In this document: positions 1 through 64,000 of the stretch, piece by piece | How positions within the stretch are numbered: position 1 is the stretch's first letter | Layout of the letters: every line of letters starts with the position of its first letter | Sequence record: PZ445437.1 | DNA from: a phage | Length of the DNA stretch: 64,000 bases | Reading direction: 5' to 3' (one strand) | Position numbers and translations under genes: made by a program | The notes under the pieces: model-generated | The model's database searches: none | What the model was told of the DNA's origin: nothing | The model's input: only the letters and a program-made list of their open reading frames with translations

Positions 1-241
1 CATCGTCAATCATCCAGATTCGTTGACCTGCATACATATCAGTAATTGCTTTACGAGTACCGGCAATTCCGTTTACATCATCAGGAATAGTTACAATTTT
101 AGCTCTAGACCCGTAAGCGTCATAATAAGCTTTTTCTTCGTGTTCACGCACTACAATATGGGGTTCATAATCAGTCGGAAACATATCAAGGGCAGAAACT
201 GCCCCGACACGCTGATAACTTGGAATTACGAATTGAATCAT
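1..241 (-). CDS. Glycosyltransferase, GT-A-like N-terminus (5' part only; gene runs off window start)
   Basis: ATG at 241..239 overlaps gene 42 stop (ATGA). N-term MIQFVIPSYQR... resembles GT2 'VIPxYN' motif; does not resemble T4 beta-gt N-terminus. Confidence 0.45.
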   Translation of the reverse strand, partial: MIQFVIPSYQRVGAVSALDMFPTDYEPHIVVREHEEKAYYDAYGSRAKIVTIPDDVNGIAGTRKAITDMYAGQRIWMIDD

Positions 242-978
242 TTCCACTCACCTTTATAGTCTTTTTTCACAATATGAGTTTCGCCAGTATTCCACCAATG
301 ATCAACCAAGTAAAAATGACGAGAATATACATGAAGACTTCCGACATTCCATATAATAGAACCTGCTTTATACTGACGAGTTGAATCGCCTGCATTCAAA
401 TCAGATACTAATTTATCTAATACGTATTTTTGCCATGCATAATCATTACGGAATCCGAAGACCACGTCATTTGAGCGCATGCTTACTACTGCATTGACTT
501 TCTTATCACGAATCAGGTACTGCACTGTATTAGTACACATGAAATCTGACATACCATCTTTATTGTAGTCAAATTGCATGGATGGACGAGTATAAATCAT
601 GATACCACGTCGAGAATCAGGATTTTGACCAAGTTCAGCTAAACACATATCATACTGGGCATAGTTATCTTCTGACCAAATAGCCCAACCATAATTCGAG
701 TTAATTTCGCCTTTAGAAGATGCTACTTGTTGCCAAATCTTTGGTGTTTCACCTGGAATATCTTTAACAAACAGACTTTGAGACTTGTACCATTCAAGTT
801 CACGCTGAATGTATTCATCATTAAGAGCGCCAAAAATAAACGGTTCATCTGCTACAAATGATGCGCCAATAATTTCAATAGTTTTAACACCGGTTTTATC
901 AACTACGAAATCTTTTTCTTTTAATGCAAGCCCCAAATGAAGACGGATTTCTTCAACTGTCATAGAGTCACTAATCAT
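238..978 (-). CDS. 42: dCMP hydroxymethylase
   Basis: 246 aa, same length and sequence as I recall for T4 gp42; position next to imm/43. Confidence 0.95.
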   Translation of the reverse strand: MISDSMTVEEIRLHLGLALKEKDFVVDKTGVKTIEIIGASFVADEPFIFGALNDEYIQRELEWYKSQSLFVKDIPGETPKIWQQVASSKGEINSNYGWAIWSEDNYAQYDMCLAELGQNPDSRRGIMIYTRPSMQFDYNKDGMSDFMCTNTVQYLIRDKKVNAVVSMRSNDVVFGFRNDYAWQKYVLDKLVSDLNAGDSTRQYKAGSIIWNVGSLHVYSRHFYLVDHWWNTGETHIVKKDYKGEWK

Positions 979-985
979 TTAAACC

Positions 986-1135
986 TCAATTGATACATTC
1001 ATATTTAACTTGTAACAGTAATAAACCCCAACCTAAAATAATAGTTGGAATCATAAGAGGAACCGTTACACTATAGTATATACTTATTATAATCATCAAG
1101 ATTAAAAGCAACACTGCTATAATTTTGCTTTTCAT
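986..1135 (-). CDS. Small hydrophobic peptide (49 aa)
   Basis: Hand-translated: ATG overlaps imm stop (ATGA), ends just before gene 42 RBS; MKSKIIAVLLLILMIII...; below ORF-track size cutoff. Confidence 0.35.
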   Translation of the reverse strand: MKSKIIAVLLLILMIIISIYYSVTVPLMIPTIILGWGLLLLQVKYECIN

Positions 1136-1383
1136 TCCTTCTCTCTGATGATAATTACCTGATTTGGTTGTGCAGACTTTTTAGTTTCACCCGCAATTGA
1201 CCAAATAAATGTAATAAACCAACCAATAATTGACCAGTTAAACAGTAAAGATGTGAAAAAGATTCCTACTGTCGATTTTGACCCACGCATCAAGGCGATA
1301 AACCATGGAAGCATGTATATAATAATAGCCAACACACCTGAAACTAAAACCATAAAAATTGAACCTGCTACTAAAGTTTCCAT
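1132..1383 (-). CDS. imm: Superinfection immunity membrane protein
   Basis: 83 aa, two hydrophobic segments, T4 Imm length and position between 42 and 43. Confidence 0.9.
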   Translation of the reverse strand: METLVAGSIFMVLVSGVLAIIIYMLPWFIALMRGSKSTVGIFFTSLLFNWSIIGWFITFIWSIAGETKKSAQPNQVIIIREKE

Positions 1384-1390
1384 GTTTTCC

Positions 1391-1771
1391 TCACTTAGTC
1401 AAATTTTTTACACATGAATTATAAGAATTCACTACATACTCCATCGGAGCATTTTTACCAGTACGCCATTGGTAATTATTAGCCCAATTAGCCCAAATTT
1501 CGGCGCAGTAGTTTTCAATTTTTTCTTCGCGTGTAATTACATCCGAATTACGATATGCTTGAGCAGATTCATCTGGACGAATAGCTTCGTCAAAATTCGC
1601 CTGCATTTGTTCTACTGTTTGCTTTGGAGCTTCTTTATAACACTTGACATTAGGATTATAAAACTTGCTTGAACAGTTTACAATTTTTCCTACATCAGAC
1701 TGATTTACTACCGGTCCTTGAGCCACACAACCAGTAAGACCTAATGCAATAACCAAAATAGCGATTTTCAT
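1391..1771 (-). CDS. Predicted lipoprotein (126 aa)
   Basis: N-terminal signal peptide with lipobox LTGC; multiple Cys; imm.1 position. Confidence 0.6.
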   Translation of the reverse strand: MKIAILVIALGLTGCVAQGPVVNQSDVGKIVNCSSKFYNPNVKCYKEAPKQTVEQMQANFDEAIRPDESAQAYRNSDVITREEKIENYCAEIWANWANNYQWRTGKNAPMEYVVNSYNSCVKNLTK

Positions 1772-1783
1772 AATAATTTCCTC

Positions 1784-2035
1784 TTAAAACTTAACAAATA
1801 ACTTTAAAGCATCTTCAGTTTTAATTCCTTTTCTTACACCCATAACAGAAATTGGCTGTGACTGAAATTTTCCTTTACCATTATAAATTTCTAATCCAGT
1901 AACCATTCCATTTTGTTCTATAATACCGTAAGTGTTACCTTCATTTTCAAATTCTTTAACTTTAAAGAGTTTATTAGCTTTTTCTGCGTTAACAACTTTT
2001 AAATTTTGAATAAAATTAGTTTGAATATTTTTCAT
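1784..2035 (-). CDS. Hypothetical protein (83 aa)
   Basis: ATG preceded by GGAGG RBS and early promoter. Confidence 0.5.
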   Translation of the reverse strand: MKNIQTNFIQNLKVVNAEKANKLFKVKEFENEGNTYGIIEQNGMVTGLEIYNGKGKFQSQPISVMGVRKGIKTEDALKLFVKF

Positions 2036-2063
2036 TTTGTGTTCCTCCGTAGTTGATAGTTGT

Positions 2064-2092
2064 ATAGTACCATGGAAGAACAGTCTTGTAAA
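2064..2092 (-). promoter_or_regulatory. T4 early-class promoter (-35 TTTACA, 17-nt spacer, -10 TACTAT)
   Basis: Minus-strand GTTTACA..17 nt..TACTAT; one of a dispersed family of near-identical elements. Confidence 0.5.
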
Positions 2093-2180
2093 CAGTTTTG
2101 TGAAATTTTTTTAGGGAATTCTAAAGGTCCAGAATCATCTGTTTTTCATAAGTATAGATTTATATTACTTGTATGAAAAA

Positions 2181-2196
2181 GGGACCCGGAGGTCCC
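2181..2196 (-). terminator. Intrinsic terminator after gene 43
   Basis: GGGACC-UCCG-GGUCCC hairpin followed by U-run on minus strand, 14 nt after gene 43 stop. Confidence 0.6.
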
Positions 2197-2209
2197 TAGA
2201 TTTATTCTA

Positions 2210-4906
2210 TCAGCCAAACAGGAAGTCTAACGAAGCTTTTTCTTCATAGTCCATACCAGCCGATTCACACATGCCTGCAAGCGGTTTAACAAACGATTTT
2301 TGGAACAAAGTTGAGTAGTCAATCCAAGACAGTACGTCAGAACGAATTTCTTTTGGAAGTTCTGTGCCCGACGGCCAAGCAATGCACTTTTCACCAAATG
2401 GATTTCCTTCACGCAATGGAAGAACCATTACTTTATTTCCATCCAAAATTGGAGCTACACCTAAACCGCTAACAGCTCGACGATAAGTTAGCACCCCACG
2501 AATATGGAACGGGCATTTAAATCCTGGCCAACCTTTATCATCATATTTCGCTATATCGTTCGCAGTTTTTACTTCAGCAATAACTTTATAGTCAAGTTGA
2601 CGATATTCTTTCTCGAAGTTCTTGTAATATTCTTGGACAGACTCTTCACCTTCCTGAAGAATACGACGAATACTTTCTTCGAGAGCTTCTTGGACCGCTT
2701 TAGGCGTTGAACTCTGCTGAGTTTCCATACCCATGATTTTTAGATGCGGTTCAGCAAATCGCTTATCTTCCATATCATAAACGTTCAGAGCATAACGCTT
2801 TTTCGCTTTCCAAAATCCACCGACGCCCTTTGAACCAAGTGGAGGGCAAGAAATAGCTTCACGGTCCATATGCATCAGATGCTCGCGGTTATTCATATAA
2901 TCACATAACTCACGATATGCAACATCAATCATAGGTTCCATCTTTTTCTTACCGAACTGATTCATGAATTCAACTAAATCGTTCTGCTCTTTGAATCGGT
3001 CAAGACCAACTTTTTCAATAACTTTATCTACACAAACATATACCGAATCAGTATCACCTGCTGCAATGAAATCTTCGCCATTAGTTCCGCATACTTTATT
3101 CAGATATTCATTAATTTTACGAGCAATCCACTGAATACCAACTTGGCCGAAAATTGTGATAGCAGTAGCATTTCGCAAATCATAGTAACGGAAATGAATA
3201 TTACCAAGAGCACCATAAAGACTGTTAATAAGAATTTTACGGTTCAGCTGATTTGTGTTAGCAAGTGTAGCTGCTTTTTCACATTCTTCAATCAAACTAT
3301 TGAGAACAGATTCAGTATAATTCGATAGTTCATTTAAGAAATCATCACTGAACTTAACATATCGTTCAACTTCTGGTTTAGTTGAACAAGACCCTGCGCC
3401 TTTCATAATAATCTTTTTAATAGCTTCGGCATTCATTTCTTCAGCGAACATTTTCTTTTTCCAATCTTTACGCTGGAAAAATACTTTAGCGATTTCCTTT
3501 GGAATGATACCTTCTTGATGCTTATCATACATCCATCCATTCGGAGAACAAGAATATTCATCACTTGGTTTAGGAGCTGTTCCTGCGATATATTCATGAA
3601 TTGGATGAACTTTAAACTGACCACGAATAGTCTCAGGACTAATGTTAACCTGACGAATAATGCTCGGATACAGAGACGTCAAGTCAAAACTCATAATATA
3701 TCGACGAGCAATTGGTTTAGGTTCAAACACAAATGCACCCGGAAAACTCTGTTTAACATGCGAACCTTGTTGAGGAATAACCTTATGTTCACCTTTCAAT
3801 GAGTTAAAAATAATGGCATCCCAGGTTTTAATAGGACTCATTACACCGGAAAAAGGCATTTTAGCGTAATAAGACATACTTAAAACTAGATCGATAAACC
3901 CGCGAATTTTATCAATTGCTTGAACTGATTCTACGTCAATGATGTTATAACTAATGTATCGTTGATGATTAGTCTCACGAAGTTTATTAATAGGACCGTC
4001 GTATGGTAATTTACCTTTTTTGGTTTCATGTTGAGCAACTGATTCCAAAGAGAATGACGGCAAATTAGTAAAAGCAAATTTCTTGTACAAATCTAAATAA
4101 TCAAGAATAGATACACCATCAATAGAATAAATTTCTTTGCTGCCGTACATATTTTGAATTAGTTTAGATTTTACTCGACCGATTGGAGAGAAGCGTTTCA
4201 TACTACGTTCACCGAGAACCATTTTAACGCGATTCATGATATACGGAACGTCAAATCCCTCAATATTCCAACCAGTAAAAATAGCAGGTCGTTTCTGTTC
4301 CCAGAGATTGATATATTCCATGAGCATATCACGCTCATTATCGAATGGCATATAAATTACTCGGTCAAGAATTTCTTGAGGAACTTCATCACCACCTTCA
4401 CAGTCAAGCTTAGCAGCTAACTTTGCATCCCATTTTGATACTGAACCATACATTGAATTCAAAAGGTCGAAAACATAAAAACGATCATCAATTGAATCGT
4501 AATGAGTGATAGCATCAATTTCATATTCAGCTTTCATTGGGTCAGGAAATTTATCACCAGTAACCTCAATGTCACAGTTAGCTACACGAACAAATTTTCG
4601 GTCATAAACAATTTCTGAACCGTATGTATCACTGATATAAGCGAGTTTAAAATCGTTCATACCGAGAGCTTCGAGACCGATGTCTTCCATTCGTTTCATC
4701 CAATCTCGAGCATCTTTCATTGATGGAAATTTTTGAGGAGCGCAGTTTTTACCATAGATGTCTTTGTACTTTGACTCTTCCTTACAATGCCTAAACATAG
4801 TTGGAAGATATTCTACTTCACGAGTACGTTCCTTTCCATTTTCATCAATATAACGTTCAACAATATTATTTCCGACTGTTTCAATAGAGATATAAAATTC
4901 TTTCAT
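2210..4906 (-). CDS. 43: DNA polymerase (family B, with 3'-5' exonuclease)
   Basis: 898 aa, identical length to T4 gp43; exo and pol motifs (e.g. YGGA.., DTDS). Confidence 0.97.
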   Translation of the reverse strand: MKEFYISIETVGNNIVERYIDENGKERTREVEYLPTMFRHCKEESKYKDIYGKNCAPQKFPSMKDARDWMKRMEDIGLEALGMNDFKLAYISDTYGSEIVYDRKFVRVANCDIEVTGDKFPDPMKAEYEIDAITHYDSIDDRFYVFDLLNSMYGSVSKWDAKLAAKLDCEGGDEVPQEILDRVIYMPFDNERDMLMEYINLWEQKRPAIFTGWNIEGFDVPYIMNRVKMVLGERSMKRFSPIGRVKSKLIQNMYGSKEIYSIDGVSILDYLDLYKKFAFTNLPSFSLESVAQHETKKGKLPYDGPINKLRETNHQRYISYNIIDVESVQAIDKIRGFIDLVLSMSYYAKMPFSGVMSPIKTWDAIIFNSLKGEHKVIPQQGSHVKQSFPGAFVFEPKPIARRYIMSFDLTSLYPSIIRQVNISPETIRGQFKVHPIHEYIAGTAPKPSDEYSCSPNGWMYDKHQEGIIPKEIAKVFFQRKDWKKKMFAEEMNAEAIKKIIMKGAGSCSTKPEVERYVKFSDDFLNELSNYTESVLNSLIEECEKAATLANTNQLNRKILINSLYGALGNIHFRYYDLRNATAITIFGQVGIQWIARKINEYLNKVCGTNGEDFIAAGDTDSVYVCVDKVIEKVGLDRFKEQNDLVEFMNQFGKKKMEPMIDVAYRELCDYMNNREHLMHMDREAISCPPLGSKGVGGFWKAKKRYALNVYDMEDKRFAEPHLKIMGMETQQSSTPKAVQEALEESIRRILQEGEESVQEYYKNFEKEYRQLDYKVIAEVKTANDIAKYDDKGWPGFKCPFHIRGVLTYRRAVSGLGVAPILDGNKVMVLPLREGNPFGEKCIAWPSGTELPKEIRSDVLSWIDYSTLFQKSFVKPLAGMCESAGMDYEEKASLDFLFG

Positions 4907-4924
4907 AGATATTCCTTAGTTTAT

Positions 4925-4943
4925 AGCCCGAGTTATTAGGCTC
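4925..4943 (-). promoter_or_regulatory. gp43 translational operator hairpin
   Basis: Minus strand reads GAGCCTAATAACTCGGGCTATAAACTAAGGAATATCTATG, matching the known T4 gene 43 autoregulatory operator upstream of the RBS. Confidence 0.6.
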
Positions 4944-4966
4944 TTGATATATTATACTCCAAATAA

Positions 4967-4980
4967 GGGGCCGAAGCCCC
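4967..4980 (-). terminator. Intrinsic terminator (GGGGC-UUCG-GCCCC)
   Basis: UUCG-tetraloop hairpin followed by U-rich tract, between regA and gene 43 operator. Confidence 0.5.
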
Positions 4981-5234
4981 TTTGCTTTAAATTTCTATTG
5001 TACGACGCGATATAACGGACTTGCCATCTGTATTTGTGGTTTTGATAATCGCATGAAATGCGCGTTGGCGTGGGTAAACTAATCGTTGGAATTCTTTTTG
5101 GAATTCTATTTGTTTATCTTCCGGGAGGTCAAAAACCAGTTGGGTAGAAGACAGACCATATGTTTGTTTTTAGATTTTCGAATATTAGAAAAGCTTCGGT
5201 AAACTGAATCTCTGATTGTGTCATATAATTTACC

Positions 5235-5603
5235 TTAATTACCAATCGTATATTTAGGAACGAGTTTCCATTCATGTTTTTGTTTAAAAGAAATAACTCG
5301 GAAGTTATTAGTTAAATCTTTCATAAAAGTTCTTTGACCAGGAACGATTTCAATCAGTCCCCAATCTTCTAATAGCCATGCAATCGAATCACGACGAACT
5401 TCATCTTCTTCTGTCATTTCAACTTGACGGCCATCCATACGAAGCATTTCTTTAAAATGAACGATATAGTATAGTCCTTTTTTCTGAAGAATATGACAGG
5501 ACTGATACAGAACTTTATCTTTATTATTAGCAATTCCCATACGAGTCAAAGTTTCTTTTACTTTCAGAAAATCTTCAGGTTTTTTAAGAGTAATTTCAAT
5601 CAT
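5235..5603 (-). CDS. regA: Translational repressor RegA
   Basis: 122 aa, T4 RegA length and position downstream of 62. Confidence 0.9.
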   Translation of the reverse strand: MIEITLKKPEDFLKVKETLTRMGIANNKDKVLYQSCHILQKKGLYYIVHFKEMLRMDGRQVEMTEEDEVRRDSIAWLLEDWGLIEIVPGQRTFMKDLTNNFRVISFKQKHEWKLVPKYTIGN

Positions 5604-5604
5604 T

Positions 5605-6168
5605 TTACCATTCCAATGCTAGTTTTTTGAGTTGTTTCTGTTCTTTTACGTTCTTAGTCACTTCTTTCAAAAAATCATCCGTGACTAATCCTTTAAGTTC
5701 TTTTAATACTAAAGGTAGTTTTCCATTTTTAGTAAGAATTGATTTATAGTTAATTGCATCATTTGTATTAACTTGATACCGCTTAGCAAGTAACTTAATA
5801 ATCAATACTTCGGTGGAATCTTCAACTAGTTTTGCCCATTTACCATATCTTTTACCACGAGGAACTGCAGCCATTAGATAATTAAAATGAGCTTCATCAC
5901 TTAAGCCTGATCCAATTAAATTCATAGCATATACAGCTGGCATGCACTCTGGAAATTGTGATAATGCATTTTCAACCATGAATTTTGAATAATCTTTTTG
6001 AGCAATAGAGCATTTAGTTTTATTATTAATAGCTCCAATTATTTCAAAAAATTCATTTTCAGCTTTTTCTTTAAAAGAATCAGCAGCAGATTGGACAGCT
6101 GTCCAATCTTTTGAATACCAAGCAACTTGATGCTCGTTTAATTGAATATCATCTTCAAATAAGCTCAT
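5605..6168 (-). CDS. 62: Clamp loader small subunit
   Basis: 187 aa, T4 gp62 length; translationally coupled to 44. Confidence 0.9.
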
Positions 6169-6169
6169 A

Positions 6170-7129
6170 TCACTTCCACTGCATTTCGCATGCTAATTGA
6201 ATGAAAAGATAAGCTAGATGCAATTCAGTATTAGCTGCAATACCATGATACTGATTATTTTCGCCGACAATTTCGTACATACGAATAATACTCTGTGGAG
6301 TTACACGTGAATAGATTTCTTCGGCAAGTTTACCTACGAACCACGAATAATCGGCTGCATATTTTGGTGCTAAAGCTCTGAGTTGTTTAACATCTTTATT
6401 TTTGAGAGACTCAAGAACATCATCAATAGCACCACGATCATTAGTAACCAGTGATAAAATACCAGCATCCAAAACACCTTTAGATGAATAACTATCGAGC
6501 TCGCCAATAGTTTTACGAAAATCAGGAAAATTCTTTTTAACCAAAGCTGCTACAACTTTCATATCAGCTATAGCAATACCTTCATGTTTACAGATTTCGG
6601 TCAACCGACGAATCATCTGCTTCATCATTTCAATTTTATCTTCATCGGTCGGTTGACCGAATGTGATAACTCGGCAGCGTGACTGAAGCGGTTTAATAAT
6701 ACCATCAATATTGTTAGCAGTAATAATAATACTACAGTTTGAGCTGTAAGCTTCCATAAAGGAACGAAGATGTCGCTGAGATTCTGCTAAACCTGAACGG
6801 TCAAATTCATCAATAACGATTACTTTTTGACGACCATCAAATGAAGCGGCGCTGGCAAAATTAGTCAAAGGACCACGAACGAAATCAATTTTACAATCTG
6901 ACCCATTCACAAACATCATATCAGCATTTACATCATGACACAATGCTTTTGCTACAGTTGTTTTACCTGTTCCTGGAGAAGGAGAATGAAGAATAATATG
7001 TGGAATCTTACCTTTACTTGTAATAGATTTAAAGGTTTCTTTATCAAAGGCGGGAAGAATACATTCATCGATAGTAGATGGACGATATTTCTGTTCAAGA
7101 ATGTGTTCTTTTTCATTTACGGTAATCAT
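6170..7129 (-). CDS. 44: Clamp loader ATPase subunit
   Basis: AAA+ Walker A GTGKT and SRC motif; ATG at 7129 gives 319 aa as in T4 (ORF-track start 7144 is an upstream TTG). Confidence 0.9.
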
Positions 7130-7163
7130 AATTTCCTCATTCAAGTTTTAGTGTAAATTATAA

Positions 7164-7177
7164 AGGGCCGAAGCCCT
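7164..7177 (-). terminator. Intrinsic terminator-like hairpin after gene 45
   Basis: AGGGC-UUCG-GCCCU hairpin 3 nt after gene 45 stop. Confidence 0.45.
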
Positions 7178-7180
7178 CTA

Positions 7181-7867
7181 TTAAAAATCGTGGGTAGAAT
7201 CAGCTTCAAGAGCTACTACATAATTCGCATGTTCACCTTCAAATTTAGCAGCGCCTTGTTTACCTTTTGCCCAGAGCAGAAGTTTATAATTTCCTGGTTG
7301 CATTTTCATATTTGCCATATTGATAATGAAATTAAATGTGTTTTCACCATCATAATCACCAAGAGTCAAAGAATATTTAACACGGGTCAGAGCAGAATCT
7401 TCTACTTTATTAAAACCGTTAATTACGATTTTACCTTCTTTTACTGTGATAGCAATTGTATCAATTTGCAGACCACGAGATACACGCAACAGTTGTTGAA
7501 GGTCTTCAGCTTTAATTTCAGTAACAACAGATGCTACCGGGAATGGAATTGGTTTATTAGGAGCAACTACTGTGCTCGGATCGGCTGCTGGCCAAAAAAT
7601 TGTTGAGCGGGCATCAGCAATTTTAATATTTCCATCTTCTGACTGGGAAATTTCTGCATCATCATTAACTAGAGACAGAATGCCGAGAAAACCGTTCAAA
7701 TCGTAAATTGCTACATCAAAATCAATAACGTCAGAAATATTTGCTTCCGCGTAAGTTGTACCATTAACTGCGCGAGTCATAATAAATTGACCGGATTTAA
7801 GCATAATGCCAGAGTTAATAGTAGCGAAATTTTTAAGCAGAGCAGTAGTATCTTTAGACAGTTTCAT
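7181..7867 (-). CDS. 45: Sliding clamp
   Basis: 228 aa, T4 gp45 length and position. Confidence 0.93.
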   Translation of the reverse strand: MKLSKDTTALLKNFATINSGIMLKSGQFIMTRAVNGTTYAEANISDVIDFDVAIYDLNGFLGILSLVNDDAEISQSEDGNIKIADARSTIFWPAADPSTVVAPNKPIPFPVASVVTEIKAEDLQQLLRVSRGLQIDTIAITVKEGKIVINGFNKVEDSALTRVKYSLTLGDYDGENTFNFIINMANMKMQPGNYKLLLWAKGKQGAAKFEGEHANYVVALEADSTHDF

Positions 7868-7922
7868 GTAATTTCCTTCAATTCAAATGGGATTTAATTT
7901 TATAACTAATTAAATAAAGCAA

Positions 7923-8312
7923 TTAACGATTAAAATCAGCTGCGATTGTTTCGGCAACAATTTGAGCAGCAACAATCAGACGTTCATCTGCATTACCGCA
8001 ATAATCATCTTCAAGGCGTTCACCGCATGAAGTCATAATAAATTTAGCACCGGCGTTTAGGGATTCTGTAGTATGTTTGCGCATTAGTTCAATCCATTTA
8101 TTACTTACTTCACGATCGATAGCTTCATAATACGCATGACGAGCAGGTGCAGATTTAATTTTGTTCTGAATAACTTCCATCGCGTTATCAGAAAGAGACA
8201 AAACCCACGCTCGACGAATTTTATTTTGGTTTTGTGGATTTGATTCAGAACGCACATGTTTTGGCTGAATATCTTTTACATCAACAGTATAATTCACAGT
8301 AATTTTAGTCAT
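7923..8312 (-). CDS. rpbA: RNA polymerase-binding protein RpbA
   Basis: 129 aa, T4 RpbA length and position between 45 and 46. Confidence 0.7.
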
Positions 8313-8321
8313 AATACACCT

Positions 8322-8510
8322 TTAGTCATAATAATCAGTAACAGTCCAAGCTTCATTTCTATTGGACATTATTTTTGTATATTCTGCTTTAAATGCATTC
8401 TTAAGCATAGATTCAGTAACTATATGCTCTTCATTAGAAAAATTATTTCTCAGAATATATCGTTTTATTTCAGGAATAGTTAATAGATGCTGTCCAGTTG
8501 AATATTCCAT
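8322..8510 (-). CDS. Hypothetical protein (62 aa), 45.2-like
   Basis: Small ORF in conserved position. Confidence 0.4.
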   Translation of the reverse strand: MEYSTGQHLLTIPEIKRYILRNNFSNEEHIVTESMLKNAFKAEYTKIMSNRNEAWTVTDYYD

Positions 8511-8565
8511 GTTTTTCCTCCATAGAGATTATACTCTAATAAATTAAAGCATAATCTCTTATAAA

Positions 8566-10248
8566 TTAAACCATTACAGTAAATCGACCAACTTTCTTCA
8601 TTTGAAGATGCTGACCGTATGCTTGCGGGTCATGGTCTCTATGCGAAATAACAAAAACGTTAGTATTTTTTAAACTATCTAAAATAGTTGAAATAGCTTT
8701 TACACCTTCAACGTCGGTCGCTGAATCAAAAACTTCGTCAAGAATTAACGTGTTTATTTTAACACCTGAAACTTTTTCAGCAATATCACGCCAAGTAAAT
8801 AAAAGAGCAATATCAATTCGTGCTTTTTCACCTTGACTGAATGAAGCATAACTAAAATCTTCGCGACCACGGGATTTAATTGTCTCATTAAATTCTTCAT
8901 CTAATGTAAACACATAATCCGCTTCCATTATTTTAAGATAATGGTTAATCTGCTTATTAAATAATGGAATGTACTTTTTAATAATAGCACCTTTAATACC
9001 AGAATCTTTGAGCATATCAGTCAAAATTCCTCGGTGGTATTTTTCCATTACTAAATTAGTTTTTGTCTTAACAATTTTATCAAGTTCTTCTTGAAGCAGT
9101 GCTATTTCATCAGCATGGTCAATAAACTCAGAAGATGCTTTTTCTATAGCCGCTTTAACTTTTTTAGCTTTATCTACCGTTGTGATTAGAGATTGTTTTT
9201 TATTGCGAATATCATTTGCCAACGACTGCTGGGTTTTAATATTATCTCGGTATTCATCAACAAGAACTTTTAAATTATCACGATGCGTTGAAAGCTGTTC
9301 AAACGAATGCGTGCATTCAGAAACTTTATCTTTAATTTTAGAAACAACTTTATCACCGGAACTCAATTGTGACAAACAGGTTGGACATAATCCACCTTCG
9401 TGATACATATTAATGACTTTATTATACGAGTCAATTTTTGATTTAATTAAAACTGCTTCTTGACCGATTTTATTAAATGCATCAGTCGGGTCTTCATCCA
9501 AAACAATATTAACTAATCTTTCGTTAGCTTCTTCTATTTCCGATTTTAGCGTTCTAGCTTCTTTTGCCAAATCATCATACATATTTTGCAGACGAGTAAG
9601 GTTGTCACCTGTTAATTTTTTCTGGCGTTCAACGTTATCATTATATATTTTAATTTGTTGGATAATACTATCTTTTTTAACATCAAGCACTTGGTTCTGC
9701 GAATTTAATTCACGTATTAGTGCTTTATTAAGCTTATCCATTTCAGCTAATGTTCCTACCTCAAGCAGGTCTTCCACAAGCTTTCTTCGCGCAGGGGTCG
9801 ACAAACCCATGAAAGGGGTATACCCTGCTGTACCAAGGACAACAATCTGCTTGAAACTGGCATATGACATTCCGATAAGCTGTTCAAATTCTGCTTGGAA
9901 ATCTTTACTGCTGGCAGATTCATTAAGACGTGTACCGTTAACGGTGATTTCAAAAACGTTCGGTTTTTGTCCTCTTTTGATATAGTACTTTTTCTCATCA
10001 TATTCCATCCACAGTTCAACTAAAAGTTCTTTCTTATTTGTGCTGTTTATTAATTGACCTTTCTTTACATCACGGAATGGCTTGCCAAAAAGCCCAAATG
10101 TGATGGCTTCTAACATAGTAGACTTACCACCGCCATTTCGTCCAGTAATAAGAGTTTTTTGAACCTTATCTAATTGAATGTCAATAGGATTTCCACCTAC
10201 TGACATTATATTTTGATACCTAACTCGGTTTAGTTTAAAATTCTTCAC
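8566..10248 (-). CDS. 46: Recombination endonuclease subunit, Rad50/SbcC-like ATPase
   Basis: 560 aa (T4 gp46 length); Walker A GRNGGGKST, coiled-coil, CPTC zinc hook, signature/Walker B at C-terminus. Confidence 0.93.
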   Translation of the reverse strand: MKNFKLNRVRYQNIMSVGGNPIDIQLDKVQKTLITGRNGGGKSTMLEAITFGLFGKPFRDVKKGQLINSTNKKELLVELWMEYDEKKYYIKRGQKPNVFEITVNGTRLNESASSKDFQAEFEQLIGMSYASFKQIVVLGTAGYTPFMGLSTPARRKLVEDLLEVGTLAEMDKLNKALIRELNSQNQVLDVKKDSIIQQIKIYNDNVERQKKLTGDNLTRLQNMYDDLAKEARTLKSEIEEANERLVNIVLDEDPTDAFNKIGQEAVLIKSKIDSYNKVINMYHEGGLCPTCLSQLSSGDKVVSKIKDKVSECTHSFEQLSTHRDNLKVLVDEYRDNIKTQQSLANDIRNKKQSLITTVDKAKKVKAAIEKASSEFIDHADEIALLQEELDKIVKTKTNLVMEKYHRGILTDMLKDSGIKGAIIKKYIPLFNKQINHYLKIMEADYVFTLDEEFNETIKSRGREDFSYASFSQGEKARIDIALLFTWRDIAEKVSGVKINTLILDEVFDSATDVEGVKAISTILDSLKNTNVFVISHRDHDPQAYGQHLQMKKVGRFTVMV

Positions 10249-10508
10249 AAAAGATTCCTTTTAATGTATCTTTTAGACCATTCTATCATATCATCATAAT
10301 CTAAAAAGTATTCATCAAATTCAGCCATGCAAACAACACCTTGTGCTGCTTTTGATGTGATATAAATTATTCCAACATATCTAGAATCTTCTTCGGTGTA
10401 ATCAATATTTGCTATGAATTCATCATTAATGTCAAATGTCGAAAACTTCACAGTATGCATCCTTAATACAAGATACAGCCATATCTTGTAATGATTTAGG
10501 TGTGTCAT
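10245..10508 (-). CDS. Hypothetical protein (46.1 position; start uncertain)
   Basis: ORF overlapping the next ORF by 77 nt; internal Met at 10460 may be the true start. Confidence 0.35.
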   Translation of the reverse strand: MTHLNHYKIWLYLVLRMHTVKFSTFDINDEFIANIDYTEEDSRYVGIIYITSKAAQGVVCMAEFDEYFLDYDDMIEWSKRYIKRNLL

Positions 10509-10695
10509 TATCTAAAATGTTGAAGTTAAAAGATACAGCCCAGTCAGTGCAGACTGTAACCTTTTTAATACAATTATCTTCAACCTCTAGCGGTTCAAAC
10601 CAATATTCAATAATTTCTTTATGCCCAATATCATCTTTTACTTCGCATTCAAAATGCTGACTCATCATAACATTTTTAAATTCATCAAAAGTCAT
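10432..10695 (-). CDS. Hypothetical protein (87 aa, 46.2 position)
   Basis: ORF translationally coupled to gene 47 stop. Confidence 0.45.
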   Translation of the reverse strand: MTFDEFKNVMMSQHFECEVKDDIGHKEIIEYWFEPLEVEDNCIKKVTVCTDWAVSFNFNILDNDTPKSLQDMAVSCIKDAYCEVFDI

Positions 10696-11711
10696 TGTGT
10701 TGCCTCTACATATAGCTGGTTTGCATATTGAATAAGTGCTTCACGGTCAGAATCAGTGATGTCTGGAATTGCATTAATGTATTCTTCCATCAACGTCTGA
10801 AGAGATTGAACTTCAACTTCTTCACTGTCATCTGACTCGACAGAGTTATCAATTTTTGACACAACTCGTAATGAATGCACAACTTTTTCTAGTTCAGATT
10901 CGAACTTCGTTAGATTTTTGTCTACTTCAGTTACTATAACACGTACTGATAGATTTGTAAAATCTTTATAGTCAATTTTTCCTTTAAATGGATAATGAAT
11001 TCTACGATGCCAGGTAGTGTTGTTTGGAATAAATTCCATTCGTTCTGTTTCTGTATCAAACATCCAGAACCCACGAGGGTCATTCTCGTCACCTGCAGTT
11101 AGTGTCCATGGTGTCCCAATATATCTGACGTTAGCAGCCTCAGAGATAGTATGGAAGTGACCAGACCACACTTCTTTATAAGTCTTAAGGAAATCAGGTT
11201 CAAGACCATGAGATTTCATTCCTTTATAAAAATAAAATCCGTTCAGTTCCCAGTGACCAACGCAAAAAGAAGCAGATGAAGTTTTGATGTGTTCAAGAAT
11301 TTCACCAGTATTTTCTTCACACATCCAAGGAATTAAATCAATTAAACATCCGTCAAAATCTACTGTAGTAGGCTTATCATATACTTTAACATTAGGATAT
11401 TTAGCCAAAAGCTCAGTAGAGGCATTTGGATGCATTACATTTTTATAGTGGAGATCGTGATTTCCTACAATAGTGTGTAATGTAATTCCAGCATCATCAA
11501 GCGTTTGAACTATTTCACGGGCAAACTCCATAGTTTTATGTGTGATCGCTTTTCTCACATCAAAAATATCACCATATTGAATCCAGGTAGTAATTCCATT
11601 TTTCTTAGAATATTCTATTGCTTGTTTAATTCCATCAATTTGAATACCGCGAATCCACTCATCATCAGCTTTAACGCCTAAATGCCAATCACCCAAGTTT
11701 AGTATTTTCAT
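10692..11711 (-). CDS. 47: Recombination endonuclease subunit, Mre11/SbcD-like phosphoesterase
   Basis: 339 aa (T4 gp47 length); calcineurin-like motifs GDWH, GNHD. Confidence 0.93.
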   Translation of the reverse strand: MKILNLGDWHLGVKADDEWIRGIQIDGIKQAIEYSKKNGITTWIQYGDIFDVRKAITHKTMEFAREIVQTLDDAGITLHTIVGNHDLHYKNVMHPNASTELLAKYPNVKVYDKPTTVDFDGCLIDLIPWMCEENTGEILEHIKTSSASFCVGHWELNGFYFYKGMKSHGLEPDFLKTYKEVWSGHFHTISEAANVRYIGTPWTLTAGDENDPRGFWMFDTETERMEFIPNNTTWHRRIHYPFKGKIDYKDFTNLSVRVIVTEVDKNLTKFESELEKVVHSLRVVSKIDNSVESDDSEEVEVQSLQTLMEEYINAIPDITDSDREALIQYANQLYVEATQ

Positions 11712-12312
11712 GGTGTCTTTTCCATCCTAATTTAGCTGCTTTTGAAACTAGTTCTTTAATTTTTCCTTTTGTCCATTCAGGACCAGGAGGTTCATGACAT
11801 AACATTTGCTTAACTCCGTTATTATACCATTTTTTACCTTTATTATGTGATGAAGCTTTAAATTTATTTGACCTTCCTTTTACATAACCTTCTGGAATAT
11901 AAGGCAAAAAGGCAGATTTTCCTGTTAATGGATCATGTGAATGTATATTTCCTTTACAATTATGAGAACCATATAATGGATGATTTTGTCCTTTATTATC
12001 TCTTCCAAATGAACCTTTTGGAGCAGCATATGACATATTAAAGAATAATGGATTTTTAACTGCATCATGCAATCGTTGATAATATAACTCGCATTTAATA
12101 GCTTCTTCACGCGTATCAAATTCAGCTAAAATGCATGAATCAAATAAGTGAGGATTATCTGAAAGCTCTTTATTATAAATTTTCTTATACTTTTTAGATA
12201 AAACTGAACCATGATATCCAGCTAAATGCCTATCTAAAGACGTAGATCCAATATAAAAAGGAGGAAGTTTATCTCCACTATATATTGTTAAATAAGTTAT
12301 ATATTTTTTCAT
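11689..12312 (-). mobile_element. Freestanding GIY-YIG (Seg-type) homing endonuclease gene, 207 aa
   Basis: N-terminal YITYL..(x10)..FYIGS GIY-YIG motif; NUMOD-like GxNHPLYG repeat; 3' end overlaps gene 47 start by 23 nt. Confidence 0.65.
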
Positions 12313-12449
12313 ATATCAAGAACCGTCATTGAAATGCAAAATAAAATTATTGAAATAAATCCATCTGGAGTGCTAAAGAACCCAATCCAACATGCTCTAG
12401 TGAATAGATAAAATGCAAGAAAAAGTATCACATATCCAAGAAATATCAT
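12309..12449 (-). CDS. Small hydrophobic peptide (46 aa)
   Basis: Hand-translated MIFLGYVILFLAFYLF...; its TGA overlaps the ATG of the GIY-YIG gene (ATGA). Confidence 0.3.
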   Translation of the reverse strand: MIFLGYVILFLAFYLFTRACWIGFFSTPDGFISIILFCISMTVLDI

Positions 12450-12472
12450 TATATCAAACTCCGTATAAAGCT

Positions 12473-12490
12473 AAAGGGCCGAAGCCCTTT
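12473..12490 (-). terminator. Intrinsic terminator after a-gt
   Basis: AAAGGGC-UUCG-GCCCUUU hairpin overlapping the a-gt stop codon. Confidence 0.5.
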
Positions 12491-13691
12491 ATTTTGTAAT
12501 AATGTCAAACTGTTCTTTAAAGCAGAAGCTTGAATCTTGATGCTGATACAAAAATTCATATGCTTTTTCTCGCTCACGGTCATAAAGAGCTCGGTCAGAT
12601 GACAGTTCTTTAATACGTTCAAATGTTGATTCCATATCATTTTCATCAAACCAAATGATACCGCTATCATGCGAGGTCAAAGGAGTATTATCAACACGGA
12701 ATTTTAAATTTTCGCCAGTAGATTTCCAAAATACCGGAATTGTTCCACATGCACCAAGCTCGAGATGAGTATATTCTAAAGAACGTTGTAGATATTTTTT
12801 ATCCAACTTACTCAACTGATAACCAAAACCGGATTTACTCATACGCTCAAGCATTTCGCTATTTACATAACGATCGAGAATTTGCGTTGGCAAATTAGGA
12901 GCAATTTTAATTTGGTCTACTTGATGAAGACGATAATACTCGTATTGAATTCCTTTTTCTTTAATAGGAATGAACGCTGGAGAACGTTCCAGACCTTCCA
13001 TAATAGTACTTAGTCCTGCAGGTTTAAGATGTTTTTCATGAAAATCAAACATCTGATAAAAACCTTTCCATGTAGTCGTACGACCAATCCAACGGTTGAT
13101 ATTCATGTTAATTTCAGAAACATCTTTCCAGTAGGTTGACCGAACCTTCGCAATATCCATAGGAGGCTGAAAGTTATATACTGTCGGTGCTTCTTCAATA
13201 TCATCAAACAGAGAAACAGTTTCTGGATACCATTCTTTCATCAGAACTTTATTAAAATCACCATTATCAGAATGGCTAAAAATAACATCAGCTCGACGAA
13301 CAGTTTCTTCTAATCCCAAATTTCGACGCAAAGAAAGAGAAGAATGGTCATGCTGATAAACTACAACACGAACCGAAGGTTTAATGTTATCAATAATTTT
13401 TTTATAGTTATTAATAGTGTCTTCTTCAACCGAAGTAGCAGGAACTGAATTGATAATTAGAATATCACAATCATTTACCAGCTTAAGTGTTTTATCATAT
13501 TCTTTTGCCAATAAAACCGGAATTGAAAATGATTTATAATCATGCGCGCAATTACGAGTAAATGATTTATCTTTAGCATAAACCAAAGTCACTTCATGAC
13601 CATTTTTAATAAACCAATCACGTTGCTCGAGTGAGAATTTTGTTACACCACAACCTTCAAGACCTCGAGCCATAAAAATACATACTTTCAT
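12489..13691 (-). CDS. a-gt: DNA alpha-glucosyltransferase
   Basis: 400 aa, T4 alpha-gt length; N-term MKVCIFMARGLEGCGVTKFS matches T4 alpha-gt as recalled. Confidence 0.9.
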   Translation of the reverse strand: MKVCIFMARGLEGCGVTKFSLEQRDWFIKNGHEVTLVYAKDKSFTRNCAHDYKSFSIPVLLAKEYDKTLKLVNDCDILIINSVPATSVEEDTINNYKKIIDNIKPSVRVVVYQHDHSSLSLRRNLGLEETVRRADVIFSHSDNGDFNKVLMKEWYPETVSLFDDIEEAPTVYNFQPPMDIAKVRSTYWKDVSEINMNINRWIGRTTTWKGFYQMFDFHEKHLKPAGLSTIMEGLERSPAFIPIKEKGIQYEYYRLHQVDQIKIAPNLPTQILDRYVNSEMLERMSKSGFGYQLSKLDKKYLQRSLEYTHLELGACGTIPVFWKSTGENLKFRVDNTPLTSHDSGIIWFDENDMESTFERIKELSSDRALYDREREKAYEFLYQHQDSSFCFKEQFDIITK

Positions 13692-13715
13692 TTAATATCC
13701 TCTTTGTTTTGGTTT

Positions 13716-13740
13716 ATTTTACCAAAAATTTATAAAGCAA
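13716..13740 (-). promoter_or_regulatory. Middle (MotA-dependent) promoter upstream of a-gt
   Basis: Minus strand TTGCTTTA (MotA box) then 11 nt then TAAAAT (-10), followed by GAGGA RBS and ATG. Confidence 0.4.
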
Positions 13741-13742
13741 TA

Positions 13743-13760
13743 TAGGAGCCGAAGCTCCTA
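13743..13760 (-). terminator. Intrinsic terminator (UAGGAGC-UUCG-GCUCCUA)
   Basis: UUCG-tetraloop hairpin plus U-rich tract upstream of the a-gt promoter. Confidence 0.5.
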
Positions 13761-13934
13761 TCCGCATAATACGCCATACAGAGGCTCGTTAGAACTTTTA
13801 AATTTTATGCGCTTATATTTTATAGTTCCTTCTGCTTTAGCTTTATCATGAGACTCTTTAAAGCGTCTCATCATTTCCTCTTTAGAGGAACGAATTTTAT
13901 TATAATCTATTTCAGAAGTCTGGGTGTTCATCTT

Positions 13935-14141
13935 TCATAGTTGCCACCATTTTTTGACTTGATAGGAATCAACCCACACTTTCATATTAGGGTCTGCTCT
14001 TACAATAGGAGGATTAACTTCTTTAATTGAACTATCATGGTATTCTTTTTCAGAAATTTTCACACAAAGATGACCATTCAAAGATTCAGTAAATCCTGCA
14101 TTAATTTTAAGACGCTTGAATTTTACGTGTGTAAGCATCAA
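13935..14141 (-). CDS. Hypothetical protein (68 aa)
   Basis: ORF on early strand; overlaps next ORF. Confidence 0.35.
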   Translation of the reverse strand: MMLTHVKFKRLKINAGFTESLNGHLCVKISEKEYHDSSIKEVNPPIVRADPNMKVWVDSYQVKKWWQL

Positions 14142-14424
14142 TCATATCCTCAATTTGCGATCTAGTAGTCTTCCAAAGAATACTGATGAGTTCATCGTTA
14201 TATGGCTGTTTTAGAATATCCCGACTTTTCTTGATAGCATATTCGTATTGAGCAAAATTATTGTTTTCAGCTGCGATCTGAGCGTGCTTATAAAGACGAT
14301 TCAGTTCGCGTTTGTTTTTAGACAATAACTTATTTGCTTTTCTTTCTGCTTCAAGACGGTTCTTTTCTTCAATAGAAGAAATAAGCTTTTCCACTTCATC
14401 ATTAATTTCGGGTTTATCAGTCAT
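14107..14424 (-). CDS. Hypothetical protein (105 aa)
   Basis: ORF, coupled to neighbours. Confidence 0.45.
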   Translation of the reverse strand: MTDKPEINDEVEKLISSIEEKNRLEAERKANKLLSKNKRELNRLYKHAQIAAENNNFAQYEYAIKKSRDILKQPYNDELISILWKTTRSQIEDMIDAYTRKIQAS

Positions 14425-14425
14425 A

Positions 14426-14644
14426 TTATTTCTCTAATATAAAATAAAAATCATCATCTGTTAAATGATACCGATAGTTTAATTCTACACCATTAGATTT
14501 AAAAGCGGTATCATACGGATTTTCTGGATCAATATCAATGTCAAGAGCTAAAACTTCCCTGAGATACATTTTAAGTAAATAGGGAATAGCTTCAACTTCA
14601 GGTATTTCTTCCAAGAATCCGGAGAGGTTAATCGTTAGCCTCAT
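14426..14644 (-). CDS. Hypothetical protein (72 aa)
   Basis: ORF immediately downstream of gene 55. Confidence 0.45.
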
Positions 14645-15185
14645 ATAAAAAATCCAAACTAGGAGAATCGTCTACAACACTTTTCTTTTCAGCCCCCGGT
14701 GTTCTATAGGTTGATTCTTCGTAATGCGTCATTTTATCGTAGATGTCTTGAATAAAAGTTTCATCTACTAACGCAACCATATCGTCGTCACGACTGTCAT
14801 AGACATTGTGAACGAAGTAACTATATTTCTTTGCAACTTCCTTACGTTCTTTTTTAATACGCTGGACGAATGCATTAAAACAAGCTTGAGTTATATACGC
14901 ATGTGGGTTTTTATATTTCGTTTCATCAAAATTATGAAGCCCCTTAATAGAAGCTTCTATACCATCTGCAATCATTTCTTGTTTCCAAGACTGGGTGTAT
15001 CCTGAAAAGTTGAAACGTTTAGATAAGCCTTCTGCAATAAGCATAATGGCTAATCCAATAGTATCATTTTGACGAACTACTTTATTTGGGTCTTTATTAT
15101 TTGCTAATTCTGTTTTCCAATCAATAATAGCTTGTAAAAGCTCTTTATTGTTTACGTAATTATATTTAGGCTTAGTTTCTGACAT
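14628..15185 (-). CDS. 55: Late-transcription sigma factor
   Basis: ATG at 15185 gives 185 aa (T4 gp55 length); N-term [20 protein letters not shown]. Confidence 0.9.
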
Positions 15186-15263
15186 TTTCACCTCTTAGCT
15201 CAATTCATAGATCTATTATATCATAATATTTGAAGATCTATCTTAAAGCATAGAGGATATCAG

Positions 15264-15533
15264 TTATCTAAGTAAACAGTATGCTTGGAATACTTTTTCC
15301 ATCATCTTTTTAAATTCATGAATATCTATATAATGACTAGTTAAATCAGCATGATATAAAAAGTCTAAAAACTTTTCATGTGTACTAACATATTCACTTT
15401 CATTTAATTCAGAAACATGGCTTTCCCAATATCCAACACCAGTTTTATTTGGGAAAAATGAAATTTTCATGTATTGGTCAACATAGAAAATGCCATAATT
15501 TTCAATAGTAATAGAAATATTAATAAATTTCAT
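15264..15533 (-). CDS. Hypothetical protein (89 aa)
   Basis: ORF in 55.x position. Confidence 0.45.
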   Translation of the reverse strand: MKFINISITIENYGIFYVDQYMKISFFPNKTGVGYWESHVSELNESEYVSTHEKFLDFLYHADLTSHYIDIHEFKKMMEKVFQAYCLLR

Positions 15534-15745
15534 ACATTCATCAACTTAGCCGCTTCAAGAGCTGCATCTAGTGAATCAAATTGGTCAACATATTCAATCA
15601 ATTCGCCATAATTGGCATATAACCACCATTGGCTAAATTCATACTCAAGGATGAATCCATTTCCTTCAATTTGAGTTAAACCATTGCCGTTTGTATTTAC
15701 TTCATATCCGGCAAGACGCAAATCGTTAATAAGAGCTTCGTTCAT
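15530..15745 (-). CDS. Hypothetical protein (71 aa)
   Basis: ORF coupled to neighbours. Confidence 0.45.
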   Translation of the reverse strand: MNEALINDLRLAGYEVNTNGNGLTQIEGNGFILEYEFSQWWLYANYGELIEYVDQFDSLDAALEAAKLMNV

Positions 15746-15747
15746 AA

Positions 15748-16074
15748 TTATACCTTAGTAATTTTCAGGTCTGCAAATTTTTTCTTGCGTTGATTTTTCA
15801 TGCGACGAATAGTTTTATCGGAAATTTCATGCTTTTGATAAGCTTTAGATTCTACACCAAAAGCTTTAACATCAAATTCTGACAAGATATATTGAACCAA
15901 CAATTCACGGACAGTATTGCGTCCAATCTTCTGATCATTCTGTTTCATCGTCTGATGAAGCTCTTTTTCCCATTTATCCAAAATTTGAGGAGTTACAATA
16001 TCGCCTTTTTCTAGCAAAGAAACTACTTTATCATATGCGTAAGAATTAATGACGTTTTTAATTTGAATAGTCAT
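15748..16074 (-). CDS. Hypothetical protein (108 aa)
   Basis: ORF with basic C-terminus. Confidence 0.45.
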   Translation of the reverse strand: MTIQIKNVINSYAYDKVVSLLEKGDIVTPQILDKWEKELHQTMKQNDQKIGRNTVRELLVQYILSEFDVKAFGVESKAYQKHEISDKTIRRMKNQRKKKFADLKITKV

Positions 16075-16112
16075 ACATTATCCTCAATTACGTTAAAATT
16101 TTATTATCCAAA

Positions 16113-16128
16113 AAGGGCCGAAGCCCTT
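16113..16128 (-). terminator. Intrinsic terminator (AAGGGC-UUCG-GCCCUU)
   Basis: Hairpin overlapping the stop of the 16127..16327 ORF, followed by U-run. Confidence 0.5.
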
Positions 16129-16327
16129 AGCTAAACTTTTTGGCACCCTTCCAGCCTTCATACATCATTGCGGCTGATATTAATATTGCTCCTGAGCAAC
16201 TTGAATATTTGTGATTCCAAAACCAGTTTAGAAAAACTTCATCATCAATACCTTGGGCTATCATATTTTCAAAGAACTGACGACGAGATTCGGCAATTCG
16301 TTGTGATAATTTAGATTCAGGATTCAT
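16127..16327 (-). CDS. Hypothetical protein (66 aa)
   Basis: ORF followed by terminator. Confidence 0.4.
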   Translation of the reverse strand: MNPESKLSQRIAESRRQFFENMIAQGIDDEVFLNWFWNHKYSSCSGAILISAAMMYEGWKGAKKFS

Positions 16328-16543
16328 TTAAATTTTCCAGTTACCGTTTTCATCAATAAATTTAATCCAGTCATTTACTGACCACTTAGTTGTATCACCT
16401 TTTGGAGTAACATTTAAAGTGTATAACCCCTGCTTAAAAAGCATTCGTTTGATATTCATAATTTCCTCAGCTGTAACGATAACACTCGTTTGATTTACGT
16501 TTAGCAACTCGTTGAGAAGTATTATAATCAAAATCATCGTCAA
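16328..16543 (-). CDS. Hypothetical protein (start uncertain)
   Basis: ORF; probable start at internal Met near 16459. Confidence 0.35.
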   Translation of the reverse strand: MTMILIIILLNELLNVNQTSVIVTAEEIMNIKRMLFKQGLYTLNVTPKGDTTKWSVNDWIKFIDENGNWKI

Positions 16544-16799
16544 TGTAAACTGATTTTTTCAACTTTCTTACTTCACCACGTAATTGGCGATTTAGCTCAT
16601 CTTTAACTTCTGAATCAATACCTTTCATTCTACGCCATTTATCTGAGCGAAAAATGTTTTCAACCATATCTTTATGACTTACCCCATCAGGAGCTTTACG
16701 CTTTCCGAAATAGTCATAATCACGCACTTTTAAGTCTTTACGACGATACGTTTTACCCATGGAGTTTAATTTCCTTAGCAACTGAACTAAATGCAGCAC
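16467..16799 (-). CDS. Hypothetical basic protein (start uncertain)
   Basis: ORF; probable start at internal Met near 16760. Confidence 0.4.
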   Translation of the reverse strand: MLHLVQLLRKLNSMGKTYRRKDLKVRDYDYFGKRKAPDGVSHKDMVENIFRSDKWRRMKGIDSEVKDELNRQLRGEVRKLKKSVYIDDDFDYNTSQRVAKRKSNECYRYS

Positions 16800-16935
16800 G
16801 ATCGCAAATCATGCGTTTATGTAACTTGAGTATAATATAGCAAACTTCAAAACTATTTACATGAGTAACACGAACAGCATTACCATTAATGAGATAATAC
16901 TGTCCCTTTTTAATTTCTTTATCAACCATAACCAT
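16753..16935 (-). CDS. Hypothetical protein (60 aa)
   Basis: ORF downstream of early promoter. Confidence 0.35.
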   Translation of the reverse strand: MVMVDKEIKKGQYYLINGNAVRVTHVNSFEVCYIILKLHKRMICDRAAFSSVAKEIKLHG

Positions 16936-16965
16936 ATCAATTCCTCAAAGGTAATTCATATGTTA

Positions 16966-16994
16966 ATAATACCACGGTTTGAACTTGTTGTAAA
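16966..16994 (-). promoter_or_regulatory. T4 early-class promoter
   Basis: Minus strand GTTTAC..17 nt..TATTAT. Confidence 0.4.
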
Positions 16995-17076
16995 CAACTT
17001 TGTGAAAAATATTTCAGGGAATGATAAGAAAGGAACGATAGCTTAGAATGGTAATATACAGAATGTAAGAAAGAAA

Positions 17077-17089
17077 GGCCCAGAGGGCC
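17077..17089 (-). terminator. Intrinsic terminator after nrdH
   Basis: GGCCC-UCU-GGGCC hairpin followed by UUUCUUUCUU. Confidence 0.45.
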
Positions 17090-17093
17090 CATC

Positions 17094-17417
17094 TTAGTCT
17101 TCTATGATATCTCTATTATATCCAAGTGAAATGAGAGTTTCTTTGAAGTGTTTAATGTTCTTTTGTCTGGAATCATTAATGAAAATGACTGGATAACGAA
17201 TGTTAAGAGATGTGAATCCAGCGCGTTTAGCAAGAGATACAATCAGTTGACGATCATACTCAATCTTACCATTATTAGTAAGAACTTTATAAAAAGTAAA
17301 AGGAACATTGAGCTCCTTTAGAAGTTTTGTAACTGATTGACATCCAGGACAACAACCTACTTCATCTGGAATTCCATAGACTTCAATCTTATTCTTTAAG
17401 TTCGAGTTTTGTTCCAC
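17094..17417 (-). CDS. nrdH: Glutaredoxin-like protein NrdH
   Basis: C-terminal ~100 aa KIEVYGIPDEVGCCPGCQ... is a thioredoxin fold with CPGC; no in-frame ATG after upstream stop, proposed GTG start at 17417 with AAGGA RBS. Confidence 0.55.
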   Translation of the reverse strand: MEQNSNLKNKIEVYGIPDEVGCCPGCQSVTKLLKELNVPFTFYKVLTNNGKIEYDRQLIVSLAKRAGFTSLNIRYPVIFINDSRQKNIKHFKETLISLGYNRDIIED

Positions 17418-17700
17418 GAGAAATAATTCCTTGGTAAGCCCAATAAGGAGGATTAACAGAATCCTCACCAGAGTTTTCTTCAGGAAAATAAACCTGGATA
17501 ACGAAGCCGGATTCATCAAAGGTAAAATAAACCGTAGGCAGTTCACCTAACAAATCGGCACGAGCGTTGATTTCTTCGAGGTCTTGTTCACGTCCAGCCC
17601 AGAAGCTTGGGTTCAGACTACATTCATAGAAATAATAGTCATTACCGAACATATCAAAACCATTCCAACTCTCTACTACATACCGCTCAAAACTAATCAT
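17389..17700 (-). CDS. Hypothetical protein (103 aa)
   Basis: ORF; acidic. Confidence 0.45.
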   Translation of the reverse strand: MISFERYVVESWNGFDMFGNDYYFYECSLNPSFWAGREQDLEEINARADLLGELPTVYFTFDESGFVIQVYFPEENSGEDSVNPPYWAYQGIISRGTKLELKE

Positions 17701-17702
17701 AA

Positions 17703-17918
17703 TTAATCCTTTTTATCAAGAACCGCATTCAGCTTGTTAGTAATTTTATCCAGACGCTCATTGAACTCACTAGAAGATAAGCCCTTTTCTGGAGAAATTA
17801 AACTAATCACGAAAAATATAGCAATAAAAGGAATAAGGAAAATAGCTCCAACTGCCATAAACAGAAAGAATGTTACAGTTGTAAGAAAATCAGCTAAACC
17901 TTTACGAAATTTATACAT
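17703..17918 (-). CDS. Hypothetical membrane protein (71 aa)
   Basis: One TM segment. Confidence 0.45.
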   Translation of the reverse strand: MYKFRKGLADFLTTVTFFLFMAVGAIFLIPFIAIFFVISLISPEKGLSSSEFNERLDKITNKLNAVLDKKD

Positions 17919-18033
17919 ATTTTACCCTTAATTGATTAACCAAGCATTGATAAGCACTAAACTATATTGCGAATAAAATTCTGGACCAAAATGAAAAATC
18001 ATATCATTTATAGTATCCATAATGTAATTCAAT

Positions 18034-18504
18034 TTAATCATGTGTCCACACCCCATCGGTATTTGACCAAAGTCGCTGATTATCTGATCCTCGCCACAGC
18101 TTTTTAGTCGGAAGATTTTTCTCATACTTCCCATCAATAATAACATCAACATATTTAAGCATTTCTAGTTGTTTAATATCTTCAAACTTATATCCTGTCC
18201 ACAACCAAATGCTTTTATTGGGATAAAGATTTTTAATAGTTTGAACCACAGAGTGAATCACGTCTCTGTTATCAGGATAAAGAGGGTCACCTCCGGTTAT
18301 AGTCAATCCTTCTATATAATCATTATTCAAACATTCAATTAATTGTTCTAGTGTTTCACCAGTGAATGGAACACCATTTCTAGCATTCCATGTTGATTTA
18401 TTATAACACCCTTCGCATTTATGCAAACAACCTGTAACGAAAAGAACTGTCCTGCATCCAGGACCATTAACAAAGCAGCACGGGTATATTCTGTCATAAT
18501 TCAT
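18034..18504 (-). CDS. nrdG: Anaerobic ribonucleotide reductase activating protein (radical SAM)
   Basis: 156 aa (T4 NrdG length); CxxxCxxC cluster motif. Confidence 0.9.
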   Translation of the reverse strand: MNYDRIYPCCFVNGPGCRTVLFVTGCLHKCEGCYNKSTWNARNGVPFTGETLEQLIECLNNDYIEGLTITGGDPLYPDNRDVIHSVVQTIKNLYPNKSIWLWTGYKFEDIKQLEMLKYVDVIIDGKYEKNLPTKKLWRGSDNQRLWSNTDGVWTHD

Positions 18505-19333
18505 TTATATATTTCCAATTATAGCCTTCAACACTTTTACGTTCGCCATTTAAACATTTTAAAATATTTCCTTTGCTAGAAATATTAAAATATTTTGCTG
18601 CGTCTGGTATATAATTAAATGTTTTTAAAAGAACACCATCTTTATATGCGCCAAATAAATTAAGAGTATATTTTTCTCGAAGACGCTGATGTTTCCTTTT
18701 CATAACCTCAGGATTTGCATACGCCAACTTCAATGAATTTCTGTGTTTTTCTTTTACTTCAGGTTTTTGCATTGCTAACTTAGTTAGCCTGGAAATTTTA
18801 TTTCTAACTTCGTCAGTTTTCATTGCATTTGACAAATTTAATAAAGTTTTATTTCTAACTTCAGGTTTTTGCATTGCTAGCTTAGTTAGTTCTCTATGTC
18901 TTTTTCTAAAATCGTCATCCTTCCATATATTTTTCGATAATTTTGACATAGAGCGGTGAAATAATTCCTTTTCACTGGAATACAATTTAAAAATTTCATC
19001 CAATTCATCCGCATTAAATCTATCGGTATTCGAGTTTATCATTCTATGAAAGGCATAACACATTTTACTATTGCTTGTTTTAGCTAAATAGTAATGAGCT
19101 AACGCATGGTCATAATATGACAAATTAACAATATTCCATTTATCTGTTTTATATTCAGGAAATATAGATTTGGGAAGCACGTGATGTGCTTCCGTTTTTC
19201 CTTTTATTTTAGGATTATTATAATTTTTTGTTATCAAATCAACATATGACAATAGTAAATCATTATTTTCTTCAAATATTAAAGATAATTTATCATTCAC
19301 AAAATCGCAAGGATAAAATCTATCATAATTCAT
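18494..19333 (-). mobile_element. Freestanding HNH homing endonuclease gene (279 aa, Mob-like)
   Basis: HNH motif EAHHVLPKS..N..YDHALAHYY; tandem NUMOD-like repeats (TKLAMQKPEV x2); ATG overlaps nrdD stop; first 13 codons resemble nrdG. Confidence 0.8.
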
Positions 19334-21147
19334 TGGTGTTTAACCCTATGCATGATTTCTTTATTTTTACCGAGATTAAATCCGCGTTCGTTCGGATTTC
19401 CCAAATAACCACATGTTCTTCTTATTGTGTTCATCTTTTTAGGATCAGTTTCTCCACAAATAGAACAAACAAATCCGTTTTCAGTAGGAGTCATTTCATG
19501 GGTACTTCCACATGTAAAACATTTATCTACTGGCATATTAACACCAAAATAATCTAAATGTTGTGCAGCATAATCCCATACGGCCTCAAGACCCTTTAAG
19601 TTATTTTTCATATCAGGAAGTTCAACATAAGAAATGTGACCACCTGTCGCAATGAAATGATATGGCGCTTCACGAGAAATCTTTTCAAACGGAGTAATAT
19701 TTTCTTCTACTGAAACGTGGAAACTGTTAGTGTACCAGCCTTTATCGGTAACATCTTTTACACTTCCATATTTTTCTGTATCAAGTTTACAGAAGCGATA
19801 ACAAAGGTTTTCAGCAGGAGTAGAATACAAACTAAAAGCAAACCCAGTTCTTTCAGTCCACTGTTTAAGACGAGCATTCATTTTAGTTAAAATTTCTCGT
19901 CCAATATCACGACCTACAAGAATATTCAATTCGTGAATACCAATGTATCCTAGAGACACTGAACTTCTGCCATTTTTAAATAACTCAATTATATCGTCAT
20001 CAGGTTTAAGACGAACCCCGAATGCACCTTCTTGGTAAAGAATAGGAGCAACAGTTGCTTTAACTCCTTTTAAGGAACTAATTCTACACATCAAAGCTTC
20101 AAAACACAAATCCATTCGCTCATTGAACAATTCGATAAATTTCTGTTCATTGAACTGTGTTCCAATATAAGAATCTAATGCGATACGAGGAAGATTCAGT
20201 GTTACAACACCAAGATTATTACGTCCATCAAGAATTTCATTACCAGTCGAATCTTTCCATACGCTCAAGAAACTACGGCAACCCATCGGAGAAACAGGAA
20301 CAGATGAACCAGTGATAGCTTTATTGTTCTTAGCTGAAATAATATCAGGATACATCCTTTTGCTTGCGCACTCTAGAGCAAGCTGTTTAATATCATAGTT
20401 CGGATCGTCTTTATAAAGATTAACACCTTCTTCAACAAACATAACAAGCTTAGGGAAAATAGGAGTTATCCCATCACGACCAAGACCTTTAATACGATTT
20501 TTCAGAATTGCTTTCTGAATCATTCGTTCAGTCCAGTCAGTTCCCGTACCAAATGTAATTGTTACAAAAGGCGTTTGTCCGTTTGAACTAAAGAGAGTAT
20601 TTACTTCATATTCATAAGCTTGGAATGCATCGTATACATCTTTTTCTGTTTTAGATTGAGCATAATTCAGTGCATCGGCGATTTGCCATTTTTCTGCATC
20701 CTCAATATGTTTTGCATAGGTGCGTTTAACATAAGGAGAAAGTACTTTATCTACATTAGCAAAAGTCGTTCCGCCGTATTGATGGGAAGCAACCTGTGCA
20801 GTAATTTGTGCCATAATTGCAGTAGCAACTCCAATTGATTTAGGAGTTTCAATCTGCGCATTACCAAGCTTAAATCCGTTCTCAAGCATTCCTTTTAAAT
20901 CTACTAAACAGCAATTAGTAAAAGGCAATGATATACTGTAATCTAAATCATGAAAATGAATTAATCCAACATTATGGGCATTTACAATATGACTTGGAAG
21001 AATACGACAAGCGATATGTTTAGAAACAATACCGGCCATTAAATCTCTTTTTGTTGGAAAGACGCGAGAATCTTTGTTGGCGTTTTCTGTATTTAATTCT
21101 TTATCTTTATTTGAAATAAAATTTAAAACATCTTTTTCTAAAGACAT
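19330..21147 (-). CDS. nrdD: Anaerobic ribonucleoside-triphosphate reductase (glycyl radical enzyme), uninterrupted
   Basis: 605-aa continuous ORF (T4 NrdD spliced length); C-terminal glycyl radical region and Cys-rich zinc site. Confidence 0.95.
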   Translation of the reverse strand: MSLEKDVLNFISNKDKELNTENANKDSRVFPTKRDLMAGIVSKHIACRILPSHIVNAHNVGLIHFHDLDYSISLPFTNCCLVDLKGMLENGFKLGNAQIETPKSIGVATAIMAQITAQVASHQYGGTTFANVDKVLSPYVKRTYAKHIEDAEKWQIADALNYAQSKTEKDVYDAFQAYEYEVNTLFSSNGQTPFVTITFGTGTDWTERMIQKAILKNRIKGLGRDGITPIFPKLVMFVEEGVNLYKDDPNYDIKQLALECASKRMYPDIISAKNNKAITGSSVPVSPMGCRSFLSVWKDSTGNEILDGRNNLGVVTLNLPRIALDSYIGTQFNEQKFIELFNERMDLCFEALMCRISSLKGVKATVAPILYQEGAFGVRLKPDDDIIELFKNGRSSVSLGYIGIHELNILVGRDIGREILTKMNARLKQWTERTGFAFSLYSTPAENLCYRFCKLDTEKYGSVKDVTDKGWYTNSFHVSVEENITPFEKISREAPYHFIATGGHISYVELPDMKNNLKGLEAVWDYAAQHLDYFGVNMPVDKCFTCGSTHEMTPTENGFVCSICGETDPKKMNTIRRTCGYLGNPNERGFNLGKNKEIMHRVKHQ

Positions 21148-21959
21148 AATTCTAATTTATCCTTTTGAAATTCTTCGTCTAAATATGGGTTCCAACCCAT
21201 TTTAAACCTTTTGATGAAATTATCAATTCTAAATTTCGGTAAGTTTAAATCCGCAAAAATAGATGATTTACTTTTAAAATCTGGACTTAAATAATCATAT
21301 AAAATTTCTGCGTATTTTAACCATAATATACAAGTACCAGATTTAATTGCTCTCGGAGTTTTCCAAGGTTTTACACCATACATCGGATTTCCGCTTCCTT
21401 TATGCCTGATAGAAGATGAAATTCCAATTTTAATTTTAGCTTCCTTTGTATGCGAAAATCCACGATGTGGATTTTCTTTCCAGTATTTTTTAGAAGCTTC
21501 TGATATTTTCTTTCTGGCTAAATTAGTATGATGCTTTCCATAAAATCCATGATTTTTGCCTTTATTACGATTTCTTTTAATCATGGTTATTGATTGCTTT
21601 TCTCTAGTTTCTTTAGAAGGAGAAATACCATATGTCGTAAATTTGCCATCAGCATATGCTAAATTAAAATACTCTTTATTCCATACATCTTTTTCTATAT
21701 TCTTTTGAAATTCAGCTTCAATGCTAGTTATTTGTTCATCTCCGACTAATTGAAAATATAATATTTCAACTTTCGGCGTTTCTTTCAATAAGGCTTTTTG
21801 AAATTCGGAAGATGACGAAGACGAATAATAAAATTTACCATTTTTATCAATAATATTCGTTCCATCAAAAGTGCAATTGGTTTTACTTCCAATGTAATAA
21901 TATGGTGGGGTTTTAGCATTAATTCTATTAATAAATGATAGTTTATATACTACATTCAT
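21138..21959 (-). mobile_element. Freestanding GIY-YIG (Seg-type) homing endonuclease gene, 273 aa
   Basis: VYKLSF..(x9)..YYIGS GIY-YIG motif; GKNHGFYGKHH and GSGNPMYG NUMOD-like repeats; paralogous to 11689..12312; ATGA overlap with gene 49 stop. Confidence 0.6.
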
Positions 21960-22429
21960 TTTAAACTCTTTCTAAGCTGCTTCTTAAATGAAGCTATTAA
22001 TTGTGTTTTAGTGTCAGATTCATTATATTCAAATCCTCTTTGAAGCATCTCAGCCATCATTTCCTCTTTTCCTAAACGAGAAAATTCCTTTGATTTATCT
22101 CCAACGAAGTTAGGGTGAATATTATTTTGGGTGTAATCGGATTTTAAATAAGTAAGTAAATTTTCTAACCATTCAAGATAATCAACTCCTTGTCCCTTTA
22201 AGCCAGAACGATTAAATTTATGCTTCATTTGACCTTCTGCGGCATTGCAGAGATTACAAAGCAATCCACGTACCTTTCCTGCTTTTGGTCCATTTAATTC
22301 ATGGTCATGGTCGAGGTGATTAGCTTGAACATCAGGATTTAGTTCTCGTTGGCAAATTAAGCATTTACCATTTTGTGCATCATAAAATTTCTGTTTTTCT
22401 TCTTTATATAATTTGCCAGTCAATAACAT
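21956..22429 (-). CDS. 49: Endonuclease VII (Holliday junction resolvase)
   Basis: 157 aa (T4 endo VII length); zinc/His box CLIC...HLDHDHELNG. Confidence 0.9.
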   Translation of the reverse strand: MLLTGKLYKEEKQKFYDAQNGKCLICQRELNPDVQANHLDHDHELNGPKAGKVRGLLCNLCNAAEGQMKHKFNRSGLKGQGVDYLEWLENLLTYLKSDYTQNNIHPNFVGDKSKEFSRLGKEEMMAEMLQRGFEYNESDTKTQLIASFKKQLRKSLK

Positions 22430-22471
22430 AATAAAACCCTTACCTTAAATAGATAAGGGTATTTATTATTT

Positions 22472-22957
22472 TCAAGTATTGTAAAACATTTGATTCAATC
22501 GCTTATATTGCCGAATCTTTTGGTCAGAAAAAGAAATTTGGGTTTCAAGCCATTCAATATATTCTGCCGCAGCTTGCATCAAATTTCCTTCATAGCCATC
22601 GTTATTTTCTTGTGCAGCTAATTTAGCTAATGCGTATGGAATACGTTCACCTTGAAAATCGGCTTTAGGCTTCTGAACAACTTGATTAGTTCTCTCTACA
22701 ACTTCTTCAATTTCGCCATTTTCTACTGATTCAGTATTCCACAAGCACCAATACGTAATTGGCTTATCGTAGATGTTAATAATCTTTCCGTCGGAAAGTT
22801 CAATTTCAACAATTCCAGTATCAGGTTCTATATCATCTTCACATTCTTTTGCAAGTTCACGAACTTTAAAGACAGTACCTGCGCTAAGTTCCGGCCAGTA
22901 ATTACATAGCCCTGTATCAGCACGATTAATTCTAAACCACTTATCTACTGTAATCAT
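22472..22957 (-). CDS. pin: Protease inhibitor Pin-like protein
   Basis: ATG at 22957 gives 161 aa (T4 Pin length); position upstream of 49. Confidence 0.6.
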   Translation of the reverse strand: MITVDKWFRINRADTGLCNYWPELSAGTVFKVRELAKECEDDIEPDTGIVEIELSDGKIINIYDKPITYWCLWNTESVENGEIEEVVERTNQVVQKPKADFQGERIPYALAKLAAQENNDGYEGNLMQAAAEYIEWLETQISFSDQKIRQYKRLNQMFYNT

Positions 22958-23079
22958 GTCCCATCTCCATATCAATTAAGTCATTTATCGTTGGTTCATT
23001 ATATACTGTTTCTTCATCAGTGTAAACCGGTTCTTCCGGCTCTGGTTCTACAGTTTCCCATCTAGACGCCCACCAAGGT

Positions 23080-23289
23080 TTAACCCCGAAGCTTATTAAG
23101 TTCTTCATAATCAATCCAGGATTCTAATCCTGATGGCAAATCAGATTCAATTTCCCAAAGAAGTTCTTCAATTTTATGAAGACGATCTAGTTCTTTAGCA
23201 GGAATAGTAACCATTGACGGAGCTCTTGCTACATTAATATCGTAAATCATATTTACCCCAGTTTGACCATACAATCGCCATATTTCCAC
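23080..23289 (-). CDS. Hypothetical protein (69 aa)
   Basis: ORF. Confidence 0.35.
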   Translation of the reverse strand: MEIWRLYGQTGVNMIYDINVARAPSMVTIPAKELDRLHKIEELLWEIESDLPSGLESWIDYEELNKLRG

Positions 23290-23468
23290 TTAGAAATAGA
23301 CTTTTCACCATTAGAATAATAAACTTCAAGTTTAGCACGATTATTTTTAATTTGAATAACCTTTGCTGTCATCAAAGTTCCATACCCATAATAAACTGCA
23401 ACTTCATCACCTACATATACCGCGCTTCCGCGGTAATCGTGAATATAGTCAGTTCCTTCGAGCATCAT
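23253..23468 (-). CDS. Hypothetical protein (71 aa)
   Basis: ORF coupled to nrdC stop. Confidence 0.4.
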   Translation of the reverse strand: MMLEGTDYIHDYRGSAVYVGDEVAVYYGYGTLMTAKVIQIKNNRAKLEVYYSNGEKSISKWKYGDCMVKLG

Positions 23469-23728
23469 TTAAAATATTCTCGCAGTTGGTCAAATCCACC
23501 AATATGACTTCCATCAGGAGCAAATACCTGGGGCATTGTCAAGCCGATTTGAGTATCACGACCTAGTTTAGTTAGAAGCTCAGCGATTTTCTCATCATCA
23601 AAAACACCTTTTTCCGGCATAATGTTGATAAATTCAAACGGCTGTTTCTTCACGGTCAAAAGACGTTTTGCATTATCACAATACACGCATTTATGAATGT
23701 TGCTATCATAACCATATACTTTAAACAT
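23465..23728 (-). CDS. nrdC: Thioredoxin/glutaredoxin NrdC
   Basis: 87 aa (T4 NrdC length); CVYC active site. Confidence 0.85.
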   Translation of the reverse strand: MFKVYGYDSNIHKCVYCDNAKRLLTVKKQPFEFINIMPEKGVFDDEKIAELLTKLGRDTQIGLTMPQVFAPDGSHIGGFDQLREYFK

Positions 23729-23729
23729 A

Positions 23730-23987
23730 TTATTCCTTAATTCCTAGTACTTGTTTAAAAGTCTCGTCGTAATCAAGACTTTGGCCCGTTTGTTCTTTAT
23801 GTTTGTATATAATATCACTTACTTCTAATAGCATATTTTTATATGAACGAGTTAAAGCAGATTTAAGCACGCTGTATTTATCAGGAAATTTACCATGTTC
23901 ATTATAATAAGCTATTGCTAATTCACGGACTGCCTTTTCAGCAGTCTCCATATATTCTTTACGCTTGGCCATTTTCTTCTCTCTCAA
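23730..23987 (-). CDS. Hypothetical protein (85 aa)
   Basis: ORF. Confidence 0.4.
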
Positions 23988-24276
23988 ATCGGTGTTTGCA
24001 ATGACGGCATTTATAACGAAGAATACTAGTCTGCCAATGAACTAATTGTACCTGTTCAGTACCACATTTTGGGCAGTTCGGAACATTCTTAGAAGCCCTT
24101 TCGCGACGTTCAACCATAACCATAATGGCATCCAAAGCAGGAGGTTTAAAGTCTAAATCGTCACAACCATGAATCTTTCCACGCATTTCCAGATCGTCTT
24201 CTTCACCAGTCATAATAATTTTAATTAGACTAGAATTACTTGAAGCTGCAATGTCTTCTAATAGACGCTTTTTCAT
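23959..24276 (-). CDS. Zinc-ribbon protein (105 aa)
   Basis: CPKC...CRHC four-Cys motif. Confidence 0.45.
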
Positions 24277-25202
24277 TTCAATACCTCAATAGCATTACGT
24301 AAACCATTTGCTTTTGCATTAAGAGCTTTTAACAGTTTGGTGTGTTCGGCAATCTGGGCTTCAACTTCAATCAAACGAGCATTGAGATATTCACGTTCTT
24401 CGCTCAGGTTATCAACCTTTTCTACTTTAGGTTCTTTTACAACTTGCTTATATGTATTAGGGTTCTTCAGTTTAATTAGAATGCGTGAACTGTACAGCAT
24501 TGAACCATTATCTTCGGTTTCGTCATACATTTCCACTACGTCCATCATCTCCACCATCGTGCAGAGTTTATAAGACAACGAACGAATAATTTTGTTGTGC
24601 TTATTAATTTCTCTAGCTGTCATGGTGCCGAGATTACGTGAGTAATAATAAGGAACCTGGATATTAATTAATACTGATAAACCACCTGGCTTGTGTGTTA
24701 CTTCATCAGCAATAACCCAATCCTTAACATGAACTGTATTTGTACGGTCATCGCCCGCGGTAAATAGTTTACGAGCATGCTTAAAAAGCATATTCACTTG
24801 GGTATTGAATTGACAAGCGAATTTATCAGCAAATTTAGTTTCGGGAATGGTAGATAACCAATCAGCTAAATGGGTCTTTTTAACATCGTTAACAATAGTA
24901 AATTCAACCAAATCGGTTATAGATGTCTCAGATTTAATGAAGCTCGGCTTCATAAAGTTTTTAATGTTATCACTAGCTACAGTAGAAGATAACAGACGAG
25001 AACGTTTAAACCATTGAAGCAAATTGCCTAACGAATGAGAATAAGCGTTTTGAGTATCTTTACAGATATGATTTTCCTGACCAACATATTGAAGGAAATC
25101 ACGAAGAATATTATTGATTACTGCTCTGTGCCCGATCTGATAATTACGGTGTTTAGTAATAAGACTGTCAAAATAATCAATATAATGTTTACGAGTTTTC
25201 AT
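24273..25202 (-). CDS. Hypothetical protein (309 aa)
   Basis: Long ORF, C-terminal coiled coil. Confidence 0.5.
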   Translation of the reverse strand: MKTRKHYIDYFDSLITKHRNYQIGHRAVINNILRDFLQYVGQENHICKDTQNAYSHSLGNLLQWFKRSRLLSSTVASDNIKNFMKPSFIKSETSITDLVEFTIVNDVKKTHLADWLSTIPETKFADKFACQFNTQVNMLFKHARKLFTAGDDRTNTVHVKDWVIADEVTHKPGGLSVLINIQVPYYYSRNLGTMTAREINKHNKIIRSLSYKLCTMVEMMDVVEMYDETEDNGSMLYSSRILIKLKNPNTYKQVVKEPKVEKVDNLSEEREYLNARLIEVEAQIAEHTKLLKALNAKANGLRNAIEVLK

Positions 25203-25257
25203 ATTCTTCTCACTTGGTTAATGGTTTATACTCCGAGCCATCCTTGGTATAAAGCGG

Positions 25258-25785
25258 TTATGCGAGTACCGTCTTTAACCGTTCTTCAAACTTCCGAAGA
25301 GTATTCTGGCGTTCAGCTCTTTGCTTTTTGTAAGTTTCAATACGCTCTGAAATGAGAGTGTATCGTTCATTTACTGATTCTTTCATAAAATCAGGAATTT
25401 CACGAGAAGCTTTAATCTCATCAAATTTATCAATAACAGCTTGCTCTTCAGCAATTAAGTTATCATACATCAAAATATCTTTCTTGATGAACTCAATATC
25501 TTCTTGAGTTACACGAGATAATTTAGATGCTTTATCCTTTTTGTACTGTTCGTTAGTATCACGAGACCAGTGTAATGTACGATTTTTATTCGTATTCTTG
25601 TAAATTTCTACAATACCAATCTCATCGATAATAACGATCCAATTCCAACGAGATTTGTAAATTTGTCCTCCGTCAACCGTGATTTCACCTCCGATTGAGA
25701 TGTCATTAAAGAACTTGCTTTGTGCTTCTGATTTAAATTTACCATCGTTGTAATTTACCAGGTTGAAAATATCTTTAGCGTTCAT
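25258..25785 (-). CDS. Hypothetical protein (175 aa)
   Basis: ORF with GGAGG RBS and early promoter. Confidence 0.5.
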   Translation of the reverse strand: MNAKDIFNLVNYNDGKFKSEAQSKFFNDISIGGEITVDGGQIYKSRWNWIVIIDEIGIVEIYKNTNKNRTLHWSRDTNEQYKKDKASKLSRVTQEDIEFIKKDILMYDNLIAEEQAVIDKFDEIKASREIPDFMKESVNERYTLISERIETYKKQRAERQNTLRKFEERLKTVLA

Positions 25786-25813
25786 TTTGTGTTCCTCCGT
25801 AGTTGATAGTTGT

Positions 25814-25842
25814 ATAGTACCACAAAGGAACAGTCTTGTAAA
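25814..25842 (-). promoter_or_regulatory. T4 early-class promoter
   Basis: Minus strand GTTTACA..17 nt..TACTAT; block 25781-25822 is identical to 2031-2072. Confidence 0.5.
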
Positions 25843-25845
25843 CCA

Positions 25846-26160
25846 CTAAAAGAAACTTCTTTCACAATTTTTTCCACTGAACCACGCGCTCACCGCTTTC
25901 TTAGTCTCAGGAGCAGTGTTATCCATAAACCATTCAAAGGCAGCCTTTTTATGATTCTGGAGGGCTTCTCGGGCTTTAATCTGCTCACGGTCTATTAACA
26001 CTAACATATGAGCCTTTCTTGTCACCATGGGCTTCTTATGATTTTTTGAATACTCCCAATCATTTGTCCATCGCATCGTTGTTGCGAACTGAAATACTGC
26101 TTCTTTAATTTTAGTTTCGTAAATTTCACGAGCCTTTGAGTATAACATCACTACCTCCAT
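25846..26160 (-). CDS. Hypothetical protein (104 aa)
   Basis: ORF. Confidence 0.45.
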   Translation of the reverse strand: MEVVMLYSKAREIYETKIKEAVFQFATTMRWTNDWEYSKNHKKPMVTRKAHMLVLIDREQIKAREALQNHKKAAFEWFMDNTAPETKKAVSAWFSGKNCERSFF

Positions 26161-26249
26161 TTACCAGTTTAATTCTAGTCATCTTTTTGATGGCAGTCCA
26201 TATAATCTATTTCTGAACTGCCTTTTTGTCATAGAAGGCCTCTTATGAA

Positions 26250-27218
26250 TTATTTCAGAAGAGTAACCTCAGCAATTTCTTCCCAACCATTTTTGTCGGT
26301 CATAATAAAGTCAGCAAGATAAAGAGCAGTACGCAGTGAAACATTGCGTAAACGATTAACATTGACTTTCATCCATGATAATGCTTTATAAGTTTCTTCA
26401 TCAGAAAGACCGCGCTTTTGCATCATATCAGTCGAAAGAATAACATCTTCAACCCTGACCATAATTTCTTCATTAGTGTGAACACCCAAATCCAAATAAA
26501 CTGAGCGGGACACTAATGCTTGTAAATGTGGAGCAAGTTTAGTACCACGGTCTAATTCGCGGTCAATGTCAACGTTTGTGATAAAAACAATCGTTCCTTT
26601 AAATTCAAACTCACGCTCAATGCCTTTTTCTTCTAAGTAAGAAGATGCAGTGCTCCAGCAGACTTTACGGGTCTCTCCAGTGTCCAGAGCAGCTTTCAGA
26701 AGATTAAGAATGTCCATATCAGAGAAAACATCCACATCATCAATCAAAAGGACAGAATTCTCTTCACGATTATTCCAAAGCTGTTCATAAAGACCGATAC
26801 CAGAGATTTTACCGTTAATGCTTTTATATTCAATGTATCCAATATCATTTGCTTTATTTAAAGCTTTATCTAAAGAATACGTTTTACCAATACCCGCCGC
26901 ACCAGAGATAATTAATGAACGAATATTTCCATTAATAATACCATTCGTCATCATTCCCATAACATTAAATCTTTTATTAATGCGGGTTTTCATATCTTCA
27001 TATGATTCTTTAACTTCTTCAACTTTTACACCATCATATGAAATGTCTGATTTATAAACCCAAACACCGCGACGTTTACCGTCAATTTCAACAAAAACTT
27101 TACCATCTCCTTGTGCATCTACCGGAGCATTATCTGGGAACCATTCGCCTAAGAGCTCAAAAGTTCCAGAGATTTCTTTACCGAAGTAGATACCCTTATT
27201 GATAGTTACAGTTTTCAT
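26250..27218 (-). CDS. AAA/P-loop ATPase (322 aa)
   Basis: Walker A GAAGIGKT, Walker B LLIDDVD. Confidence 0.6.
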   Translation of the reverse strand: MKTVTINKGIYFGKEISGTFELLGEWFPDNAPVDAQGDGKVFVEIDGKRRGVWVYKSDISYDGVKVEEVKESYEDMKTRINKRFNVMGMMTNGIINGNIRSLIISGAAGIGKTYSLDKALNKANDIGYIEYKSINGKISGIGLYEQLWNNREENSVLLIDDVDVFSDMDILNLLKAALDTGETRKVCWSTASSYLEEKGIEREFEFKGTIVFITNVDIDRELDRGTKLAPHLQALVSRSVYLDLGVHTNEEIMVRVEDVILSTDMMQKRGLSDEETYKALSWMKVNVNRLRNVSLRTALYLADFIMTDKNGWEEIAEVTLLK

Positions 27219-27275
27219 TTTATTCTCCTTTGATTTGATAGGACTACTATAACATAGTCCTATCAGTTTGTATAC

Positions 27276-27476
27276 TTATTTTGACATTTCTTCGATGTCA
27301 CGACGATACCCGTCACGAACTTCACGAAGAGCTTCAAGGCCACACATAGGCTCGATACCTGTAATGTGAACTTGATTAATCTGATACTCTACATCTTCTA
27401 ACTGAGCGAAAACATAACGACGTTCAGCTGCACAACCAGATTTAGCTTTACCGAAACGTTTATTCAAAGTAGTCAT
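27276..27476 (-). CDS. Hypothetical protein (66 aa)
   Basis: ORF downstream of early promoter. Confidence 0.4.
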   Translation of the reverse strand: MTTLNKRFGKAKSGCAAERRYVFAQLEDVEYQINQVHITGIEPMCGLEALREVRDGYRRDIEEMSK

Positions 27477-27514
27477 TTTGTATCTCCAATTTACTCATTT
27501 GTTTTGATAGGTCT

Positions 27515-27543
27515 ATAGTATCAACAACTACAGACCATGTAAA
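27515..27543 (-). promoter_or_regulatory. T4 early-class promoter
   Basis: Minus strand GTTTACA..17 nt..TACTAT. Confidence 0.45.
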
Positions 27544-27574
27544 CCGTTTTGTGAAAAATTTTTGAAATAAAAAA

Positions 27575-27592
27575 GGGAGCCCGAAGGCTCCC
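27575..27592 (-). terminator. Intrinsic terminator (GGGAGCC-UUCG-GGCUCCC)
   Basis: Strong hairpin plus U6 run 3 nt after the stop of 27595..28608. Confidence 0.6.
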
Positions 27593-27594
27593 TA

Positions 27595-28608
27595 TCATTT
27601 ATAATAACTTCGGTGGTTTTCAAGATAGACCTTCTCAAGGAAGTCATCCCAGAAACTCATGTCTACTGTTTTAGGCATACCGTTCTTAGAAGCTTCAGTA
27701 GATGCTGCTTCTACTTGATCGACCACATCTTCCAAAAACTCTTGAACTGTTTTAAATGGATGTTTACCCAACTTCACGTCGAGAATAAATGGAGCATCTT
27801 GAAGTGGATAGACTAAGTCACCAGTTTTGTAAATTTCCAATAGTTGGAGTCCACCACGACAAGCATGACTCAAAGCTTTCCAGTCAATACCTTCATTGGC
27901 TTCAGCCTTACGAGCACGTTCACCGTATTCAGCATCTAATTTGTTCAGTGACTGCTTAAGCTCAATAAGAGAAAGCGTTGTCTGATATTTACGACCCAAC
28001 ACTGTGTAAAACGTCTGTGGGCCTGTTTTCTCATGATTATGGAACACCCATTCACAGAATTCGTTTTCTGGAAGACGATGCTTAATATCTTCAACTTTAG
28101 TACGACGCTGCTTAATGGAACCGTCTTCTTGGTAATCAACCCATTGCTCAGGGATTTGATTAACTACTTTCAATACATCGCGTAATGCAGCCAAACGAGA
28201 ACCCTTGACACCGTATTTAGAAGCTTGCTTGCGGACATATCCTAAATAGGATTTCATGTTAGTCGTATAAAAACGAGAACGGTTGTCTTGAATAAACTTC
28301 CACACATCAGGCAAATCAGATTTAACCACTAGTTCAGGTGGAGTGTGAAGCATATCCAATGCTACAGTTTCACCATCTGCTGCTAATTTAAAGAAATATT
28401 TAAGACTGTATAGTTCATGGTCAATATCATCTTTAGTGTTTTTAGATGATGTGTTGTTAGTGTTTTTACTCATGTGCTCTTTGACATTTCCGATAAGAAT
28501 ATCACGAGCAGGAGGAACAAAAATTTCTTTAAAATCTACATCAGATTCTGGGGTAGAAGTTCCATAAAGATGACTACCAAAATAGCTTTTCATTACTGTT
28601 TTCATCAT
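27595..28608 (-). CDS. Predicted nucleotidyltransferase-fold protein (337 aa)
   Basis: N-terminal GS..(x10)..DVD motif (YFGSHLYGTSTPESDVDF) typical of pol-beta-type nucleotidyltransferases. Confidence 0.55.
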   Translation of the reverse strand: MMKTVMKSYFGSHLYGTSTPESDVDFKEIFVPPARDILIGNVKEHMSKNTNNTSSKNTKDDIDHELYSLKYFFKLAADGETVALDMLHTPPELVVKSDLPDVWKFIQDNRSRFYTTNMKSYLGYVRKQASKYGVKGSRLAALRDVLKVVNQIPEQWVDYQEDGSIKQRRTKVEDIKHRLPENEFCEWVFHNHEKTGPQTFYTVLGRKYQTTLSLIELKQSLNKLDAEYGERARKAEANEGIDWKALSHACRGGLQLLEIYKTGDLVYPLQDAPFILDVKLGKHPFKTVQEFLEDVVDQVEAASTEASKNGMPKTVDMSFWDDFLEKVYLENHRSYYK

Positions 28609-28778
28609 TCAGCCTTATATTCAATAACAGGACATACTTTAGCTTTACGAGCTTTTAAAAATTCAACGATAATCGATTTCTTGGGTTGAATAGGAGGTAA
28701 ACCTTTATACGCCCTATCAATATTTTCTATGTGTAAAGCATAATCCTTTTTTCCATTTATAATCTTTATATTTTTCAT
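28605..28778 (-). CDS. Small hypothetical protein (start uncertain)
   Basis: C-terminal 57 aa of track ORF 28605..28904; stop overlaps ATG of the NTase gene (ATGA). Confidence 0.3.
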   Translation of the reverse strand: MKNIKIINGKKDYALHIENIDRAYKGLPPIQPKKSIIVEFLKARKAKVCPVIEYKAE

Positions 28779-29067
28779 GCAAATGTGCAGGAATAACAAA
28801 TGAACCGATAATAAGTAAAACAACCAAAAGCGCAAGTATAAATGCTGATGGAAGAAGAGTCCATAAACTACCGAAAATAAGCCAACGTTGTAGGCTTTCT
28901 GCACAAATAATTGTTAGCCCTACGAGTATAGCACATCCAAAAATAGAAACGAAAAATGTAGGAATGGCAATAGACCAAAAATATGCGCATAGTGTCTTAG
29001 GTCGTTGCCATTCATCGTTAAACAATTTGAATAATTTATAGTGCCAAGCGTTTTCATTAATAATCAT
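28717..29067 (-). CDS. Integral membrane protein (116 aa)
   Basis: Three predicted TM segments. Confidence 0.45.
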   Translation of the reverse strand: MIINENAWHYKLFKLFNDEWQRPKTLCAYFWSIAIPTFFVSIFGCAILVGLTIICAESLQRWLIFGSLWTLLPSAFILALLVVLLIIGSFVIPAHLHEKYKDYKWKKGLCFTHRKY

Positions 29068-29069
29068 AA

Positions 29070-29360
29070 TTATCCTTTCATTGAAGGCGTAACAGTTGTT
29101 AAATACTTAATCATAGCTTCAGCTTCTGATTTTGATAATGAAATTTCTCCATTGTTTTGACGAATAGAAATAAAATCCGGATGACGGTCACCACCAGCTT
29201 TTAAAACACACATATAAGTATCAACTTCATCACACATATTATAACGTTTCTTAAGAAGTTCTACAAGTTCTTCACTAGTAACTTCATCCATGTCGACGAA
29301 AAAATCACCATTAATGATGACGTAGATATTTCCTTCTTGATTGAGTGCTTCAATTTTCAT
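29070..29360 (-). CDS. Hypothetical protein (96 aa)
   Basis: ATG at 29360 with GAGGAG RBS, downstream of promoter; track ORF start 29405 lies upstream of the promoter -10. Confidence 0.45.
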
Positions 29361-29388
29361 GATGTTCTCCTCTTTATCTGATAGTTGT

Positions 29389-29417
29389 ATAGTACCACAG
29401 CTCAAACGGAAAGTAAA
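29389..29417 (-). promoter_or_regulatory. T4 early-class promoter
   Basis: Minus strand TTTACT..17 nt..TACTAT. Confidence 0.45.
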
Positions 29418-29434
29418 CCGGTAAAATGAAAAAA

Positions 29435-29450
29435 GTCTCCCGAAGGAGAC
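29435..29450 (-). terminator. Intrinsic terminator (GUCUCC-UUCG-GGAGAC)
   Basis: Hairpin plus U-run after the stop of 29456..29842. Confidence 0.55.
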
Positions 29451-29455
29451 TAATG

Positions 29456-29842
29456 TTATTCGAGGGAAAGAAGATACTTACTCTGATAAAACATTCCAGT
29501 AATATCATCTATCGTGCTTTGGATGGCTGGAGGCATTTCTTTATAAATGCTGTTAGATTGGTCTAGTATGCGATCAATCATTTTAATTGTGTCGGTAGGA
29601 AGTTTACTGGCATCTGGAATTGAAGGTGTGTATTTTCTACCAGAATACCCCAAATATTGCTCACCAAATTTATCAATCAAATCTGGCAACTCGGAGAAAA
29701 TAAAATCGTATGCTTTGTGTCTAGCATAATTTTTAGTTTCAAAATGTGCAGAATGAAAATAAGCTTGTGCAGCCATTAATAAACCTAAGTATTCATCTGC
29801 CTTTGAAGGTTTTCCACTTTGTGAAAAGTCGCTGAATTTCAT
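29456..29842 (-). CDS. Hypothetical protein (128 aa)
   Basis: ORF, coupled to rI stop. Confidence 0.45.
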
Positions 29843-30132
29843 TCAGTCTCCAATTTAATGTTCATAATTCTAGCGTATGATTGTGCCATCTCCGCGCCTC
29901 GTTCTATACATTCAAAATCAGAAGAGCACGGGTCATTTTTATAGGTCGTTCTCATAAAACTATAGAATTGTTCAGACGATTCTATAGTTTTATTTTCAAA
30001 AAGCATATAAACGTGCCTAATACCAGATTCCATAAATTTATCAAAATGAGGATCGACATTCGCTTCAATCGATGGAGATAAAACAAATGACAATCCTAGC
30101 ATGGCAAAAAGTGCCGTTGCTTTTAAGGCCAT
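29839..30132 (-). CDS. rI: Lysis inhibition regulator rI
   Basis: 97 aa (T4 RI length); N-terminal signal-anchor, position upstream of tk. Confidence 0.85.
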   Translation of the reverse strand: MALKATALFAMLGLSFVLSPSIEANVDPHFDKFMESGIRHVYMLFENKTIESSEQFYSFMRTTYKNDPCSSDFECIERGAEMAQSYARIMNIKLETE

Positions 30133-30144
30133 AAAGGCCTCCTA

Positions 30145-30357
30145 TCATTTTTGTCCTGTATTTACTTTATGCCGATGCACGGCCTTAACTTTATCAAGGT
30201 ATTTTTCAAAATTTCGCAATCTAGTATAGTCTGCCGGAGATTGGTTGAGTGATACTTCTCGACGCAAAGCTGAAATGATATTTCCAACTTCCCTACGAAT
30301 TTCATCTAATTGAAGCACAGTAAGATTGCGAAGTTGCTTTTCAGTTAATTGTAGCAT
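30145..30357 (-). CDS. Hypothetical protein (70 aa)
   Basis: ORF between rI and tk. Confidence 0.4.
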
Positions 30358-30399
30358 ATATACCCCTTTAGTTAGATAAACCTATTTATAACTTTTACA

Positions 30400-30981
30400 C
30401 TAACCGAGCTTTTTAGTTAATTCATTCCAATGTTTTCTGCACAAAGAAACATAAATTTCATCACCAATACAGATTTGATTACCTTCTTTAACTGGTGTTC
30501 CATCTTCCATTAATCGAGCTGTCATAATCGCTTTTTTGCCGCAATGACAAACTGCCTTTAGTTCAATAAGTTTATCTGCAATCGCTAAAAGTTCTTTAGA
30601 ACCTTCAAACAATTTTCCAGCGAAATCAGTCCTTAATCCATAAGCCATAACAGGAACATTATATGTATCAACAATTCGACTTAATTGATGCACCTGTTCA
30701 GTTTTTAAAAACTGAGCTTCATCTACAAATACGCAATGAATATCTTTTTGTGCTTCAGCCCATTTATAGAACTCGAAAATATCCATATCATCTGTAATAA
30801 TATTCGCTTCCTGTTTAATTCCAATGCGAGAAACAACTTCACAGACAGAATCGCGAGTATCAATAGCAGGCTTAAGAACTAATACACTCATTCCACGTTC
30901 TTTATAATTATGTGCAGCAGTCAAAAGAGAAGCAGATTTTCCAGCATTCATTGCTGCATAAGTAAAAATTAAACTCGCCAT
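30400..30981 (-). CDS. tk: Thymidine kinase
   Basis: 193 aa (T4 Tk length); P-loop AMNAGKS and C-terminal zinc ribbon. Confidence 0.95.
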   Translation of the reverse strand: MASLIFTYAAMNAGKSASLLTAAHNYKERGMSVLVLKPAIDTRDSVCEVVSRIGIKQEANIITDDMDIFEFYKWAEAQKDIHCVFVDEAQFLKTEQVHQLSRIVDTYNVPVMAYGLRTDFAGKLFEGSKELLAIADKLIELKAVCHCGKKAIMTARLMEDGTPVKEGNQICIGDEIYVSLCRKHWNELTKKLG

Positions 30982-30982
30982 C

Positions 30983-31171
30983 TTAGTCCTTAGTTAAATT
31001 TTCTAAATATGTTTCTAAATCATTTTCAGCTTTATCGATAGATTTTACTAATTCGTAATATGTTTCGGCATCTCCATATTCAGAAGATATTTCAAAAGAC
31101 AAATCCTTTTCTAAACTAATAATTTCACCAACTAAAAATAATATTTCGTTCTTTTGTTCGCGAGTAATCAT
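30983..31171 (-). CDS. Hypothetical protein (62 aa)
   Basis: ORF; paralogous to the next ORF. Confidence 0.4.
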   Translation of the reverse strand: MITREQKNEILFLVGEIISLEKDLSFEISSEYGDAETYYELVKSIDKAENDLETYLENLTKD

Positions 31172-31353
31172 AAGGAATTTATATAATTAATAAGTTCTTG
31201 TTCTTTATTATCGAATTCTTTAGAAAGTTCTTCGTACTCGTTTGCACTAAAAGGACCGCATTCATTACAAACTTTTTCCAATTCGCTATTTTTATCCATA
31301 ACTTCGTGGATAAGAGAAAAGAGTTTGTCTTTTTGTTCTTTGCTTAGGCTCAT
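31168..31353 (-). CDS. Hypothetical protein (61 aa), tandem paralogue
   Basis: Shares ..EQK..LF.L..E... pattern with 30983..31171. Confidence 0.4.
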   Translation of the reverse strand: MSLSKEQKDKLFSLIHEVMDKNSELEKVCNECGPFSANEYEELSKEFDNKEQELINYINSL

Positions 31354-31523
31354 ATATTAATTTCCAGAAGTTTTAAAATAATTCGCTTTTGCTTAAATAT
31401 TTCCATAGTTAAATGATCAGTATCTTTTTGACCAATTCCAATGGCAAAACCTTTATTAGCAGCGAGTTCAATTAAATTATCAAGTTCACGTAACACTTCG
31501 TACTGTAACTCAGAACTATTCAT
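31350..31523 (-). CDS. Hypothetical protein (57 aa)
   Basis: Hand-translated MNSSELQYEVLRELDNLIEL...; ATGA/TGA overlaps with both neighbours. Confidence 0.4.
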   Translation of the reverse strand: MNSSELQYEVLRELDNLIELAANKGFAIGIGQKDTDHLTMEIFKQKRIILKLLEINI

Positions 31524-31732
31524 TTCGGTTTACCTTCTTTAACGAAATCTGGATAAGGATAAAATCCCGAATAAAATCCTTCACCTTTATGATTGACGCA
31601 TCCTTTATTAGAACAATAGCACCAATAATCGAAATCACAAGCCATTTCATCGTTGCATAAAGCAAAAACAACCGGCCACTTACACTTTTCACAATGGGCA
31701 TTTTTAAGAATACTAGTTTGGCTCATAACCAT
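31520..31732 (-). CDS. Cys-rich small protein (70 aa)
   Basis: 10 Cys in 70 aa (CEKCKW...CNDEMACDFDYWCYCSNKGC), likely zinc-binding. Confidence 0.45.
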   Translation of the reverse strand: MVMSQTSILKNAHCEKCKWPVVFALCNDEMACDFDYWCYCSNKGCVNHKGEGFYSGFYPYPDFVKEGKPK

Positions 31733-31950
31733 GTCACCTTTAAGCAGTATTCTTCTACATGCTGTTTACGACCTTTCTTATCAATAAAGGTATATTCAAC
31801 GAATGTTCCAATGTAGTCTTTATCTACATCATGTGGACTATTAATTGGACATTTAGTACGGCAAATGCGTTCCCATTGACGAATAATTACTGCCTTATTC
31901 TTTGGGTCATACGGATGTGGATAATGTATATTCATAATAACGGTTCCCAA
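31723..31950 (-). CDS. Hypothetical protein (75 aa)
   Basis: ORF. Confidence 0.4.
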   Translation of the reverse strand: MGTVIMNIHYPHPYDPKNKAVIIRQWERICRTKCPINSPHDVDKDYIGTFVEYTFIDKKGRKQHVEEYCLKVTWL

Positions 31951-32399
31951 TCAACAATCACAATTTCTAATTTAGAGGAATATGTATCTAAAATCCCCTC
32001 AATAATATCCCAGTTCCCTTTACCTATGCCTGCACCAATCCTAGGCATATAGATTGTAGGTTTAATCAGTTTATTTTCACCAAACTCATTTAATTCTAAC
32101 ATACAATTCATTAAAGCGGAATACTCAAAATTTGGCCCCGGTTGAAATTGAGTATAAAGATTGAAGCAGTAAGCTTTATGAGTCCTAAAGTATTTTTCAT
32201 AGACTGAGTAAGAACCGAGTTTAGTTACATCGCCCCATTCTGTCTGTAATTTATCAGCTTCCAAAATTTTAGGGAAAGCTTTGGTTAATTGACCCGCTAC
32301 GCCTGAACCCATAGTATGAAAACAATTGCATCCATGCGCAATATTTTTACCTTCAGCGAAAAGGGCGACAATATCGCCCTTGATATATTTTACAATCAT
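31932..32399 (-). CDS. Macro-domain-like protein (155 aa)
   Basis: Motif HGCNCFHTMGSGVAG resembles the macro-domain N..x5..G[GS]GV ADP-ribose-binding signature. Confidence 0.45.
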   Translation of the reverse strand: MIVKYIKGDIVALFAEGKNIAHGCNCFHTMGSGVAGQLTKAFPKILEADKLQTEWGDVTKLGSYSVYEKYFRTHKAYCFNLYTQFQPGPNFEYSALMNCMLELNEFGENKLIKPTIYMPRIGAGIGKGNWDIIEGILDTYSSKLEIVIVDWEPLL

Positions 32400-32743
32400 C
32401 TAGTACTCAATCCTCGATTATAAGAATCTACCAAACAGTCAACCATTGAATGACAAGCGGCTTTATCTTTCTCCTCCGCAACTGAGCATTCTAAGGTATT
32501 CCACTTTTTAGCATATCGTTTTAATAATGTATCGTTTTTGTATCTGCTTGATTTATCTCTTTCTCCGTCTTTATATGCATATATTAATTTCTGTGCAAAT
32601 TCAACTTGGCATGCTTTATTTTTCCCACAATAATCTGCCGCAGTGCGGTTTACATATTCTCTAATTTCAGTATATGATGTATCTGCTGATGCAGAAGCAG
32701 AAAATGAAATTAATCCTATACATAAAACCAAAATTTTAGTCAT
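32396..32743 (-). CDS. Secreted small protein (115 aa)
   Basis: Cleavable signal peptide; 4 Cys. Confidence 0.45.
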   Translation of the reverse strand: MTKILVLCIGLISFSASASADTSYTEIREYVNRTAADYCGKNKACQVEFAQKLIYAYKDGERDKSSRYKNDTLLKRYAKKWNTLECSVAEEKDKAACHSMVDCLVDSYNRGLSTR

Positions 32744-33281
32744 TTACTATTTCCAAAAGTTTATTATTTTTAAGGTAATTAGCCTTTTCTAGGACTTCAG
32801 AAGCATATTTAGAACCTGCTTTAACATTCCATCCCGAATTATAAGAGGATATTGCTTTTCTTATATCGCCCTTATGTATATTTAACCAATAAGAAAGTTC
32901 AATGTACGCCCAGGAAGCTGAATTGGATCGTTTATTCAACATTCTTTTTATTTCAGCATCAGTCATATTATAACCAAGTTCCTTAACTCTCGCTCGCATA
33001 GTAGGCAAATAATTTTGGAACATTCCATAAGCGTGATGCTTTGGTTTAGATTTTAAATTAACTCCGCCAGAGCTTTCTTGCCATAAAATGGCTGCCATTA
33101 TATGACCTAATCCGCTCTTGTGGATATTTTTATGTGTTTTATATTTTCCATCCTTAGAAAATTGTTCCCCGAATTGATACGCGTAACGCATGTTATCGAG
33201 TTGGACATTACTGAAAGTATGCTCGGAGCTATGTGCCATCATTGAAATGGCCAATAGACCAGCGAGTAGTGCTTTTCTCAT
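32736..33281 (-). CDS. Secreted lytic-transglycosylase-like protein (181 aa)
   Basis: Signal peptide; ILWQESSGG motif resembling the SLT catalytic Glu-Ser. Confidence 0.45.
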   Translation of the reverse strand: MRKALLAGLLAISMMAHSSEHTFSNVQLDNMRYAYQFGEQFSKDGKYKTHKNIHKSGLGHIMAAILWQESSGGVNLKSKPKHHAYGMFQNYLPTMRARVKELGYNMTDAEIKRMLNKRSNSASWAYIELSYWLNIHKGDIRKAISSYNSGWNVKAGSKYASEVLEKANYLKNNKLLEIVND

Positions 33282-33288
33282 GCTTACC

Positions 33289-33750
33289 TCATTGAGTTTT
33301 AATTACTGCTTTAGAAGCCTTTCCTGGTAAACGACGACTGTTAATAATTGCCATCCTACATTGAAGTGACGGGTCTTTGAACTTCTCGTTAGGTTTACAA
33401 ACTGTAAATCCAAGCCAAAGATTTCCATCTGTGATTTCTAAACGTCCAGGACGATATTCAACCCCATCAATAAAATCCTCGTCAATGTCAGGACGCGGAG
33501 GCATACTCAGGAATTCATTAACTTCTAAAACATGGTCTTTTATTTTATGGAATAATTCAAAAACATATGTCTCATCAATCTCCCGCTGAATTGCGCGATC
33601 AAGAAGATGCTGAGAATATTTTAGATGAAACGATGAGACCCCTGCTGCTTTTGATGCCTCACGAATCTCATTGTTAATTTGACGAAACTCCGACTCAAAG
33701 TGACGACGAAGCTTATTTCGACGAATAAAAACTTCTGTATTGATAGTCAT
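33289..33750 (-). CDS. regB: Endoribonuclease RegB
   Basis: 153 aa (T4 RegB length), position downstream of early promoter. Confidence 0.9.
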   Translation of the reverse strand: MTINTEVFIRRNKLRRHFESEFRQINNEIREASKAAGVSSFHLKYSQHLLDRAIQREIDETYVFELFHKIKDHVLEVNEFLSMPPRPDIDEDFIDGVEYRPGRLEITDGNLWLGFTVCKPNEKFKDPSLQCRMAIINSRRLPGKASKAVIKTQ

Positions 33751-33777
33751 GTTGTTCTCCTCTTAACTGATAGAAAA

Positions 33778-33806
33778 ATTATACCACAGTCAAGAGGAAA
33801 AGTAAA
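33778..33806 (-). promoter_or_regulatory. T4 early-class promoter for regB
   Basis: Minus strand TTTACT..17 nt..TATAAT then GGAGAA RBS. Confidence 0.5.
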
Positions 33807-33809
33807 CAG

Positions 33810-34130
33810 TTATTCTTTAAATCTAATCAATTTATTCATAGACTTTGAAACTTCTGCACGAACCTCATGTAGATTTTTGAGCTGTTCAAGACGCTGCGTA
33901 TAGTAAGCAATTTCATCTTCTTCGAGACAGTCCTGCGAATCTTCTTTAAGATAACGTGCATAGTCCTGAAAAGCGTTACGGATTACTTCCTGGAAGTCAT
34001 CAAGACTTTGAATTTTCTTAGGAGCAGCAGATACACGACAAGGGGCAGTATAATACTCATAACCAAACCCTGCGCTTAATTGAGCCATTAGTATTTTTCC
34101 TCTGGTTGGAACACTGCACGACAAGCCCAC
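33810..34130 (-). CDS. Hypothetical protein (106 aa)
   Basis: ORF. Confidence 0.4.
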
Positions 34131-34390
34131 ATACTGGCTTCTTTGAGTTTCGTTTTAGCAATAGTTAACTGATCGAGGCTTTCGGCGTAATTCTTCGCGA
34201 GTTCATCATCTTCACAGCTATCAAATGCTTCCCAAAATTCATCGTATAAAGCATCAAAGATAAGTCCTAAACGAACTTCAGCGTCTTTAATAGCATTTAC
34301 TTTACCGATTTTTTCGTCGGTATGTGGCTTATAACCTTTAATATCTTCAATCATATTTGACTTCCTCACCAGTACATAAATCGTATTCAA
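34088..34390 (-). CDS. Hypothetical protein (100 aa)
   Basis: ORF, acidic. Confidence 0.4.
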
Positions 34391-34568
34391 CTAAACGAAT
34401 AGGTTCATGAATGCCATATCCCTGAACAGAAATTTCTGTAGTAGGATAAATTCCATTAATATCACCCATGTTCCATGCTTCGTTAAATTGCTGTTCGCCT
34501 GAATTACTAAACCATTCGGCGAAAGCATTTAGCACATCTTCAGAACCTTCAATAATTATCTTTGCCAT
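34347..34568 (-). CDS. Hypothetical protein (73 aa)
   Basis: ORF. Confidence 0.4.
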   Translation of the reverse strand: MAKIIIEGSEDVLNAFAEWFSNSGEQQFNEAWNMGDINGIYPTTEISVQGYGIHEPIRLVEYDLCTGEEVKYD

Positions 34569-34930
34569 TACAAACTCTCGGTAAAGGTACGAGCGATAAC
34601 GTCGCGCTGCTGTTCCGGAGTCAGAGAGTTAAAGCGAACTGCATAACCGGATACACGGATGGTCAGCTGCGGATATTTTTCCGGATGCTTAACTGCATCT
34701 TCCAGAGTTTCGCGACGCAGAACGTTAACGTTCAGGTGTTGACCACCTTCAATTTTAACTGTAGGCTGTTGCTCAATTTCAATTTCACGGGCATGCAAAC
34801 CGTAGAAAATTTCTGGGTCTACAAAAGAGTCCTCTTTAAAGGTTTTGGAGACAATAATTCGTGCTTGAATACCATCTTCAAAATAAATAGTACCTTTATG
34901 TGTGCCTTCAAGAATTTGATATGCTTTCAT
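34568..34930 (-). CDS. Autonomous glycyl radical cofactor (GrcA/YfiD-like)
   Basis: C-terminal ...[31 protein letters not shown] carries the glycyl-radical RVSGY motif; C-terminal half looks nearly identical to E. coli GrcA as I recall it. Confidence 0.7.
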
Positions 34931-34937
34931 ATAAACC

Positions 34938-35318
34938 TCAATTAGAAAATAAATTTATCCAAGATTGTTCTTTAATTAAAAATGGCTCAGAATCATATGC
35001 CATTAAACTTTGCGTAATTAATCCTTTAAAAGGTCCATCAATAAATTCCATGGTAAAATATGGAATTTTATTCATTAGCCGTGCATTAGGAGCAGTGCAC
35101 AAAACTCTGCATCCTTTGAATACGCCTTTTTGTAATTTGTATTGCTTAGGATAAAATTCACTTAAAATGTTATTTTTTGCCAAAATTTCAAAATGATTCA
35201 CCAATTTATTTTTAATAGTTTTTGGTGAAAAATAAAGATACTCGAAAAGTTGCGCATCTGTCATCATTGCATTCCGATTACGAAAAACTGCGGACGAGTA
35301 ATACCACCAATGCAACAT
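34938..35318 (-). CDS. Hypothetical protein (126 aa)
   Basis: ORF. Confidence 0.4.
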
Positions 35319-35851
35319 TTACTATTACAGCAGTAGTGTACAGTGTCAATATGGACACTATAAATCTTATCCATATCAGGAGATTTGACAGGCTCATCAA
35401 TTATATACAAAATTCGCGAAAGCGATAAACCTCTGAACTTGCTTCCTTTATTACCAATAAAACTGCGCACAGAATCAGTAAATAAACGAAAACGTATATC
35501 ATCATTAGAATAACGCGAAAATTCCTTTTTAATGTTATTTGCAGAAATTTTAGCGTAAGCTGAAGTATTAGAAAGAACAATAACTGTTCCGCCATCATAC
35601 AGCCAATTAGCAGCAAAGTTAGTCACAGCAATTGATTTACCAGATTGACGTCCACCGTCTAGTCGAAGTGTGCAGTACTGTTTAAGTAATTCTTCAAATG
35701 GCGGGATATATTCGTTTTTACAAATTTCTTCTACTCTAGCATCAGAATGGTGTGTAAAAGCATTCATCAGGGATAGATAAGGACCAGTTAAAAATGTTCT
35801 CATTTTCTTCTCTCTAAGTTTGGGCCATTCCATGGCGCATGAATTGTCCAT
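35264..35851 (-). CDS. Hypothetical P-loop protein (195 aa)
   Basis: GGRQSGKS Walker-A-like motif. Confidence 0.4.
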   Translation of the reverse strand: MDNSCAMEWPKLREKKMRTFLTGPYLSLMNAFTHHSDARVEEICKNEYIPPFEELLKQYCTLRLDGGRQSGKSIAVTNFAANWLYDGGTVIVLSNTSAYAKISANNIKKEFSRYSNDDIRFRLFTDSVRSFIGNKGSKFRGLSLSRILYIIDEPVKSPDMDKIYSVHIDTVHYCCNSKCCIGGITRPQFFVIGMQ

Positions 35852-35944
35852 TTCTGTATTTACCCATTACCGCACTTGGGCTCGACCTTATTACAGGTTG
35901 GCGGGAATCCCTCACAGAATCATGAGGTCCAGGTTGTTCCCATA

Positions 35945-36418
35945 TTATTTGAACGATTTAACGTACTGAATAGAACCTTTACTATTCACAAAGGCAATTT
36001 TACCATTTTTGTTATACATGGTAGCAGTACGTTGATAGCCATAAGTTTGTTTACCAGATTGATAACCAACTAATGCAAAATTATCTTCACCCATTTTATT
36101 CTGTTTAGCGCGAATGCGTTCATGGCCATGTGCCATAAGAACCTTAGCATCACCTGTTGCAATGGATCGACGAGTTTTTTCATCTTCAACTGTATTAACA
36201 AAGTCGTCAAATGAATCAAATTTAGCATGAGATTTATTATACAGTTTTCCATCTACTGCATAATTATATCCTTGTACATCCATCTCAACTTCTGTACCAT
36301 CATCCAGTACAGCAGTGATTTTCTGTCCTTTTTTAAATTTCAAAAGATCAGTAAAAGATTCAGCAATAATTTGAGAATTAATAGTTGCTTCAGTAATAAA
36401 TTCTTGATATGTTTTCAT
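35945..36418 (-). CDS. Internal (capsid-injected) protein with capsid-targeting leader
   Basis: N-term MKTYQEFITEA matches the T4 IP capsid-targeting sequence (cleavage after L/I-x-E); ipII/ipIII locus position upstream of e. Confidence 0.65.
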   Translation of the reverse strand: MKTYQEFITEATINSQIIAESFTDLLKFKKGQKITAVLDDGTEVEMDVQGYNYAVDGKLYNKSHAKFDSFDDFVNTVEDEKTRRSIATGDAKVLMAHGHERIRAKQNKMGEDNFALVGYQSGKQTYGYQRTATMYNKNGKIAFVNSKGSIQYVKSFK

Positions 36419-36512
36419 GTGTATCCTTTAAATGTAAATATTTTAATTAATAATTTGGCTCTTCAAGTAACTGTGAATATACTATCACAATTCTAGGAGA
36501 AAGTAAACAACT

Positions 36513-37481
<969 letters not shown>

Positions 37482-37500
<19 letters not shown>

Positions 37501-37970
37501 TCAGTGATAAAGTTATTTAAATTTTGAGTGTATTTCTTTTCATCAAAAATCTTTTGCTGTCTGCGTAGCCGCCATGGCATTTCAATGAACACGCACCATA
37601 TCCCAGATAATATTGCTGCTGTAAAAATATTAACAAGTATGGTTAAAAGAATCCAATCTCCTATTCTGTCCATTGGATTTTTTATAAAAAAGTAAAATAC
37701 GAATGATGTCACAGGAAGACTAATAATATACCACAGAATCATAATTTTATCTGTGAACCAATCAGCGTTCGTTAACTTAGCACGACCATTATGAATACAC
37801 ACGAATTTATCATCTGTTATAATAGATGGCTTAGCTGCTTGATATCCCATTCTAAACTCCCTAATCAACAAATTTTTCATATCTTCGGAACAACCATTCC
37901 AGTCAACTCTATCAACTGAAATGCCATCATCCCCATCATCTAAATCATACCAGCGAGTTTTTAAAATCAT
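37482..37970 (-). CDS. Membrane protein (162 aa)
   Basis: Three TM segments. Confidence 0.45.
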
Positions 37971-38329
37971 TTAATTTTCCTACAATCACTCACAAACTCT
38001 TCCATTGATTCTTTTTCAATATAAGACATATAGCTATTATATTCCTTTAATTGTATTTTGTAATCCTTTTTTCTTTGCCAATTTATTTTAAAATTATCAT
38101 AATGAAAATATAACATTGTACCAAAGAATGAAAATAATGAAATAATTTTAGTATAGCGAAGTTCACTCCAAACTTCTATTATATTTACTGTGCCGTCGAT
38201 GTTTAAAATAAGACAGTCAATTAACAATCCAAAAAGACTACCCGCAAGAGCTGCAGCCAACGCCACAGCAAAAATTAAAAATGACTCAGGAAGCGAATAT
38301 TTGACTTTATTTAGTTTTGGCTTTTGCAT
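37967..38329 (-). CDS. Membrane protein (120 aa)
   Basis: Two to three TM segments. Confidence 0.45.
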   Translation of the reverse strand: MQKPKLNKVKYSLPESFLIFAVALAAALAGSLFGLLIDCLILNIDGTVNIIEVWSELRYTKIISLFSFFGTMLYFHYDNFKINWQRKKDYKIQLKEYNSYMSYIEKESMEEFVSDCRKIK

Positions 38330-38724
38330 CGTGATTCCTTAACAAATTTCATAATTTCATCAAATTCATACGCAGCAAGTTTAAGCTGGTGTTCCTTTTT
38401 AATCTTTTTACACTGTGCTTTCCATTCGCGTACGCGTTTACGATAATGTCTTCCTTGATACCAGTATCCTACCCAATTTACAGGTACTAATAAAAATGGA
38501 ACTACTAATGGAAGAATTAATACTAACAGAAATATTACGCCAGATTCAATATCAGTCATAACGTCTATAATCATTCCAACAATCAATAGAATTACAAATG
38601 ATATAGCTGTCACAGGACCTATTAATACATCAGTAGAAATTAGCTGGCGCTTTAATTCATACTTTAAGGGTTTACTTGGAAGATACATTGATGGCTTTGA
38701 CATATTCTCTACATTCCTTAACAA
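38311..38724 (-). CDS. Membrane protein (137 aa)
   Basis: Two TM segments. Confidence 0.45.
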   Translation of the reverse strand: MLRNVENMSKPSMYLPSKPLKYELKRQLISTDVLIGPVTAISFVILLIVGMIIDVMTDIESGVIFLLVLILPLVVPFLLVPVNWVGYWYQGRHYRKRVREWKAQCKKIKKEHQLKLAAYEFDEIMKFVKESRCKSQN

Positions 38725-39277
38725 ATTTTTCTAGTAATAAATCGCTTTCAAAACTAGGATTTTCCACGAATTTATCAAAAAGATCATCAACAATAGTTAA
38801 GATATTCTTTTTACTAAGAATACGCTTATTTTCATGCTTCGTTTCAGAATCAACTATAAGAGTAAAGAAATATTTCTTGCCCTGAAATTTTACAGTAGTA
38901 TCAATATAGAATAAATTTGACTTTTGTAAATTACGTTTAAACCATGCATCACTTAAACTATAAACGCCAAGATAATCATAATCGTCGTTTAAATAACAGA
39001 CCGTCCATTCAGGAGAAACAAAATCAGTAAATTCAACGTCAAAATCGCATGTTAATAAATGAATTGATTCAATACTGTTAATAAGTATTCCAGGACGTAT
39101 TAAAGACTTTTTACCTTTATAAAATCCAGAAAGACTTTCATCAGTTTCATATGAAGAACCCCAATAATAATTACGTCCTTCTGCCATACGTTTAAGAGCA
39201 TTTAATAATTGGTCTGGAACATCAACCTGTCTTTGGAACTCTTCAAACATTGAATTGAAATCACTTTGCATTTTCAT
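38672..39277 (-). CDS. Hypothetical protein (201 aa)
   Basis: ORF. Confidence 0.45.
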   Translation of the reverse strand: MKMQSDFNSMFEEFQRQVDVPDQLLNALKRMAEGRNYYWGSSYETDESLSGFYKGKKSLIRPGILINSIESIHLLTCDFDVEFTDFVSPEWTVCYLNDDYDYLGVYSLSDAWFKRNLQKSNLFYIDTTVKFQGKKYFFTLIVDSETKHENKRILSKKNILTIVDDLFDKFVENPSFESDLLLEKFVKECREYVKAINVSSK

Positions 39278-39297
39278 TCCTACTTACTCCAAGTAAT

Positions 39298-39313
39298 AGG
39301 GGCCGAAGCCCCT
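39298..39313 (-). terminator. Intrinsic terminator-like hairpin (AGGGGC-UUCG-GCCCCU)
   Basis: Hairpin 5 nt after the stop of 39319..39912. Confidence 0.45.
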
Positions 39314-39318
39314 TATCA

Positions 39319-39912
39319 TTATTTCAGAGAATTAATGTATTCCTGAACATCGGCAGAGGTAGTTTCAACCCCAGAAATATTGCCATTAAAGGTTTCAACT
39401 CGAGCAAGAGTATCTTCAATATCAACCTTAGTCAGTGCTGCAATTTCAACTACATCATCAGCAGTACTAATTCCGAGGGCATTCGCGGCGCGAGTTTCAC
39501 GGATATATTCCAATTTAACTGCAAGTTCTTGGCGAGCATCATCTAACTCAACTACTTTCTTGGCAATTTCAATTCGCATTTCAGCATAACCATCAGCTTT
39601 AGTAGTCAACTGCTCAGCTGTTCGACGATATAGTAAACCGAGTTTAGCATGCATTGTTACATCTTGACCTTCAGAAAGAAGCTTGCGAATTTCACGCTCT
39701 TTTGATTCGGCCTGCTTATTCTTTTCGACAATAAGTTCACGAATACGCTTTTCTTCATTAATAGATTTAACAGAAGCAGTTTTTAGATCTTTAATCTTAT
39801 CAAGTAGTTTTGCTGCCGCAGCAGTATACTGTTCTTCAACAGATAGATTTTTAGCCATAGCAGAACCAAGTTTAGTGCGAATAAACTCAACAATTTTCTT
39901 CAGCATGTTCAT
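39319..39912 (-). CDS. Coiled-coil protein, PspA/IM30-like (197 aa)
   Basis: Long amphipathic helices; composition and heptad pattern reminiscent of phage-shock protein A; weak assignment. Confidence 0.4.
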
Positions 39913-39986
39913 AGCATTTCCTTTAGTTAATTAAGGGTTTTATAATCCGTGGGAGTATTATACTCTACTCCCAAGAGTTTGTAAAC

Positions 39987-40319
39987 TTATTCTTCGTCCA
40001 ATTCATCAATAAATTTATCGATACTACTATTAATAGACTCATCGATGATTAACAAAGCATCATCATCTATAATATTAATATTTTCTAAAGCATCAATATA
40101 AGCTTGATTGACTATAGACCATGCCCTTTGAAAATATGGGGCTTCATCATCAGGACTGAACCAACGTACACCTTCAAAGATACGTTTAGCATAATCCAAC
40201 ACCCATTGTACAGGCATGTTTTGAGAGCGTTCATTAAACTCTTCAAAGTCCTTAGATTCAAAAAGCTCTTCAGGATAATAATTTCTATTACAAAAAGCTT
40301 TACTAAAGTTACGTTTCAT
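39987..40319 (-). CDS. Hypothetical acidic protein (110 aa)
   Basis: ORF. Confidence 0.4.
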   Translation of the reverse strand: MKRNFSKAFCNRNYYPEELFESKDFEEFNERSQNMPVQWVLDYAKRIFEGVRWFSPDDEAPYFQRAWSIVNQAYIDALENINIIDDDALLIIDESINSSIDKFIDELDEE

Positions 40320-40375
40320 AATGTTCTCCTCAAAGTTATAGGCTCATAATATCTCAATCATGAGCCTGTGTAAAC

Positions 40376-40639
40376 TTATTTCATATTATTGAAATATTCT
40401 TCTGCGATTTCGTCGTTATCATGGTAAACTTTAGAAGACAGTTTAACATAACTTTCAGCAGTGAACATGTTAATCACAACCTTTACAGTATACCACTGAC
40501 CATCTTCATTACCCATTACTGCGTAAGTTTCAAACATCGGATGATCAGGACCGATAACTTTAATATCATTCACTGTACGACCAAAATCTTCTGAAACACA
40601 TTTCATAAAGAAGTTGAACAGTTCGCCGTAATTATCCAT
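40376..40639 (-). CDS. Hypothetical protein (87 aa)
   Basis: ATG at 40639 with GGAG RBS; track start 40702 (TTG) lies inside the promoter. Confidence 0.4.
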   Translation of the reverse strand: MDNYGELFNFFMKCVSEDFGRTVNDIKVIGPDHPMFETYAVMGNEDGQWYTVKVVINMFTAESYVKLSSKVYHDNDEIAEEYFNNMK

Positions 40640-40682
40640 TTCATTCTCCAAGTTGTTTTCTGTATCAGTAGTTGATAGTTGT

Positions 40683-40711
40683 ATAGTACCATGGAAGGAC
40701 AAGGATGTAAA
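40683..40711 (-). promoter_or_regulatory. T4 early-class promoter
   Basis: Minus strand TTTACA..17 nt..TACTAT. Confidence 0.45.
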
Positions 40712-40849
40712 CCGTTTTGTGAAAAAATTTTTAAAAAGTTTTGGGGAATTCTAGGGCAGGGAGGGGAAATCAAAGGATAGGATAATATATTATAAAGGGT
40801 AGAAACTAAATGATGTCTAGAGAGGCCTGGAAAGGCCTAGATACCAAAA

Positions 40850-40873
40850 AGCCCCAACCTTTCGGCTAGGGCT
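40850..40873 (-). terminator. Intrinsic terminator (GNRA tetraloop), copy B
   Basis: Minus strand AGCCCUAGCC-GAAA-GGUUGGGGCU + U4, 7 nt after the IP-like gene stop; preceded by a second hairpin GGCCU..AGGCC at 40824-40837. Confidence 0.6.
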
Positions 40874-40880
40874 AAGAATG

Positions 40881-41354
40881 TTATTTGATTTGTTTAGCAG
40901 ACCAAATGCGGTCTTTAATAATTTTTTGGATGTCTTCAACATACTCAAGAGAGTGAGCATGTGGGTTATCTTTGAAACTATAAGCACGAGCTAGCTTTTG
41001 GCCTTCAGTTTTGATTACTAAAAGCTCTTTAAGGATAGCTTCATATTTGGAGATAATTCCTTTAACGATATTTTTCTCTTGCGTGACTTTAGGATCTGCT
41101 TTAGGAGCAGGTTTACCTGAAGCCTTTGCAAAAGCAGCTCCAGTAGCAACTAAACTTTTCCAAGCCATACTAACTGCATTCCCTGTAAATCCTTCGGCTT
41201 TCATATCACGAGCAAATTGGAATCGTGATTCATCGGAAGCATCTTTATAGGAATATTTACCCGCGGCAATGGCTGCTTTTGCGACAGCTTGAATTTCGGT
41301 GCTAGATGCTTCATTTAACACCGCTTCATTTAAAAATTGAGCATATGATTTCAT
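40881..41354 (-). CDS. Internal-protein-like protein with capsid-targeting leader (157 aa)
   Basis: N-term MKSYAQFLNEA follows the IP leader pattern M-K-[ST]-Y-x-[EQ]-F-[IL]-x-E-A; Ala/Lys-rich; own late promoter and flanking terminators. Confidence 0.55.
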   Translation of the reverse strand: MKSYAQFLNEAVLNEASSTEIQAVAKAAIAAGKYSYKDASDESRFQFARDMKAEGFTGNAVSMAWKSLVATGAAFAKASGKPAPKADPKVTQEKNIVKGIISKYEAILKELLVIKTEGQKLARAYSFKDNPHAHSLEYVEDIQKIIKDRIWSAKQIK

Positions 41355-41390
41355 CTTATTTCCTGTTTTAATTTGTGGTTTTAATATACT

Positions 41391-41398
41391 TATTTATA
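41391..41398 (-). promoter_or_regulatory. Late promoter (TATAAATA)
   Basis: Minus strand TATAAATA about 35 nt upstream of AGGAAA RBS and ATG at 41354. Confidence 0.55.
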
Positions 41399-41404
41399 CT
41401 AAAA

Positions 41405-41428
41405 AGCCCCAACCTTTCGGCTGGGGCT
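41405..41428 (-). terminator. Intrinsic terminator (GNRA tetraloop), copy A
   Basis: Minus strand AGCCCCAGCC-GAAA-GGUUGGGGCU + U5; near-identical to copy B. Confidence 0.6.
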
Positions 41429-41430
41429 AA

Positions 41431-41739
41431 GCCTTGCGGCAACCTTGTCGGGGTTCCACCTGCTAAGGCAAGTGTTTGTACGAAACGCCGGGATTCGAAC
41501 CCGGTTATCAAGCAGTTGACGCTACTCAATATTTTTAAAAGGCCATATCTCGACCATATCCGAACGTTCCGTCAAAAACGCTACTCGGCTTACGGCAAAG
41601 ATATTTCCTCGAATCGATAATTCGGTGCGCCGTTTCTGCTGTGATATAAGGGGACATTAACAAAACATAAAGATTTATTAATGCCAGTCCTTAAACAGGG
41701 AACATCAGTCCGACGACTTACCGGTAGCGACCCGGTTTC
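41431..41739 (-). ncRNA. Candidate stable small-RNA region (boundaries unknown)
   Basis: ~310 nt without convincing ORF between the ORF downstream of tRNA-Arg and a strong terminator; contains tRNA-like T-arm CCGGG-TTCGAAT-CCCGG (41488-41504); T4 has RNA C/D near tRNA-Arg. Confidence 0.3.
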
Positions 41740-42090
41740 TTAATATTCTTTTAAAGCATCAATCTGTTCACGGCGTTTACGCCATAAATCAATTGCTTCA
41801 TACACAGATTCAGCATTTCGAATTAGCCGGCATTTATGTAAAGACTTATGATTTTGATATTGTGTAGATAATGGAATTGTATCTAAAAGGTCTTTACGAT
41901 CAAAGTATTCGTAACCATCTAAACCAAATGAACGATTTTTGAGAAATTGCCAATGGCCAAATTCATTTTCAACATAAACATAATCTGCATGCTGATAAAG
42001 TAAATTAATTACACGTTCAGAAATAGCAGTATCATTATGATTAAAATAGAATGTTAAATCATGAACTACTAAATAAACATTACCTTTCAT
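41740..42090 (-). CDS. Hypothetical protein (116 aa)
   Basis: ORF starting 19 nt after tRNA-Arg 3' end. Confidence 0.5.
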   Translation of the reverse strand: MKGNVYLVVHDLTFYFNHNDTAISERVINLLYQHADYVYVENEFGHWQFLKNRSFGLDGYEYFDRKDLLDTIPLSTQYQNHKSLHKCRLIRNAESVYEAIDLWRKRREQIDALKEY

Positions 42091-42108
42091 ATTTTCCTCA
42101 CTTATAAT

Positions 42109-42184
42109 TGGTCGAGGCAGTAGGGATCGAACCTACGACCTAGGACTTAGAAGGTCCTTGCTCTTCCTTCTGAGCTATGCCCCG
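42109..42184 (-). tRNA. tRNA-Arg (anticodon UCU)
   Basis: Hand-folded cloverleaf, 76 nt, CCA encoded, anticodon loop CUUCUAA. Confidence 0.85.
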
Positions 42185-42188
42185 TAAT

Positions 42189-42264
42189 TGGGGTGACCGA
42201 TGGGAGTCGAACCCATGACTACGAGAATCACAATCTCGAGTTCTACCAACTGAACTACGGCCAC
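42189..42264 (-). tRNA. tRNA-His (anticodon GUG)
   Basis: Hand-folded cloverleaf, 76 nt, CCA encoded, anticodon loop UUGUGAU. Confidence 0.8.
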
Positions 42265-42378
42265 ATTAATACCTACTCCAACAATCAAGATGTCTTCACA
42301 CGAAATTAAGAGAAGAGTGATCAGTTCAACCCCTATAATCGCGTCAAGTAGATATTAATGTGACAGTTGTCACAAATT

Positions 42379-42453
42379 TGGCGGACGTGATAGGATTCGA
42401 ACCTATAACCAATCGCTTAACAGGCGATCGCTCTGCCATTGAGCTACACATCC
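42379..42453 (-). tRNA. tRNA-Asn (anticodon GUU)
   Basis: Hand-folded cloverleaf, 75 nt, CCA encoded, anticodon loop CUGUUAA. Confidence 0.8.
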
Positions 42454-42457
42454 AAAT

Positions 42458-42544
42458 TGGTGGGGAGTGATGGAGTCGAACCACCCGAGTCGCAATGACA
42501 ATGGATTTACAGTCCACACCGCTACCTCTACGGGATAACTCCCC
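42458..42544 (-). tRNA. tRNA-Tyr (anticodon GUA), class II
   Basis: 87 nt with long variable arm, anticodon loop CUGUAAA, CCA encoded. Confidence 0.8.
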
Positions 42545-42553
42545 AAATTAATT

Positions 42554-42628
42554 TGGTGGCCCTGGGTGGAATTGAACCACCATCTGGCGATTATGAGTCG
42601 CTTGCTTGAACCTTCCAGCTACAGGGCC
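42554..42628 (-). tRNA. tRNA with CAU anticodon (Ile2/lysidine type or Met)
   Basis: 75 nt cloverleaf, anticodon loop CUCAUAA; T4 tRNA-Ile occupies this position after Thr. Confidence 0.8.
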
Positions 42629-42629
42629 T

Positions 42630-42705
42630 TGGTGCTGATTGACGGAATCGAACCGCCGACCTTCTCATTACAAGTGAGTTGCTCTACCTACTGAGCTAAA
42701 TCAGC
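42630..42705 (-). tRNA. tRNA-Thr (anticodon UGU)
   Basis: 76 nt cloverleaf, anticodon loop CUUGUAA. Confidence 0.85.
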
Positions 42706-42710
42706 AAAAC

Positions 42711-42800
42711 TGGCGGAGGCGATAGGATTTGAACCTATGAGTCGCCGGAGCGACTGCCGGTTTTCAAGACCGGTGCATTAAACCACTCTGCCACGCCTCC
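42711..42800 (-). tRNA. tRNA-Ser (anticodon UGA), class II
   Basis: 90 nt with long variable arm, anticodon loop CUUGAAA. Confidence 0.85.
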
Positions 42801-42806
42801 AAATAT

Positions 42807-43457
42807 TTATATATTGTTAATTTGATTTAGAATTCTTTTTGCTTGAGTATGACTTACGCCAATATGCTTAGCATATTTAGATAATTCACCACGCTTAGAA
42901 AAATCATATAATTTAGAAATTTCTATTCTTCTTTTTCTTTCATCCACAGAAACTTTTGCTTCGTTTGCTTTTGCTATTTTACGTTTAGCTTCTTGAGAAT
43001 GAGTTTTACCAGCAAAGCCATTCTTCATTAATCCATTTGAAGACCATCCTTTTAATTTTCCGTTAGAATGTGCCTTTTTAACACCCAATGAAATTAATTC
43101 GCGTTGCTGGTCTGTCATAGGATAATTATTTATATGATCCCATCCACCTTCACCGCCAAGTTTTAAATTATACACATCTGGTCTATTTAAAAACTCTTCT
43201 GTAACAATATTTTTCTCGGCTTCAAGCATAGATTCTTTATCATCAAAATACTCTAATATTTCTTTAGAAAAATTTTCTATACCATACTTATCTTGGGCTC
43301 TTTTTAATAATTTACCAGAACCCATATATCCATCATCTAAATTTTCGGTAGAATGCACACCAATATAAATTTTATTATTAATTTTATTTGTTATTTTATA
43401 AAGATAAAAATGCATATCAGTCCCTAATAAAGAACTGAGCGTCTCACGACGAGTCAT
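42807..43457 (-). mobile_element. segB: GIY-YIG homing endonuclease SegB-like, inside tRNA cluster
   Basis: FYLYKITNKINNKIYIGVH...DDGYMGSG GIY-YIG motif; located between tRNA-Gly and tRNA-Ser as segB is in T4; probable true start at internal Met (43415). Confidence 0.8.
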
Positions 43458-43461
43458 AAAT

Positions 43462-43535
<74 letters not shown>

Positions 43536-43540
43536 AAATT

Positions 43541-43627
43541 TGGTGCGAGAAGTGGGACTCGAACCCACAAGGAAATCATTCCGCAGCATTTTAAGTGCTG
43601 TGCCTTTACCAATTTGACCATTCTCGC
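43541..43627 (-). tRNA. tRNA-Leu (anticodon UAA), class II
   Basis: 87 nt, anticodon loop CUUAAAA, long variable arm. Confidence 0.85.
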
Positions 43628-43628
43628 G

Positions 43629-43701
43629 CTGGGAATAAAGGACTCGAACCTTTGCATCCTGGAATCAAAATCCAGTGCCTTACCAACTTGGCTAATTCCC
43701 A
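43629..43701 (-). tRNA. tRNA-Gln (anticodon UUG)
   Basis: 73 nt, U1-A72 pair, anticodon loop UUUUGAU, CCA not encoded; 1 nt from tRNA-Leu. Confidence 0.85.
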
Positions 43702-43787
43702 ATTATTAACAAAGGCTCTCAAGCAAGAACCCTTGATGATAGAGGGTATTAATCAGTGCGGTATGAGTTAATAATAACAAATAATTC

Positions 43788-44303
43788 TTAAAGCAAATTA
43801 AACATTTTAACAGTCGGCAAAACAATTTCTTTTTCTATATAAGAGTATTTAACACTCTCAACTACGCGCAGAAAATCATAATCATAATATTCAGAAGCAC
43901 TGCCTAAAATATTAATAAGTCCTTCAAGCACTTTATTACCATTCACAAAGAATAAGTCAAATACACGTTCTTCATCTTCTTCAGATTTATTACCAAGGTC
44001 AACTTCTATATCAAAGACCTTTTTAATGAATTCTGGATAAAGCTGGTCTGAGAACAGTCCTTCAACCAAGTATTCATAGATAAAAAGCGATTGCTCGCTG
44101 AACAAGCCATTACCACAATAACGTTCAGCTTTAGTACTAGAATGTCTACTTTTAAACTTCTTTAAAAGATATTGAAATTGTAAGATTTCATGCTCTTCTA
44201 CGCCAAACAGTGTTTTAGTTTTATAGTTGTCACCATCATTTTCCCAGGTAGTGACATCAATTACGTAACCCTGTGGAATTGTAGTACCTAAACAAATATT
44301 CAT
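43788..44303 (-). CDS. Hypothetical protein (171 aa)
   Basis: ORF upstream of tRNA cluster. Confidence 0.45.
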   Translation of the reverse strand: MNICLGTTIPQGYVIDVTTWENDGDNYKTKTLFGVEEHEILQFQYLLKKFKSRHSSTKAERYCGNGLFSEQSLFIYEYLVEGLFSDQLYPEFIKKVFDIEVDLGNKSEEDEERVFDLFFVNGNKVLEGLINILGSASEYYDYDFLRVVESVKYSYIEKEIVLPTVKMFNLL

Positions 44304-44593
44304 TTGCTCACCATATTAATGTAAGTATATTCAATACATTCAAGACCCAAAGGATTCTTGAAAATATCATATTCAAGAGGACCTTTTTCCGTTTCAATAA
44401 AGAAATCAAAATTTACTGTATTAAATTTACGGTCTTCCTTCACTAATTTAACCTGAGAAGATGAACGGTCAATGTAAACCTTTTCAACTTCAAAACATGT
44501 TAAAATGCCATAATCATCAATCAAGGCTTTAGCTGCTTCTTGATCATATTTATATCCATTTTCAATGGATGATACTTTAGCATAAAGAATCAT
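44300..44593 (-). CDS. Hypothetical protein (97 aa)
   Basis: ORF, ATGA-coupled. Confidence 0.45.
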   Translation of the reverse strand: MILYAKVSSIENGYKYDQEAAKALIDDYGILTCFEVEKVYIDRSSSQVKLVKEDRKFNTVNFDFFIETEKGPLEYDIFKNPLGLECIEYTYINMVSK

Positions 44594-44595
44594 TA

Positions 44596-45006
44596 TCAGC
44601 CTCTATCAACGATAGCATGAGTATGGGCATTTACGATTTGCCACCAGTCGAAACGATTGGAACCATAATCTGGTTTATTTTCATTTTCTTTAATGATATC
44701 ACGCAACTTATCTTCTGTTTCAGCATACGCAATTAAATCATCATATCCACCGCAAGGATAATAATTATCACCTGCGAATAAAAGAAAATTTACCTTAGAT
44801 GGATTTACGTAATAATGGTCTTTAGGATATTTAGTTCCTCTCCAATCAGTTACTTCAACATAACGGTAAGAAAATCCATTTTTACTTTCAATCCAACTCC
44901 ACGCTTCAAAAGGAGTATTAAAAACTTTATCAGGTATTAAATTACCTTCAAAATGAGAAGGATTTGCATAATCCCCGGCATAAACATAATATTCGTTAAT
45001 ACTCAT
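44596..45006 (-). CDS. Hypothetical protein (136 aa)
   Basis: ORF. Confidence 0.45.
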   Translation of the reverse strand: MSINEYYVYAGDYANPSHFEGNLIPDKVFNTPFEAWSWIESKNGFSYRYVEVTDWRGTKYPKDHYYVNPSKVNFLLFAGDNYYPCGGYDDLIAYAETEDKLRDIIKENENKPDYGSNRFDWWQIVNAHTHAIVDRG

Positions 45007-45192
45007 TTATTCACCTTTAGAAATTTTATCCATAACGATAGCGATTAAACCAATTAAAAATGCTACTACAAGCGAAAACACATTTTCTGCTGTAGTTAAT
45101 AATCCGCATATAAATCCAACAAACATTGAAAAACTAAAAGCGGAAGCAGAAATTGCAATAGCAACATTTCGAATTAATTCACAACGTTTCAT
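45007..45192 (-). CDS. Small membrane protein (61 aa)
   Basis: Two hydrophobic helices. Confidence 0.45.
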   Translation of the reverse strand: MKRCELIRNVAIAISASAFSFSMFVGFICGLLTTAENVFSLVVAFLIGLIAIVMDKISKGE

Positions 45193-45220
45193 TTTATTCT
45201 CCTCAGTAGTAGATAGGGTA

Positions 45221-45249
45221 ATAGTATCACTACCCTATCTAAAAGTAAA
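45221..45249 (-). promoter_or_regulatory. T4 early-class promoter, -10 inside a 9-bp inverted repeat
   Basis: Minus strand GTTTAC..17 nt..TACTAT; GATAGGGTA..TACCCTATC palindrome spans the -10. Confidence 0.45.
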
Positions 45250-45250
45250 C

Positions 45251-45484
45251 TTATTTTTTACGAAAAATTGATTTATATTTATCAGCCCATTTCTCGATGA
45301 CTTTTGCCGGGCCATAGATAACAAAATAATCACCAAACTCTTCACCACCGAGTTGACCGAAATTATCTAATGCATCACGAAGAACTCCATGAGGCATTTC
45401 GCCCATTTTATCTTTCTTACCAATGTAAATAAACTCAACTTTTACATCAGCAGCTTCAGCAATAAATTCTTGATACGTTTTCAT
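45251..45484 (-). CDS. Internal protein IPI-like (77 aa) with capsid-targeting leader
   Basis: ATG at 45484 with GGAG RBS gives MKTYQEFIAEA... leader identical to the T4 IP leader; ipI position upstream of 57B. Confidence 0.6.
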   Translation of the reverse strand: MKTYQEFIAEAADVKVEFIYIGKKDKMGEMPHGVLRDALDNFGQLGGEEFGDYFVIYGPAKVIEKWADKYKSIFRKK

Positions 45485-45520
45485 TTTATTCTCCAATTTC
45501 ACATTTGTTTTGATAGGGTA

Positions 45521-45549
45521 ATAGTATCACAACTAAAACCCTATGTAAA
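45521..45549 (-). promoter_or_regulatory. T4 early-class promoter (duplicate module of 45221-45249)
   Basis: Minus strand GTTTACA..17 nt..TACTAT; shares GATAGGGTAATAGTATCAC and the RBS block with the module 300 bp away. Confidence 0.45.
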
Positions 45550-45562
45550 CAACTTTGTGAAA

Positions 45563-46259
<697 letters not shown>

Positions 46260-46260
<1 letters not shown>

Positions 46261-46985
46261 TATAGTACCTTTAGTGTATTTTTAATTTTAGAAAAAAGTT
46301 CTTCAAGAGAACCATCGTTTGTAATTACTAAATCGCCATCACGAATTGGCAATCCAGCTTCTGTAATATGTGTATCATTGGATTTTTGACCAGGACGAAC
46401 TACATGAATTACTGTAGCACCCATCGCCCTAGCCGCATCCATTTCATGATCTTGACGGGTATCAGGAACGATATAATAATCATAACCTGAGTTAAATTTA
46501 TCAAGATAATCTAAAGCAAATAATTTTACCCAGTACATGCGGTCGAAGTTATTAACAATCAAATCCGTACCTAGGGCTTGCATCAGACGACGGACTGACC
46601 ATTGATCTTCAATATTATTTATAACGTCAATAATCTTGTTAAATGCTACGGAATTAACTGATTCTTGTCCTTCGTCATCAAAAACAAACACACCTTTAAT
46701 CGGGCTTTTACCATTAAGATAGCAAAATGCTTGTTCCATAATCGTGATTACTTCTAATTTAGTCAGATTTAAATTAGTCTCACGATCATAGTCAATTCCT
46801 TCAAACTCTTTACGAGTTAAGCAAGGATAGTCAGTGTTTGCTGCAAATACTCCCCATGCATAAGCCAATGCATCCTTAATAGGACCAGCAAGTTGGTATT
46901 TAACTGCAGAATAATTGCTCATGATAAAATCAGCAGTAGTATCTTTTCCACTGCGCTTTACACCGCTTAAAAAGATTAGTTTCAT
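46260..46985 (-). CDS. 1: Deoxynucleoside monophosphate kinase
   Basis: ATG at 46985 gives 241 aa (T4 gp1); P-loop GVKRSGKDT. Confidence 0.92.
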
Positions 46986-47034
46986 GTGTTTCTCCTCAAA
47001 TTTAATTAAGATTATAACACACAAAACTGAAGCA

Positions 47035-47565
47035 TTAAACTTCCGCTATAATTTTTCCATCTTTTTCTACTTGAAAATAGGTGTAAGGAATCGTTGCAGT
47101 ACATACTAAAGCCGGGTCTGAATCTTCTGTGTAGCTAAATTCTACTTCAGACAGGTCAGAAACCCAAGGCTTATAAAAATTTATTGACATCACGATTTCA
47201 GTTTTGCTATTATCTAAGATGTAAAGCGTAATGTATTCAGGACCTGTTTTTTGAGCAGTATTTTCACCTGTAAGATAGTTACTAGTTCCTAGCATCCATT
47301 CATACATTCCTATCCACGACTTAAGTTCTTCATCAACTATAAATCTCACAATGAGTGGATCGTATTCAAATGTAACACCTGGTCGTTGTGCTCGGCCAAG
47401 TCCAAACGGCCCAGTCACGGTATCAGTAACAGGTATTCTAATTCCTGGAATAGGAACTGACTGAGCATTTAAAGTAAAAGCAGATGTAGTATTACTATGT
47501 GGTATTGATACTACAAAGTTAGTTGTATTTGCTTGGTTAAAAATTTGTTGCAGAGCTTGCGACAT
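47035..47565 (-). CDS. 3: Tail completion / sheath stabiliser protein
   Basis: ATG at 47565 with GAGGA RBS gives 176 aa (T4 gp3 length). Confidence 0.88.
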   Translation of the reverse strand: MSQALQQIFNQANTTNFVVSIPHSNTTSAFTLNAQSVPIPGIRIPVTDTVTGPFGLGRAQRPGVTFEYDPLIVRFIVDEELKSWIGMYEWMLGTSNYLTGENTAQKTGPEYITLYILDNSKTEIVMSINFYKPWVSDLSEVEFSYTEDSDPALVCTATIPYTYFQVEKDGKIIAEV

Positions 47566-47671
47566 ATATTCCTCATAATGCTTTATAACTGTTGGTGGTA
47601 TAATGGGTCTAAGTCCCTTCCATTCAATTCCATTTAGAACAAACAACAGAAAAGAATGGAAGATAATAGAA

Positions 47672-48496
47672 TTAGATATTTGACCAGACTTTGTTTGCAG
47701 AGAAACGTTTTCCTTTTGAAACGAACTGCTGAAGTGGCATCAACACAACGTTCGCCCAGTCTTTCGGGGCGATTTCAACAAGGCTACCCATAATATTACC
47801 GGGTATATATGCCTTAATCATTTGGTCTGCACCCCTAAATCCTTTCACTTGACTCCAATCAATTTTTAATTTCGTTTTATTAGTAATAGTAGGTGTATTT
47901 GAATATTGCTTTAAAAGCTCTTCTAGAAATTGCTGACGAGCTTTAGGTGGAATATAGTGCAAGTTCAATCCGTACATTAAATTATGCTTACCTAAACCAA
48001 GGTAAATTATCAAAGGAAATTTATCCCAGTAAGGAAGAGTTTCCTTGTGTTTAGCATCATAAGCAAAAGCATATATTCGTCCCGGCTGCGGGCGAACAAC
48101 TTTATGTCCTTTTACTTGCTTAATAGTTTCAGCAAACCACTTTCTGGTTTTATTATTAATTGCTGCACCTTCATTACGAATTTTATCACGCAATGTTTGT
48201 CTGAATGAATTTATCATAAGCAGTTGTCTTTCTTGCTTATTGAGTTTATTCATTGGTTTTGATTCAAGTTTTTGAATCTTTTCAGCTGTTTTAATTCCTG
48301 AAGCATATTTTGACATTGCCGAAGTAAACGTAGAGTATTTGATTCCTCTTTCTTCAGCAAATTGCTTTCCTGTCATTCCTTTTGCTTTGGCCTTTTTATA
48401 TTCAAGACCTATTTGAATCCATTTCTTTTCGTTTAATGATTGCTTAACCTTTGGAACTTGGGGAGTGCTTTCATTAATTATTTGAAAAATAGCCAT
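47672..48496 (-). CDS. 2: DNA end-protector protein
   Basis: 274 aa (T4 gp2 length). Confidence 0.9.
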
Positions 48497-48948
48497 TATG
48501 CCCCCTTAAAGCCAAGAGCTCGTAATCCATCTTCTGTTAGAATTCTAAATTTTATTCCACGCTTTTCAGCTAAAGATTGTGCTGCTTTCCATTTATCAGT
48601 GTTCACAGACCAGGTATAAATTTCATTCATAAATCTTTTCTTCGCTGCGGTTGTTAGATGTGCTGGTTTAACTGGTGGTTGTGTTTCTTTTTTAGGTTTT
48701 ATTTCAATAAAAAATTCTTGTCCAGAAGAATCTTTCATCCAAATATCCATGAAGTATCTACGTTTTTTCCCTTCTGCATTACAAAAATAAGGAATTACTG
48801 CTGTTTCACTACCCCATGCAATAATTTCTGGATTTTTATCTAACCATTCAAAAAAGAATTTTTCCCAATTTGATCTATACGTAATTTTTTTAGGGTCACC
48901 TCTATACTTTGATATATTTTTAGGAACCCATTTTCCAGAATATGCCAT
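48496..48948 (-). CDS. 4: Head completion protein
   Basis: 150 aa (T4 gp4 length); stop overlaps gene 2 start. Confidence 0.9.
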
Positions 48949-48959
48949 TGGATTCTCCT

Positions 48960-48967
48960 TATAAATA
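48960..48967 (+). promoter_or_regulatory. Late promoter (TATAAATA) for gene 53
   Basis: Exact TATAAATA about 28 nt upstream of gene 53 ATG with AGGAGG RBS. Confidence 0.6.
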
Positions 48968-48974
48968 GATAATA

Positions 48975-48982
48975 TATTTATA
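48975..48982 (-). promoter_or_regulatory. Late promoter (TATAAATA) for gene 4, divergent
   Basis: Exact TATAAATA on minus strand about 27 nt upstream of gene 4 ATG. Confidence 0.55.
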
Positions 48983-48995
48983 AACAGGAGGGCCC

Positions 48996-49586
48996 ATGCT
49001 CTTTACATTTTTTGATCCGATTGAATATGCGGCCAAAACGGTGAATAAAAACGCGCCGACTATTCCTATGACAGATATTTTTAGAAACTATAAAGACTAT
49101 TTTAAACGCGCTCTTGTGGGATACCGCTTACGTACTTATTATATTAAAGGTTCACCACGCCCGGAAGAATTAGCAAATACTATATATGGAAATCCACAGT
49201 TGTATTGGGTTTTATTGATGTGTAATGATAATTATGATCCATATTATGGATGGATTACTTCACAAGAAGCTGCTTATCAAGCATCTATACAAAAATACAA
49301 AAATGTAGGTGGAGACCAAATAGTATATCATGTGAATGAGAATGGTGAAAAATTTTATAATTTAATATCATACGATGATAATCCATATGTTTGGTATGAT
49401 AAAGGCGATAAAGCTAGAAAATATCCTCAATATGAAGGAGCACTTGCTGCGGTCGATACGTATGAAGCGGCTGTTCTTGAAAATGAAAAACTTCGTCAAA
49501 TAAAAATAATAGCAAAATCAGACATTAATTCATTTATGAACGACCTTATACGTATAATGGAGAAATCTTATGGAAATGATAAGTAA
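48996..49586 (+). CDS. 53: Baseplate wedge protein
   Basis: 196 aa (T4 gp53 length). Confidence 0.92.
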   Translation: MLFTFFDPIEYAAKTVNKNAPTIPMTDIFRNYKDYFKRALVGYRLRTYYIKGSPRPEELANTIYGNPQLYWVLLMCNDNYDPYYGWITSQEAAYQASIQKYKNVGGDQIVYHVNENGEKFYNLISYDDNPYVWYDKGDKARKYPQYEGALAAVDTYEAAVLENEKLRQIKIIAKSDINSFMNDLIRIMEKSYGNDK

Positions 49587-51297
49587 TAACCTTAATTGGT
49601 TTGTTGGTGTTGTTGAAGATAGAATGGACCCATTAAAATTAGGTCGTGTTCGTGTTCGTGTGGTTGGTCTGCATCCACCACAAAGAGCACAAGGTGATGT
49701 AATGGGTATTCCAACTGAAAAATTACCATGGATGTCAGTTATTCAACCTATAACTTCTGCAGCAATGTCAGGAATTGGAGGTTCTGTTACAGGGCCAGTA
49801 GAAGGAACTAGAGTTTATGGTCATTTTTTAGACAAATGGAAAACTAACGGAATTGTCCTTGGCACGTATGGTGGAATAGTTCGCGAAAAACCGAATAGAC
49901 TTGAAGGATTTTCTGATCCAACTGGGCAATATCCTAGACGTTTAGGAAATGATACGAACGTATTAAACCAAGGCGGAGAAGTAGGATATGATTCGTCTTC
50001 TAACATTATCCAAGATAGTAACTTAGACACCGCAATAAATCCCGATGATAGACCACTATCAGAGATTCCAACCGATGATAATCCAAATATGTCAATGGCT
50101 GAAATGCTTCGCCGTGATGAAGGATTAAGATTAAAAGTTTATTGGGATACTGAAGGATATCCGACAATTGGTATTGGTCATCTTATCATGAAGCAGCCAG
50201 TTCGTGATATGGCTCAAATTAATAAAGTTTTATCAAAACAAGTTGGTCGTGAAATTACTGGAAACCCAGGTTCTATTACAATGGAAGAGGCGACAGCTTT
50301 ATTTGAGCGTGATTTGGCTGATATGCAACGGGACATTAAATCACATTCTAAAGTTGGCCCAGTTTGGCAGGCAGTTAATCGTTCTCGTCAAATGGCGTTA
50401 GAAAATATGGCATTTCAGATGGGTGTTGGCGGTGTAGCTAAATTTAACACAATGTTAACTGCTATGTTAGCCGGAGATTGGGAAAAAGCATATAAAGCTG
50501 GTCGTGATTCATTGTGGTATCAACAAACAAAAGGCCGTGCATCCCGTGTTACCATGATTATTCTTACAGGGAATTTGGAATCATACGGTATTGAAGTGAA
50601 AACACCGGCTAGGTCTTTGTCTGCAATGGCTGCTACTGTAGCTAAATCTTCTGACCCTGCTGATCCTCCTATTCCAAATGACTCGAGAATTTTATTCAAA
50701 GAACCAGTTTCTTCATATAAAGGTGAATATCCTTATGTGCATACAATGGAAACTGAAAGTGGACATATCCAAGAATTTGATGATACCCCTGGGCAAGAAC
50801 GATACAGATTAGTTCATCCAACTGGAACTTATGAAGAAGTATCACCGTCAGGAAGAAGAACAAGAAAAACTGTTGATAATTTGTATGATATAACCAACGC
50901 TGATGGTAATTTTTTGGTAGCCGGTGATAAAAAGACTAACGTCGGTGGTTCAGAAATTTATTATAACATGGATAATCGTCTTCACCAAATAGATGGAAGC
51001 AATACAATATTTGTACGTGGCGATGAAACTAAGACGGTTGAAGGTAATGGAACTATCCTAGTCAAAGGTAATGTTACTATTGTAGTTGAAGGCAATGCTG
51101 ACATTACAGTTAAAGGAGATGCTACCACTTTAGTTGAAGGTAATCAAACTAATACAGTAAATGGAAATCTTTCTTGGAAAGTTGCTGGGACAGTTGATTG
51201 GGACGTTGGCGGTGATTGGACAGAAAAAATGGCATCTATGAGTTCTATTTCATCTGGTCAATACACAATTGATGGATCGAGGATTGACATTGGCTAA
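49570..51297 (+). CDS. 5: Baseplate hub / cell-puncturing device with lysozyme domain
   Basis: 575 aa (T4 gp5); internal lysozyme domain EMLRRDEGLRLKVYWDTEGYPTIGIGHL paralogous to gene e; C-terminal VxGxxxxx beta-helix repeats. Confidence 0.95.
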   Translation: MEMISNNLNWFVGVVEDRMDPLKLGRVRVRVVGLHPPQRAQGDVMGIPTEKLPWMSVIQPITSAAMSGIGGSVTGPVEGTRVYGHFLDKWKTNGIVLGTYGGIVREKPNRLEGFSDPTGQYPRRLGNDTNVLNQGGEVGYDSSSNIIQDSNLDTAINPDDRPLSEIPTDDNPNMSMAEMLRRDEGLRLKVYWDTEGYPTIGIGHLIMKQPVRDMAQINKVLSKQVGREITGNPGSITMEEATALFERDLADMQRDIKSHSKVGPVWQAVNRSRQMALENMAFQMGVGGVAKFNTMLTAMLAGDWEKAYKAGRDSLWYQQTKGRASRVTMIILTGNLESYGIEVKTPARSLSAMAATVAKSSDPADPPIPNDSRILFKEPVSSYKGEYPYVHTMETESGHIQEFDDTPGQERYRLVHPTGTYEEVSPSGRRTRKTVDNLYDITNADGNFLVAGDKKTNVGGSEIYYNMDNRLHQIDGSNTIFVRGDETKTVEGNGTILVKGNVTIVVEGNADITVKGDATTLVEGNQTNTVNGNLSWKVAGTVDWDVGGDWTEKMASMSSISSGQYTIDGSRIDIG

Positions 51298-51331
51298 TAT
51301 ACTTCCAATGAGCGCTGATTTAGGAGAATCC

Positions 51332-51826
51332 ATGGAAGGTTCTTCTATCGACGTCACCTTTACCGCTCAATTAGAAACAGGTGAAACGTTAGTATCTATA
51401 AATATAACTAGTTACGAAGAAACTCCTGGGGTTTTAGTAGAAGAAAATCGCTTATATGGAACATATGAATCTGTGTTTGGATTTGGAAATGACGCGTTGA
51501 AATATCGTTTAGGCGATGAATTTAAAACTTCTGCTTCATGGGAAGAACTTCCTACTGATTCTGATACTCAGTTGTATTTGTGGAAAGCTCCTCAGAATCT
51601 CCAGAAGACATTCACTTACGAAGTAACATTAATATATGACTACCAAGAACAAAGTGAATCTGGAGGTTCTGGTAGTAATTCTAGGTCATCTTCTGATACT
51701 ACTGAACCAACAGATCCTCCTGCTCCAGTAAGAAAAACTCTCGTTAAAAATTATACTAAAACTATAGTTGGAAATTGGAGTCGTTGGGCTAATAAACTGA
51801 GAGAATATGTCTATGCAAGACCATAA
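51332..51826 (+). CDS. Hypothetical protein (5.1 position)
   Basis: ATG at 51332 with GGAG RBS (track ORF begins 51269 inside gene 5). Confidence 0.5.
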   Translation: MEGSSIDVTFTAQLETGETLVSINITSYEETPGVLVEENRLYGTYESVFGFGNDALKYRLGDEFKTSASWEELPTDSDTQLYLWKAPQNLQKTFTYEVTLIYDYQEQSESGGSGSNSRSSSDTTEPTDPPAPVRKTLVKNYTKTIVGNWSRWANKLREYVYARP

Positions 51827-52403
51827 ATATTTTTATTTGTATTCAATAACTAATAAAACAACAGGAAAAATTTATGTAGGCGTCCACAAAACTTCAAATT
51901 TGGATGATGGGTATATGGGTTCTGGCGTTGCCATTAAAAATGCCATTAAAAAATATGGCATAGATAATTTTTATAAGCATATTATAAAATTCTTTGAATC
52001 TGAAAAAGCTATGTATGACGCAGAGGCAGAAATAGTCACAGAGGAATTTGTTAAATCTAAGAAAACTTATAATATGAAACTAGGCGGTATCGGTGGCTTC
52101 CCAAAACATAACACAGCGGGTGCTAAAAATGGATTTTACGGTAAATCTCATTCGCGTGAAACTAGATTGAAAATTAGCATTAAATCGTCTAGAAAAAGAG
52201 GGCCTAGAGGGCCTAGAGGTAAAACTCTGAAGATGTGTGGCGCCAATAACCCAAGGTATGGCAAAATAGCCCCTAATGCTAAATCTGTTATTATCAACGG
52301 CGTTTTATATAAAAGTATTAAAATCGCAGCTAAAGCTCTTAATATAAATTATAGTACCTTAAAGGGGCGAGTTAAAGCGGGGTATTATAAATGTCAGGAT
52401 TAA
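51807..52403 (+). mobile_element. GIY-YIG homing endonuclease, SegC-like (198 aa)
   Basis: YFYLYSITNKTTGKIYVGVH...DDGYMGSG; clear paralogue of the segB-like gene; sits between 5.1 and 5.4. Confidence 0.75.
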
Positions 52404-52684
52404 GTTATGATAAGTGTGTTACTGCTGGCCATGAAGCGTGGCCTCCAACAGTTGTGAATGCTACACAAAGTAAAGTATTCACTGGAGGAATTGCTGTTCT
52501 CGTAGCAGGTGATCCAATTACAGAACATACAGAAATTAAAAAGCCATATGAAACACATGGCGGAGTGACACAACCTAGAACTTCTAAGGTATATGTCACT
52601 GGAAAGAAAGCTGTTCAAATGGCTGATCCAATATCATGCGGTGATACTGTGGCTCAGGCATCATCTAAAGTATTCATTAAATAG
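52391..52684 (+). CDS. 5.4: PAAR-repeat spike tip protein
   Basis: 97 aa (T4 gp5.4 length); PAAR-like fold protein following gene 5. Confidence 0.8.
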
Positions 52685-52692
52685 GATTTAAA

Positions 52693-54675
52693 ATGGCAAA
52701 TACCCCTGTAAATTATCAATTAACAAGAACAGCAAATGCTATTCCCGAGATATTCGTCGGGGGTACGTTTGCTGAAATAAAACAAAACCTCATTGAATGG
52801 CTTAATGGCCAAAATGAATTTTTGGATTATGATTTTGAAGGCTCAAGATTAAACGTTCTGTGTGACCTTTTGGCTTATAATACGCTGTACATTCAGCAGT
52901 TTGGTAATGCTGCTGTGTATGAAAGCTTTATGCGTACTGCTAACTTACGAAGTTCAGTTGTTCAAGCTGCACAAGATAACGGATATTTACCTACTTCAAA
53001 ATCCGCTGCGCAGACCGAAATTATGTTAACATGCACCGACGCATTGAATAGGAATTACATTACTATTCCTCGCGGAACTCGCTTTTTAGCATATGCAAAA
53101 GATACTTCTGTTAATCCATATAACTTCGTTTCTACCGAAGACGTTATTGCTATTCGTGATAAAAATAACCAATATTTTCCACGTTTAAAATTGGCCCAGG
53201 GACGTATAGTAAGAACTGAAATCATTTATGATAAATTAACACCTATTATCATTTATGATAAAAATATTGATAGAAACCAGGTTAAATTATATGTTGATGG
53301 AGCGGAATGGATTAACTGGACGAGAAAGTCAATGGTTCATGCTGGTTCAACATCAACGATTTACTATATGCGTGAAACTATTGATGGAAACACTGAATTC
53401 TATTTTGGCGAAGGTGAAATTTCTGTTAATGCTTCTGAAGGAGCTTTGACCGCTAATTATATCGGAGGTCTTAAACCTACTCAGAACTCTACGATTGTTA
53501 TTGAGTACATCAGTACTAACGGTGCAGATGCGAATGGCGCAGTCGGATTTTCATATGCAGATACATTAACAAATATAACTGTCATCAATATTAATGAAAA
53601 TCCAAACGACGACCCAGATTTTGTCGGAGCAGATGGTGGTGGTGATCCGGAAGATATTGAGCGTATTCGCGAATTGGGTACTATTAAACGCGAAACCCAG
53701 CAACGCTGCGTAACTGCAACTGATTATGATACATTCGTTTCAGAGAGATTTGGTTCTATTATTCAAGCAGTTCAGACTTTCACTGATTCTACTAAACCTG
53801 GGTATGCATTTATTGCTGCTAAACCTAAATCAGGTCTGTATTTAACTACCGTACAGCGCGAAGATATTAAAAATTATCTCAAAGACTATAATTTAGCTCC
53901 TATTACGCCATCAATTATTTCTCCTAATTATCTTTTTATTAAGACTAATTTAAAAGTCACATATGCTTTAAATAAACTGCAAGAATCCGAGCAGTGGCTT
54001 GAAGGTCAAATAATTGATAAAATTGATCGCTATTATACCGAAGATGTAGAAATTTTTAACTCGTCTTTCGCTAAATCTAAGATGTTGACATATGTAGATG
54101 ATGTAGATCATTCTGTCATTGGTTCATCAGCGACTATTCAAATGGTTCGTGAAGTACAAAACTTCTATAAAACGCCTGAAGCGGGTATTAAATACAATAA
54201 TCAAATAAAAGATCGTTCTATGGAATCTAATACGTTTTCATTTAATTCTGGACGAAAGGTTGTAAATCCTGATACTGGTTTAGAAGAAGATGTATTATAT
54301 GACGTTCGTATAGTATCAACAGACCGAGATTCTAAAGGAATTGGTAAAGTTATTATTGGTCCATTTGCTTCTGGCGATGTTACAGAAAATGAAAACATTC
54401 AGCCGTATACAGGCAACGATTTTAACAAATTAGCAAATTCTGATGGACGCGACAAATATTATGTTATCGGTGAAATAAATTATCCAGCTGACATGATTTA
54501 TTGGAATATCGCTAAAATTAATTTAACATCTGAAAAATTTGAAGTTCAGACTATTGAATTATATTCTGACCCAACCGATGATGTTATCTTTACTCGCGAT
54601 GGTTCACTGATTGTATTTGAAAATGACTTACGTCCACAATACTTAACTATCGATTTGGAGCCTATATCACAATGA
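52693..54675 (+). CDS. 6: Baseplate wedge protein
   Basis: 660 aa (T4 gp6 length). Confidence 0.95.
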   Translation: MANTPVNYQLTRTANAIPEIFVGGTFAEIKQNLIEWLNGQNEFLDYDFEGSRLNVLCDLLAYNTLYIQQFGNAAVYESFMRTANLRSSVVQAAQDNGYLPTSKSAAQTEIMLTCTDALNRNYITIPRGTRFLAYAKDTSVNPYNFVSTEDVIAIRDKNNQYFPRLKLAQGRIVRTEIIYDKLTPIIIYDKNIDRNQVKLYVDGAEWINWTRKSMVHAGSTSTIYYMRETIDGNTEFYFGEGEISVNASEGALTANYIGGLKPTQNSTIVIEYISTNGADANGAVGFSYADTLTNITVININENPNDDPDFVGADGGGDPEDIERIRELGTIKRETQQRCVTATDYDTFVSERFGSIIQAVQTFTDSTKPGYAFIAAKPKSGLYLTTVQREDIKNYLKDYNLAPITPSIISPNYLFIKTNLKVTYALNKLQESEQWLEGQIIDKIDRYYTEDVEIFNSSFAKSKMLTYVDDVDHSVIGSSATIQMVREVQNFYKTPEAGIKYNNQIKDRSMESNTFSFNSGRKVVNPDTGLEEDVLYDVRIVSTDRDSKGIGKVIIGPFASGDVTENENIQPYTGNDFNKLANSDGRDKYYVIGEINYPADMIYWNIAKINLTSEKFEVQTIELYSDPTDDVIFTRDGSLIVFENDLRPQYLTIDLEPISQ

Positions 54676-57600
54676 CAGTAAAAGCACCTTCAGTCACTAG
54701 TCTCAGAATTTCCAAGTTATCCGCAAATCAGGTGCAAGTACGCTGGGATGACGTTGGTGCTAATTTCTACTATTTTGTAGAAATCGCTGAGACAAAAACA
54801 AACTCGGGGGAAAAACTCCCGAGTAATCAATATCGTTGGATTAATTTAGGATATACAGCAAATAATAGTTTCTTTTTTGATGATGCTGATCCATTAACAA
54901 CATACATTATTAGAGTAGCCACAGCTGCGCAAGATTTTGAGCAGTCTGACTGGATTTATACAGAAGAGTTTGAAACTTTTGCTACAAATGCTTATACATT
55001 TCAAAACATGATTGAAATGCAATTAGCCAATAAATTCATTCAGGAAAAATTTACTCTTAATAATTCTGATTATGTTAATTTTAATAATGACACTATAATG
55101 GCTGCATTGATGAATGAATCGTTCCAATTCAGCCCATCATATGTTGATGTTTCATCAATAAGTAATTTTATTATTGGTGAAAATGAGTATCATGAAATAC
55201 AAGGTTCTATTCAGCAAGTATGTAAGGATATTAACCGAGTTTATTTGATGGAATCAGAAGGAATTCTATATCTTTTTGAGCGCTATCAACCTGTAGTTAA
55301 AGTATCCAATGATAAAGGACAAACCTGGAAAGCCGTAAAGCTCTTCAATGACCGTGTAGGATATCCTTTATCTAAGACAGTATATTACCAATCTGCGAAC
55401 ACAACATACGTTCTAGGATACGACAAGATTTTCTATGGCCGTAAATCTACTGATGTTAGATGGTCAGCTGATGATGTCAGATTTAGTTCTCAGGATATAA
55501 CATTTGCTAAACTTGGCGACCAGTTATATTTAGGATTTGATGTAGAAATCTTTGGTACTTATGCGACTTTACCAGCGAATGTATATCGTATAGCTGAAGC
55601 CATTACTTGTACGGATGATTATATCTATGTTGTTGCCAGAGATAAAGTTAGATATATAAAAACGAGCAATGCACCTATAGATTCTGATCCATTATCTCCA
55701 ACATATTCGGAAAGGCTATTTGAATCTGATACAATGACTATAACTGGAAATCCTAAAGCAGTATGCTATAAAATGGATTCTATTGGTGATAAAGTTTTTG
55801 CTCTTATTATTGGTGAAGTTGAAACATTAAATGCTAATCCTAGAACATCAAAAATAATTGATTCCGCTGATAAAGGAATATATGTTTTAAATCATGACGA
55901 AAAAACATGGAAAAGAGTTTTTGGTAATACTGAAGAAGAAAGAAGACGTATTCAACCCGGATATGCGAATATGTCAACTGACGGTAAATTAGTTTCTCTG
56001 TCTTCGAGTAATTTTAAATTTTTAAGTGATAATGTTGTTAATGACCCTGAAACTGTGGTGAAATATCAGTTAATCGGTGCTGTTAAATATGAATTTCCTC
56101 GTGAATGGTTAGCTGATAAGCATTATCATATGATGGCATTTATAGCGGATGAAAAATCTGATTGGGAAACTTTTACGCCTCAGCCAATGAAATACTACGC
56201 AGAACCGTTCTTTAACTGGTCTAAAAAATCTAACACACGTTGTTGGATAAACAACTCCGATAGGGTTGTAGTAGTTTATGCTGATTTAAAATACACTAAA
56301 GTTATAGAAAATATTCCGGAAACATCACCAGATAGATTAGTTCATGAATACTGGGATGATGGCGATTGTACTATAGTAATGCCAAATGTTAAATTCACTG
56401 GATTTAAAAAATATGCATCTGGGATGCTTTTCTATAAAGCCTCTGGTGAAATAATTTCTTACTATGATTTTAACTATCGCGTGAGAGATACAGTAGAAAT
56501 TATTTGGAAGCCAACTGAAGTATTTTTAAAAGCGTTTTTACAAAACCAAGAGCATGAGACTCCTTGGTCACCAGAAGAAGAGCGTGGATTAGCTGACCCT
56601 GATTTAAGACCATTAATTGGCACAATGATGCCTGATTCTTATTTGTTGCAGGATTCGAATTTTGAAGCATTTTGCGAAGCATATATTCAGTATCTTTCTG
56701 ATGGATATGGAACTCAATACAATAATTTACGAAATTTAATTCGTAATCAGTATCCTAGAGAAGAGCATGCGTGGGAATATTTGTGGTCAGAGATATATAA
56801 AAGAAACATTTATTTAAATGCTGACAAACGTGATGCTGTTGCAAGATTTTTCGAATCACGTAGCTATGATTTTTATTCTACTAAAGGAATTGAAGCATCA
56901 TACAAATTTCTTTTTAAAGTTCTTTATAATGAAGAGGTTGAAATTGAAATTGAATCTGGGGCTGGTACTGAATATGATATAATCGTTCAATCTGATTCTT
57001 TGACTGAAGACTTAGTAGGACAAACGATTTATACAGCTACAGGAAGATGTAATGTTACTTATATAGAAAGAAGCTATTCTAATGGTAAATTGCAATGGAC
57101 CGTAACTATTCATAATCTTTTGGGACGATTAATTGCTGGCCAAGAAGTTAAAGCAGAAAGACTTCCTAGTTTTGAAGGCGAAATTATTCGTGGGGTTAAA
57201 GGAAAGGATTTGCTTCAAAATAATATAGACTATATTAATAGAAGTCGATCATATTATGTAATGAAAATTAAATCCAATTTACCTTCTTCTCGTTGGAAAT
57301 CTGACGTTATTCGTTTTGTTCATCCAGTAGGATTTGGATTTATAGCAATTACCCTTTTAACGATGTTTATTAATGTTGGTTTAACTCTTAAACACACAGA
57401 GACTATAATTAATAAATACAAAAACTATAAATGGGATTCTGGATTGCCTACTGAATATGCTGATAGAGTAGCTAAATTGACTCCAACTGGTGAAATTGAG
57501 CATGATTCGGTAACAGGCGAAGCAATTTATGAGCCTGGCCCAATGGCTGGTGTAGAATATCCTCTTCCTGATGACTATAATGCTGAAAATAACAATTCAA

Positions 57601-57770
57601 TATTTCAAGGTCAATTGCCGTCTGAACGACGTAAATTAATGAGTCCTCTATTTGACGCATCTGGAACAACATTTGCACAATTTAGAGATTTAGTTAATAA
57701 ACGTCTAAAAGACAATATAGGAAATCCAAGAGACCCTGAAAATCCAACACAGGTTAAAATAGATGAATGA
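54672..57770 (+). CDS. 7: Baseplate wedge initiator
   Basis: 1032 aa (T4 gp7 length). Confidence 0.95.
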   Translation: MTVKAPSVTSLRISKLSANQVQVRWDDVGANFYYFVEIAETKTNSGEKLPSNQYRWINLGYTANNSFFFDDADPLTTYIIRVATAAQDFEQSDWIYTEEFETFATNAYTFQNMIEMQLANKFIQEKFTLNNSDYVNFNNDTIMAALMNESFQFSPSYVDVSSISNFIIGENEYHEIQGSIQQVCKDINRVYLMESEGILYLFERYQPVVKVSNDKGQTWKAVKLFNDRVGYPLSKTVYYQSANTTYVLGYDKIFYGRKSTDVRWSADDVRFSSQDITFAKLGDQLYLGFDVEIFGTYATLPANVYRIAEAITCTDDYIYVVARDKVRYIKTSNAPIDSDPLSPTYSERLFESDTMTITGNPKAVCYKMDSIGDKVFALIIGEVETLNANPRTSKIIDSADKGIYVLNHDEKTWKRVFGNTEEERRRIQPGYANMSTDGKLVSLSSSNFKFLSDNVVNDPETVVKYQLIGAVKYEFPREWLADKHYHMMAFIADEKSDWETFTPQPMKYYAEPFFNWSKKSNTRCWINNSDRVVVVYADLKYTKVIENIPETSPDRLVHEYWDDGDCTIVMPNVKFTGFKKYASGMLFYKASGEIISYYDFNYRVRDTVEIIWKPTEVFLKAFLQNQEHETPWSPEEERGLADPDLRPLIGTMMPDSYLLQDSNFEAFCEAYIQYLSDGYGTQYNNLRNLIRNQYPREEHAWEYLWSEIYKRNIYLNADKRDAVARFFESRSYDFYSTKGIEASYKFLFKVLYNEEVEIEIESGAGTEYDIIVQSDSLTEDLVGQTIYTATGRCNVTYIERSYSNGKLQWTVTIHNLLGRLIAGQEVKAERLPSFEGEIIRGVKGKDLLQNNIDYINRSRSYYVMKIKSNLPSSRWKSDVIRFVHPVGFGFIAITLLTMFINVGLTLKHTETIINKYKNYKWDSGLPTEYADRVAKLTPTGEIEHDSVTGEAIYEPGPMAGVEYPLPDDYNAENNNSIFQGQLPSERRKLMSPLFDASGTTFAQFRDLVNKRLKDNIGNPRDPENPTQVKIDE

Positions 57771-58767
57771 TTCAAGTGTTATCTATCGTGCGATAGTTAC
57801 TTCAAAATTTAGAACAGAAAAAATGTTGAATTTTTATAATTCAATTGGAAGTGGTCCGGATAAAAACACTATCTTTATCACATTTGGAAGATCAGAACCG
57901 TGGTCATCAAATGAAAATGAGGTGGGCTTTGCCCCACCTTATCCAACCGATTCTGTATTAGGCGTAACTGACATGTGGACGCATATGATGGGAACAGTAA
58001 AGGTTCTTCCATCAATGCTTGATGCTGTTATTCCTCGCAGAGATTGGGGAGATACTAGATATCCGGATCCATACACATTTAGAATTAACGATATTGTAGT
58101 GTGTAACTCAGCTCCTTACAATGCTACTGAATCAGGCGCAGGCTGGTTAGTATATCGTTGTTTAGATGTTCCTGATACCGGAATGTGTTCAATAACATCT
58201 TTAACTGATAAGGATGAATGCCTCAAATTAGGTGGAAAATGGACTCCTTCTGCTAGGTCAATGACTCCGCCTGAAGGCCGAGGAGATGCTGAAGGAACAA
58301 TTGAACCTGGGGACGGATATGTTTGGGAATATCTATTTGAGATTCCGCCTGATGTATCTATAAATAGATGCACGAATGAATATATCGTGGTTCCTTGGCC
58401 TGAGGAATTAAAAGAAGACCCGACTAGATGGGGATATGAAGATAATTTCACTTGGCAGCAAGATGATTTTGGATTAATTTACCGTGTTAAGGCAAATACT
58501 ATCCGTTTTAAAGCATATTTAGATTCAGTTTATTTTCCTGAAGCTGCATTGCCAGGAAATAAAGGATTTAGACAAATATCAATAATCACGAATCCTCTTG
58601 AAGCTAAAGCTCATCCAAATGACCCAAACGTTAAAGCTGAAAAGGATTATTATGATCCGGAAGATTTAATGAGGCATTCGGGCGAAATGATTTATATGGA
58701 AAATAGGCCACCTATTATTATGGCAATGGATCAGACAGAAGAAATCAATATTCTGTTTACATTTTAA
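57763..58767 (+). CDS. 8: Baseplate wedge protein
   Basis: 334 aa (T4 gp8 length). Confidence 0.93.
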   Translation: MNDSSVIYRAIVTSKFRTEKMLNFYNSIGSGPDKNTIFITFGRSEPWSSNENEVGFAPPYPTDSVLGVTDMWTHMMGTVKVLPSMLDAVIPRRDWGDTRYPDPYTFRINDIVVCNSAPYNATESGAGWLVYRCLDVPDTGMCSITSLTDKDECLKLGGKWTPSARSMTPPEGRGDAEGTIEPGDGYVWEYLFEIPPDVSINRCTNEYIVVPWPEELKEDPTRWGYEDNFTWQQDDFGLIYRVKANTIRFKAYLDSVYFPEAALPGNKGFRQISIITNPLEAKAHPNDPNVKAEKDYYDPEDLMRHSGEMIYMENRPPIIMAMDQTEEINILFTF

Positions 58768-58772
58768 ATTAA

Positions 58773-58790
58773 GGGAGCCCATGGGCTCCC
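58773..58790 (+). terminator. Intrinsic terminator after gene 8
   Basis: GGGAGCC-CAUG-GGCUCCC hairpin followed by U5CUUU. Confidence 0.6.
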
Positions 58791-58798
58791 TTTTTCTT

Positions 58799-58806
58799 TA
58801 TAAATA
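58799..58806 (+). promoter_or_regulatory. Late promoter (TATAAATA) for genes 9-12
   Basis: Exact TATAAATA immediately after the terminator, about 25 nt upstream of gene 9 ATG. Confidence 0.6.
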
Positions 58807-58830
58807 CTATAAACTCATAAGGAAACCGCT

Positions 58831-59697
58831 ATGTTCATTCAAGAACCAAAGAAATTGATTGATACCGGCGAAATTGGTAACGCTTCTACTGGTGATATCT
58901 TATTCGACGGTGGTAATAAAATTAATAGTGATTTTAACGCAATTTATAATGCGTTTGGCGATCAACGTAAAATGGCAGTAGCAAATGGCACCGGAGCAGA
59001 TGGTCAAATTATCCATGCTACTGGATATTATCAAAAACACTCTATTGCAGAGTATGCAACTCCAGTAAAAGTTGGCACTAGGCATGATATTGATACCTCT
59101 ACCGTAGGTGTTAAAGTTATCATTGAAAGAGGCGAACTCGGCGATTGTGTTGAATTCATTAATTCTAACGGATCAATATCAGTTACTAATCCTTTGACAA
59201 TTCAAGCTATTGATTCAATTAAAGGTGTTTCAGGTAATTTAGTAGTAACTAGCCCATATAGTAAAGTTACTTTACGCTGTATTTCATCTGATAATTCTAC
59301 GTCGGTTTGGAATTATTCTATTGAAAGTATGTTTGGACAAAAGGAATCACCAGCTGAAGGTACATGGAATATTTCTACATCTGGATCAGTTGACATTCCA
59401 TTATTTCATCGCACTGAATACAATATGGCTAAATTACTAGTTACATGCCAATCGATAGATGGAAGAAAAATTAAAACAGCAGAAATAAATATTCTTGTGG
59501 ATACTGTTAATTCAGAGGTCATTTCTTCTGAATATGCTGTCATGCGAGTTGGGAATGAAACCGAAGAAGACGAAATCGCTAATATTGCATTTAGTATTAA
59601 AGAAAATTATGTAACGGCGACTATAAGTTCTTCAACTGTCGGTATGAGAGCAGCAGTTAAAGTTATCGCTACGCAGAAAATCGGGGTGGCTCAATAA
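58831..59697 (+). CDS. 9: Baseplate wedge tail-fibre connector
   Basis: 288 aa (T4 gp9 length). Confidence 0.93.
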   Translation: MFIQEPKKLIDTGEIGNASTGDILFDGGNKINSDFNAIYNAFGDQRKMAVANGTGADGQIIHATGYYQKHSIAEYATPVKVGTRHDIDTSTVGVKVIIERGELGDCVEFINSNGSISVTNPLTIQAIDSIKGVSGNLVVTSPYSKVTLRCISSDNSTSVWNYSIESMFGQKESPAEGTWNISTSGSVDIPLFHRTEYNMAKLLVTCQSIDGRKIKTAEINILVDTVNSEVISSEYAVMRVGNETEEDEIANIAFSIKENYVTATISSSTVGMRAAVKVIATQKIGVAQ

Positions 59698-61505
59698 TGA
59701 AACAAAATATTAATATCGGTAATGTTGTAGATGATGGTACCGGTGACTACCTGCGTAAAGGTGGTATAAAAATAAATGAAAACTTTGATGAGCTTTATTA
59801 TGAACTCGGTGATGGTGATGTTCCATATTCAGCCGGTGCCTGGAAAACTTATAATGCTTCATCAGGACAAACATTAACAGCAGAATGGGGAAAATCATAC
59901 GCTATTAATACATCTTCTGGAAGAGTGACTATAAATCTTCCAAAGGGCACAGTTAATGATTACAACAAGGTAATTAGAGCTAGAGACGTATTTGCTACAT
60001 GGAACGTTAATCCAGTTACACTAGTAGCTGCTTCCGGAGATACGATTAAAGGGTCTGCAGTACCAGTTGAAATTAATGTTCAATTCAGCGATTTAGAACT
60101 AGTGTATTGTGCCCCAGGACGTTGGGAATATGTCAAAAATAAACAAATTGACAAAATTACCAGTTCAGACATTAGTAATGTAGCTCGTAAAGAATTTTTA
60201 GTCGAAGTCCAAGGACAAACAGACTTTTTAGATGTTTTCCGTGGAACCAGTTATAATGTAAATAACATCAGAGTAAAACATCGTGGTAACGAATTGTATT
60301 ACGGCGATGTGTTTAGCGAAAACAGCGATTTTGGCTCTCCGGGCGAAAATGAAGGAGAACTAGTTCCTCTTGATGGATTTAATATTCGATTAAGACAGCC
60401 TTGTAATATTGGTGACACTGTTCAAATTGAAACATTTATGGATGGTGTATCGCAGTGGAGAAGTTCATATACAAGACGTCAAATTAGATTGTTAGATTCA
60501 AAATTAACGTCAAAAACTTCTTTAGAAGGAAGTATTTACGTTACTGATTTATCAACAATGAAATCAATTCCATTTTCTGCTTTTGGATTAATTCCAGGAG
60601 AACCTATTAATCCTAATTCTCTTGAGGTTCGTTTTAACGGGATTTTGCAGGAATTGGCTGGAACAGTTGGAATGCCATTATTTCATTGTGTTGGTGCCGA
60701 TTCAGACGATGAAGTAGAATGCTCTGTTTTAGGTGGAACTTGGGAACAATCTCATACCGATTATTCAGTTGAAACTGATGAAAACGGCATACCGGAAATT
60801 TTACATTTCGATAGAGTATTTGAGCATGGTGACATTATCAATATCACCTGGTTTAATAATGATTTGGGTACATTATTAACGAAAGATGAGATTATTGATG
60901 AAACTGATAATCTCTATGTATCGCAAGGACCAGGGGTAGATATTTCAGGTGATGTAAATTTAACAGACTTCGATAAAATTGGTTGGCCAAATGTAGAAGT
61001 AGTTCAATCTTATCAACGCGAATTTAATGCTGTTTCAAATATCTTTGATACGATTTATCCTATTGGAACTATATATGAAAACGCTGTTAATCCAAACAAC
61101 CCTGTTACATATATGGGATTCGGCTCATGGAAATTATTTGGGCAAGGAAAAGTTTTAGTTGGATGGAATGAAGATATTTCGGATCCGAATTTTGCTCTAA
61201 ATAACAACGATTTAGATTCTGGCGGAAATCCTTCGCATACTGCAGGTGGAACAGGTGGTTCTACTTCTGTTACATTGGAAAATGCTAATCTTCCTGCAAC
61301 TGAAACAGATGAAGAAGTTCTAATAGTTGATGAAAATGGATCAGTCATTGTTGGTGGGTGTCAATACGATCCAGATGAATCCGGTCCAATTTACACTAAA
61401 TACCGTGAAGCTAAAGCATCTACTAACTCTACTCACACTCCGCCAACATCAATAACTAACATTCAACCATATATTACAGTTTATCGTTGGATAAGGATTG
61501 CATAA
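59697..61505 (+). CDS. 10: Baseplate wedge / short tail fibre attachment protein
   Basis: 602 aa (T4 gp10 length); TAATG overlap with gene 9. Confidence 0.93.
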
Positions 61506-62164
61506 TGAGTTTACTTAATAATAAAGCGGGAGTTATTTCCCGCTTAGCCGATTTTCTTGGTTTTAGACCTAAAGCTGGTAATATAGATGTAATGAATCGT
61601 CAATCAGTTGGGTCAGTGACAATTTCTCAATTAGCGAAAGGTTTTTATGAACCAAACGTAGAATCAGCTATTAATGATGTTCATAATTTTTCTATAAAAG
61701 ACGTTGGTACAATTATTACTAATAAAACTGGTGTTTCTCCTGAGGGTGTTTCTCAAACTGATTATTGGGCATTTTCTGGAACTGTAACAGACGATTCTCT
61801 TCCTCCGGGTTCTCCTGTTACAGTATTAGTATTTGGTCTTCCAGTTTCAGCAACAACTGGAATGACGACAATTGAGTTTGTTGCAAAAGTTCGTGTTGCC
61901 CTTCAAGAAGCTATTGCGTCATTTACTGCTATCAACTCATATAAAGACCATCCGACAGATGGTAGTAAATTAGAAGTTACTTATTTAGATAATCAAAAAC
62001 ATGTATTAAGCACATATTCTACATATGGAATAACTATTTCACAGGAAATTATTTCTGAGTCTAAACCTGGCTACGGTACATGGAATTTATTAGGCGCACA
62101 AACTGTAACTTTAGATAATCAGCAGACTCCTACAGTATTTTATCATTTTGAGAGAACAGCATGA
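61505..62164 (+). CDS. 11: Baseplate wedge / short tail fibre attachment protein
   Basis: ATG at 61505 overlapping gene 10 stop gives 219 aa (T4 gp11); N-term [20 protein letters not shown]. Confidence 0.92.
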
Positions 62165-63744
62165 GTAATAATACATATCAACACGTTTCTAATGAATCTC
62201 GTTATGTAAAATTTGATCCTACCGATACGAATTTTCCACCAGAGATTACTGATGTTCAGGCTGCTATAGCAGCCATTTCTCCTGCTGGCGTAAATGGAGT
62301 TCCTGATGCATCGTCAACAACAAAGGGAATTTTATTTCTTGCCACTGAACAGGAAGTTATAGATGGAACTAATAATACCAAAGCAGTTACACCAGCAACG
62401 TTGGCAACAAGATTATCATATCCAAACGCAACTGAAACTGTTTACGGATTAACAAGATATTCAACCAATGATGAAGCCATTGCCGGAGTTAATAATGAAT
62501 CTTCTATAACTCCAGCTAAATTTACTGTTGCTCTTAATAATGCGTTTGAAACACGAGTTTCAACTGAATCCTCGAATGGTGTTATTAAAATTTCATCTCT
62601 ACCGCAAGCATTAGCTGGTGCAGATGATACTACTGCAATGACTCCATTAAAAACACAGCAGTTAGCTATTAAATTAATTGCGCAAATTGCTCCTTCTGAA
62701 ACCACAGCTACTGAATCGGACCAAGGTGTTGTTCAATTAGCAACAGTAGCGCAGGTTCGTCAGGGAACTTTGAGAGAAGGCTATGCAATTTCTCCTTATA
62801 CGTTTATGAATTCATCTGCTACTGAAGAATATAAAGGCGTAATTAAATTAGGAACACAATCAGAAGTTAACTCGAATAATGCTTCTGTTGCGGTTACTGG
62901 CGCAACTCTTAATGGTCGTGGTTCTACAACGTCAATGAGAGGCGTAGTTAGATTAACAACAACGGCCGGTTCACAGAGTGGAGGAGATGCTTCATCAGCC
63001 TTAGCTTGGAATGCTGACGTTATCCACCAAAGAGGCGGTCAAACTATCAATGGAACACTTCGCATTAATAACACGCTTACAATAGCTTCAGGTGGAGCAA
63101 ATATTACCGGAACAGTTAACATGACCGGTGGTTATATTCAAGGTAAGCGTGTCGTAACACAAAATGAAATTGATAGAACTATTCCTGTCGGAGCTATTAT
63201 GATGTGGGCCGCTGATAGTCTTCCTAGTGATGCTTGGCGTTTTTGCCACGGTGGAACTGTTTCAGCGTCAGATTGTCCATTATATGCTTCTAGAATTGGA
63301 ACAAGATATGGCGGAAGCTCATCAAATCCTGGATTGCCTGACATGCGTGGTCTTTTTGTTCGTGGCTCTGGTCGTGGCTCTCACTTAACAAATCCAAATG
63401 TTAATGGTAATGACCAATTTGGTAAACCTAGATTAGGTGTAGGTTGTACTGGTGGATATGTTGGTGAAGTACAGAAACAGCAGATGTCTTATCATAAACA
63501 TGCTGGTGGATTTGGTGAGCATGATGATTCTGGGGCATTCGGTAATACCCGTAGATCAAATTTTGTTGGTACACGTAAAGGACTTGACTGGGATAACCGT
63601 TCATACTTCACCAATGATGGATATGAAATTGACCCGGCATCGCAGCGAAATTCCAAATATACGTTAAATCGCCCTGAATTAATTGGAAATGAAACACGTC
63701 CATGGAACATTTCTTTAAACTACATAATTAAGGTAAAAGAATGA
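62161..63744 (+). CDS. 12: Short tail fibre protein
   Basis: 527 aa (T4 gp12 length). Confidence 0.95.
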
Positions 63745-64000
63745 CAGATATTGTACTGAATGACTTACCATTCGTTGACGGCCCTCCTGCAGAGGGCCAG
63801 AGCCGCATTTCCTGGATTAAAAACGGCGAAGAAATATTAGGAGCTGACACACAGTATGGAAGCGAAGGTTCAATGAATAGACCTACAGTTTCTGTACTAA
63901 GAAATGTTGAAGTTCTTGATAAAAACATTGGAATACTTAAAACATCTTTAGAAACCGCAAATAGTGATATTAAAACAATTCAGGGCATCTTAGATGTATC
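63741..64000 (+). CDS. wac: Fibritin (whisker), 5' part only
   Basis: N-term [40 protein letters not shown] matches T4 fibritin; ATGA overlap with gene 12; runs off window end. Confidence 0.9.
   Translation, partial: MTDIVLNDLPFVDGPPAEGQSRISWIKNGEEILGADTQYGSEGSMNRPTVSVLRNVEVLDKNIGILKTSLETANSDIKTIQGILDV

Follow-up and report, generated by a model that had tools for sequence, protein, structure and literature searches.

A 273-codon open reading frame (ORF) that lies between gene 49 and nrdD in a T4-like phage (Tequatrovirus; record PZ445437.1, of which a 64,000-nt stretch, here called the window, was analyzed) most probably encodes a homing endonuclease of the SegG branch that is free-standing, active, and directed at nrdD, and a divergent block at the 5' end of nrdD that accompanies the gene probably gives the carrier immunity from cleavage. 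We estimate the probability of this reading at roughly 75%. The gene is already annotated "homing endonuclease" in GenBank, and this kind of mobile element is well known. The most informative feature of the locus, which is missing from the initial annotation, is the linked block.

Organization of the region from gene 49 to nrdG

Coordinates of gene 49, nrdD, and the other genes, protein modules, and features of the locus are listed in Table 1. The initial annotation described the 273-aa ORF as wedged between these two genes, joined to gene 49 by ATGA and overlapping nrdD by 10 nt, and both the ORF table and the sequence confirm this arrangement. Upstream, at AGTTTAAAATGAATGTA, the TGA of gene 49 overlaps the ATG of the ORF (ATGA), and at GAATTATGTCTTTAGAAAAAG, the nrdD ATG is placed 10 nt before the TAG of the ORF. 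In T4 (NC_000866), there is no gene between 49 and nrdD, and these two genes overlap by ATGA. The same 49/nrdD overlap is found in phage AndreasVesalius, which is without the endonuclease gene. The insertion point of the endonuclease gene is exactly the nrdD start codon, and its own start takes the ATGA-overlap position after gene 49 that the nrdD start has in T4.

Table 1. Features of the gene 49-nrdG region in the window
Feature	Position	Strand	Basis
nrdG	18034-18504	minus	ORF table; Pfam NrdG match
HNH homing endonuclease gene, 279 codons, at the mobC position between nrdD and nrdG	18494..19333	minus	
nrdD, intron-less, chimeric, 605 codons	19330..21147	minus	ORF table; Pfam NrdD
Empty I-TevII intron insertion site, between nrdD nt 538 and 539	20609..20610	minus	Alignment to T4 genomic nrdD
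Divergent nrdD 5' block, nrdD nt 1-225; putative cleavage-immune target replacement	20923..21147	minus	Identity, GC
Free-standing SegG-family GIY-YIG homing endonuclease gene (putative), 273 codons	21138..21959	minus	PHROG, BLASTP
C-terminal SegG-like module (PWKTPRA ... GWNPYLDEEF)	21138..21374	minus	Smith-Waterman
NUMOD3-type repeats, about aa 115-195, insertion relative to SegG	21375..21617	minus	Pfam NUMOD3 6.2e-7
N-terminal GIY-YIG nuclease domain, about aa 1-105	21645..21959	minus	
Gene 49 (endonuclease VII)	21956..22429	minus	Pfam Endonuclease VII

It had also been claimed that an endonuclease gene lies on either side of nrdD, and this is correct, the upstream gene being of the GIY-YIG type and the downstream gene of the HNH type. 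The HNH gene has matches to PHROG 655 and 12434 and is 99.9% identical to a gene annotated mobC in Yersinia phage PST; its product is unlike T4 MobC across most of its length. A scan for sigma-70 promoters found 26 compared with 24.8 expected, which is chance level, and no late promoter (TATAAATA) is present within positions 18000-23000, so no endonuclease-specific promoter can be claimed.

Intron-less nrdD and the I-TevII insertion site

In T4, nrdD is interrupted by an intron of 1033 nt, within which I-TevII is encoded. Alignment of the window gene to T4 genomic nrdD agrees with the initial annotation that nrdD is here a continuous reading frame, and T4, which carries the intron, does not share the intron-less arrangement. 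In the Rfam search, the T4 nrdD group I intron was recovered as RF00028 at 105 bits (positive control), and positions 17500-23000 of the window gave nothing at E ≤ 1. The 273-codon ORF therefore does not lie inside a group I intron as judged by this search. The suggestion that the endonuclease gene is present instead of the intron does not hold, because Yersinia phage fPS-2 has both: the same ORF, the I-TevII intron, and, at the nrdD/nrdG junction, a third endonuclease gene. The gene and I-TevII also occur together in G8.

The 273-aa protein belongs to the SegG family

The endonuclease homology of the protein stood up to profile searching. Two stretches of it match PHROG 7504, the family of SegG, at 2.4e-34, compared with 1.3e-133 for SegG itself. 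A close relative is T4 SegG, which has been characterized experimentally and to which the protein is 40% identical over aa 1-126 (BLASTP, E 4e-27). No BLASTP match was obtained between the C-terminal 86 aa and the end of SegG; in a Smith-Waterman comparison, the C-terminal module scores 69 against the SegG C-terminus, which is a z of about 9 relative to 2000 shuffles (mean, 25.3; sd, 4.6; maximum, 51). The 273-aa protein is 63 aa longer than SegG because its nuclease module is separated from its C-terminal module by an insertion of NUMOD3 repeats, which SegG lacks. The Pfam GIY-YIG models PF01541 and PF19835 have no match to the protein at E ≤ 0.1, and NCBIfam gave only a sub-threshold match to TIGR01453 (2.5e-4). 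We rejected the Pfam result as an argument against GIY-YIG membership, since the bona fide member SegG is likewise missed and the Pfam models are therefore insensitive to the SegG branch.

The predicted fold is the alpha/beta GIY-YIG fold, with the I-TevI catalytic domain as the best match; the C-terminal 90 residues are poorly modeled (pLDDT below 50). When PDB sequences were searched with the family profile, the I-TevI DNA-binding domain was retrieved (1I3J, 2e-5) and the I-TevI catalytic domain was not. In a 26-sequence family alignment, VVY (Y5) and YYIG (Y22, G24) either do not vary or reach at least 90% conservation, and E81, which is the counterpart of the catalytic I-TevI residue E75, is invariant. 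The Asn of YFNL is part of the family consensus and was aligned by eye with that of I-TevI GYNIADA (N90). I-TevI differs from the 273-aa protein in being intron-encoded (T4 td), in having only ~21% identity to it in the aligned catalytic core, and in Arg27, for which an equivalent is not evident: there is no Arg at this position, and the equivalent helix has a mostly conserved Lys (K55). Active SegG has Lys/Arg residues (KQKR) just upstream of the helix equivalent to the I-TevI R27 helix. Based on the profile, BLASTP, and fold comparisons, we conclude that the 273-codon ORF is a member of the SegG branch of the GIY-YIG superfamily.

Similarity to I-TevII was not found (BLASTP, E 1.0). A relationship raised in the initial annotation fared less well: the protein was described as a paralog of the 207-aa ORF at 11689-12312, between 47 and a-gt. 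The motifs quoted for the two proteins are found in their translations (PPYYYIGS, GKNHGFYG, and GSGNPMYG in the 273-aa protein; PPFYIGS and GQNHPLYG in the 207-aa ORF), and there is weak similarity between them (25% identity over 126 aa, E 2e-5), but they are not close kin and fall into separate PHROG families, 7504 and 10820, respectively.

The 822-nt ORF is intact in all 10 of the alleles compared, with a pN/pS of about 0.13, and is found at the same site in 49 phage records with 95-99.5% identity, so it is not a chance ORF. The endonuclease gene is under purifying selection, and we regard it as a promoter-less cassette.

A divergent nrdD 5' block is linked to the endonuclease gene

Compared with nrdD from AndreasVesalius, the block at nrdD nt 1-225 has 61.8% nucleotide identity, whereas the remaining nrdD has 98.6%. 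The GC content is 0.289 in the block and 0.285 in the endonuclease gene, versus 0.35-0.36 in nrdD. An alignment of five alleles with the endonuclease gene and five without it contains 83 fixed differences between the two groups, all of which are at nrdD nt 4-225; none are in gene 49 or in nrdD nt 226-536. Among the five aligned carriers, the block is invariant and the flanks are mosaic. NrdD residues 1-78, as encoded by the block, are 56-64% identical to those of every other T4-like genus compared, while the identity among the other genera is mostly 72-83%, with one divergent pair at 50-59%. As judged from these comparisons, nrdD begins with 225 nt of foreign sequence, which travel as a block with the endonuclease gene.

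The gene and block together are present in 49 of about 690 related phage records (at least 90% identity), and about 93% of related phages are without the gene. The carriers belong to two genera and have mosaic backbones. Between Tequatrovirus and Mosigvirus, the gene and block are 94-100% identical, while nt 1-350 of gene 49 are only 68-84% identical. The gene and block of the window are 96-100% identical to those of Shinka and phage 55 per 50-nt window, and between about nt 240 and about nt 990 its nrdD is 100% identical to the AndreasVesalius gene; the locus looks like the recent product of a transfer. Carrier-specific co-conversion on the gene 49 side was considered for Mosigvirus and rejected, as carriers and non-carriers of that genus alike have a T4-like sequence in the final 90 nt of gene 49.

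Apart from one deletion derivative, the block was found only where the endonuclease gene is present. The exception is OLB35 (GenBank record flagged UNVERIFIED), in which the endonuclease gene is deleted, the block is kept, and nrdD is in frame. A search of the phage database for a lineage that natively bears the block without the endonuclease gene gave only OLB35, and the IMG/VR and JGI metagenomes gave further carriers only, with no such native lineage. The metagenomic contig L058 has gp49, a 55-codon fragment of native nrdD, an endonuclease homolog that is 59% identical and frameshifted, and, last, a complete nrdD whose 5' end is different. The cassette in L058 is joined to native nrdD at codon 55, and the 49/nrdD junction upstream is intact. 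The displaced native fragment indicates a break near codon 55, and nrdD is perhaps cut at that position.

Proposed mechanism and alternatives

The locus is polymorphic for presence or absence of the gene at one precise site in otherwise collinear genomes, and flanking DNA (block nt 1-225) is co-inherited with the gene on varied backbones. SegG, SegF, SegE, and SegB show the same behavior in crosses of T4 with T2 and of T4 with RB30 (PMC2988022, PMC2330249). From these patterns, we infer that the protein cleaves DNA, that its target is in nrdD, and that the block confers immunity. The proposed location of the target is based on the linkage and on the single contig L058, in which the homolog is frameshifted. 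In the mechanism that we propose, the endonuclease gene would have taken over the ATGA translational coupling that normally joins 49 to nrdD, and nrdD would restart 10 nt before the stop of the endonuclease gene. During a mixed infection, the enzyme would cut the DNA of a related non-carrier phage close to the 49/nrdD junction, most probably inside nrdD, within roughly 225 nt of its start, and perhaps around codon 55. The break would then be resected and repaired from the carrier genome, with gene 49 and the part of nrdD beyond nt 225 supplying the flanking homology. The endonuclease gene and its own divergent nrdD 5' block would be copied in during the repair, the block would protect the carrier against self-cleavage, and nrdD would become a chimera.

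It is unlikely, in our view, that an active enzyme instead targets the intact 49/nrdD junction or a site in gene 49, with the block being a historical passenger from the lineage in which the gene first landed rather than an immunity determinant. Intron-encoded endonucleases are immune simply through an insertion that disrupts their site, and the insertion of this gene exactly at the nrdD start codon would fit such a target. In addition, linkage is no proof of immunity, because the low identity of the block would by itself prevent crossovers that separate the block from the gene. However, the cassette in L058 joins nrdD at codon 55, downstream of an intact junction, and OLB35 has lost the endonuclease gene yet retains the block. 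To judge from the title of Liu et al. 2003, as cited in PMC2988022, SegG cuts inside its downstream gene, away from its insertion.

The 10 intact alleles, the pN/pS of 0.13, and the conservation of the catalytic Tyr, Tyr, Glu, and Asn residues argue against an inactive or decaying endonuclease remnant that is retained because nrdD translation depends on the ORF and that has spread by ordinary homologous recombination. We regard this as quite improbable, even though mobA-D and segD are given as "ND" for activity among the T4 free-standing endonuclease genes (PMC2988022), there is no obvious Arg27 equivalent, and both loss and decay are seen, in the OLB35 deletion and the frameshifted L058 homolog. 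The near-identity of the gene and block over two genera with diverged backbones is hard to explain without drive, and the block is invariant in the five aligned carrier loci despite their mosaic flanks. There is very little likelihood that the protein mainly serves the phage, either as a regulator of nrdD that binds DNA or RNA or as a weapon that excludes competitors, with homing as a side effect. I-TevI is an autorepressor, and the 273-codon gene is placed in an operon at the point where nrdD translation is controlled. Seg marker exclusion also favors the carrier genome (PMC2988022). In contrast, the great majority of related phages do without the gene, OLB35 has deleted it with nrdD still in frame, and there is no sequence hint of a function beyond the nuclease and DNA-binding modules.

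An active SegG-branch endonuclease that targets nrdD thus remains the preferred reading. A further proposal, which is a real possibility but which we hold tentatively, is that the mobile unit is a two-part cassette, composed of the nuclease gene and a portable, highly divergent, immune substitute for codons 1-75 of the target gene, that moves between genera and cuts near codon 55. If so, the two parts would have been kept together over long evolutionary distances, with the L058 homolog bringing its own nrdD 5' end, and the databases would hold examples of invasion (the window), fixation, decay (the L058 frameshift), and loss with an immune scar (OLB35).

Comparison with known endonucleases of T-even phages

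T4 SegG (gene 32.1, between 59 and 32) resembles the 273-codon gene in belonging to PHROG 7504, in its nuclease domain and collinear C-terminal module, and in being a promoter-less operon cassette immediately upstream of the presumed target gene. By analogy with SegG, cleavage in the downstream gene and co-conversion of flanks would be expected (PMC2988022). It differs in locus (59/32 rather than 49/nrdD) and presumed target (gene 32 rather than nrdD), and the 273-codon gene carries a 225-nt piece of its target at 62% identity rather than a few polymorphisms. I-TevII, likewise a GIY-YIG homing endonuclease, also has its target in nrdD, about 310 nt downstream from the block, but it is encoded in a group I intron and has no detectable similarity to the 273-aa protein.

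SegH (phage U5), MobC (T4), and the HNH endonuclease of the window are encoded by free-standing genes at the other end of nrdD, the nrdD/nrdG junction, where such genes in T-even phages were reportedly described by Sandegren et al. in 2005 (cited in PMC2988022 and PMC3653736). They are similar to the 273-codon gene in being translationally coupled and variable among T-even phages, but they are of the HNH type or of the SegA-E type of GIY-YIG (PHROG 314/655) and have a different insertion site.

Significance

Among the papers searched, none names or assays an endonuclease gene at the 49/nrdD junction. The 49/nrdD junction is a third independent insertion point for endonuclease genes at nrdD, beside the intron site and the nrdD/nrdG junction, which reinforces the view of the ribonucleotide reductase genes of T-even phages as hot spots for selfish nucleases. 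The locus also provides a natural series, composed of empty sites, carriers from two genera, a deletion scar with the presumed immune block still in place, and an ectopic insertion with a displaced native fragment, that is useful for studying the acquisition of immunity, the reach of co-conversion, and the origin of chimeric essential genes. The cassette accounts for a mosaic boundary within nrdD that would otherwise confuse Tequatrovirus/Mosigvirus phylogenies and annotation.

Gene organization at the gene 49-nrdD junction

The phage is a Tequatrovirus, one of the T4-like myoviruses, and its closest record is AndreasVesalius (95% query coverage, 98% identity), a related phage without the 273-codon ORF studied here. 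The positions of the ORF and of the other genes discussed are listed in the table. Read directly from the sequence, gene 49 and the ORF are joined by an ATGA overlap, and the ORF and nrdD share a 10-nt overlap. In T4, the gene 49 stop and the nrdD start lie in the same ATGA, with no gene between them, and nrdD is split after nt 538 by a 1,033-nt group I intron that encodes I-TevII. The nrdD gene in the window is continuous and collinear with spliced T4 nrdD, and no intron was matched by Rfam at an E value of ≤1. Based on the ORF table, the overlaps, the comparison with T4, and the missing intron, we therefore conclude that the initial annotation, which described an intron-less nrdD preceded by a GIY-YIG-type ORF, was right in all the details it gave of this arrangement.

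Features discussed in the text, with positions in the window unless a locus is named
Feature	Position	Strand	Evidence or note
nrdG	18034-18504	-	ORF table; Pfam NrdG
279-codon ORF, HNH gene at mobC position	18494-19333	-	ORF table
nrdD, 605 codons, continuous	19330-21147	-	ORF table; Pfam NrdD
273-codon ORF (endonuclease gene)	21138-21959	-	ORF table
Gene 49 (endonuclease VII)	21956-22429	-	ORF table; Pfam
207-aa ORF between 47 and a-gt	11689-12312	-	Pfam GIY-YIG weak, 3e-4; PHROG 10820 (labelled HNH), 1e-94
Seg-type GIY-YIG gene	42807-43457	-	YIGVH...DDGYMGSG; PHROG 314
Seg-type GIY-YIG gene	51807-52403	+	YIGVH...DDGYMGSG; PHROG 314
OLB35 junction	L052 2680-2770		Matches window 21120-21959; putative 812-bp deletion scar

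The exon around the empty I-TevII site (positions 20560 to 20640; nrdD nt 510 to 590) has several synonymous differences from the T4 exon context, and sequence windows there are 87 to 88% identical to T4, while nearby windows are 97 to 100% identical. Alleles with and without the intron usually differ in this way. A terminator-like hairpin with a T-run after it lies immediately upstream of gene 49 (22436 to 22460, minus strand), and a terminator is annotated at the matching position in the fPS-2 and G10400 records.

The 273-aa protein belongs to the SegG branch

Pfam detects only a NUMOD3 motif in the 273-aa protein, and NCBIfam gives a sub-threshold match to a group I intron endonuclease model. 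However, PHROGs places it in family 7504 (2.4e-34), which is the family of T4 SegG (SegG's own score is 1.3e-133), and by BLASTP residues 1 to 126 are 40% identical to SegG (E = 4e-27). The C-terminal 80 residues are collinear with the SegG C terminus (PWKTPRA...GWNPYLDEEF versus RPWKTSRA...GWIPLEDPEY), a similarity that BLASTP missed but that has a Smith-Waterman score of 69; 2,000 shuffles gave 25.3 ± 4.6, with 51 as the highest score. Between the nuclease and C-terminal modules are ~60 extra residues of NUMOD3-type repeats, where the family profile matches 1I3J, the DNA-binding domain of I-TevI (2e-5). In an AlphaFold model built with 26 homologs, residues 1 to 100 are confident (pLDDT mostly 93 to 98) and the model is poor beyond residue 180. 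Alignment of the family shows Tyr5, Tyr22, Gly24, and Glu81 to be invariant or almost so, and its consensus includes the YFNL Asn. No clear counterpart of the canonical I-TevI Arg is seen; SegG, an active enzyme, has Lys/Arg near that position. The PHROG match, BLASTP, the C terminus, the model, and the conserved residues thus indicate that this is a SegG-branch GIY-YIG endonuclease, in agreement with the type initially assigned.

The 5' end of nrdD is divergent and linked to the endonuclease gene

A feature that the initial annotation overlooked is a divergent block formed by nrdD nt 1 to 225. Compared with AndreasVesalius, nrdD is 100% identical from ~nt 240 to ~nt 990, but only 55 to 80% identical over the first ~235 nt. 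Within the block, 86 nucleotides differ (61.8% identity), altering 28 of 75 residues, whereas the remaining 1,593 nt contain 23 differences (98.6% identity). Its GC content, 0.289, is close to that of the endonuclease gene (0.285), versus 0.35 to 0.36 for nrdD. When five loci with the endonuclease gene (carriers) were compared with five without it, all 83 fixed differences fell in nrdD nt 4 to 225, with none in gene 49 or in nrdD nt 226 to 536. The block is invariant among these carriers, while both flanks have mosaic SNP patterns common to both classes.

In a database of 50,697 phage records, the endonuclease ORF is found in 49, and at the 49/nrdD site in each record inspected. Fifty records contain the block, 49 of them at ≥95% identity and one at 80 to 90%; the set seems to consist of OLB35 and the 49 carriers of the ORF. 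NrdD residues 1 to 78 encoded by the block are 56 to 64% identical to those of each other T4-like genus compared. Since the other genera are mostly 72 to 83% identical among themselves (one divergent pair is 50 to 59%), the block probably originated in a more distant, unsampled lineage. Its distal end coincides with a universally conserved PFTNCCLVDLKG coding stretch, which would be the first point allowing homologous recombination with a recipient.

Informative relatives

The Escherichia phage OLB35 (Mosigvirus; MH992122, a GenBank record marked UNVERIFIED) has no ORF between gene 49 and nrdD. Instead, the first 22 nt of the endonuclease gene (ATGAATGTAGTATATAAACTAT, which encodes MNVVYKL) form the start of its nrdD, and the block follows in register. 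Compared with the Mosigvirus carrier JK42, exactly 812 bp are missing, and no other record in the database has this junction. This is most simply read as a deletion scar in which the endonuclease gene was lost and the gene 49 coupling, the reading frame, and the block were kept.

A metagenomic contig from a more distant T4-like phage (L058; Logan SRR27536177, 1718 to 4712; gp49 64% identical) has the order gp49, a 55-codon native nrdD 5' fragment (75 to 76% identical to the L041/L043 type), an endonuclease homolog (59% identical, split by a frameshift), and full-length nrdD. The 5' end of the full nrdD is only 47% identical to the native fragment and is closest to the block described here (64%), which suggests that this nuclease gene likewise brought its own nrdD 5' end. 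This gene order has the appearance of an ectopic insertion, and the break may have occurred at the join to native nrdD, at codon 55. In a second, 90-kb contig (L059; ENA ERZ13617658 NODE_202, 4001 to 4822), a 273-aa homolog with a 56% identical nuclease domain and a different, unrelated C terminus lies between gp5 and a 5.1-like gene. Its site and C terminus indicate that SegG-like genes occupy several loci with different DNA-binding tails. The site is near the segC position of T4.

Spread of the cassette

The endonuclease gene and block together (the cassette) are 94 to 100% identical between Tequatrovirus carriers (Shinka, G10400, fPS-2, G8, and the present phage) and Mosigvirus carriers (JK42, ST0, phage 55, and one metagenomic contig), yet gene 49 nt 1 to 350 of these Mosigvirus carriers is only 68 to 84% identical to the window. 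In the present phage, a cassette of the Shinka/phage 55 type sits in a backbone of the AndreasVesalius type that includes the 279-aa HNH gene, a combination found in no record of the phage collection (best coverage of 18000 to 22500, 82%); the phage looks like a fresh product of cassette insertion. The endonuclease gene is intact in 10 of 10 alleles examined, with a pN/pS of 0.13, and carriers are ~7% of related records (49 of ~690 at ≥90% identity).

Between Mosigvirus and Tequatrovirus (loci L020, L021, L053, L056, and L057), gene 49 is 63 to 85% identical to ~nt 360 and 93 to 100% identical over its last 90 nt, and nrdD is ~90 to 97% identical throughout. Because the step near nt 360 is present with or without the endonuclease gene, it probably marks an earlier exchange whose boundary lies within gene 49.

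Relation to the intron and other endonuclease genes

Shinka has the endonuclease gene alone, G8 has it with the intron, and fPS-2 has both plus a third endonuclease gene (SegA-E type, PHROG 314) at nrdD/nrdG. The endonuclease gene, the intron, and the nrdD/nrdG endonuclease genes therefore assort independently, and the implied idea that free-standing genes replace the missing intron does not hold. BLASTP of the 273-aa protein against I-TevII gave an E value of 1.0, so the two are unrelated at the sequence level. The paralogy proposed with the ORF between 47 and a-gt is weak: that 207-aa ORF is only distantly related (25% identity, E = 2e-5; different PHROG) and is a separate free-standing endonuclease gene. 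In the T4 stretch inspected, which runs from a-gt to 55 and stops short of the 47/a-gt junction, no comparable gene is annotated. With the two other Seg-type genes (PHROG 314 matches of 1e-55 and 1e-56), the window contains at least five endonuclease genes.

The 279-aa HNH protein starts MNYDRFYPCDFVN, a copy of the NrdG N terminus MNYDRIYPCCFVN, and T4 MobC likewise starts MNYDRIY. T4 MobC and the 279-aa protein differ over most of their length, but they share a conserved HH pair, within an HNH-like motif, and a ...WKY..EL terminus. These NrdG-like N termini suggest that endonuclease genes at the mobC position captured both the nrdG start and the coupling of nrdG to nrdD, in parallel with the takeover of the ATGA at 49/nrdD.

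Proposed homing at 49/nrdD

SegG, SegF, SegE, and SegB have been characterized and provide the model for the homing proposed here (PMC2988022, PMC2330249). The endonuclease gene appears to lack its own promoter: in the promoter scan, sigma-70 matches were at chance level and the late-promoter box was absent. The gene would be read from the gene 49 message via translational coupling. In a mixed infection, the enzyme would cut the allele lacking the gene, near or within nrdD nt 1 to 225, and resection followed by repair from the carrier genome would copy in the endonuclease gene together with the block. The outcome would be a chimeric yet intact nrdD, and the block would prevent self-cutting of the carrier. 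The data establish the protein family and fold, the presence/absence polymorphism, the linkage to the block, the spread, and the selection on the gene; the cutting, where it falls, and the immunity are inferred from them.

We consider it probable (roughly 0.75) that the gene encodes an active homing endonuclease that homes at this locus. Whether its target lies inside the block region is about an even bet. The target might be the 49/nrdD junction itself, with the block reflecting ancestry only, but L058 and OLB35 both speak against this, and we regard it as unlikely. Less likely still is a dead remnant that spread through ordinary recombination, given the intact ORF, the low pN/pS, and the near-identity across genera. 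A regulatory or exclusion role that serves the phage is the least probable reading, as most relatives dispense with the gene.

GenBank labels the gene "homing endonuclease" and, in JK42, "SegG homing endonuclease"; in the literature searched, which Sandegren et al. 2005 lies outside, no paper describing or testing it was found. The chimeric 225-nt block, the cross-genus spread, the apparent deletion scar, and the apparent ectopic insertion, none of which would surprise a specialist, make this locus a good study system.

Follow-up and report, generated by a model that had tools for sequence, protein, structure and literature searches.

On what does a small phage protein with an apparent ADP-ribose-binding signature act? 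The question is raised by a minus-strand ORF of 155 aa with an ATG start, located at positions 31932..32399 of a 64,000-nt stretch of phage DNA (PZ445437.1), the whole of which is referred to here as the window. An initial annotation had singled out this ORF for the motif HGCNCFHTMGSGVAG, called its product macro-domain-like, and suggested that it could bind or remove the ADP-ribose adducts made by the T4-type phage enzymes Alt, ModA and ModB, or counter host ADP-ribosylating defence toxins; its identity with T4 tk.4 went unnoticed there. Both the ORF and the quoted motif are present in the window, the latter at residues 22-36 in the ORF list.

Identity and genomic setting of the ORF

The predicted protein (17.5 kDa, a single macrodomain) is identical to Tk.4 of phage T4 (NP_049723.1) at 155 of 155 residues, and the two genes differ by six nucleotides, all in third codon positions and all synonymous, a pattern that we take to be typical of a genuine protein under purifying selection. 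Its counterpart in the T4 reference genome (NC_000866) is tk.4 (T4p110), with the order regB, vs.1, vs, tk.4, tk.3 kept. Judged by these comparisons, the ORF is phage T4 tk.4 as carried by a phage closely related to T4, and it shares with the T4 gene, now also called adfM (10.1101/2025.11.20.689424), the flanking genes vs and tk.3. Most of what can be said about the gene at this level was already known, including its identity, its A1pp or macro annotation (since at least 2006) and its anti-DarTG2 role (2025). The A1pp match of tk.4 orthologues was reported in the 2006 comparison of T4-like genomes (PMC1524935), and NP_049723.1 is annotated as 'phosphatase; Tk.4; contains A1pp phosphatase motif'. 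The modestly new point of the present analysis is that Tk.4, as aligned here, belongs to the Gln-type (SCO6735-like) and not to the Lys-type (DarG-like) branch of these proteins.

The gene lies in a tightly packed same-strand run extending from regB, vs.1, vs and tk.4 through to tk. The order of thymidine kinase, small ORFs, tk.4, vs, vs.1 and regB is that of phage T4, although two extra small ORFs lie between tk.2 and tk.3 in the window's phage compared with T4. The upstream gene vs (valyl-tRNA synthetase modifier; 32396..32743, minus strand) was assigned by PHROG 1256 and by synteny with T4 and KAW1E185, and is considered here as context, outside the function of the macrodomain. The stop codon of vs (TGA) and the ATG of tk.4 share nucleotides (ATGA), which suggests that the two genes belong to the same transcription unit. 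A putative Shine-Dalgarno-like GAGGA, identified by reading of the sequence, is found at 32411..32415 on the minus strand, 11 nt upstream of the tk.4 ATG and within the 3' end of vs. Downstream, the TGA stop of tk.4 overlaps in the same manner (ATGA) the start of the tk.3 homologue (31723..31935, minus strand; 70 aa from the ATG at 31935), which was recognised by PHROG 2008 and T4 synteny and likewise serves as context only. A scan for promoters was uninformative, with 23 sigma-70-like sites against 21.8 expected by chance, and a hairpin in the mRNA where the tk.4 coding sequence begins was not significant (fold z-score -1.36). The region of the GC-rich hairpin at tk.4 codons 7-13 folds no better than shuffled sequence.

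The 2.8 kb around tk.4 are 98-99% identical to many Tequatrovirus genomes, including those of KAW1E185, RB27, RB18 and T2. Over a 24-kb stretch, identity with several T4-like phages was 96-97%, with no near-perfect match.

Macrodomain assignment and class

Profile searches, searches against structures and a predicted fold were used to examine the macrodomain-like call. The protein scored 27.7 bits against the Pfam Macro profile PF01661 (E=2.9e-6; gathering cut-off 22 bits), with 112 of the 118 profile positions covered, and it matched PHROG 335 at E=1.3e-65. A single-sequence search of the PDB returned BT1257 (1.3e-9), yeast Poa1p, SCO6735, DarG and TARG1. With a profile of 49 homologues the PDB matches ranged from 1e-11 to 5e-17, with BT1257 at 4.9e-17, and coronavirus Mac1 was found at 2e-3. 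The AlphaFold2 model, built on the homologue alignment, has a mean pLDDT of 95.1 and a pTM of 0.90, with six strands and five helices. Foldseek comparison of this model with the PDB placed TARG1 (E=4.8e-10), Poa1p, BT1257 and DarG in ranks 1-19, the top matches having a probability of 1.0 and a query-normalised TM of about 0.73-0.82; a total of 152 PDB chains were matched at E<=0.001, and the best 50 of these 152 are all macrodomains or designs built on one. Pfam, the PDB sequence search and the predicted fold thus agree with the initial call, and by profile and model the ORF product is a genuine macrodomain. The same searches put it in the ALC1-like class (TARG1, DarG, SCO6735 and Poa1p); its nearest neighbours, as ranked by sequence and modelled fold, are not of the MacroD, PARG or macroH2A types.

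Within this class DarG profiles recognise the protein at a distance, with E=1.3e-9 for the PADLOC DarG profile and E=2.5e-7 for the macro part of the NCBIfam DarG model NF048014. Membership in DarG itself was considered and rejected, in that NF048014 gave 30.3 bits where its cut-off is 250, with only the macro half (positions 2-146 of 338) matched, and a single DarT2 query detected no DarT gene beside tk.4, the flanking genes being vs and tk.3. A functional analogy with DarG is kept.

Pocket residues and the lysine-to-glutamine position

Residues 22-36 (HGCNCFHTMGSGVAG; 32292..32336, minus strand) comprise the motif H-G-C-N-C, with His22 and Asn25, followed by Gly-rich loop 1 (G31-S-G33), and would form the region that binds the distal ribose and phosphate of ADP-ribose. 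G23, N25, C26 and G33 are invariant among the 49 homologues, and H22 and C24 are conserved in at least 90% of them. For a wider comparison, a MAFFT alignment was made of Tk.4 homologues, SCO6735, BT1257, TARG1, two DarGs and PhiKZ gp104. There N25 aligns with N22 of DarG, N23 of PhiKZ AdfM (gp104) and N27 of SCO6735, and H22 aligns with H24 of SCO6735 as well as, in the PDB search alignment, with the His of HSCNC in Poa1p. Residues 119-130 (PRIGAGIGKGNW; 32010..32045, minus strand) contain Gly-rich loop 2 (G122-A-G124-I-G126), the predicted diphosphate-binding loop, in which all 49 homologues share P119, I121, G122 and G124, while G128 and W130 are each at least 90% conserved. This loop aligns with MPRIGCGLDRLQW of TARG1 and PPLGAGNGGLPW of DarG, with G126 at the position of TARG1 Asp125. 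The expectation that a macro-domain profile would match and that the key Gly and Asn positions would align was borne out, N25 and both Gly-rich loops aligning with TARG1, DarG and SCO6735.

The position of the catalytic lysine is occupied by a different residue. Residues 80-84 (N-L-Y-T-Q; 32148..32162, minus strand) stand at the end of beta-strand 75-84 of the model, and the column of Gln84 holds the catalytic Lys that ends the central strand in TARG1 (K84), DarG (K80) and PhiKZ AdfM (K78), and Gln85 in SCO6735. A first hhalign comparison with PhiKZ gp104 had placed K78 two residues off Q84 in a low-confidence stretch; the later alignments agree on the Q84 column, as found by hmmsearch (TARG1 and BT1257), MAFFT and hhalign (SCO6735 and T. 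aquaticus DarG). All 49 aligned sequences carry N80-x-Y82-T83-Q84. Across 258 homologues from two database searches, Q84 is present in 257, the lone exception being a gap, and N25, N80, Y82, T83 and Q84 are each kept in 247-257; His occupies position 22 in 246 and Asn position 25 in 257. Q84 is also found at 80 of 80 bacterial loci, for the selection of which the motif was not used. As aligned, the active site of Tk.4 is not DarG-like.

Comparison with characterised macrodomains

The closest precedent is SCO6735 of Streptomyces coelicolor (PDB 5E3B), which has Gln85 at the Lys position and cleaves thymidine-linked ADP-ribose efficiently; BT1257 (PDB 2FG1) belongs to the same clade. The Q85A and Q85E variants of SCO6735 are inactive, and in the mechanism proposed for it a water is activated while the distal ribose is held by the Gln amide (PMC9411070), which in simulation contacts the ring oxygen of that ribose. 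The gene has been described as DNA-damage-inducible, and SCO6735 and TARG1 both act on protein ADP-ribose as well (PMC9411070). SCO6735 and BT1257, the best sequence matches in the PDB, resemble Tk.4 in being stand-alone proteins, about 150-180 aa long, that lack a DarT partner, carry an H-x-C-N motif and have Gln at the catalytic-Lys position. They differ from it in overall sequence (21-29% identity) and in having N-M-I-G-Q where Tk.4 has N-L-Y-T-Q. K34, K89 and the longer mobile loop of SCO6735 are missing in Tk.4, in which the loop following Q84 is 4-5 residues shorter and has no Lys. SCO6735 is moreover a bacterial gene product and basic (pI 9.7), whereas Tk.4 is encoded by a phage counter-defence gene and is acidic (pI 5.9). 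Comparison of the Tk.4 family by hhalign gave 98.5% probability for SCO6735 (2.7e-15), 97.9% for DarG (5e-13) and 96.7% for PhiKZ gp104 (4.6e-10), by which the family appears slightly closer to SCO6735 than to either of the others.

The DarG macrodomain (T. aquaticus 5M31/5M3E; M. tuberculosis 5M3I) has the fold, the class and the opponent, DarT2, in common with Tk.4. The two share an N-x-x-T frame ahead of the catalytic residue, and N22 of DarG corresponds to N25, but Lys80 of DarG is replaced by Gln84 and the C-terminal DarT-binding domain of DarG is absent from Tk.4.

A biochemically characterised analogue of Tk.4 exists in PhiKZ. Its gp104, also named AdfM in a 2026 Cell Reports paper in which T4 tk.4 is unmentioned, strips off, in vitro, the ADP-ribose that DarT2 has attached to a TNTC oligonucleotide, with activity reduced by N23A, and is imported into the phage nucleus (PMC13309987). 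PhiKZ AdfM is, like Tk.4, a phage-encoded stand-alone macrodomain countering DarTG2; unlike Tk.4 it keeps the DarG-type lysine (K78), and it matches DarG at 9.4e-25. Orthology of the two was rejected, BLASTP aligning only 23 residues (E=0.005). The two AdfM proteins would represent separate recruitments from different ALC1-like subclades, and a naming problem arises in that T4 Tk.4 and PhiKZ gp104, although not orthologous, carry the same name.

Human TARG1 (OARD1; PDB 4J5R) is the best Foldseek match to Tk.4 (TM 0.75-0.82) and of about the same size; its catalytic dyad K84/D125 aligns with Q84/G126. TARG1 is reported to remove thymidine-ADPr as well (PMC8501950). Poa1p, a yeast ADP-ribose-1''-phosphate phosphatase (PDB 6LFQ-6LFU), has the fold and the H-x-C-N-C motif in common with Tk.4 and is the source of its 'A1pp phosphatase' label; the substrate of Poa1p is a small molecule. 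It lacks Gln at the Q84 position, where it apparently has Ser or Thr in a region aligned with low confidence. H22 of Tk.4 aligns with the HSCNC His of Poa1p and T29 with the Ser of its NGS motif; these would be H23 and S30, two of the three Poa1p residues (H23, S30 and F152) mutated in deposited structures, if a three-residue offset in the PDB numbering is assumed, and the C-terminal Phe was unreliably aligned.

Reported and proposed function against DarTG2

A HIDEN-SEQ preprint of November 2025 describes the screening of a T4 transposon library on DarTG2-expressing E. coli. Only tk.4 emerged by transposon sequencing as a significant hit when the host carried DarTG2, and a clean tk.4 knockout sensitised T4 to DarTG2, the gene being renamed adfM for 'anti-DarT factor Macrodomain' (10.1101/2025.11.20.689424). 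Enzymatic removal of ADP-ribose from DNA was there proposed as something that 'seems likely', and the passages of the preprint that were consulted make no mention of complementation or of a catalytic mutant. Our literature searches for a biochemical or phosphatase assay of Tk.4 returned none. T4 lacking adfA and adfN was still DarTG2-resistant (PMC11825919). The reported conditional essentiality of T4 tk.4 on the DarTG2 host lends substance to one of the roles raised by the initial annotation, that against host ADP-ribosylating defence toxins, and since the protein in the window is identical to T4 Tk.4, this requirement should transfer to the window's phage. In T5, the DarTG2-sensitive control of the preprint, family profiles found no credible macrodomain ORF in positions 1-112000, the record beyond that point being an annotated terminal repeat identical to the left one; the same profiles found exactly one in the window.

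Based on these observations, we propose that tk.4/adfM encodes a stand-alone ALC1-like macrodomain that likely guards phage DNA from DarTG2 by an SCO6735-like hydrolysis of dT-ADPr, a reading to which we assign a probability of roughly 0.78. [quoted passage not shown] The protein would be an orphan antitoxin that lacks the toxin-binding domain of DarG, and its chemistry would resemble that of SCO6735 rather than DarG, the near-invariant Q84 replacing the catalytic lysine and, by the SCO6735 precedent, holding the distal ribose in position while an activated water attacks. Hydrolase activity of Tk.4 itself, using Q84 and N25, is thus predicted from the alignments and by analogy. A lytic phage would in this way carry its own orphan version of an enzyme of the bacterial antitoxin type that undoes a DNA-modifying immune attack, as has already been published for tk.4, and thymidine de-ADP-ribosylation without a lysine, of which SCO6735 is the one demonstrated case to date, would possibly be the common solution in phages.

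Two features of the sequence sit less comfortably with a hydrolase. Tk.4 lacks the Lys of the known thymidine-ADPr hydrolases other than SCO6735, and the DNA-positioning lysines of SCO6735 have no Tk.4 equivalents, K34 corresponding to S32 and K89 being absent. The low pI of Tk.4 was also considered as an argument against a DNA substrate and was rejected, as the DNA-active PhiKZ AdfM is more acidic (5.05 vs 5.9).

Protection by Tk.4 need not be purely enzymatic, because the catalytically dead variants SCO6735 Q85A, DarG K80A and TARG1 K84A remain inhibitors of DarT in vitro, that of SCO6735 being the strongest (PMC9411070). It is therefore conceivable that Tk.4 protects mainly as a stoichiometric inhibitor, binding DarT2 or shielding ADP-ribosylated DNA, an account with which the absence of the canonical catalytic Lys would also agree. 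However, the pocket residues N25, N80, Y82, T83 and Q84 are kept throughout the family at the frequencies given above, and Tk.4 has no counterpart of the C-terminal domain with which DarG binds DarT. In addition, the conserved Q84 at the 80 bacterial loci, where a single DarT2 query detected no DarT2 within 5 kb, favours a catalytic pocket over a toxin-specific interface. Binding of DarT2 is plausible as a contribution and unlikely to be the whole story.

The RefSeq and PHROG labels, which give phosphatase and an A1pp motif, would fit a Tk.4 that is mainly a small-molecule enzyme of the Poa1p kind, that is, an ADP-ribose-1''-phosphate phosphatase or O-acetyl-ADP-ribose deacetylase clearing NAD-derived metabolites, with DarTG2 resistance as a side effect. 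Poa1p is indeed among the best sequence and fold matches and shares H-x-C-N-C, and two of the bacterial homologues adjoin NAD-salvage genes. The 'phosphatase' label is nevertheless a transfer of a domain name and not the result of an assay, and the Gln motif fits the DNA-active SCO6735 rather than Poa1p, in which the low-confidence alignment shows Ser or Thr. The tRNA repair pathway of T4 Pnkp/Rnl1 is not known to generate Appr>p. As the sole recorded phenotype is specific for DarTG2, we regard a primary role in small-molecule metabolism as very doubtful.

A further possibility is that the targets are marks made by the phage itself. T4 encodes three ADP-ribosyltransferases, alongside which an eraser in the same genome would make sense, and Tk.4 could erase or read the ADP-ribosylation or RNAylation marks that Alt, ModA and ModB leave on host proteins. 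These enzymes modify arginine, however, and Arg-ADPr is reversed by enzymes of the ARH/DraG type, while ALC1-like macrodomains cleave Asp/Glu-ester and thymidine-linked ADP-ribose. Because the marks are arginine-linked and no macrodomain is known to cleave this linkage, their erasure by Tk.4 is unlikely, and the suggestion to this effect in the initial annotation found no support. The activity of SCO6735 and TARG1 on protein ADP-ribose speaks for such a role; against it, tk.4 is reported, in the passages of the preprint that were consulted, only as a DarTG2-specific hit (10.1101/2025.11.20.689424), and the occurrence of homologues in many phages and bacteria may also count against it. Overall, we consider the chance that Tk.4 serves this purpose to be close to negligible.

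Distribution of the family

At E<=1e-30, a profile search of 1.84 billion representatives yielded 1,202 clusters (50% identity); with the limit at E<=1e-10 there were 8,841. Matches were found by tblastn in 2,750 phage records, including phages of Escherichia, Klebsiella, Salmonella, Pseudomonas, Vibrio, Acinetobacter and Aeromonas, and homologues of Tk.4 are present in bacterial genome assemblies of many phyla. The search for DarT2 at the 80 bacterial loci, which covered 5 kb around each, used a single P. aeruginosa DarT2 as the tblastn query and is of limited sensitivity; the same query gave no credible match in the window, the best having E=4.5. The bacterial homologues in the examined assemblies thus appear typically to be orphans of the SCO6735-like kind and not halves of toxin-antitoxin pairs.

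These results are compatible with a broader proposal, to which we give even odds, that T4-type AdfM is no DarG-like enzyme and represents a large and distinct Gln-type family with a near-invariant signature (H-G-C-N-C ... N-x-Y-T-Q), recruited independently of the Lys-type PhiKZ AdfM. Its members would carry out lysine-independent, water-activating, SCO6735-like removal of thymidine-linked, and perhaps other, ADP-ribose, and those in bacteria may be general genome-protecting erasers instead of antitoxins. A Pfam scan of 141 naively called flanking ORFs at the bacterial loci, based on crude ORF calling, found heterogeneous neighbours and no recurrent partner gene; the domains encountered among these neighbours included semialdehyde dehydrogenase (nine times), NADAR (three times) and NAD-salvage domains (twice).

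Gene content around the macrodomain gene tk.4

The genes regB, vs.1, vs and tk.4, a tk.3 homologue, several small ORFs and tk lie in a run on the same strand. Next to tk, at the tk.1 and tk.2 positions, are ORFs of 62 aa (30983-31171, minus strand; E=1.7e-22) and 61 aa (31168-31353, minus strand; E=4.4e-25), both matching a single PHROG family, phrog_653; the two appear to have arisen by tandem duplication. Compared with T4, in which the order is tk.1, tk.2, tk.3, tk.4, the interval between tk.2 and the tk.3 homologue holds two more small ORFs (31350-31523 and 31520-31732, minus strand), as it does in the T4-like phage KAW1E185. One of these encodes a 57-aa protein (phrog_3452) and the other a Cys-rich protein of 70 aa (phrog_2306), whose pattern, CEKC...C...C...CYC...C, is that of a possibly zinc-binding protein.

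Upstream of tk.4, both vs (32396-32743, minus strand; MTKILVLCIGLISFSASASA...) and vs.1 (32736-33281, minus strand; MRKALLAGLLAISMMAHS...) begin with a hydrophobic, signal-peptide-like N-terminus, an unexpected feature given the label 'valyl-tRNA synthetase modifier'. Weak matches to lytic-transglycosylase/endolysin PHROGs were obtained for vs.1. In the HIDEN-SEQ preprint (10.1101/2025.11.20.689424), vs is reported to show the strongest depletion of all T4 genes in minimal medium.

Candidate regulatory elements

A sigma-70-like site directly upstream of regB (33778-33806, minus strand), comprising TTTACT, a 17-nt spacer and TATAAT with an upstream TG, could drive a transcription unit from regB to tk. 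The promoter scan returned a total of sigma-70-like sites in the region equal to chance expectation, and this site is therefore regarded simply as a consensus match. Codons 7-13 of tk.4 contain a GC-rich inverted repeat with arms of 8-9 bp (32361-32381, both strands; AAGGGCGAT-ATT-GTCGCCCTT on the mRNA strand), which the terminator scan picked up on the strand opposite to tk.4. The 91-nt region around the repeat did not fold significantly better than shuffled sequences (z=-1.36).

ADP-ribose-related genes in other genomes

Family profiles recovered no credible macrodomain ORF from phage T5 (positions 1-112000). At the T5 locus (L084), T5.102 (6447-7265) and T5.105 (7588-8094) are both annotated as Sir2 (NAD-dependent deacetylase / ADP-ribosylase); T5 therefore carries other NAD/ADP-ribose-related genes and is DarTG2-sensitive nonetheless.

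Among 141 crudely called ORFs flanking the bacterial Tk.4 homologues (loci L002-L081), three contained a NADAR domain and two contained NAPRTase/NAMPT NAD-salvage domains. Where a macrodomain adjoins NADAR, erasers of thymidine-ADPr and of guanine-ADPr would be brought together, a combination that T4 has in adfM and adfN at separate loci.

The name AdfM was applied independently to T4 Tk.4 (10.1101/2025.11.20.689424) and PhiKZ gp104 (PMC13309987). These proteins are only remote relatives, with a BLASTP alignment of just 23 residues, T4 Tk.4 being a Gln-type macrodomain whereas PhiKZ gp104 is Lys-type and DarG-like.

Follow-up and report, generated by a model that had tools for sequence, protein, structure and literature searches.

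A phage vs.6 gene carries a 172-nt tract identical to Escherichia coli grcA

The window analyzed in this work, a stretch of 64,000 nt of phage DNA (PZ445437.1), contains a gene for a small glycyl-radical protein that looks like GrcA (YfiD) of Escherichia coli. This locus raises the question of what such a protein does for a phage, and of how a phage gene came to resemble a host gene so closely. The first-pass annotation, which was made from the letters of the DNA, had suggested a recent acquisition from the host and a connection with the glycyl-radical enzyme NrdD and its activase NrdG. We consider it likely that the protein is a GrcA-type spare part for pyruvate formate-lyase (PFL) and, jointly with this, that its gene is an old phage grcA whose radical segment was overwritten by host DNA.

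The ORF starts with ATG, encodes 120 aa and carries the RVSGY motif at residues 92-96, and its translation is exactly as the first-pass annotation quoted it. The 3.5 kb around it were 97-99% identical to many Tequatrovirus (T4-like) genomes; the same ORF is annotated as vs.6 in RB14, and many RefSeq phage records name it “autonomous glycyl radical cofactor GrcA”. The ORFs of this region are tightly packed on the minus strand in the order vs.8-vs.7-vs.6-vs.5-vs.4-vs.3-regB, as in RB14, and the stop codon of vs.6 overlaps the start codon of vs.5 as TAATG. The gene therefore does lie near regB, as had been claimed, with three genes between the two. A scan for promoters and terminators around vs.6 returned 14 sites compared to 12.8 expected from shuffled sequence, which is no excess. 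The exact protein of the window was recorded on 187 contigs. T4 Vs.6 (Y06I, UniProt P13316) shares with it 119 of 120 residues, the sole difference being residue 54 (Q54 here, P54 in T4), as well as the locus order from vs.8 to regB and a mosaic of a phage 5′ half and an E. coli-identical tract. The ORF is vs.6 of a Tequatrovirus phage and the orthologue of T4 vs.6/Y06I. In T4, the gene is transcribed as early RNA and the protein was detected in infected cells (PMC9697503 supplement). Its setting is a phage early gene cluster, whereas E. coli grcA sits between ung and eamB. The positions of the features are listed in Table 1.

Table 1. Positions of vs.6, its parts and the other genes discussed, in the window.
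Feature	Position	Strand	Basis or remark
vs.6 CDS, GrcA/YfiD-type autonomous glycyl-radical cofactor	34568..34930	(-)	ORF; RB14/RefSeq annotation; Pfam, NCBIfam and PDB matches
Phage-specific 5′ half (gene nt 1-178, residues 1-59)	34753..34930	(-)	Diverged; homologous to the N-terminal half of GrcA
Host-identical tract (gene nt 179-350, codons 60-117)	34581..34752	(-)	172/172 nt identical to E. coli K-12 grcA
Gly95 codon of RVSGY, predicted radical-bearing glycine	34646..34648	(-)	Motif position; alignments to 6OWR and PFL 697-759
3′ tail, last 4 codons and stop	34568..34580	(-)	4 synonymous differences from E. coli
vs.6 Shine-Dalgarno GAGG, 5 nt upstream of the start	34936..34939	(-)	Sequence; overlaps the vs.7 stop
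vs.7 stop TGA	34938..34940	(-)	Overlapped by the vs.6 Shine-Dalgarno
regB	33289..33750	(-)	vs.3, vs.4 and vs.5 between regB and vs.6
NrdD, 605 aa	19330..21147	(-)	NRDD model match
NrdG	18034..18504	(-)	Same window as vs.6

The assignment to the GrcA/YfiD family agreed with the first-pass annotation. Vs.6 matched the Pfam model Gly_radical (PF01228, E 2.5e-18), the NCBIfam GrcA model TIGR04365 over residues 20-120 (E 1.2e-45) and the PDB entry of YfiD/GrcA, 6OWR (E 9e-42). Like the proteins of this family, TIGR04365/IPR011140, it is a standalone protein of about 120-130 aa without a catalytic barrel, it has a C-terminal RVSGY glycyl-radical domain homologous to PFL residues ~697-759, and its N-terminal half is homologous to that of GrcA. 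Alignment with GrcA and PFL, which had been suggested as a check, gave 73/100 identities to E. coli K-12 GrcA by BLASTP, and the C-terminal ~63 residues matched PFL residues 697-759 (E 5e-26) with 79% identity to PflB. In these alignments Gly95 of Vs.6 falls on Gly102 of GrcA and on Gly734 of PFL, the radical site of that enzyme (PMC8683613). The score of Vs.6 against TIGR04365 was 154.9 bits, below the equivalog cut-off of 170 bits, because its N-terminal half is diverged and shorter. PHROGs lists the Vs.6 family (phrog_1209) under “unknown function”. The sub-cut-off NCBIfam score and this PHROGs label call for caution in annotation, though the biochemistry of the family has reportedly been published.

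Vs.6 is not a full-length glycyl radical enzyme such as PFL or NrdD, since it has no barrel and only its last ~63 residues align; the NRDD model matched a separate ORF of 605 aa. The C-terminal domain of PflB (697-759; 2PFL, 1H16) is the piece of PFL that a spare part replaces. It shares the fold and the motif with Vs.6, with an rmsd of 1.2 A over 43 columns in the structure model, but Vs.6 lacks the catalytic barrel and the active-site cysteines of PflB, and its host-identical tract is identical to grcA and not to pflB. The short forms GrcA2 and GrcA3 (NF008341 and NF038360; 78-80 aa) also matched the radical half of Vs.6 (E 4e-27 and 6e-31). However, these forms are without the N-terminal half that Vs.6 keeps, and Vs.6 scores far below their cut-offs.

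The function of this type of protein has been described for both sides of the present comparison. In PMC8683613, which cites Wagner et al. (2001), YfiD and T4 Y06I are described as spare-part proteins of ~14 kDa which receive a radical from PFL-AE and restore oxygen-cleaved PFL, and as the only two validated examples of such proteins. From the near-identity of the window protein to T4 Y06I, we infer that it has the same PFL-restoring activity. Oxygen would cleave the host PFL at its radical glycine, Vs.6 would dock on the cleaved enzyme, and the host activase PflA would put a glycyl radical on Gly95. Vs.6 would thereby complement PFL cleaved at Gly734 and restore the conversion of pyruvate to acetyl-CoA and formate. 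A phage copy may be of benefit because T-even host shut-off would leave the cell unable to replenish either PFL or the host GrcA; a spare part that is expressed early may then keep up the supply of fermentative ATP, acetyl-CoA and formate under microaerobic gut-like conditions or fluctuating oxygen. The searchable literature yielded no in vivo phenotype for a vs.6 mutant.

The N-terminal half offers room for another function. In YfiD, residues 1-60, which are disordered by NMR, help the protein to bind cleaved PFL and to acquire the radical, while residues 61-127 have the same fold as PFL 693-759 (PMC8683613). In the phage protein this half is the diverged part: it is about 30% identical to that of the host and 7 residues shorter, and the conserved FWLLD stretch of the host is replaced by TIYFED. 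The AlphaFold model of Vs.6 was modest overall (pLDDT 69.9, pTM 0.43) and showed residues 1-50 as a small folded beta unit (pLDDT 82-89), where the host half is disordered. The only significant Foldseek matches of the model were 6OWR and PFL (2PFL); a resemblance of the beta unit to KOW-like domains fell short of significance (E about 0.5). Such a half might allow Vs.6 to act as a modulator or decoy that titrates PflA or occupies PFL and redirects host fermentation instead of repairing the enzyme. However, Y06I reportedly reconstitutes cleaved PFL as YfiD does (PMC8683613), and the structural argument depends on the same modest model. We therefore regard a decoy role as improbable.

Oxygen cleaves NrdD, too, at the glycyl radical, and a spare part for the phage NrdD, activated by NrdG instead of serving the host PFL, would be conceivable. 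Both genes are indeed present in the window, as the first-pass annotation had stated, at a distance of 13-16 kb from vs.6. In the jumbo Yersinia phage fHe-Yen9-04 nrdD is followed, two genes downstream, by a grcA-like gene, and in the Aeromonas phage Ah1 the match falls under features annotated as hypothetical protein and nrdG. The proposed link found no support at the level of the domain, however. The radical domain of Vs.6 is of the GrcA/PFL type, with 79% identity to PflB and full identity to GrcA, and not of the NrdD type: the window NrdD has RTCGY and an unrelated tail, it ends ...RRTCGYLGNPNERGF..., and it has no similarity to Vs.6 beyond the motif. Furthermore, vs.6 is not adjacent to nrdD or nrdG in T-even phages, the window NrdD has an activase of its own in NrdG, and the biochemistry of Y06I was reported with PFL and PFL-AE (PMC8683613). 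A role in the repair of NrdD is thus very improbable, and the spare part for host PFL is the reading followed below.

The origin of the gene was approached by nucleotide alignment with the host grcA. Over positions 179-350 of the gene, all 172 bases agreed with E. coli K-12 grcA, and residues 61-120 of Vs.6 equal residues 68-127 of GrcA (60/60), which is a stronger result than the near-identity of the C-terminal half that the first-pass annotation had described. The last 13 nt of vs.6 contain four differences from K-12 grcA, all of them synonymous. Counted as codons, 4/4 differed in the tail compared to 1/57 in the tract (Fisher p = 1e-5), and the position of this boundary varies among phages. 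The tract, which encodes part of the structured glycyl-radical domain, had a GC content of 0.497, compared to 0.35 in the flanks and in the window on average, and the local GC peak of 0.513 lay exactly there. When nt 179-363 of vs.6 were searched, all 5426 complete E. coli genomes contained a match of 97.8% (E 4e-83). The rest of the 64-kb window gave no chromosomal match in the same genomes; outside the tract, only a tRNA cluster matched, and this to plasmid-borne tRNA arrays. Within the 64 kb, the tract thus stands alone.

The corresponding tract of T4 was not the same. It was identical at 178/178 positions to an E. coli grcA allele of the SK1144 type, with CGT at nt 219, and the identity extended through nt 356, whereas the tract of the window follows the K-12-type allele, with CGC at nt 219, through nt 350. 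The two phages thus differ in the 3′ end-point of the tract as well as in the allele. Assembly contamination as the source was ruled out, as the tract is in frame and flanked by phage DNA in hundreds of independent genomes. The host-like tract is already present in the T4 record X04567 from the 1980s.

The 5′ half of the gene had a different character. In the nucleotide alignment, nt 1-178 showed no detectable DNA similarity to E. coli grcA, and their GC content of 0.350 equals the window mean. When the N-terminal halves of the phage protein and GrcA were compared alone by hhalign, they aligned with a probability of 92.8% (E 3.9e-7) at about 30% identity and remained collinear as far as the junction; reversed sequence, as a control, gave E 0.43. 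Intermediate phage sequences bridge the two N-terminal halves. These results indicated that vs.6 is a full-length, long-diverged homologue of grcA and not a host fragment fused to an unrelated peptide. The N-terminal half is conserved in Tequatrovirus, Mosigvirus, Jiaodavirus, Karamvirus and Slopekvirus. When genera were compared, its pN was 0.05 against a pS of 0.33-0.36, which means purifying selection. By tblastn, homologues of vs.6 were found in 1588 phage records, which include T-even genera, RB49-like, RB43-like, Aeromonas, Vibrio, jumbo Yersinia/Klebsiella and T5-like Demerecviridae phages. The hosts of these records (Enterobacterales, Aeromonas and Vibrio) are all facultative anaerobes.

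The recent acquisition proposed in the first-pass annotation was therefore borne out for one part of the gene and not for the whole. If host grcA had been taken up recently as a unit and were a young passenger, the perfect 172-nt match, its host-like GC and the collinearity of Vs.6 with GrcA over the full length would be accounted for. But a young gene would look host-like throughout, and the mosaic structure contradicts this: the first 178 nt could not be aligned with the host gene, code for a protein half of about 30% identity and have the GC typical of the phage, and none of the synonymous positions in the last four codons is shared with the host. Five T-even genera have the diverged 5′ half and the gene order in common, and T5-like, Aeromonas and jumbo phages carry homologues as well. 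Recent capture of the whole gene is accordingly most improbable, and what stands is an acquisition of the tract.

The C-terminal half of the GrcA protein is nearly invariant across Enterobacterales and Pasteurellaceae, so that protein identity alone would be weak evidence of a recent acquisition, and the DNA has to be compared instead. There, host orthologues coding for an identical or almost identical peptide reached only 83-92% identity to E. coli over the C-terminal 186 nt. The perfect match over 172 nt therefore indicates recent shared DNA ancestry. It is barely conceivable that selection on protein, codon usage or mRNA structure holds the two DNAs alike, as the invariance of the protein might suggest, because 8-17% of the tract positions differ between E. 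coli and hosts whose protein is the same or almost the same and whose codon bias is similar, E. coli phages from other genera reach only 72-83% identity, and the CGC/CGT polymorphism that occurs naturally in E. coli at nt 219 recurs in the phage alleles. The direction of transfer was from host to phage, since the tract has host composition, the composition of E. coli grcA is uniform along its length, and the host sequences diverge in step with the relationships of the hosts. An old, full-length phage homologue of grcA would thus have had its nt 179-350 overwritten through homologous recombination (gene conversion) with the host gene.

The history of the tract was followed across phages; the statistics draw on ~17 phages, 85 host alleles and the roughly 43 synonymous sites that the 172 nt contain. 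Between Tequatrovirus and Mosigvirus, pS was 0.31-0.36 in the 5′ half; in the tract it was 0-0.05 for two Mosigvirus-like contigs and 0.19 for EP32a, and the tails were 77-92% identical. In a sliding comparison the tract was the local maximum of identity (0.99). Within Mosigvirus the pattern was reversed: EP32a and L097 had a pS of 0.028 in the 5′ half and 0.16 in the tract, with identical tails. The two Jiaodaviruses KP179 and 15882-3-4 were likewise 97.8% identical in the 5′ half, 94.2% in the tract and 100% in the tail. The tract of the Klebsiella phage 15882-3-4 was 95.9% identical to a Klebsiella grcA, compared to 88% for E. coli. Over its first 130 nt this identity reached 97.7% with an exact run of 77, and the phage and this Klebsiella gene, from assembly GCA_021910665.1 as the best donor match, share four allele-specific synonymous variants. 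In the NJ tree of the tract, Escherichia grouped with Tequatrovirus and Mosigvirus with a bootstrap of 86%, and the K. pneumoniae complex with Jiaodavirus with a moderate 64%, while the phages were monophyletic in 0/300 bootstraps. The tract thus groups with host alleles and the flanks follow the phage phylogeny, which is the pattern of intragenic recombination between host and phage.

In the reading preferred here, a conversion with an Escherichia donor would have been recent in the Tequatrovirus/Mosigvirus lineage, and an independent one with a Klebsiella donor would have occurred in Jiaodavirus. Within these lineages there was probably more than one conversion event, and at least two independent transfers from host to phage are, in our estimate, a likely minimum. 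The sharing of the young tract by Tequatrovirus and Mosigvirus could in part reflect recombination between phages instead of separate events with the host. T4 degrades host DNA and uses hydroxymethyl-C; host fragments would have to recombine with the phage genome despite this degradation, a route that we infer.

Among the phage records, 640 had a tract at least 95% identical to that of E. coli, 5 were at 90-95% and 859 below 90%. The tracts of E. coli phages from other genera (Krischvirus, RB43-like, T5-like) were 72-83% identical to E. coli, and for Slopekvirus, RB43-like and Karamvirus tracts no near-identical donor was found among the 85 host alleles, the best being at 83-87%, which speaks neither for nor against a recent conversion in these lineages. 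Tequatroviruses isolated on Salmonella or Yersinia retain the E. coli tract, which rules out that the tract closely tracks the host of isolation and means that conversion is not frequent per infection. Together with the 72-83% identity in the other genera, this indicated that the conversion events are occasional and not routine. At the protein level, E. coli phages carry TLEDAVKHP as E. coli does, and Klebsiella phages carry TLLDAVEHP as do Klebsiella, Salmonella and Enterobacter. The two residues in which these peptides differ go with the type of host. The same pattern holds for RB43-like phages and Slopekvirus, with a DNA identity to the sampled hosts of only 83-87%.

A further proposal is that vs.6 is a standing target of conversion, in which T-even phages repeatedly re-copy the radical segment of their current host and the tracking is selected and ongoing. 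The proposed reason for such selection is that a spare part has to match the PFL and PflA of the host at hand. In its favour, the two residues named above go with the host even in phages whose DNA identity has decayed. We hold this to be possible but rather doubtful. A related case is psbA of T4-like cyanophages, for which host-phage mosaicism and intragenic exchange of segments have reportedly been described. As proposed for vs.6, a metabolic gene on T4-type phages sustains the energy metabolism of the host after shut-off and is subject to intragenic exchange. However, the pathway and the hosts are others, and vs.6 has a single, sharply bounded, letter-perfect tract of 172 nt in a virulent coliphage that degrades host DNA.

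The gene and its function are already known, as vs.6 is annotated in RB14 and RefSeq, the activity of Y06I has been reported and the protein is listed in T4 omics data; its role is established and brings nothing new for phage or glycyl-radical enzymology. The new point is only the letter-perfect 172-nt copy of E. coli grcA. No earlier description of the host-identical tract or of gene conversion in vs.6 was found in the searchable literature, and an earlier notice is possible. According to reviews of T4-related genomes, clues as to the way in which lateral transfer into these phages occurs are few (PMC2993671). The residual interest of vs.6 lies in a sharply bounded tract within an old phage gene that appears to have been refreshed repeatedly from hosts, with different host alleles in different phages and a Klebsiella-type counterpart. 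The gene offers a small, PCR-sized natural marker for measuring homologous recombination from host to phage, and it lets one ask if an auxiliary metabolic gene of a phage must match the enzyme of its host. If vs.6 were indeed a standing target of conversion, it would be a rare case in which homologous exchange between a host chromosome and a phage that breaks this DNA down is ongoing and directly measurable.

Annotation of the protein encoded by vs.6 calls for caution. Its family is phrog_1209 in PHROGs v4 (E 5.7e-63), which is labelled "unknown function", and its score does not reach the cut-off of the NCBIfam GrcA model. In GenBank it is often listed in phage records as hypothetical, as pyruvate formate-lyase or similar, although the biochemistry of its T4 orthologue, Y06I, was reported in 2001 (Wagner et al., cited in PMC8683613).

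In the AlphaFold model of vs.6, residues 1-50 form a four-stranded beta unit with pLDDT values of 82-89. This N-terminal part is predicted to be folded, whereas NMR shows the matching half of E. coli YfiD to be disordered (PMC8683613). When the beta unit was searched with Foldseek, KOW-like matches alone were returned, none of them significant.

Coordinates of the features discussed (window positions, except where a retrieved phage contig, L008, L010 or L012, is given)
Feature	Position	Strand	Remarks
279-aa ORF	18494..19333	-	between nrdG (18034..18504) and nrdD (19330..21147), overlapping both
vs.4 ORF (RB14 naming)	34088..34390	-	Pfam Acb2/Tad1 hairpin domain, E 1.4e-19
vs.6, residues 1-50	34781..34930	-	predicted beta unit
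tRNA cluster	42109..43701	-	10 tRNA genes
GrcA-like gene, AKFV33	L008 1501..1869		T5-like Demerecviridae, 122 aa
GrcA-like gene, Stitch	L012 501..869		T5-like Demerecviridae, 122 aa
grcA-like gene, Yersinia jumbo phage fHe-Yen9-04	L010 495..857		two genes downstream of nrdD

The sole similarities found by megablast between the window and E. coli genomes were the vs.6 tract and part of the tRNA cluster. The latter is the Asn-Tyr part, especially 42393..42549, which shares 83-90% identity with tRNA arrays carried by some 255 plasmids of E. coli; these are likely phage-plasmids.

The GrcA-like gene of the T5-like phages adjoins tRNA genes. Its tract is merely 72-75% identical to enterobacterial grcA, the N-terminal half of the protein (MKAYQNLKSGVINLVH...) seems to differ, and the gene has been mis-annotated as an acetyltransferase, a 2-ketobutyrate formate-lyase or a ribonucleotide reductase subunit.

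The IMG/VR "viral" contigs L121 (UViG_2706794630_000006) and L162-L172 carry either a full-length GrcA of host type, whose DNA is 91% identical to that of Yersinia, or a full-length pflB at its 3' end. They seem to be pieces of bacterial DNA or the flanks of prophages, and what they carry does not look like phage genes. The cluster of the window protein includes a 60-aa partial copy (P0132) on a 410-bp contig of an Enterococcus faecalis assembly, as well as full-length copies on contigs of ~165-169 kb labelled E. coli or Salmonella enterica. The copies from bacterial assemblies are probably phage genomes or contamination.

In certain distant phages the grcA-like gene adjoins anaerobic RNR genes, as in fHe-Yen9-04 and in Aeromonas phage Ah1, where the match (H98) falls under features annotated as hypothetical protein and nrdG. 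The vs.6 gene of T-even phages, by contrast, lies at least 13 kb from the RNR genes. The 279-aa ORF within the anaerobic RNR module gave weak NUMOD/I-HmuI-like matches (E 2e-4 to 6e-3), which suggest a free-standing homing-endonuclease-like insertion.

Two genes downstream of vs.6, in the same early cluster, lies vs.4. Its hairpin-domain match suggests a candidate nucleotide sponge of the anti-CBASS/anti-Thoeris type.

Follow-up and report, generated by a model that had tools for sequence, protein, structure and literature searches.

The minus-strand open reading frame (ORF) at 40881-41354 of the analysed stretch of DNA (64 kb in total, referred to as the window) encodes a 157-aa member of the protein family phrog_2280, which starts MKSYAQFLNEA and was found exactly where the original prediction had placed it. 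The best explanation for this gene (gene A) is that it encodes a previously unlabelled internal head protein of the T4 type, which would be made late, packaged, cleaved by gp21 and injected; we consider this account fairly likely. The site of the gene probably amounts in effect to a third polymorphic locus for internal proteins (IPs), extending a known theme and not representing a new kind of system. The gene sits in a delimited cassette, its leader is conserved, and among related phages it is present, absent or part of a mosaic.

Anatomy of the cassette

The window comes from the genome of a Tequatrovirus (T4-like) phage; over 1.9 kb it shows 95-98% identity with many phages of this kind. Besides the T4 lysozyme gene e and e.1-e.8, it includes ten tRNA genes in a cluster and the region of rnaD and rnaC. 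Gene A lies between the tRNA/rnaC terminator and e.8; the genes of the cassette and the flanking genes discussed here are all on the minus strand. Two flanking elements outside the cassette were located: an rnaC (species 1 RNA) homologue upstream of the first hairpin, placed at approximately 41483-41621 (minus) by transfer from the RB68 and T4 annotations, and the early promoter of e.8 (TTTACA-17-TACTAT with TG) at 40683-40711 (minus). Neither rnaC and rnaD nor the hairpin described below is represented by a family in Rfam. The ATG of gene A is preceded at a distance of 6 nt by the Shine-Dalgarno sequence AGGA (41364-41361, minus).

The cassette is bracketed by two hairpins on the minus strand, each with a 10-bp stem, a GAAA loop and a subsequent T-run. 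The upstream hairpin is located at 41405-41428 (T-run 41404-41401) and has a predicted energy of -20.6 kcal/mol (z -3.8); the downstream hairpin is located at 40850-40873 (T-run 40849-40846), with -18.3 kcal/mol (z -4.0). They differ at one stem base (C vs T, still pairing as U-G) and no other terminator-like site in the 11 kb scanned (35500-46500) scored better than these two. Each belongs to one copy of a 30-mer, TTAGCCCNAGCCGAAAGGTTGGGGCTTTTT (copy 1 at 41430-41401, copy 2 at 40875-40846), which occurs twice in the window with 1 mismatch between the copies (0 expected); in RB27, RB68 and fPS-65 the direct repeat reaches approximately 35 nt (…GGGGCTTTTTGGTAT). The counterpart of the downstream terminator in R5505 is ARNold-predicted. 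The 5' arm of the hairpin stem varies (AG, GA, TAG) and the 3' arm GGTTGGGGC is constant; because the 5' variants still pair by A-U/G-U alternation, this pattern is consistent with selection on the structure of the hairpin.

A T4-type late promoter core, TATAAATA, is present as an exact match at 41398-41391 (minus), as had been claimed. It begins 2 nt past the T-run of the upstream terminator and stands 36 nt upstream of the ATG; no early promoter match was found between 41430 and 41354. Significance of the motif by count alone was considered and rejected, the AT-rich window containing 13 occurrences vs 11.1 expected and hence showing no enrichment. Since a single match proves little, the weight rests on its position and on its conservation in relatives. 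The motif is exact at the same relative place in RB27, RB68, SP21535, fPS-65, the Klebsiella phage phiKp_22, the Mosigvirus phages G53 and PNJ-6, and the Cronobacter phage VP8; the annotation of fPS-65 independently has a 'predicted late promoter' there. The octamer thus follows straight after a terminator in four genera (Tequatrovirus, Mosigvirus, Jiaodavirus and Muldoonvirus). These sequence comparisons support the view that gene A is insulated by terminators and equipped with a conserved late-promoter motif.

Presence, absence and exchange of the gene

T4 and T2 are devoid of gene A and have one hairpin at the site. In T4, no gene is found between e.8 and rnaC, and the single copy of the hairpin follows rnaC. 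When the window was globally aligned with T4, the flanks were collinear (95% and 94% identical), and a segment of approximately 555 bp (40866-41422, minus; breakpoint ambiguous within the repeat) comprising the late promoter, the ORF and one copy of the hairpin was missing from T4. This segment is bounded by the direct repeat of 30-35 nt. As the same hairpin follows rnaC in the gene-less T4, the upstream twin belongs to the tRNA/rnaD/rnaC unit as its resident terminator. The claim of two near-identical bracketing terminators accordingly held for the hairpins themselves and their single stem difference, and failed for the upstream copy as a private part of the cassette: it is the resident tRNA/rnaC terminator, duplicated at the 3' end of gene A.

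The states of the site were surveyed with a 971-nt query consisting of the cassette and its flanks, which matched 732 phage records; 447 of these cover at least 80% of the query and were counted as carrying the gene. States were scored in an evenly spaced sample of 60 rows of the 732 records. About half of the sample carries gene A only, as this window does, and about 12% carry gene A and a second gene in tandem (fPS-65, DalCa, ZN18). The site is empty in about 12% (T4, T2, RB10, RB59), is occupied by the second gene only in about 3% (RB14, G4498), and diverges right after the late promoter in about 22% (G53, PNJ-6, HX01). The second gene (gene B) encodes 187 aa starting MKTYAEFLTEA and is 95-99% identical across 164 records, Mosigviruses among them. 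A further occupant, gene C (208 aa, starting MYTFNEFLAETEVITEA), is found in Mosigvirus G53 and phages of the JS09 type and is likewise preceded by a terminator and TATAAATA.

Comparison of PhAPEC2 (Mosigvirus) with fPS-65 (Tequatrovirus) revealed a sharp mosaic, gene A being 66-83% identical at the nucleotide level and gene B and the flanks 92-100%; the divergence shifts at the hairpins. Such a mosaic is a sign of exchange by recombination. Copies with a frameshift or a truncation are common (fPS-65 g136c, RB69 ORF148c/149c, PNJ-6, G28). Aligned across T4-like genomes, the locus is not invariant: between conserved flanks it is empty (T4, T2) or holds A, B, A and B, or C, with mosaic breaks at the hairpins. 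The proposal of an exchangeable module was borne out in this respect, and the sequence data support a gene that is dispensable and polymorphic.

Homologues of gene A downstream of the tRNA/small-RNA cluster were also found in Mosigvirus, in Jiaodavirus (Klebsiella phages) and in the Cronobacter phage VP8 (Muldoonvirus), in the order terminator, TATAAATA (a near-match in one Mosigvirus), ORF, terminator, early promoter. The late unit of VP8 contains, ahead of the phrog_2280 member, a further ORF of 72 aa whose leader reads MKSFTEFLTES. In Jiaodavirus and Muldoonvirus the sequences of the two terminators differ from each other, so that the identity of the twins is a feature of the Tequatrovirus/Mosigvirus lineage. 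Because the arrangement is found so broadly, the empty site of T4 is more simply read as having arisen by loss of the segment between direct repeats than as ancestral. From the duplicated terminators it is easy to picture how an insulated late gene may be gained or lost within an early region.

Leader, family and predicted product

The leader MKSYAQFLNE (codons 1-10; 41325-41354, minus) resembles a capsid-targeting sequence (CTS) and ends in the gp21 motif L-N-E, followed by Ala. [quoted passage not shown] Relative to the T4 CTS MKTYQEFIAE, the residues M1, K2, Y4, F7 and E10 are identical, and S3 and L8 are conservative. According to mutagenesis of the IPIII CTS, residues 4 and 7 serve mainly targeting and residues 8 and 10 processing, and gp21 cleaves after L/I-X-E (PMC9026906). 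Both targeting residues (Y4, F7) are present in the leader of gene A, and with L8 and E10 the resemblance to a T4 IP leader claimed in the original prediction extends to all four experimentally critical positions. The pattern MK[ST]Y.[EQ]F[IL].E gave 3 matches in the six-frame translation of the 64 kb, a descriptive count and not a formal test, since the pattern was drafted after the three sequences had been viewed. All matches fall on the first codons of minus-strand ORFs, namely gene A (40881-41354) and precisely the two other leader-bearing ORFs that had been pointed out (35945-36418 and 45251-45484).

The start of the coding region contains a near-perfect duplication, TTAAATGAAGCg-GTG-TTAAATGAAGCa (41307-41333, minus), with two 12-nt copies at a period of 15 nt. 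It encodes LNEA-V-LNEA and hence two consecutive gp21-type sites, predicted from the sequence as L8-N9-E10 before A11 and L13-N14-E15 before A16, with candidate cleavage after E10 and E15. The extra five residues resulting from the duplication are without counterpart in relatives.

Ten sequences were aligned (alleles A, B and C together with Klebsiella, Yersinia and Cronobacter-type members), all 23-51% identical to A except for one Mosigvirus-type A allele at 80%. Seven columns of this alignment are invariant, four of them in the leader (M1, F7, L8, E10); position 4 is Y or F in all ten members, and the pattern x-x-[Y/F]-x-x-F-L-x-E is common to A, B and C. As the family has diverged to about 25% identity and yet keeps its leader at positions 4, 7, 8 and 10, purifying selection on the leader itself is indicated. 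By this alignment, the leader appears as the most constrained part of a fast-evolving protein, at positions defined by experiment, and its conservation is the strongest argument that the product may be packaged and processed.

The gene A product matched phrog_2280 with an E value of 3.9e-60, residues 1-157 aligning with profile positions 1-172 of 178. Each of A, B, C and the homologue from Klebsiella matched over its full length (E values of 1e-53 to 1e-60), so the idea that A, B and C are unrelated occupants was rejected; in terms of profile similarity they are diverged members of one family. Direct comparison of A with B was less sensitive, BLASTP detecting the 11-aa leader alone and hhalign on a shallow alignment giving no clear result. 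The family is labelled 'unknown function' in PHROGs v4. An exhaustive profile search of 1.84 billion representatives returned 12 matches, all apparently T4-type phage proteins or fragments bar one, a 2146-aa repeat protein judged to be of low complexity; no bacterial homologue that might give a functional clue was among them, and the family is narrow.

More than 500 records label homologues of gene A just 'hypothetical protein'. Of the named members read from five clusters, a single UniProt entry (Klebsiella phage KPKp) bears the name 'Internal head protein'. The annotators of RB68 labelled Ip4 and Ip5 and left the gene A homologue unlabelled. The literature search yielded no paper describing the family and no virion proteome naming the protein; for HY01, which carries gene A, one 'hypothetical protein' is listed among five major virion bands and is not named in the text.

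The predicted mature product (approximately 16 kDa, pI 9.5, 13.6% Lys) is, by its composition, basic and Lys-rich and resembles known IPs. The AlphaFold model is all-helical and of moderate confidence (pLDDT 72.6), with a conserved and confidently modelled N-domain of four helices (residues 18-71, pLDDT 85-92), a Pro/Lys/Ala-rich linker (72-88, KASGKPAPKADPK) and a C-terminal helical hairpin (88-154). The linker of allele C is far longer (KVKPAPTTPKPATPKAVAKPEPKPEVKATPKAP) and shows weak TonB/PspC-like low-complexity matches. A possible further gp21 site, L-K-E at residues 108-110, lies inside a predicted long helix.

Homology searches, proposed earlier as a check, gave no informative match for the 157-aa protein in Pfam, NCBIfam or the PDB and supplied no functional clue beyond the name of the Klebsiella homologue. 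Pfam and NCBIfam returned noise only, and the sole PDB sequence match, a designer PPR aligned on an Ala-rich helix, was discarded as spurious. Foldseek found no match to the model in the PDB at E<=0.001; searched against the PDB and BFVD, the only matches were to the protein's own family and, at E>1, to ferritin-like four-helix structures regarded as noise. No similarity to IPI*, Ip2 or Ip3 was seen by Pfam, PHROG or PDB sequence matching, nor an IPI*-like fold in the all-helical model by Foldseek against the PDB.

Proposed course of events and alternatives

From the features described, we infer late transcription, packaging, cleavage and injection of the gene A product, and an anti-defence role, in the following course. 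Early and middle transcription of the tRNA/rnaD/rnaC unit would end at the first hairpin. Late in infection, gp55-directed RNA polymerase would start at TATAAATA and produce a monocistronic mRNA reaching to the second hairpin, with the downstream early gene e.8 retaining its own promoter. MKSYAQFLNE, acting as the capsid-targeting sequence, would bring the protein into the scaffolding core of the prohead, where gp21 would cut off the leader after L-N-E (at either of two consecutive sites), and the basic protein of approximately 16 kDa would stay in the DNA-filled head. It would finally be ejected with the DNA and act before phage gene expression. Internal proteins are, to our knowledge, the only phage proteins that the cell contains at the moment the DNA enters. 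The most plausible action, by analogy with Ip1-3 and the distinct GmrSD enzymes against which these are directed, would be neutralisation of a nuclease-type defence of the host. Alleles could be lost, gained or swapped by recombination in regions of homology, which are supplied by the duplicated terminator and by the conserved flanks with rnaC and e.8.

Since no fold or domain match points to a target, the anti-defence role is drawn solely from analogy with Ip1-3, and on that footing it is plausible. A bolder version, in which phrog_2280 is a new injected anti-defence family at a third, hitherto unrecognised IP locus of the Tevenvirinae, with a separate host system disarmed by each of the rapidly swapping alleles A, B and C, is offered tentatively, as possible but doubtful. 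Candidate targets would then be some of the GmrSD clusters that restrict T-even phages and for which no Ip inhibitor is known (PMC12373910), or a class of defence that so far has no link to IPs. The main rival to any anti-defence role is general DNA binding: the protein would be packaged, and its main job would be structural, as a Lys-rich counter-ion for condensing, organising or ejecting the genome. In T4 heads, the lysines of IPs are in contact with the phosphates of the DNA (PMC3012670), and the pI of 9.5, the Lys content of 13.6%, the Pro/Lys/Ala-rich linker (much longer in allele C) and the lack of a specific fold match would all suit such a function. Nevertheless, T4 and T2 manage without gene A, the structured N-domain is conserved (pLDDT 85-92), and fast divergence, swapping and frequent frameshifts are typical of arms-race genes and not of a generic counter-ion; we regard a chiefly structural role as rather unlikely.

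Two further explanations dispute injection itself. Gene A might encode a late cytoplasmic protein that is never packaged, its likeness to a CTS having arisen by chance or from the shuffling of 5' ends among T-even accessory genes. Such mobile leaders would explain why BLASTP of A against B sees only the 11-aa leader; the promoter arrangement is unlike that of classical ip genes, and no proteomic support for packaging was found in the literature. On the other hand, the leader is the best-conserved part of the protein and is kept at the mapped positions 4, 7, 8 and 10, and residues 1-10 of T4 IPIII alone are enough to package foreign proteins (PMC9026906), which makes an unpackaged protein improbable. 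The least probable alternative, to which we give very little credence, is an accessory of the prohead core or scaffold similar to gp67 or gp68, cut by gp21, expelled before DNA packaging and never injected. A leader and L-x-E sites are common to core proteins, and the additional internal L-K-E (residues 108-110) could point the same way, although it is a single candidate site within a predicted long helix. Core scaffold proteins are, moreover, conserved and essential, whereas gene A is dispensable and polymorphic, and we take its leader to fit a CTS of the IP type and not the termini of gp67 and gp68.

A leader-bearing family with three divergent alleles is present in roughly 500 sequenced T4-like phages under the annotation 'hypothetical'. 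Among the carriers are many phages considered for therapy against E. coli O157, Shigella, Yersinia and Klebsiella, and the phrog_2280 alleles form a short, concrete list for tests of host range and anti-restriction. Scanning the starts of ORFs for the CTS pattern uncovers IP genes outside the two classical loci.

Comparison with known internal proteins

The window also carries two recognised IP genes: Ip4 (35945-36418, minus), 99% identical to the 'Ip4' of RB68, and the gene of the ipI locus (45251-45484, minus), with the classical early-promoter/inverted-repeat elements (GTTTAC...GATACTAT repeats). In ipI, ipIII, Ip4 and the ipI-locus gene of the window, an early promoter stands directly upstream; gene A has the late motif only, and its regulation thus differs from that of the classical ip genes. 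With IPI, IPII and IPIII of T4, gene A shares a leader of approximately 10 residues (aromatic residue at position 4, F7, L/I8, E10, then Ala), a small, basic, Lys-rich mature protein (predicted in the case of A) and a non-essential gene. It differs in having L instead of I at position 8, together with S3, A5, Q6 and N9, in its duplicated predicted cleavage site, in its own locus between rnaC and e.8, in its late promoter without an early one, and in the lack of any similarity in sequence or fold beyond the leader.

Internal proteins are said to have been recognised as inhibitors of type IV restriction enzymes of the GmrSD family by Bair and Black in 2007 and by Rifat in 2008. The proposed gene A product would, by analogy, share with IPI*, Ip2 and Ip3 that it is preloaded in the head and ready at DNA entry, and its gene shares their fast evolution and strain-variable content. 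Ip1, Ip2 and Ip3 each inhibit a distinct GmrSD enzyme (Silas et al. 2025, PMC12373910), and all three T4 IPs were shown in 2022-2025 to be needed on particular wild hosts (PMC9391042, PMC12373910); IPIII, needed on ECOR17, does not require its CTS in order to function if it is produced by the host (PMC9391042). Ip4-10 were negative on further GmrSD clusters, and several clusters restricting T-even phages are without a known inhibitor (PMC12373910). The labelling of RB68, in which Ip4 and Ip5 are named and the gene A homologue is not, is indirect evidence that none of ip4-10 is a member of phrog_2280. The fold of IPI* is compact with two beta-sheets (PMC3012670), in contrast to the all-helical model of gene A.

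The closest parallel to the site as a whole lies in the IP loci themselves. Repoila, Tetart, Bouet and Krisch reportedly described polymorphic IP loci with flanking repeats in T-even phages in 1994 (in EMBO J 13:4181; see also PMC12373910). The account is said to cover two loci, ipI and ipII/ipIII, occupied by unrelated small proteins that bear the leader, with repeats that contain inverted repeats and with recombinational shuffling. As such loci have been established since that work, the principle is not new here. Like them, the gene A site holds leader-bearing ORFs of variable number and identity, and a repeat with an inverted repeat is found both 5' and 3' of the gene (here 30 nt, with a 10-bp-stem hairpin and 1 mismatch). 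The two arrangements differ in the nature of the repeat, which at the gene A site is a terminator hairpin of 30-35 nt devoid of an early promoter and at the earlier loci reportedly an early-promoter element of about 70 bp. They differ also in their occupants: A, B and C are homologous members of phrog_2280, whereas those of the earlier loci are unrelated to one another.

Leader and integrity of the phrog_2280 genes

The leader region of gene A, the candidate internal head protein gene of 157 aa (phrog_2280; window 40881–41354, minus strand; leader MKSYAQFLNEA), contains a near-perfect duplication of 12 nt with a period of 15 nt (TTAAATGAAGCG GTG TTAAATGAAGCA, window 41307–41333, minus strand). 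LNEA-V-LNEA is encoded by this duplication, so that two sites of the type cleaved by gp21, the prohead protease, follow in succession. The five extra residues are missing from the Mosigvirus, Klebsiella phage and other members of the family.

Frameshifts or truncations are recurrent within phrog_2280 and were found in g136c of fPS-65 (569–907 of the compared stretch), in ORF148c/149c of RB69 and in the PNJ-6 member (2066–2452 of its stretch). In the fPS-65 gene, GAGAAAAA is replaced by a run of nine A residues. The recurrence suggests either that the gene is dispensable and often inactivated or that homopolymer sequencing errors are present. Gene A was present in phage HY01, among the related phage records compared; for the HY01 virion, one of five major SDS-PAGE bands was assigned by MALDI-TOF/MS to a "hypothetical protein", the gene being unnamed in the published text (PMC5201272).

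Other leader-bearing genes

An ORF of 72 aa with the leader MKSFTEFLTES, resembling a capsid-targeting sequence (CTS), is located at 2286–2504 of the stretch from Cronobacter phage vB_Cdu_VP8 (OQ361773.1). An ATGA overlap joins it to the beginning of the phrog_2280 gene, and both are served by one late promoter; it is possibly a further small internal protein.

The ipI-locus gene of the window (45251–45484, minus strand; 77 aa, leader MKTYQEFIAEA) matched phrog_8111, "internal virion protein". Its assignment as Ip5 of RB68 was ruled out, the match being confined to the leader. The gene is flanked on either side by the classical repeat GTTTAC...TGATACTATTACCCTATC (within window 45180–45600, minus strand), an early promoter overlapping an inverted repeat. 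The third leader-bearing ORF of the window (35945–36418, minus strand) is 99% identical to "Ip4" of RB68 and is matched by both Pfam DUF7412 and phrog_3155. It lies directly downstream of e, a place occupied by ipIII in T4, whereas the order in RB68 is e, denV, Ip4.

Stable RNA and tRNA region

The genes rnaC and rnaD (T4 species 1 and 2 stable RNAs; window ~41431–41746, minus strand) are well conserved, 100 nt of the rnaC region being 100% identical between one Mosigvirus and one Tequatrovirus; Rfam reported tRNAs only, with no family for either RNA. Between tRNA-Arg and rnaD, an ORF of 116 aa (41740–42090, minus strand; starting MKGNVYLVVHDLTFYF) is found, labelled "hypothetical" in RB68, R5505 and Mosigviruses. 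Because rnaD directly follows tRNA-Arg in T4, this ORF represents a further insertion/deletion polymorphism of the tRNA region. The tRNA cluster (42109–43701, minus strand) is interrupted by a SegB-like ORF (42807–43457, minus strand; 216 aa), the RB68 counterpart of which is annotated as "truncated SegB-like protein". Ten tRNA genes are present (Arg, His, Asn, Tyr, Met, Thr, Ser, Gly, Leu and Gln), unlike the eight of T4 (Arg, Ile, Thr, Ser, Pro, Gly, Leu and Gln).
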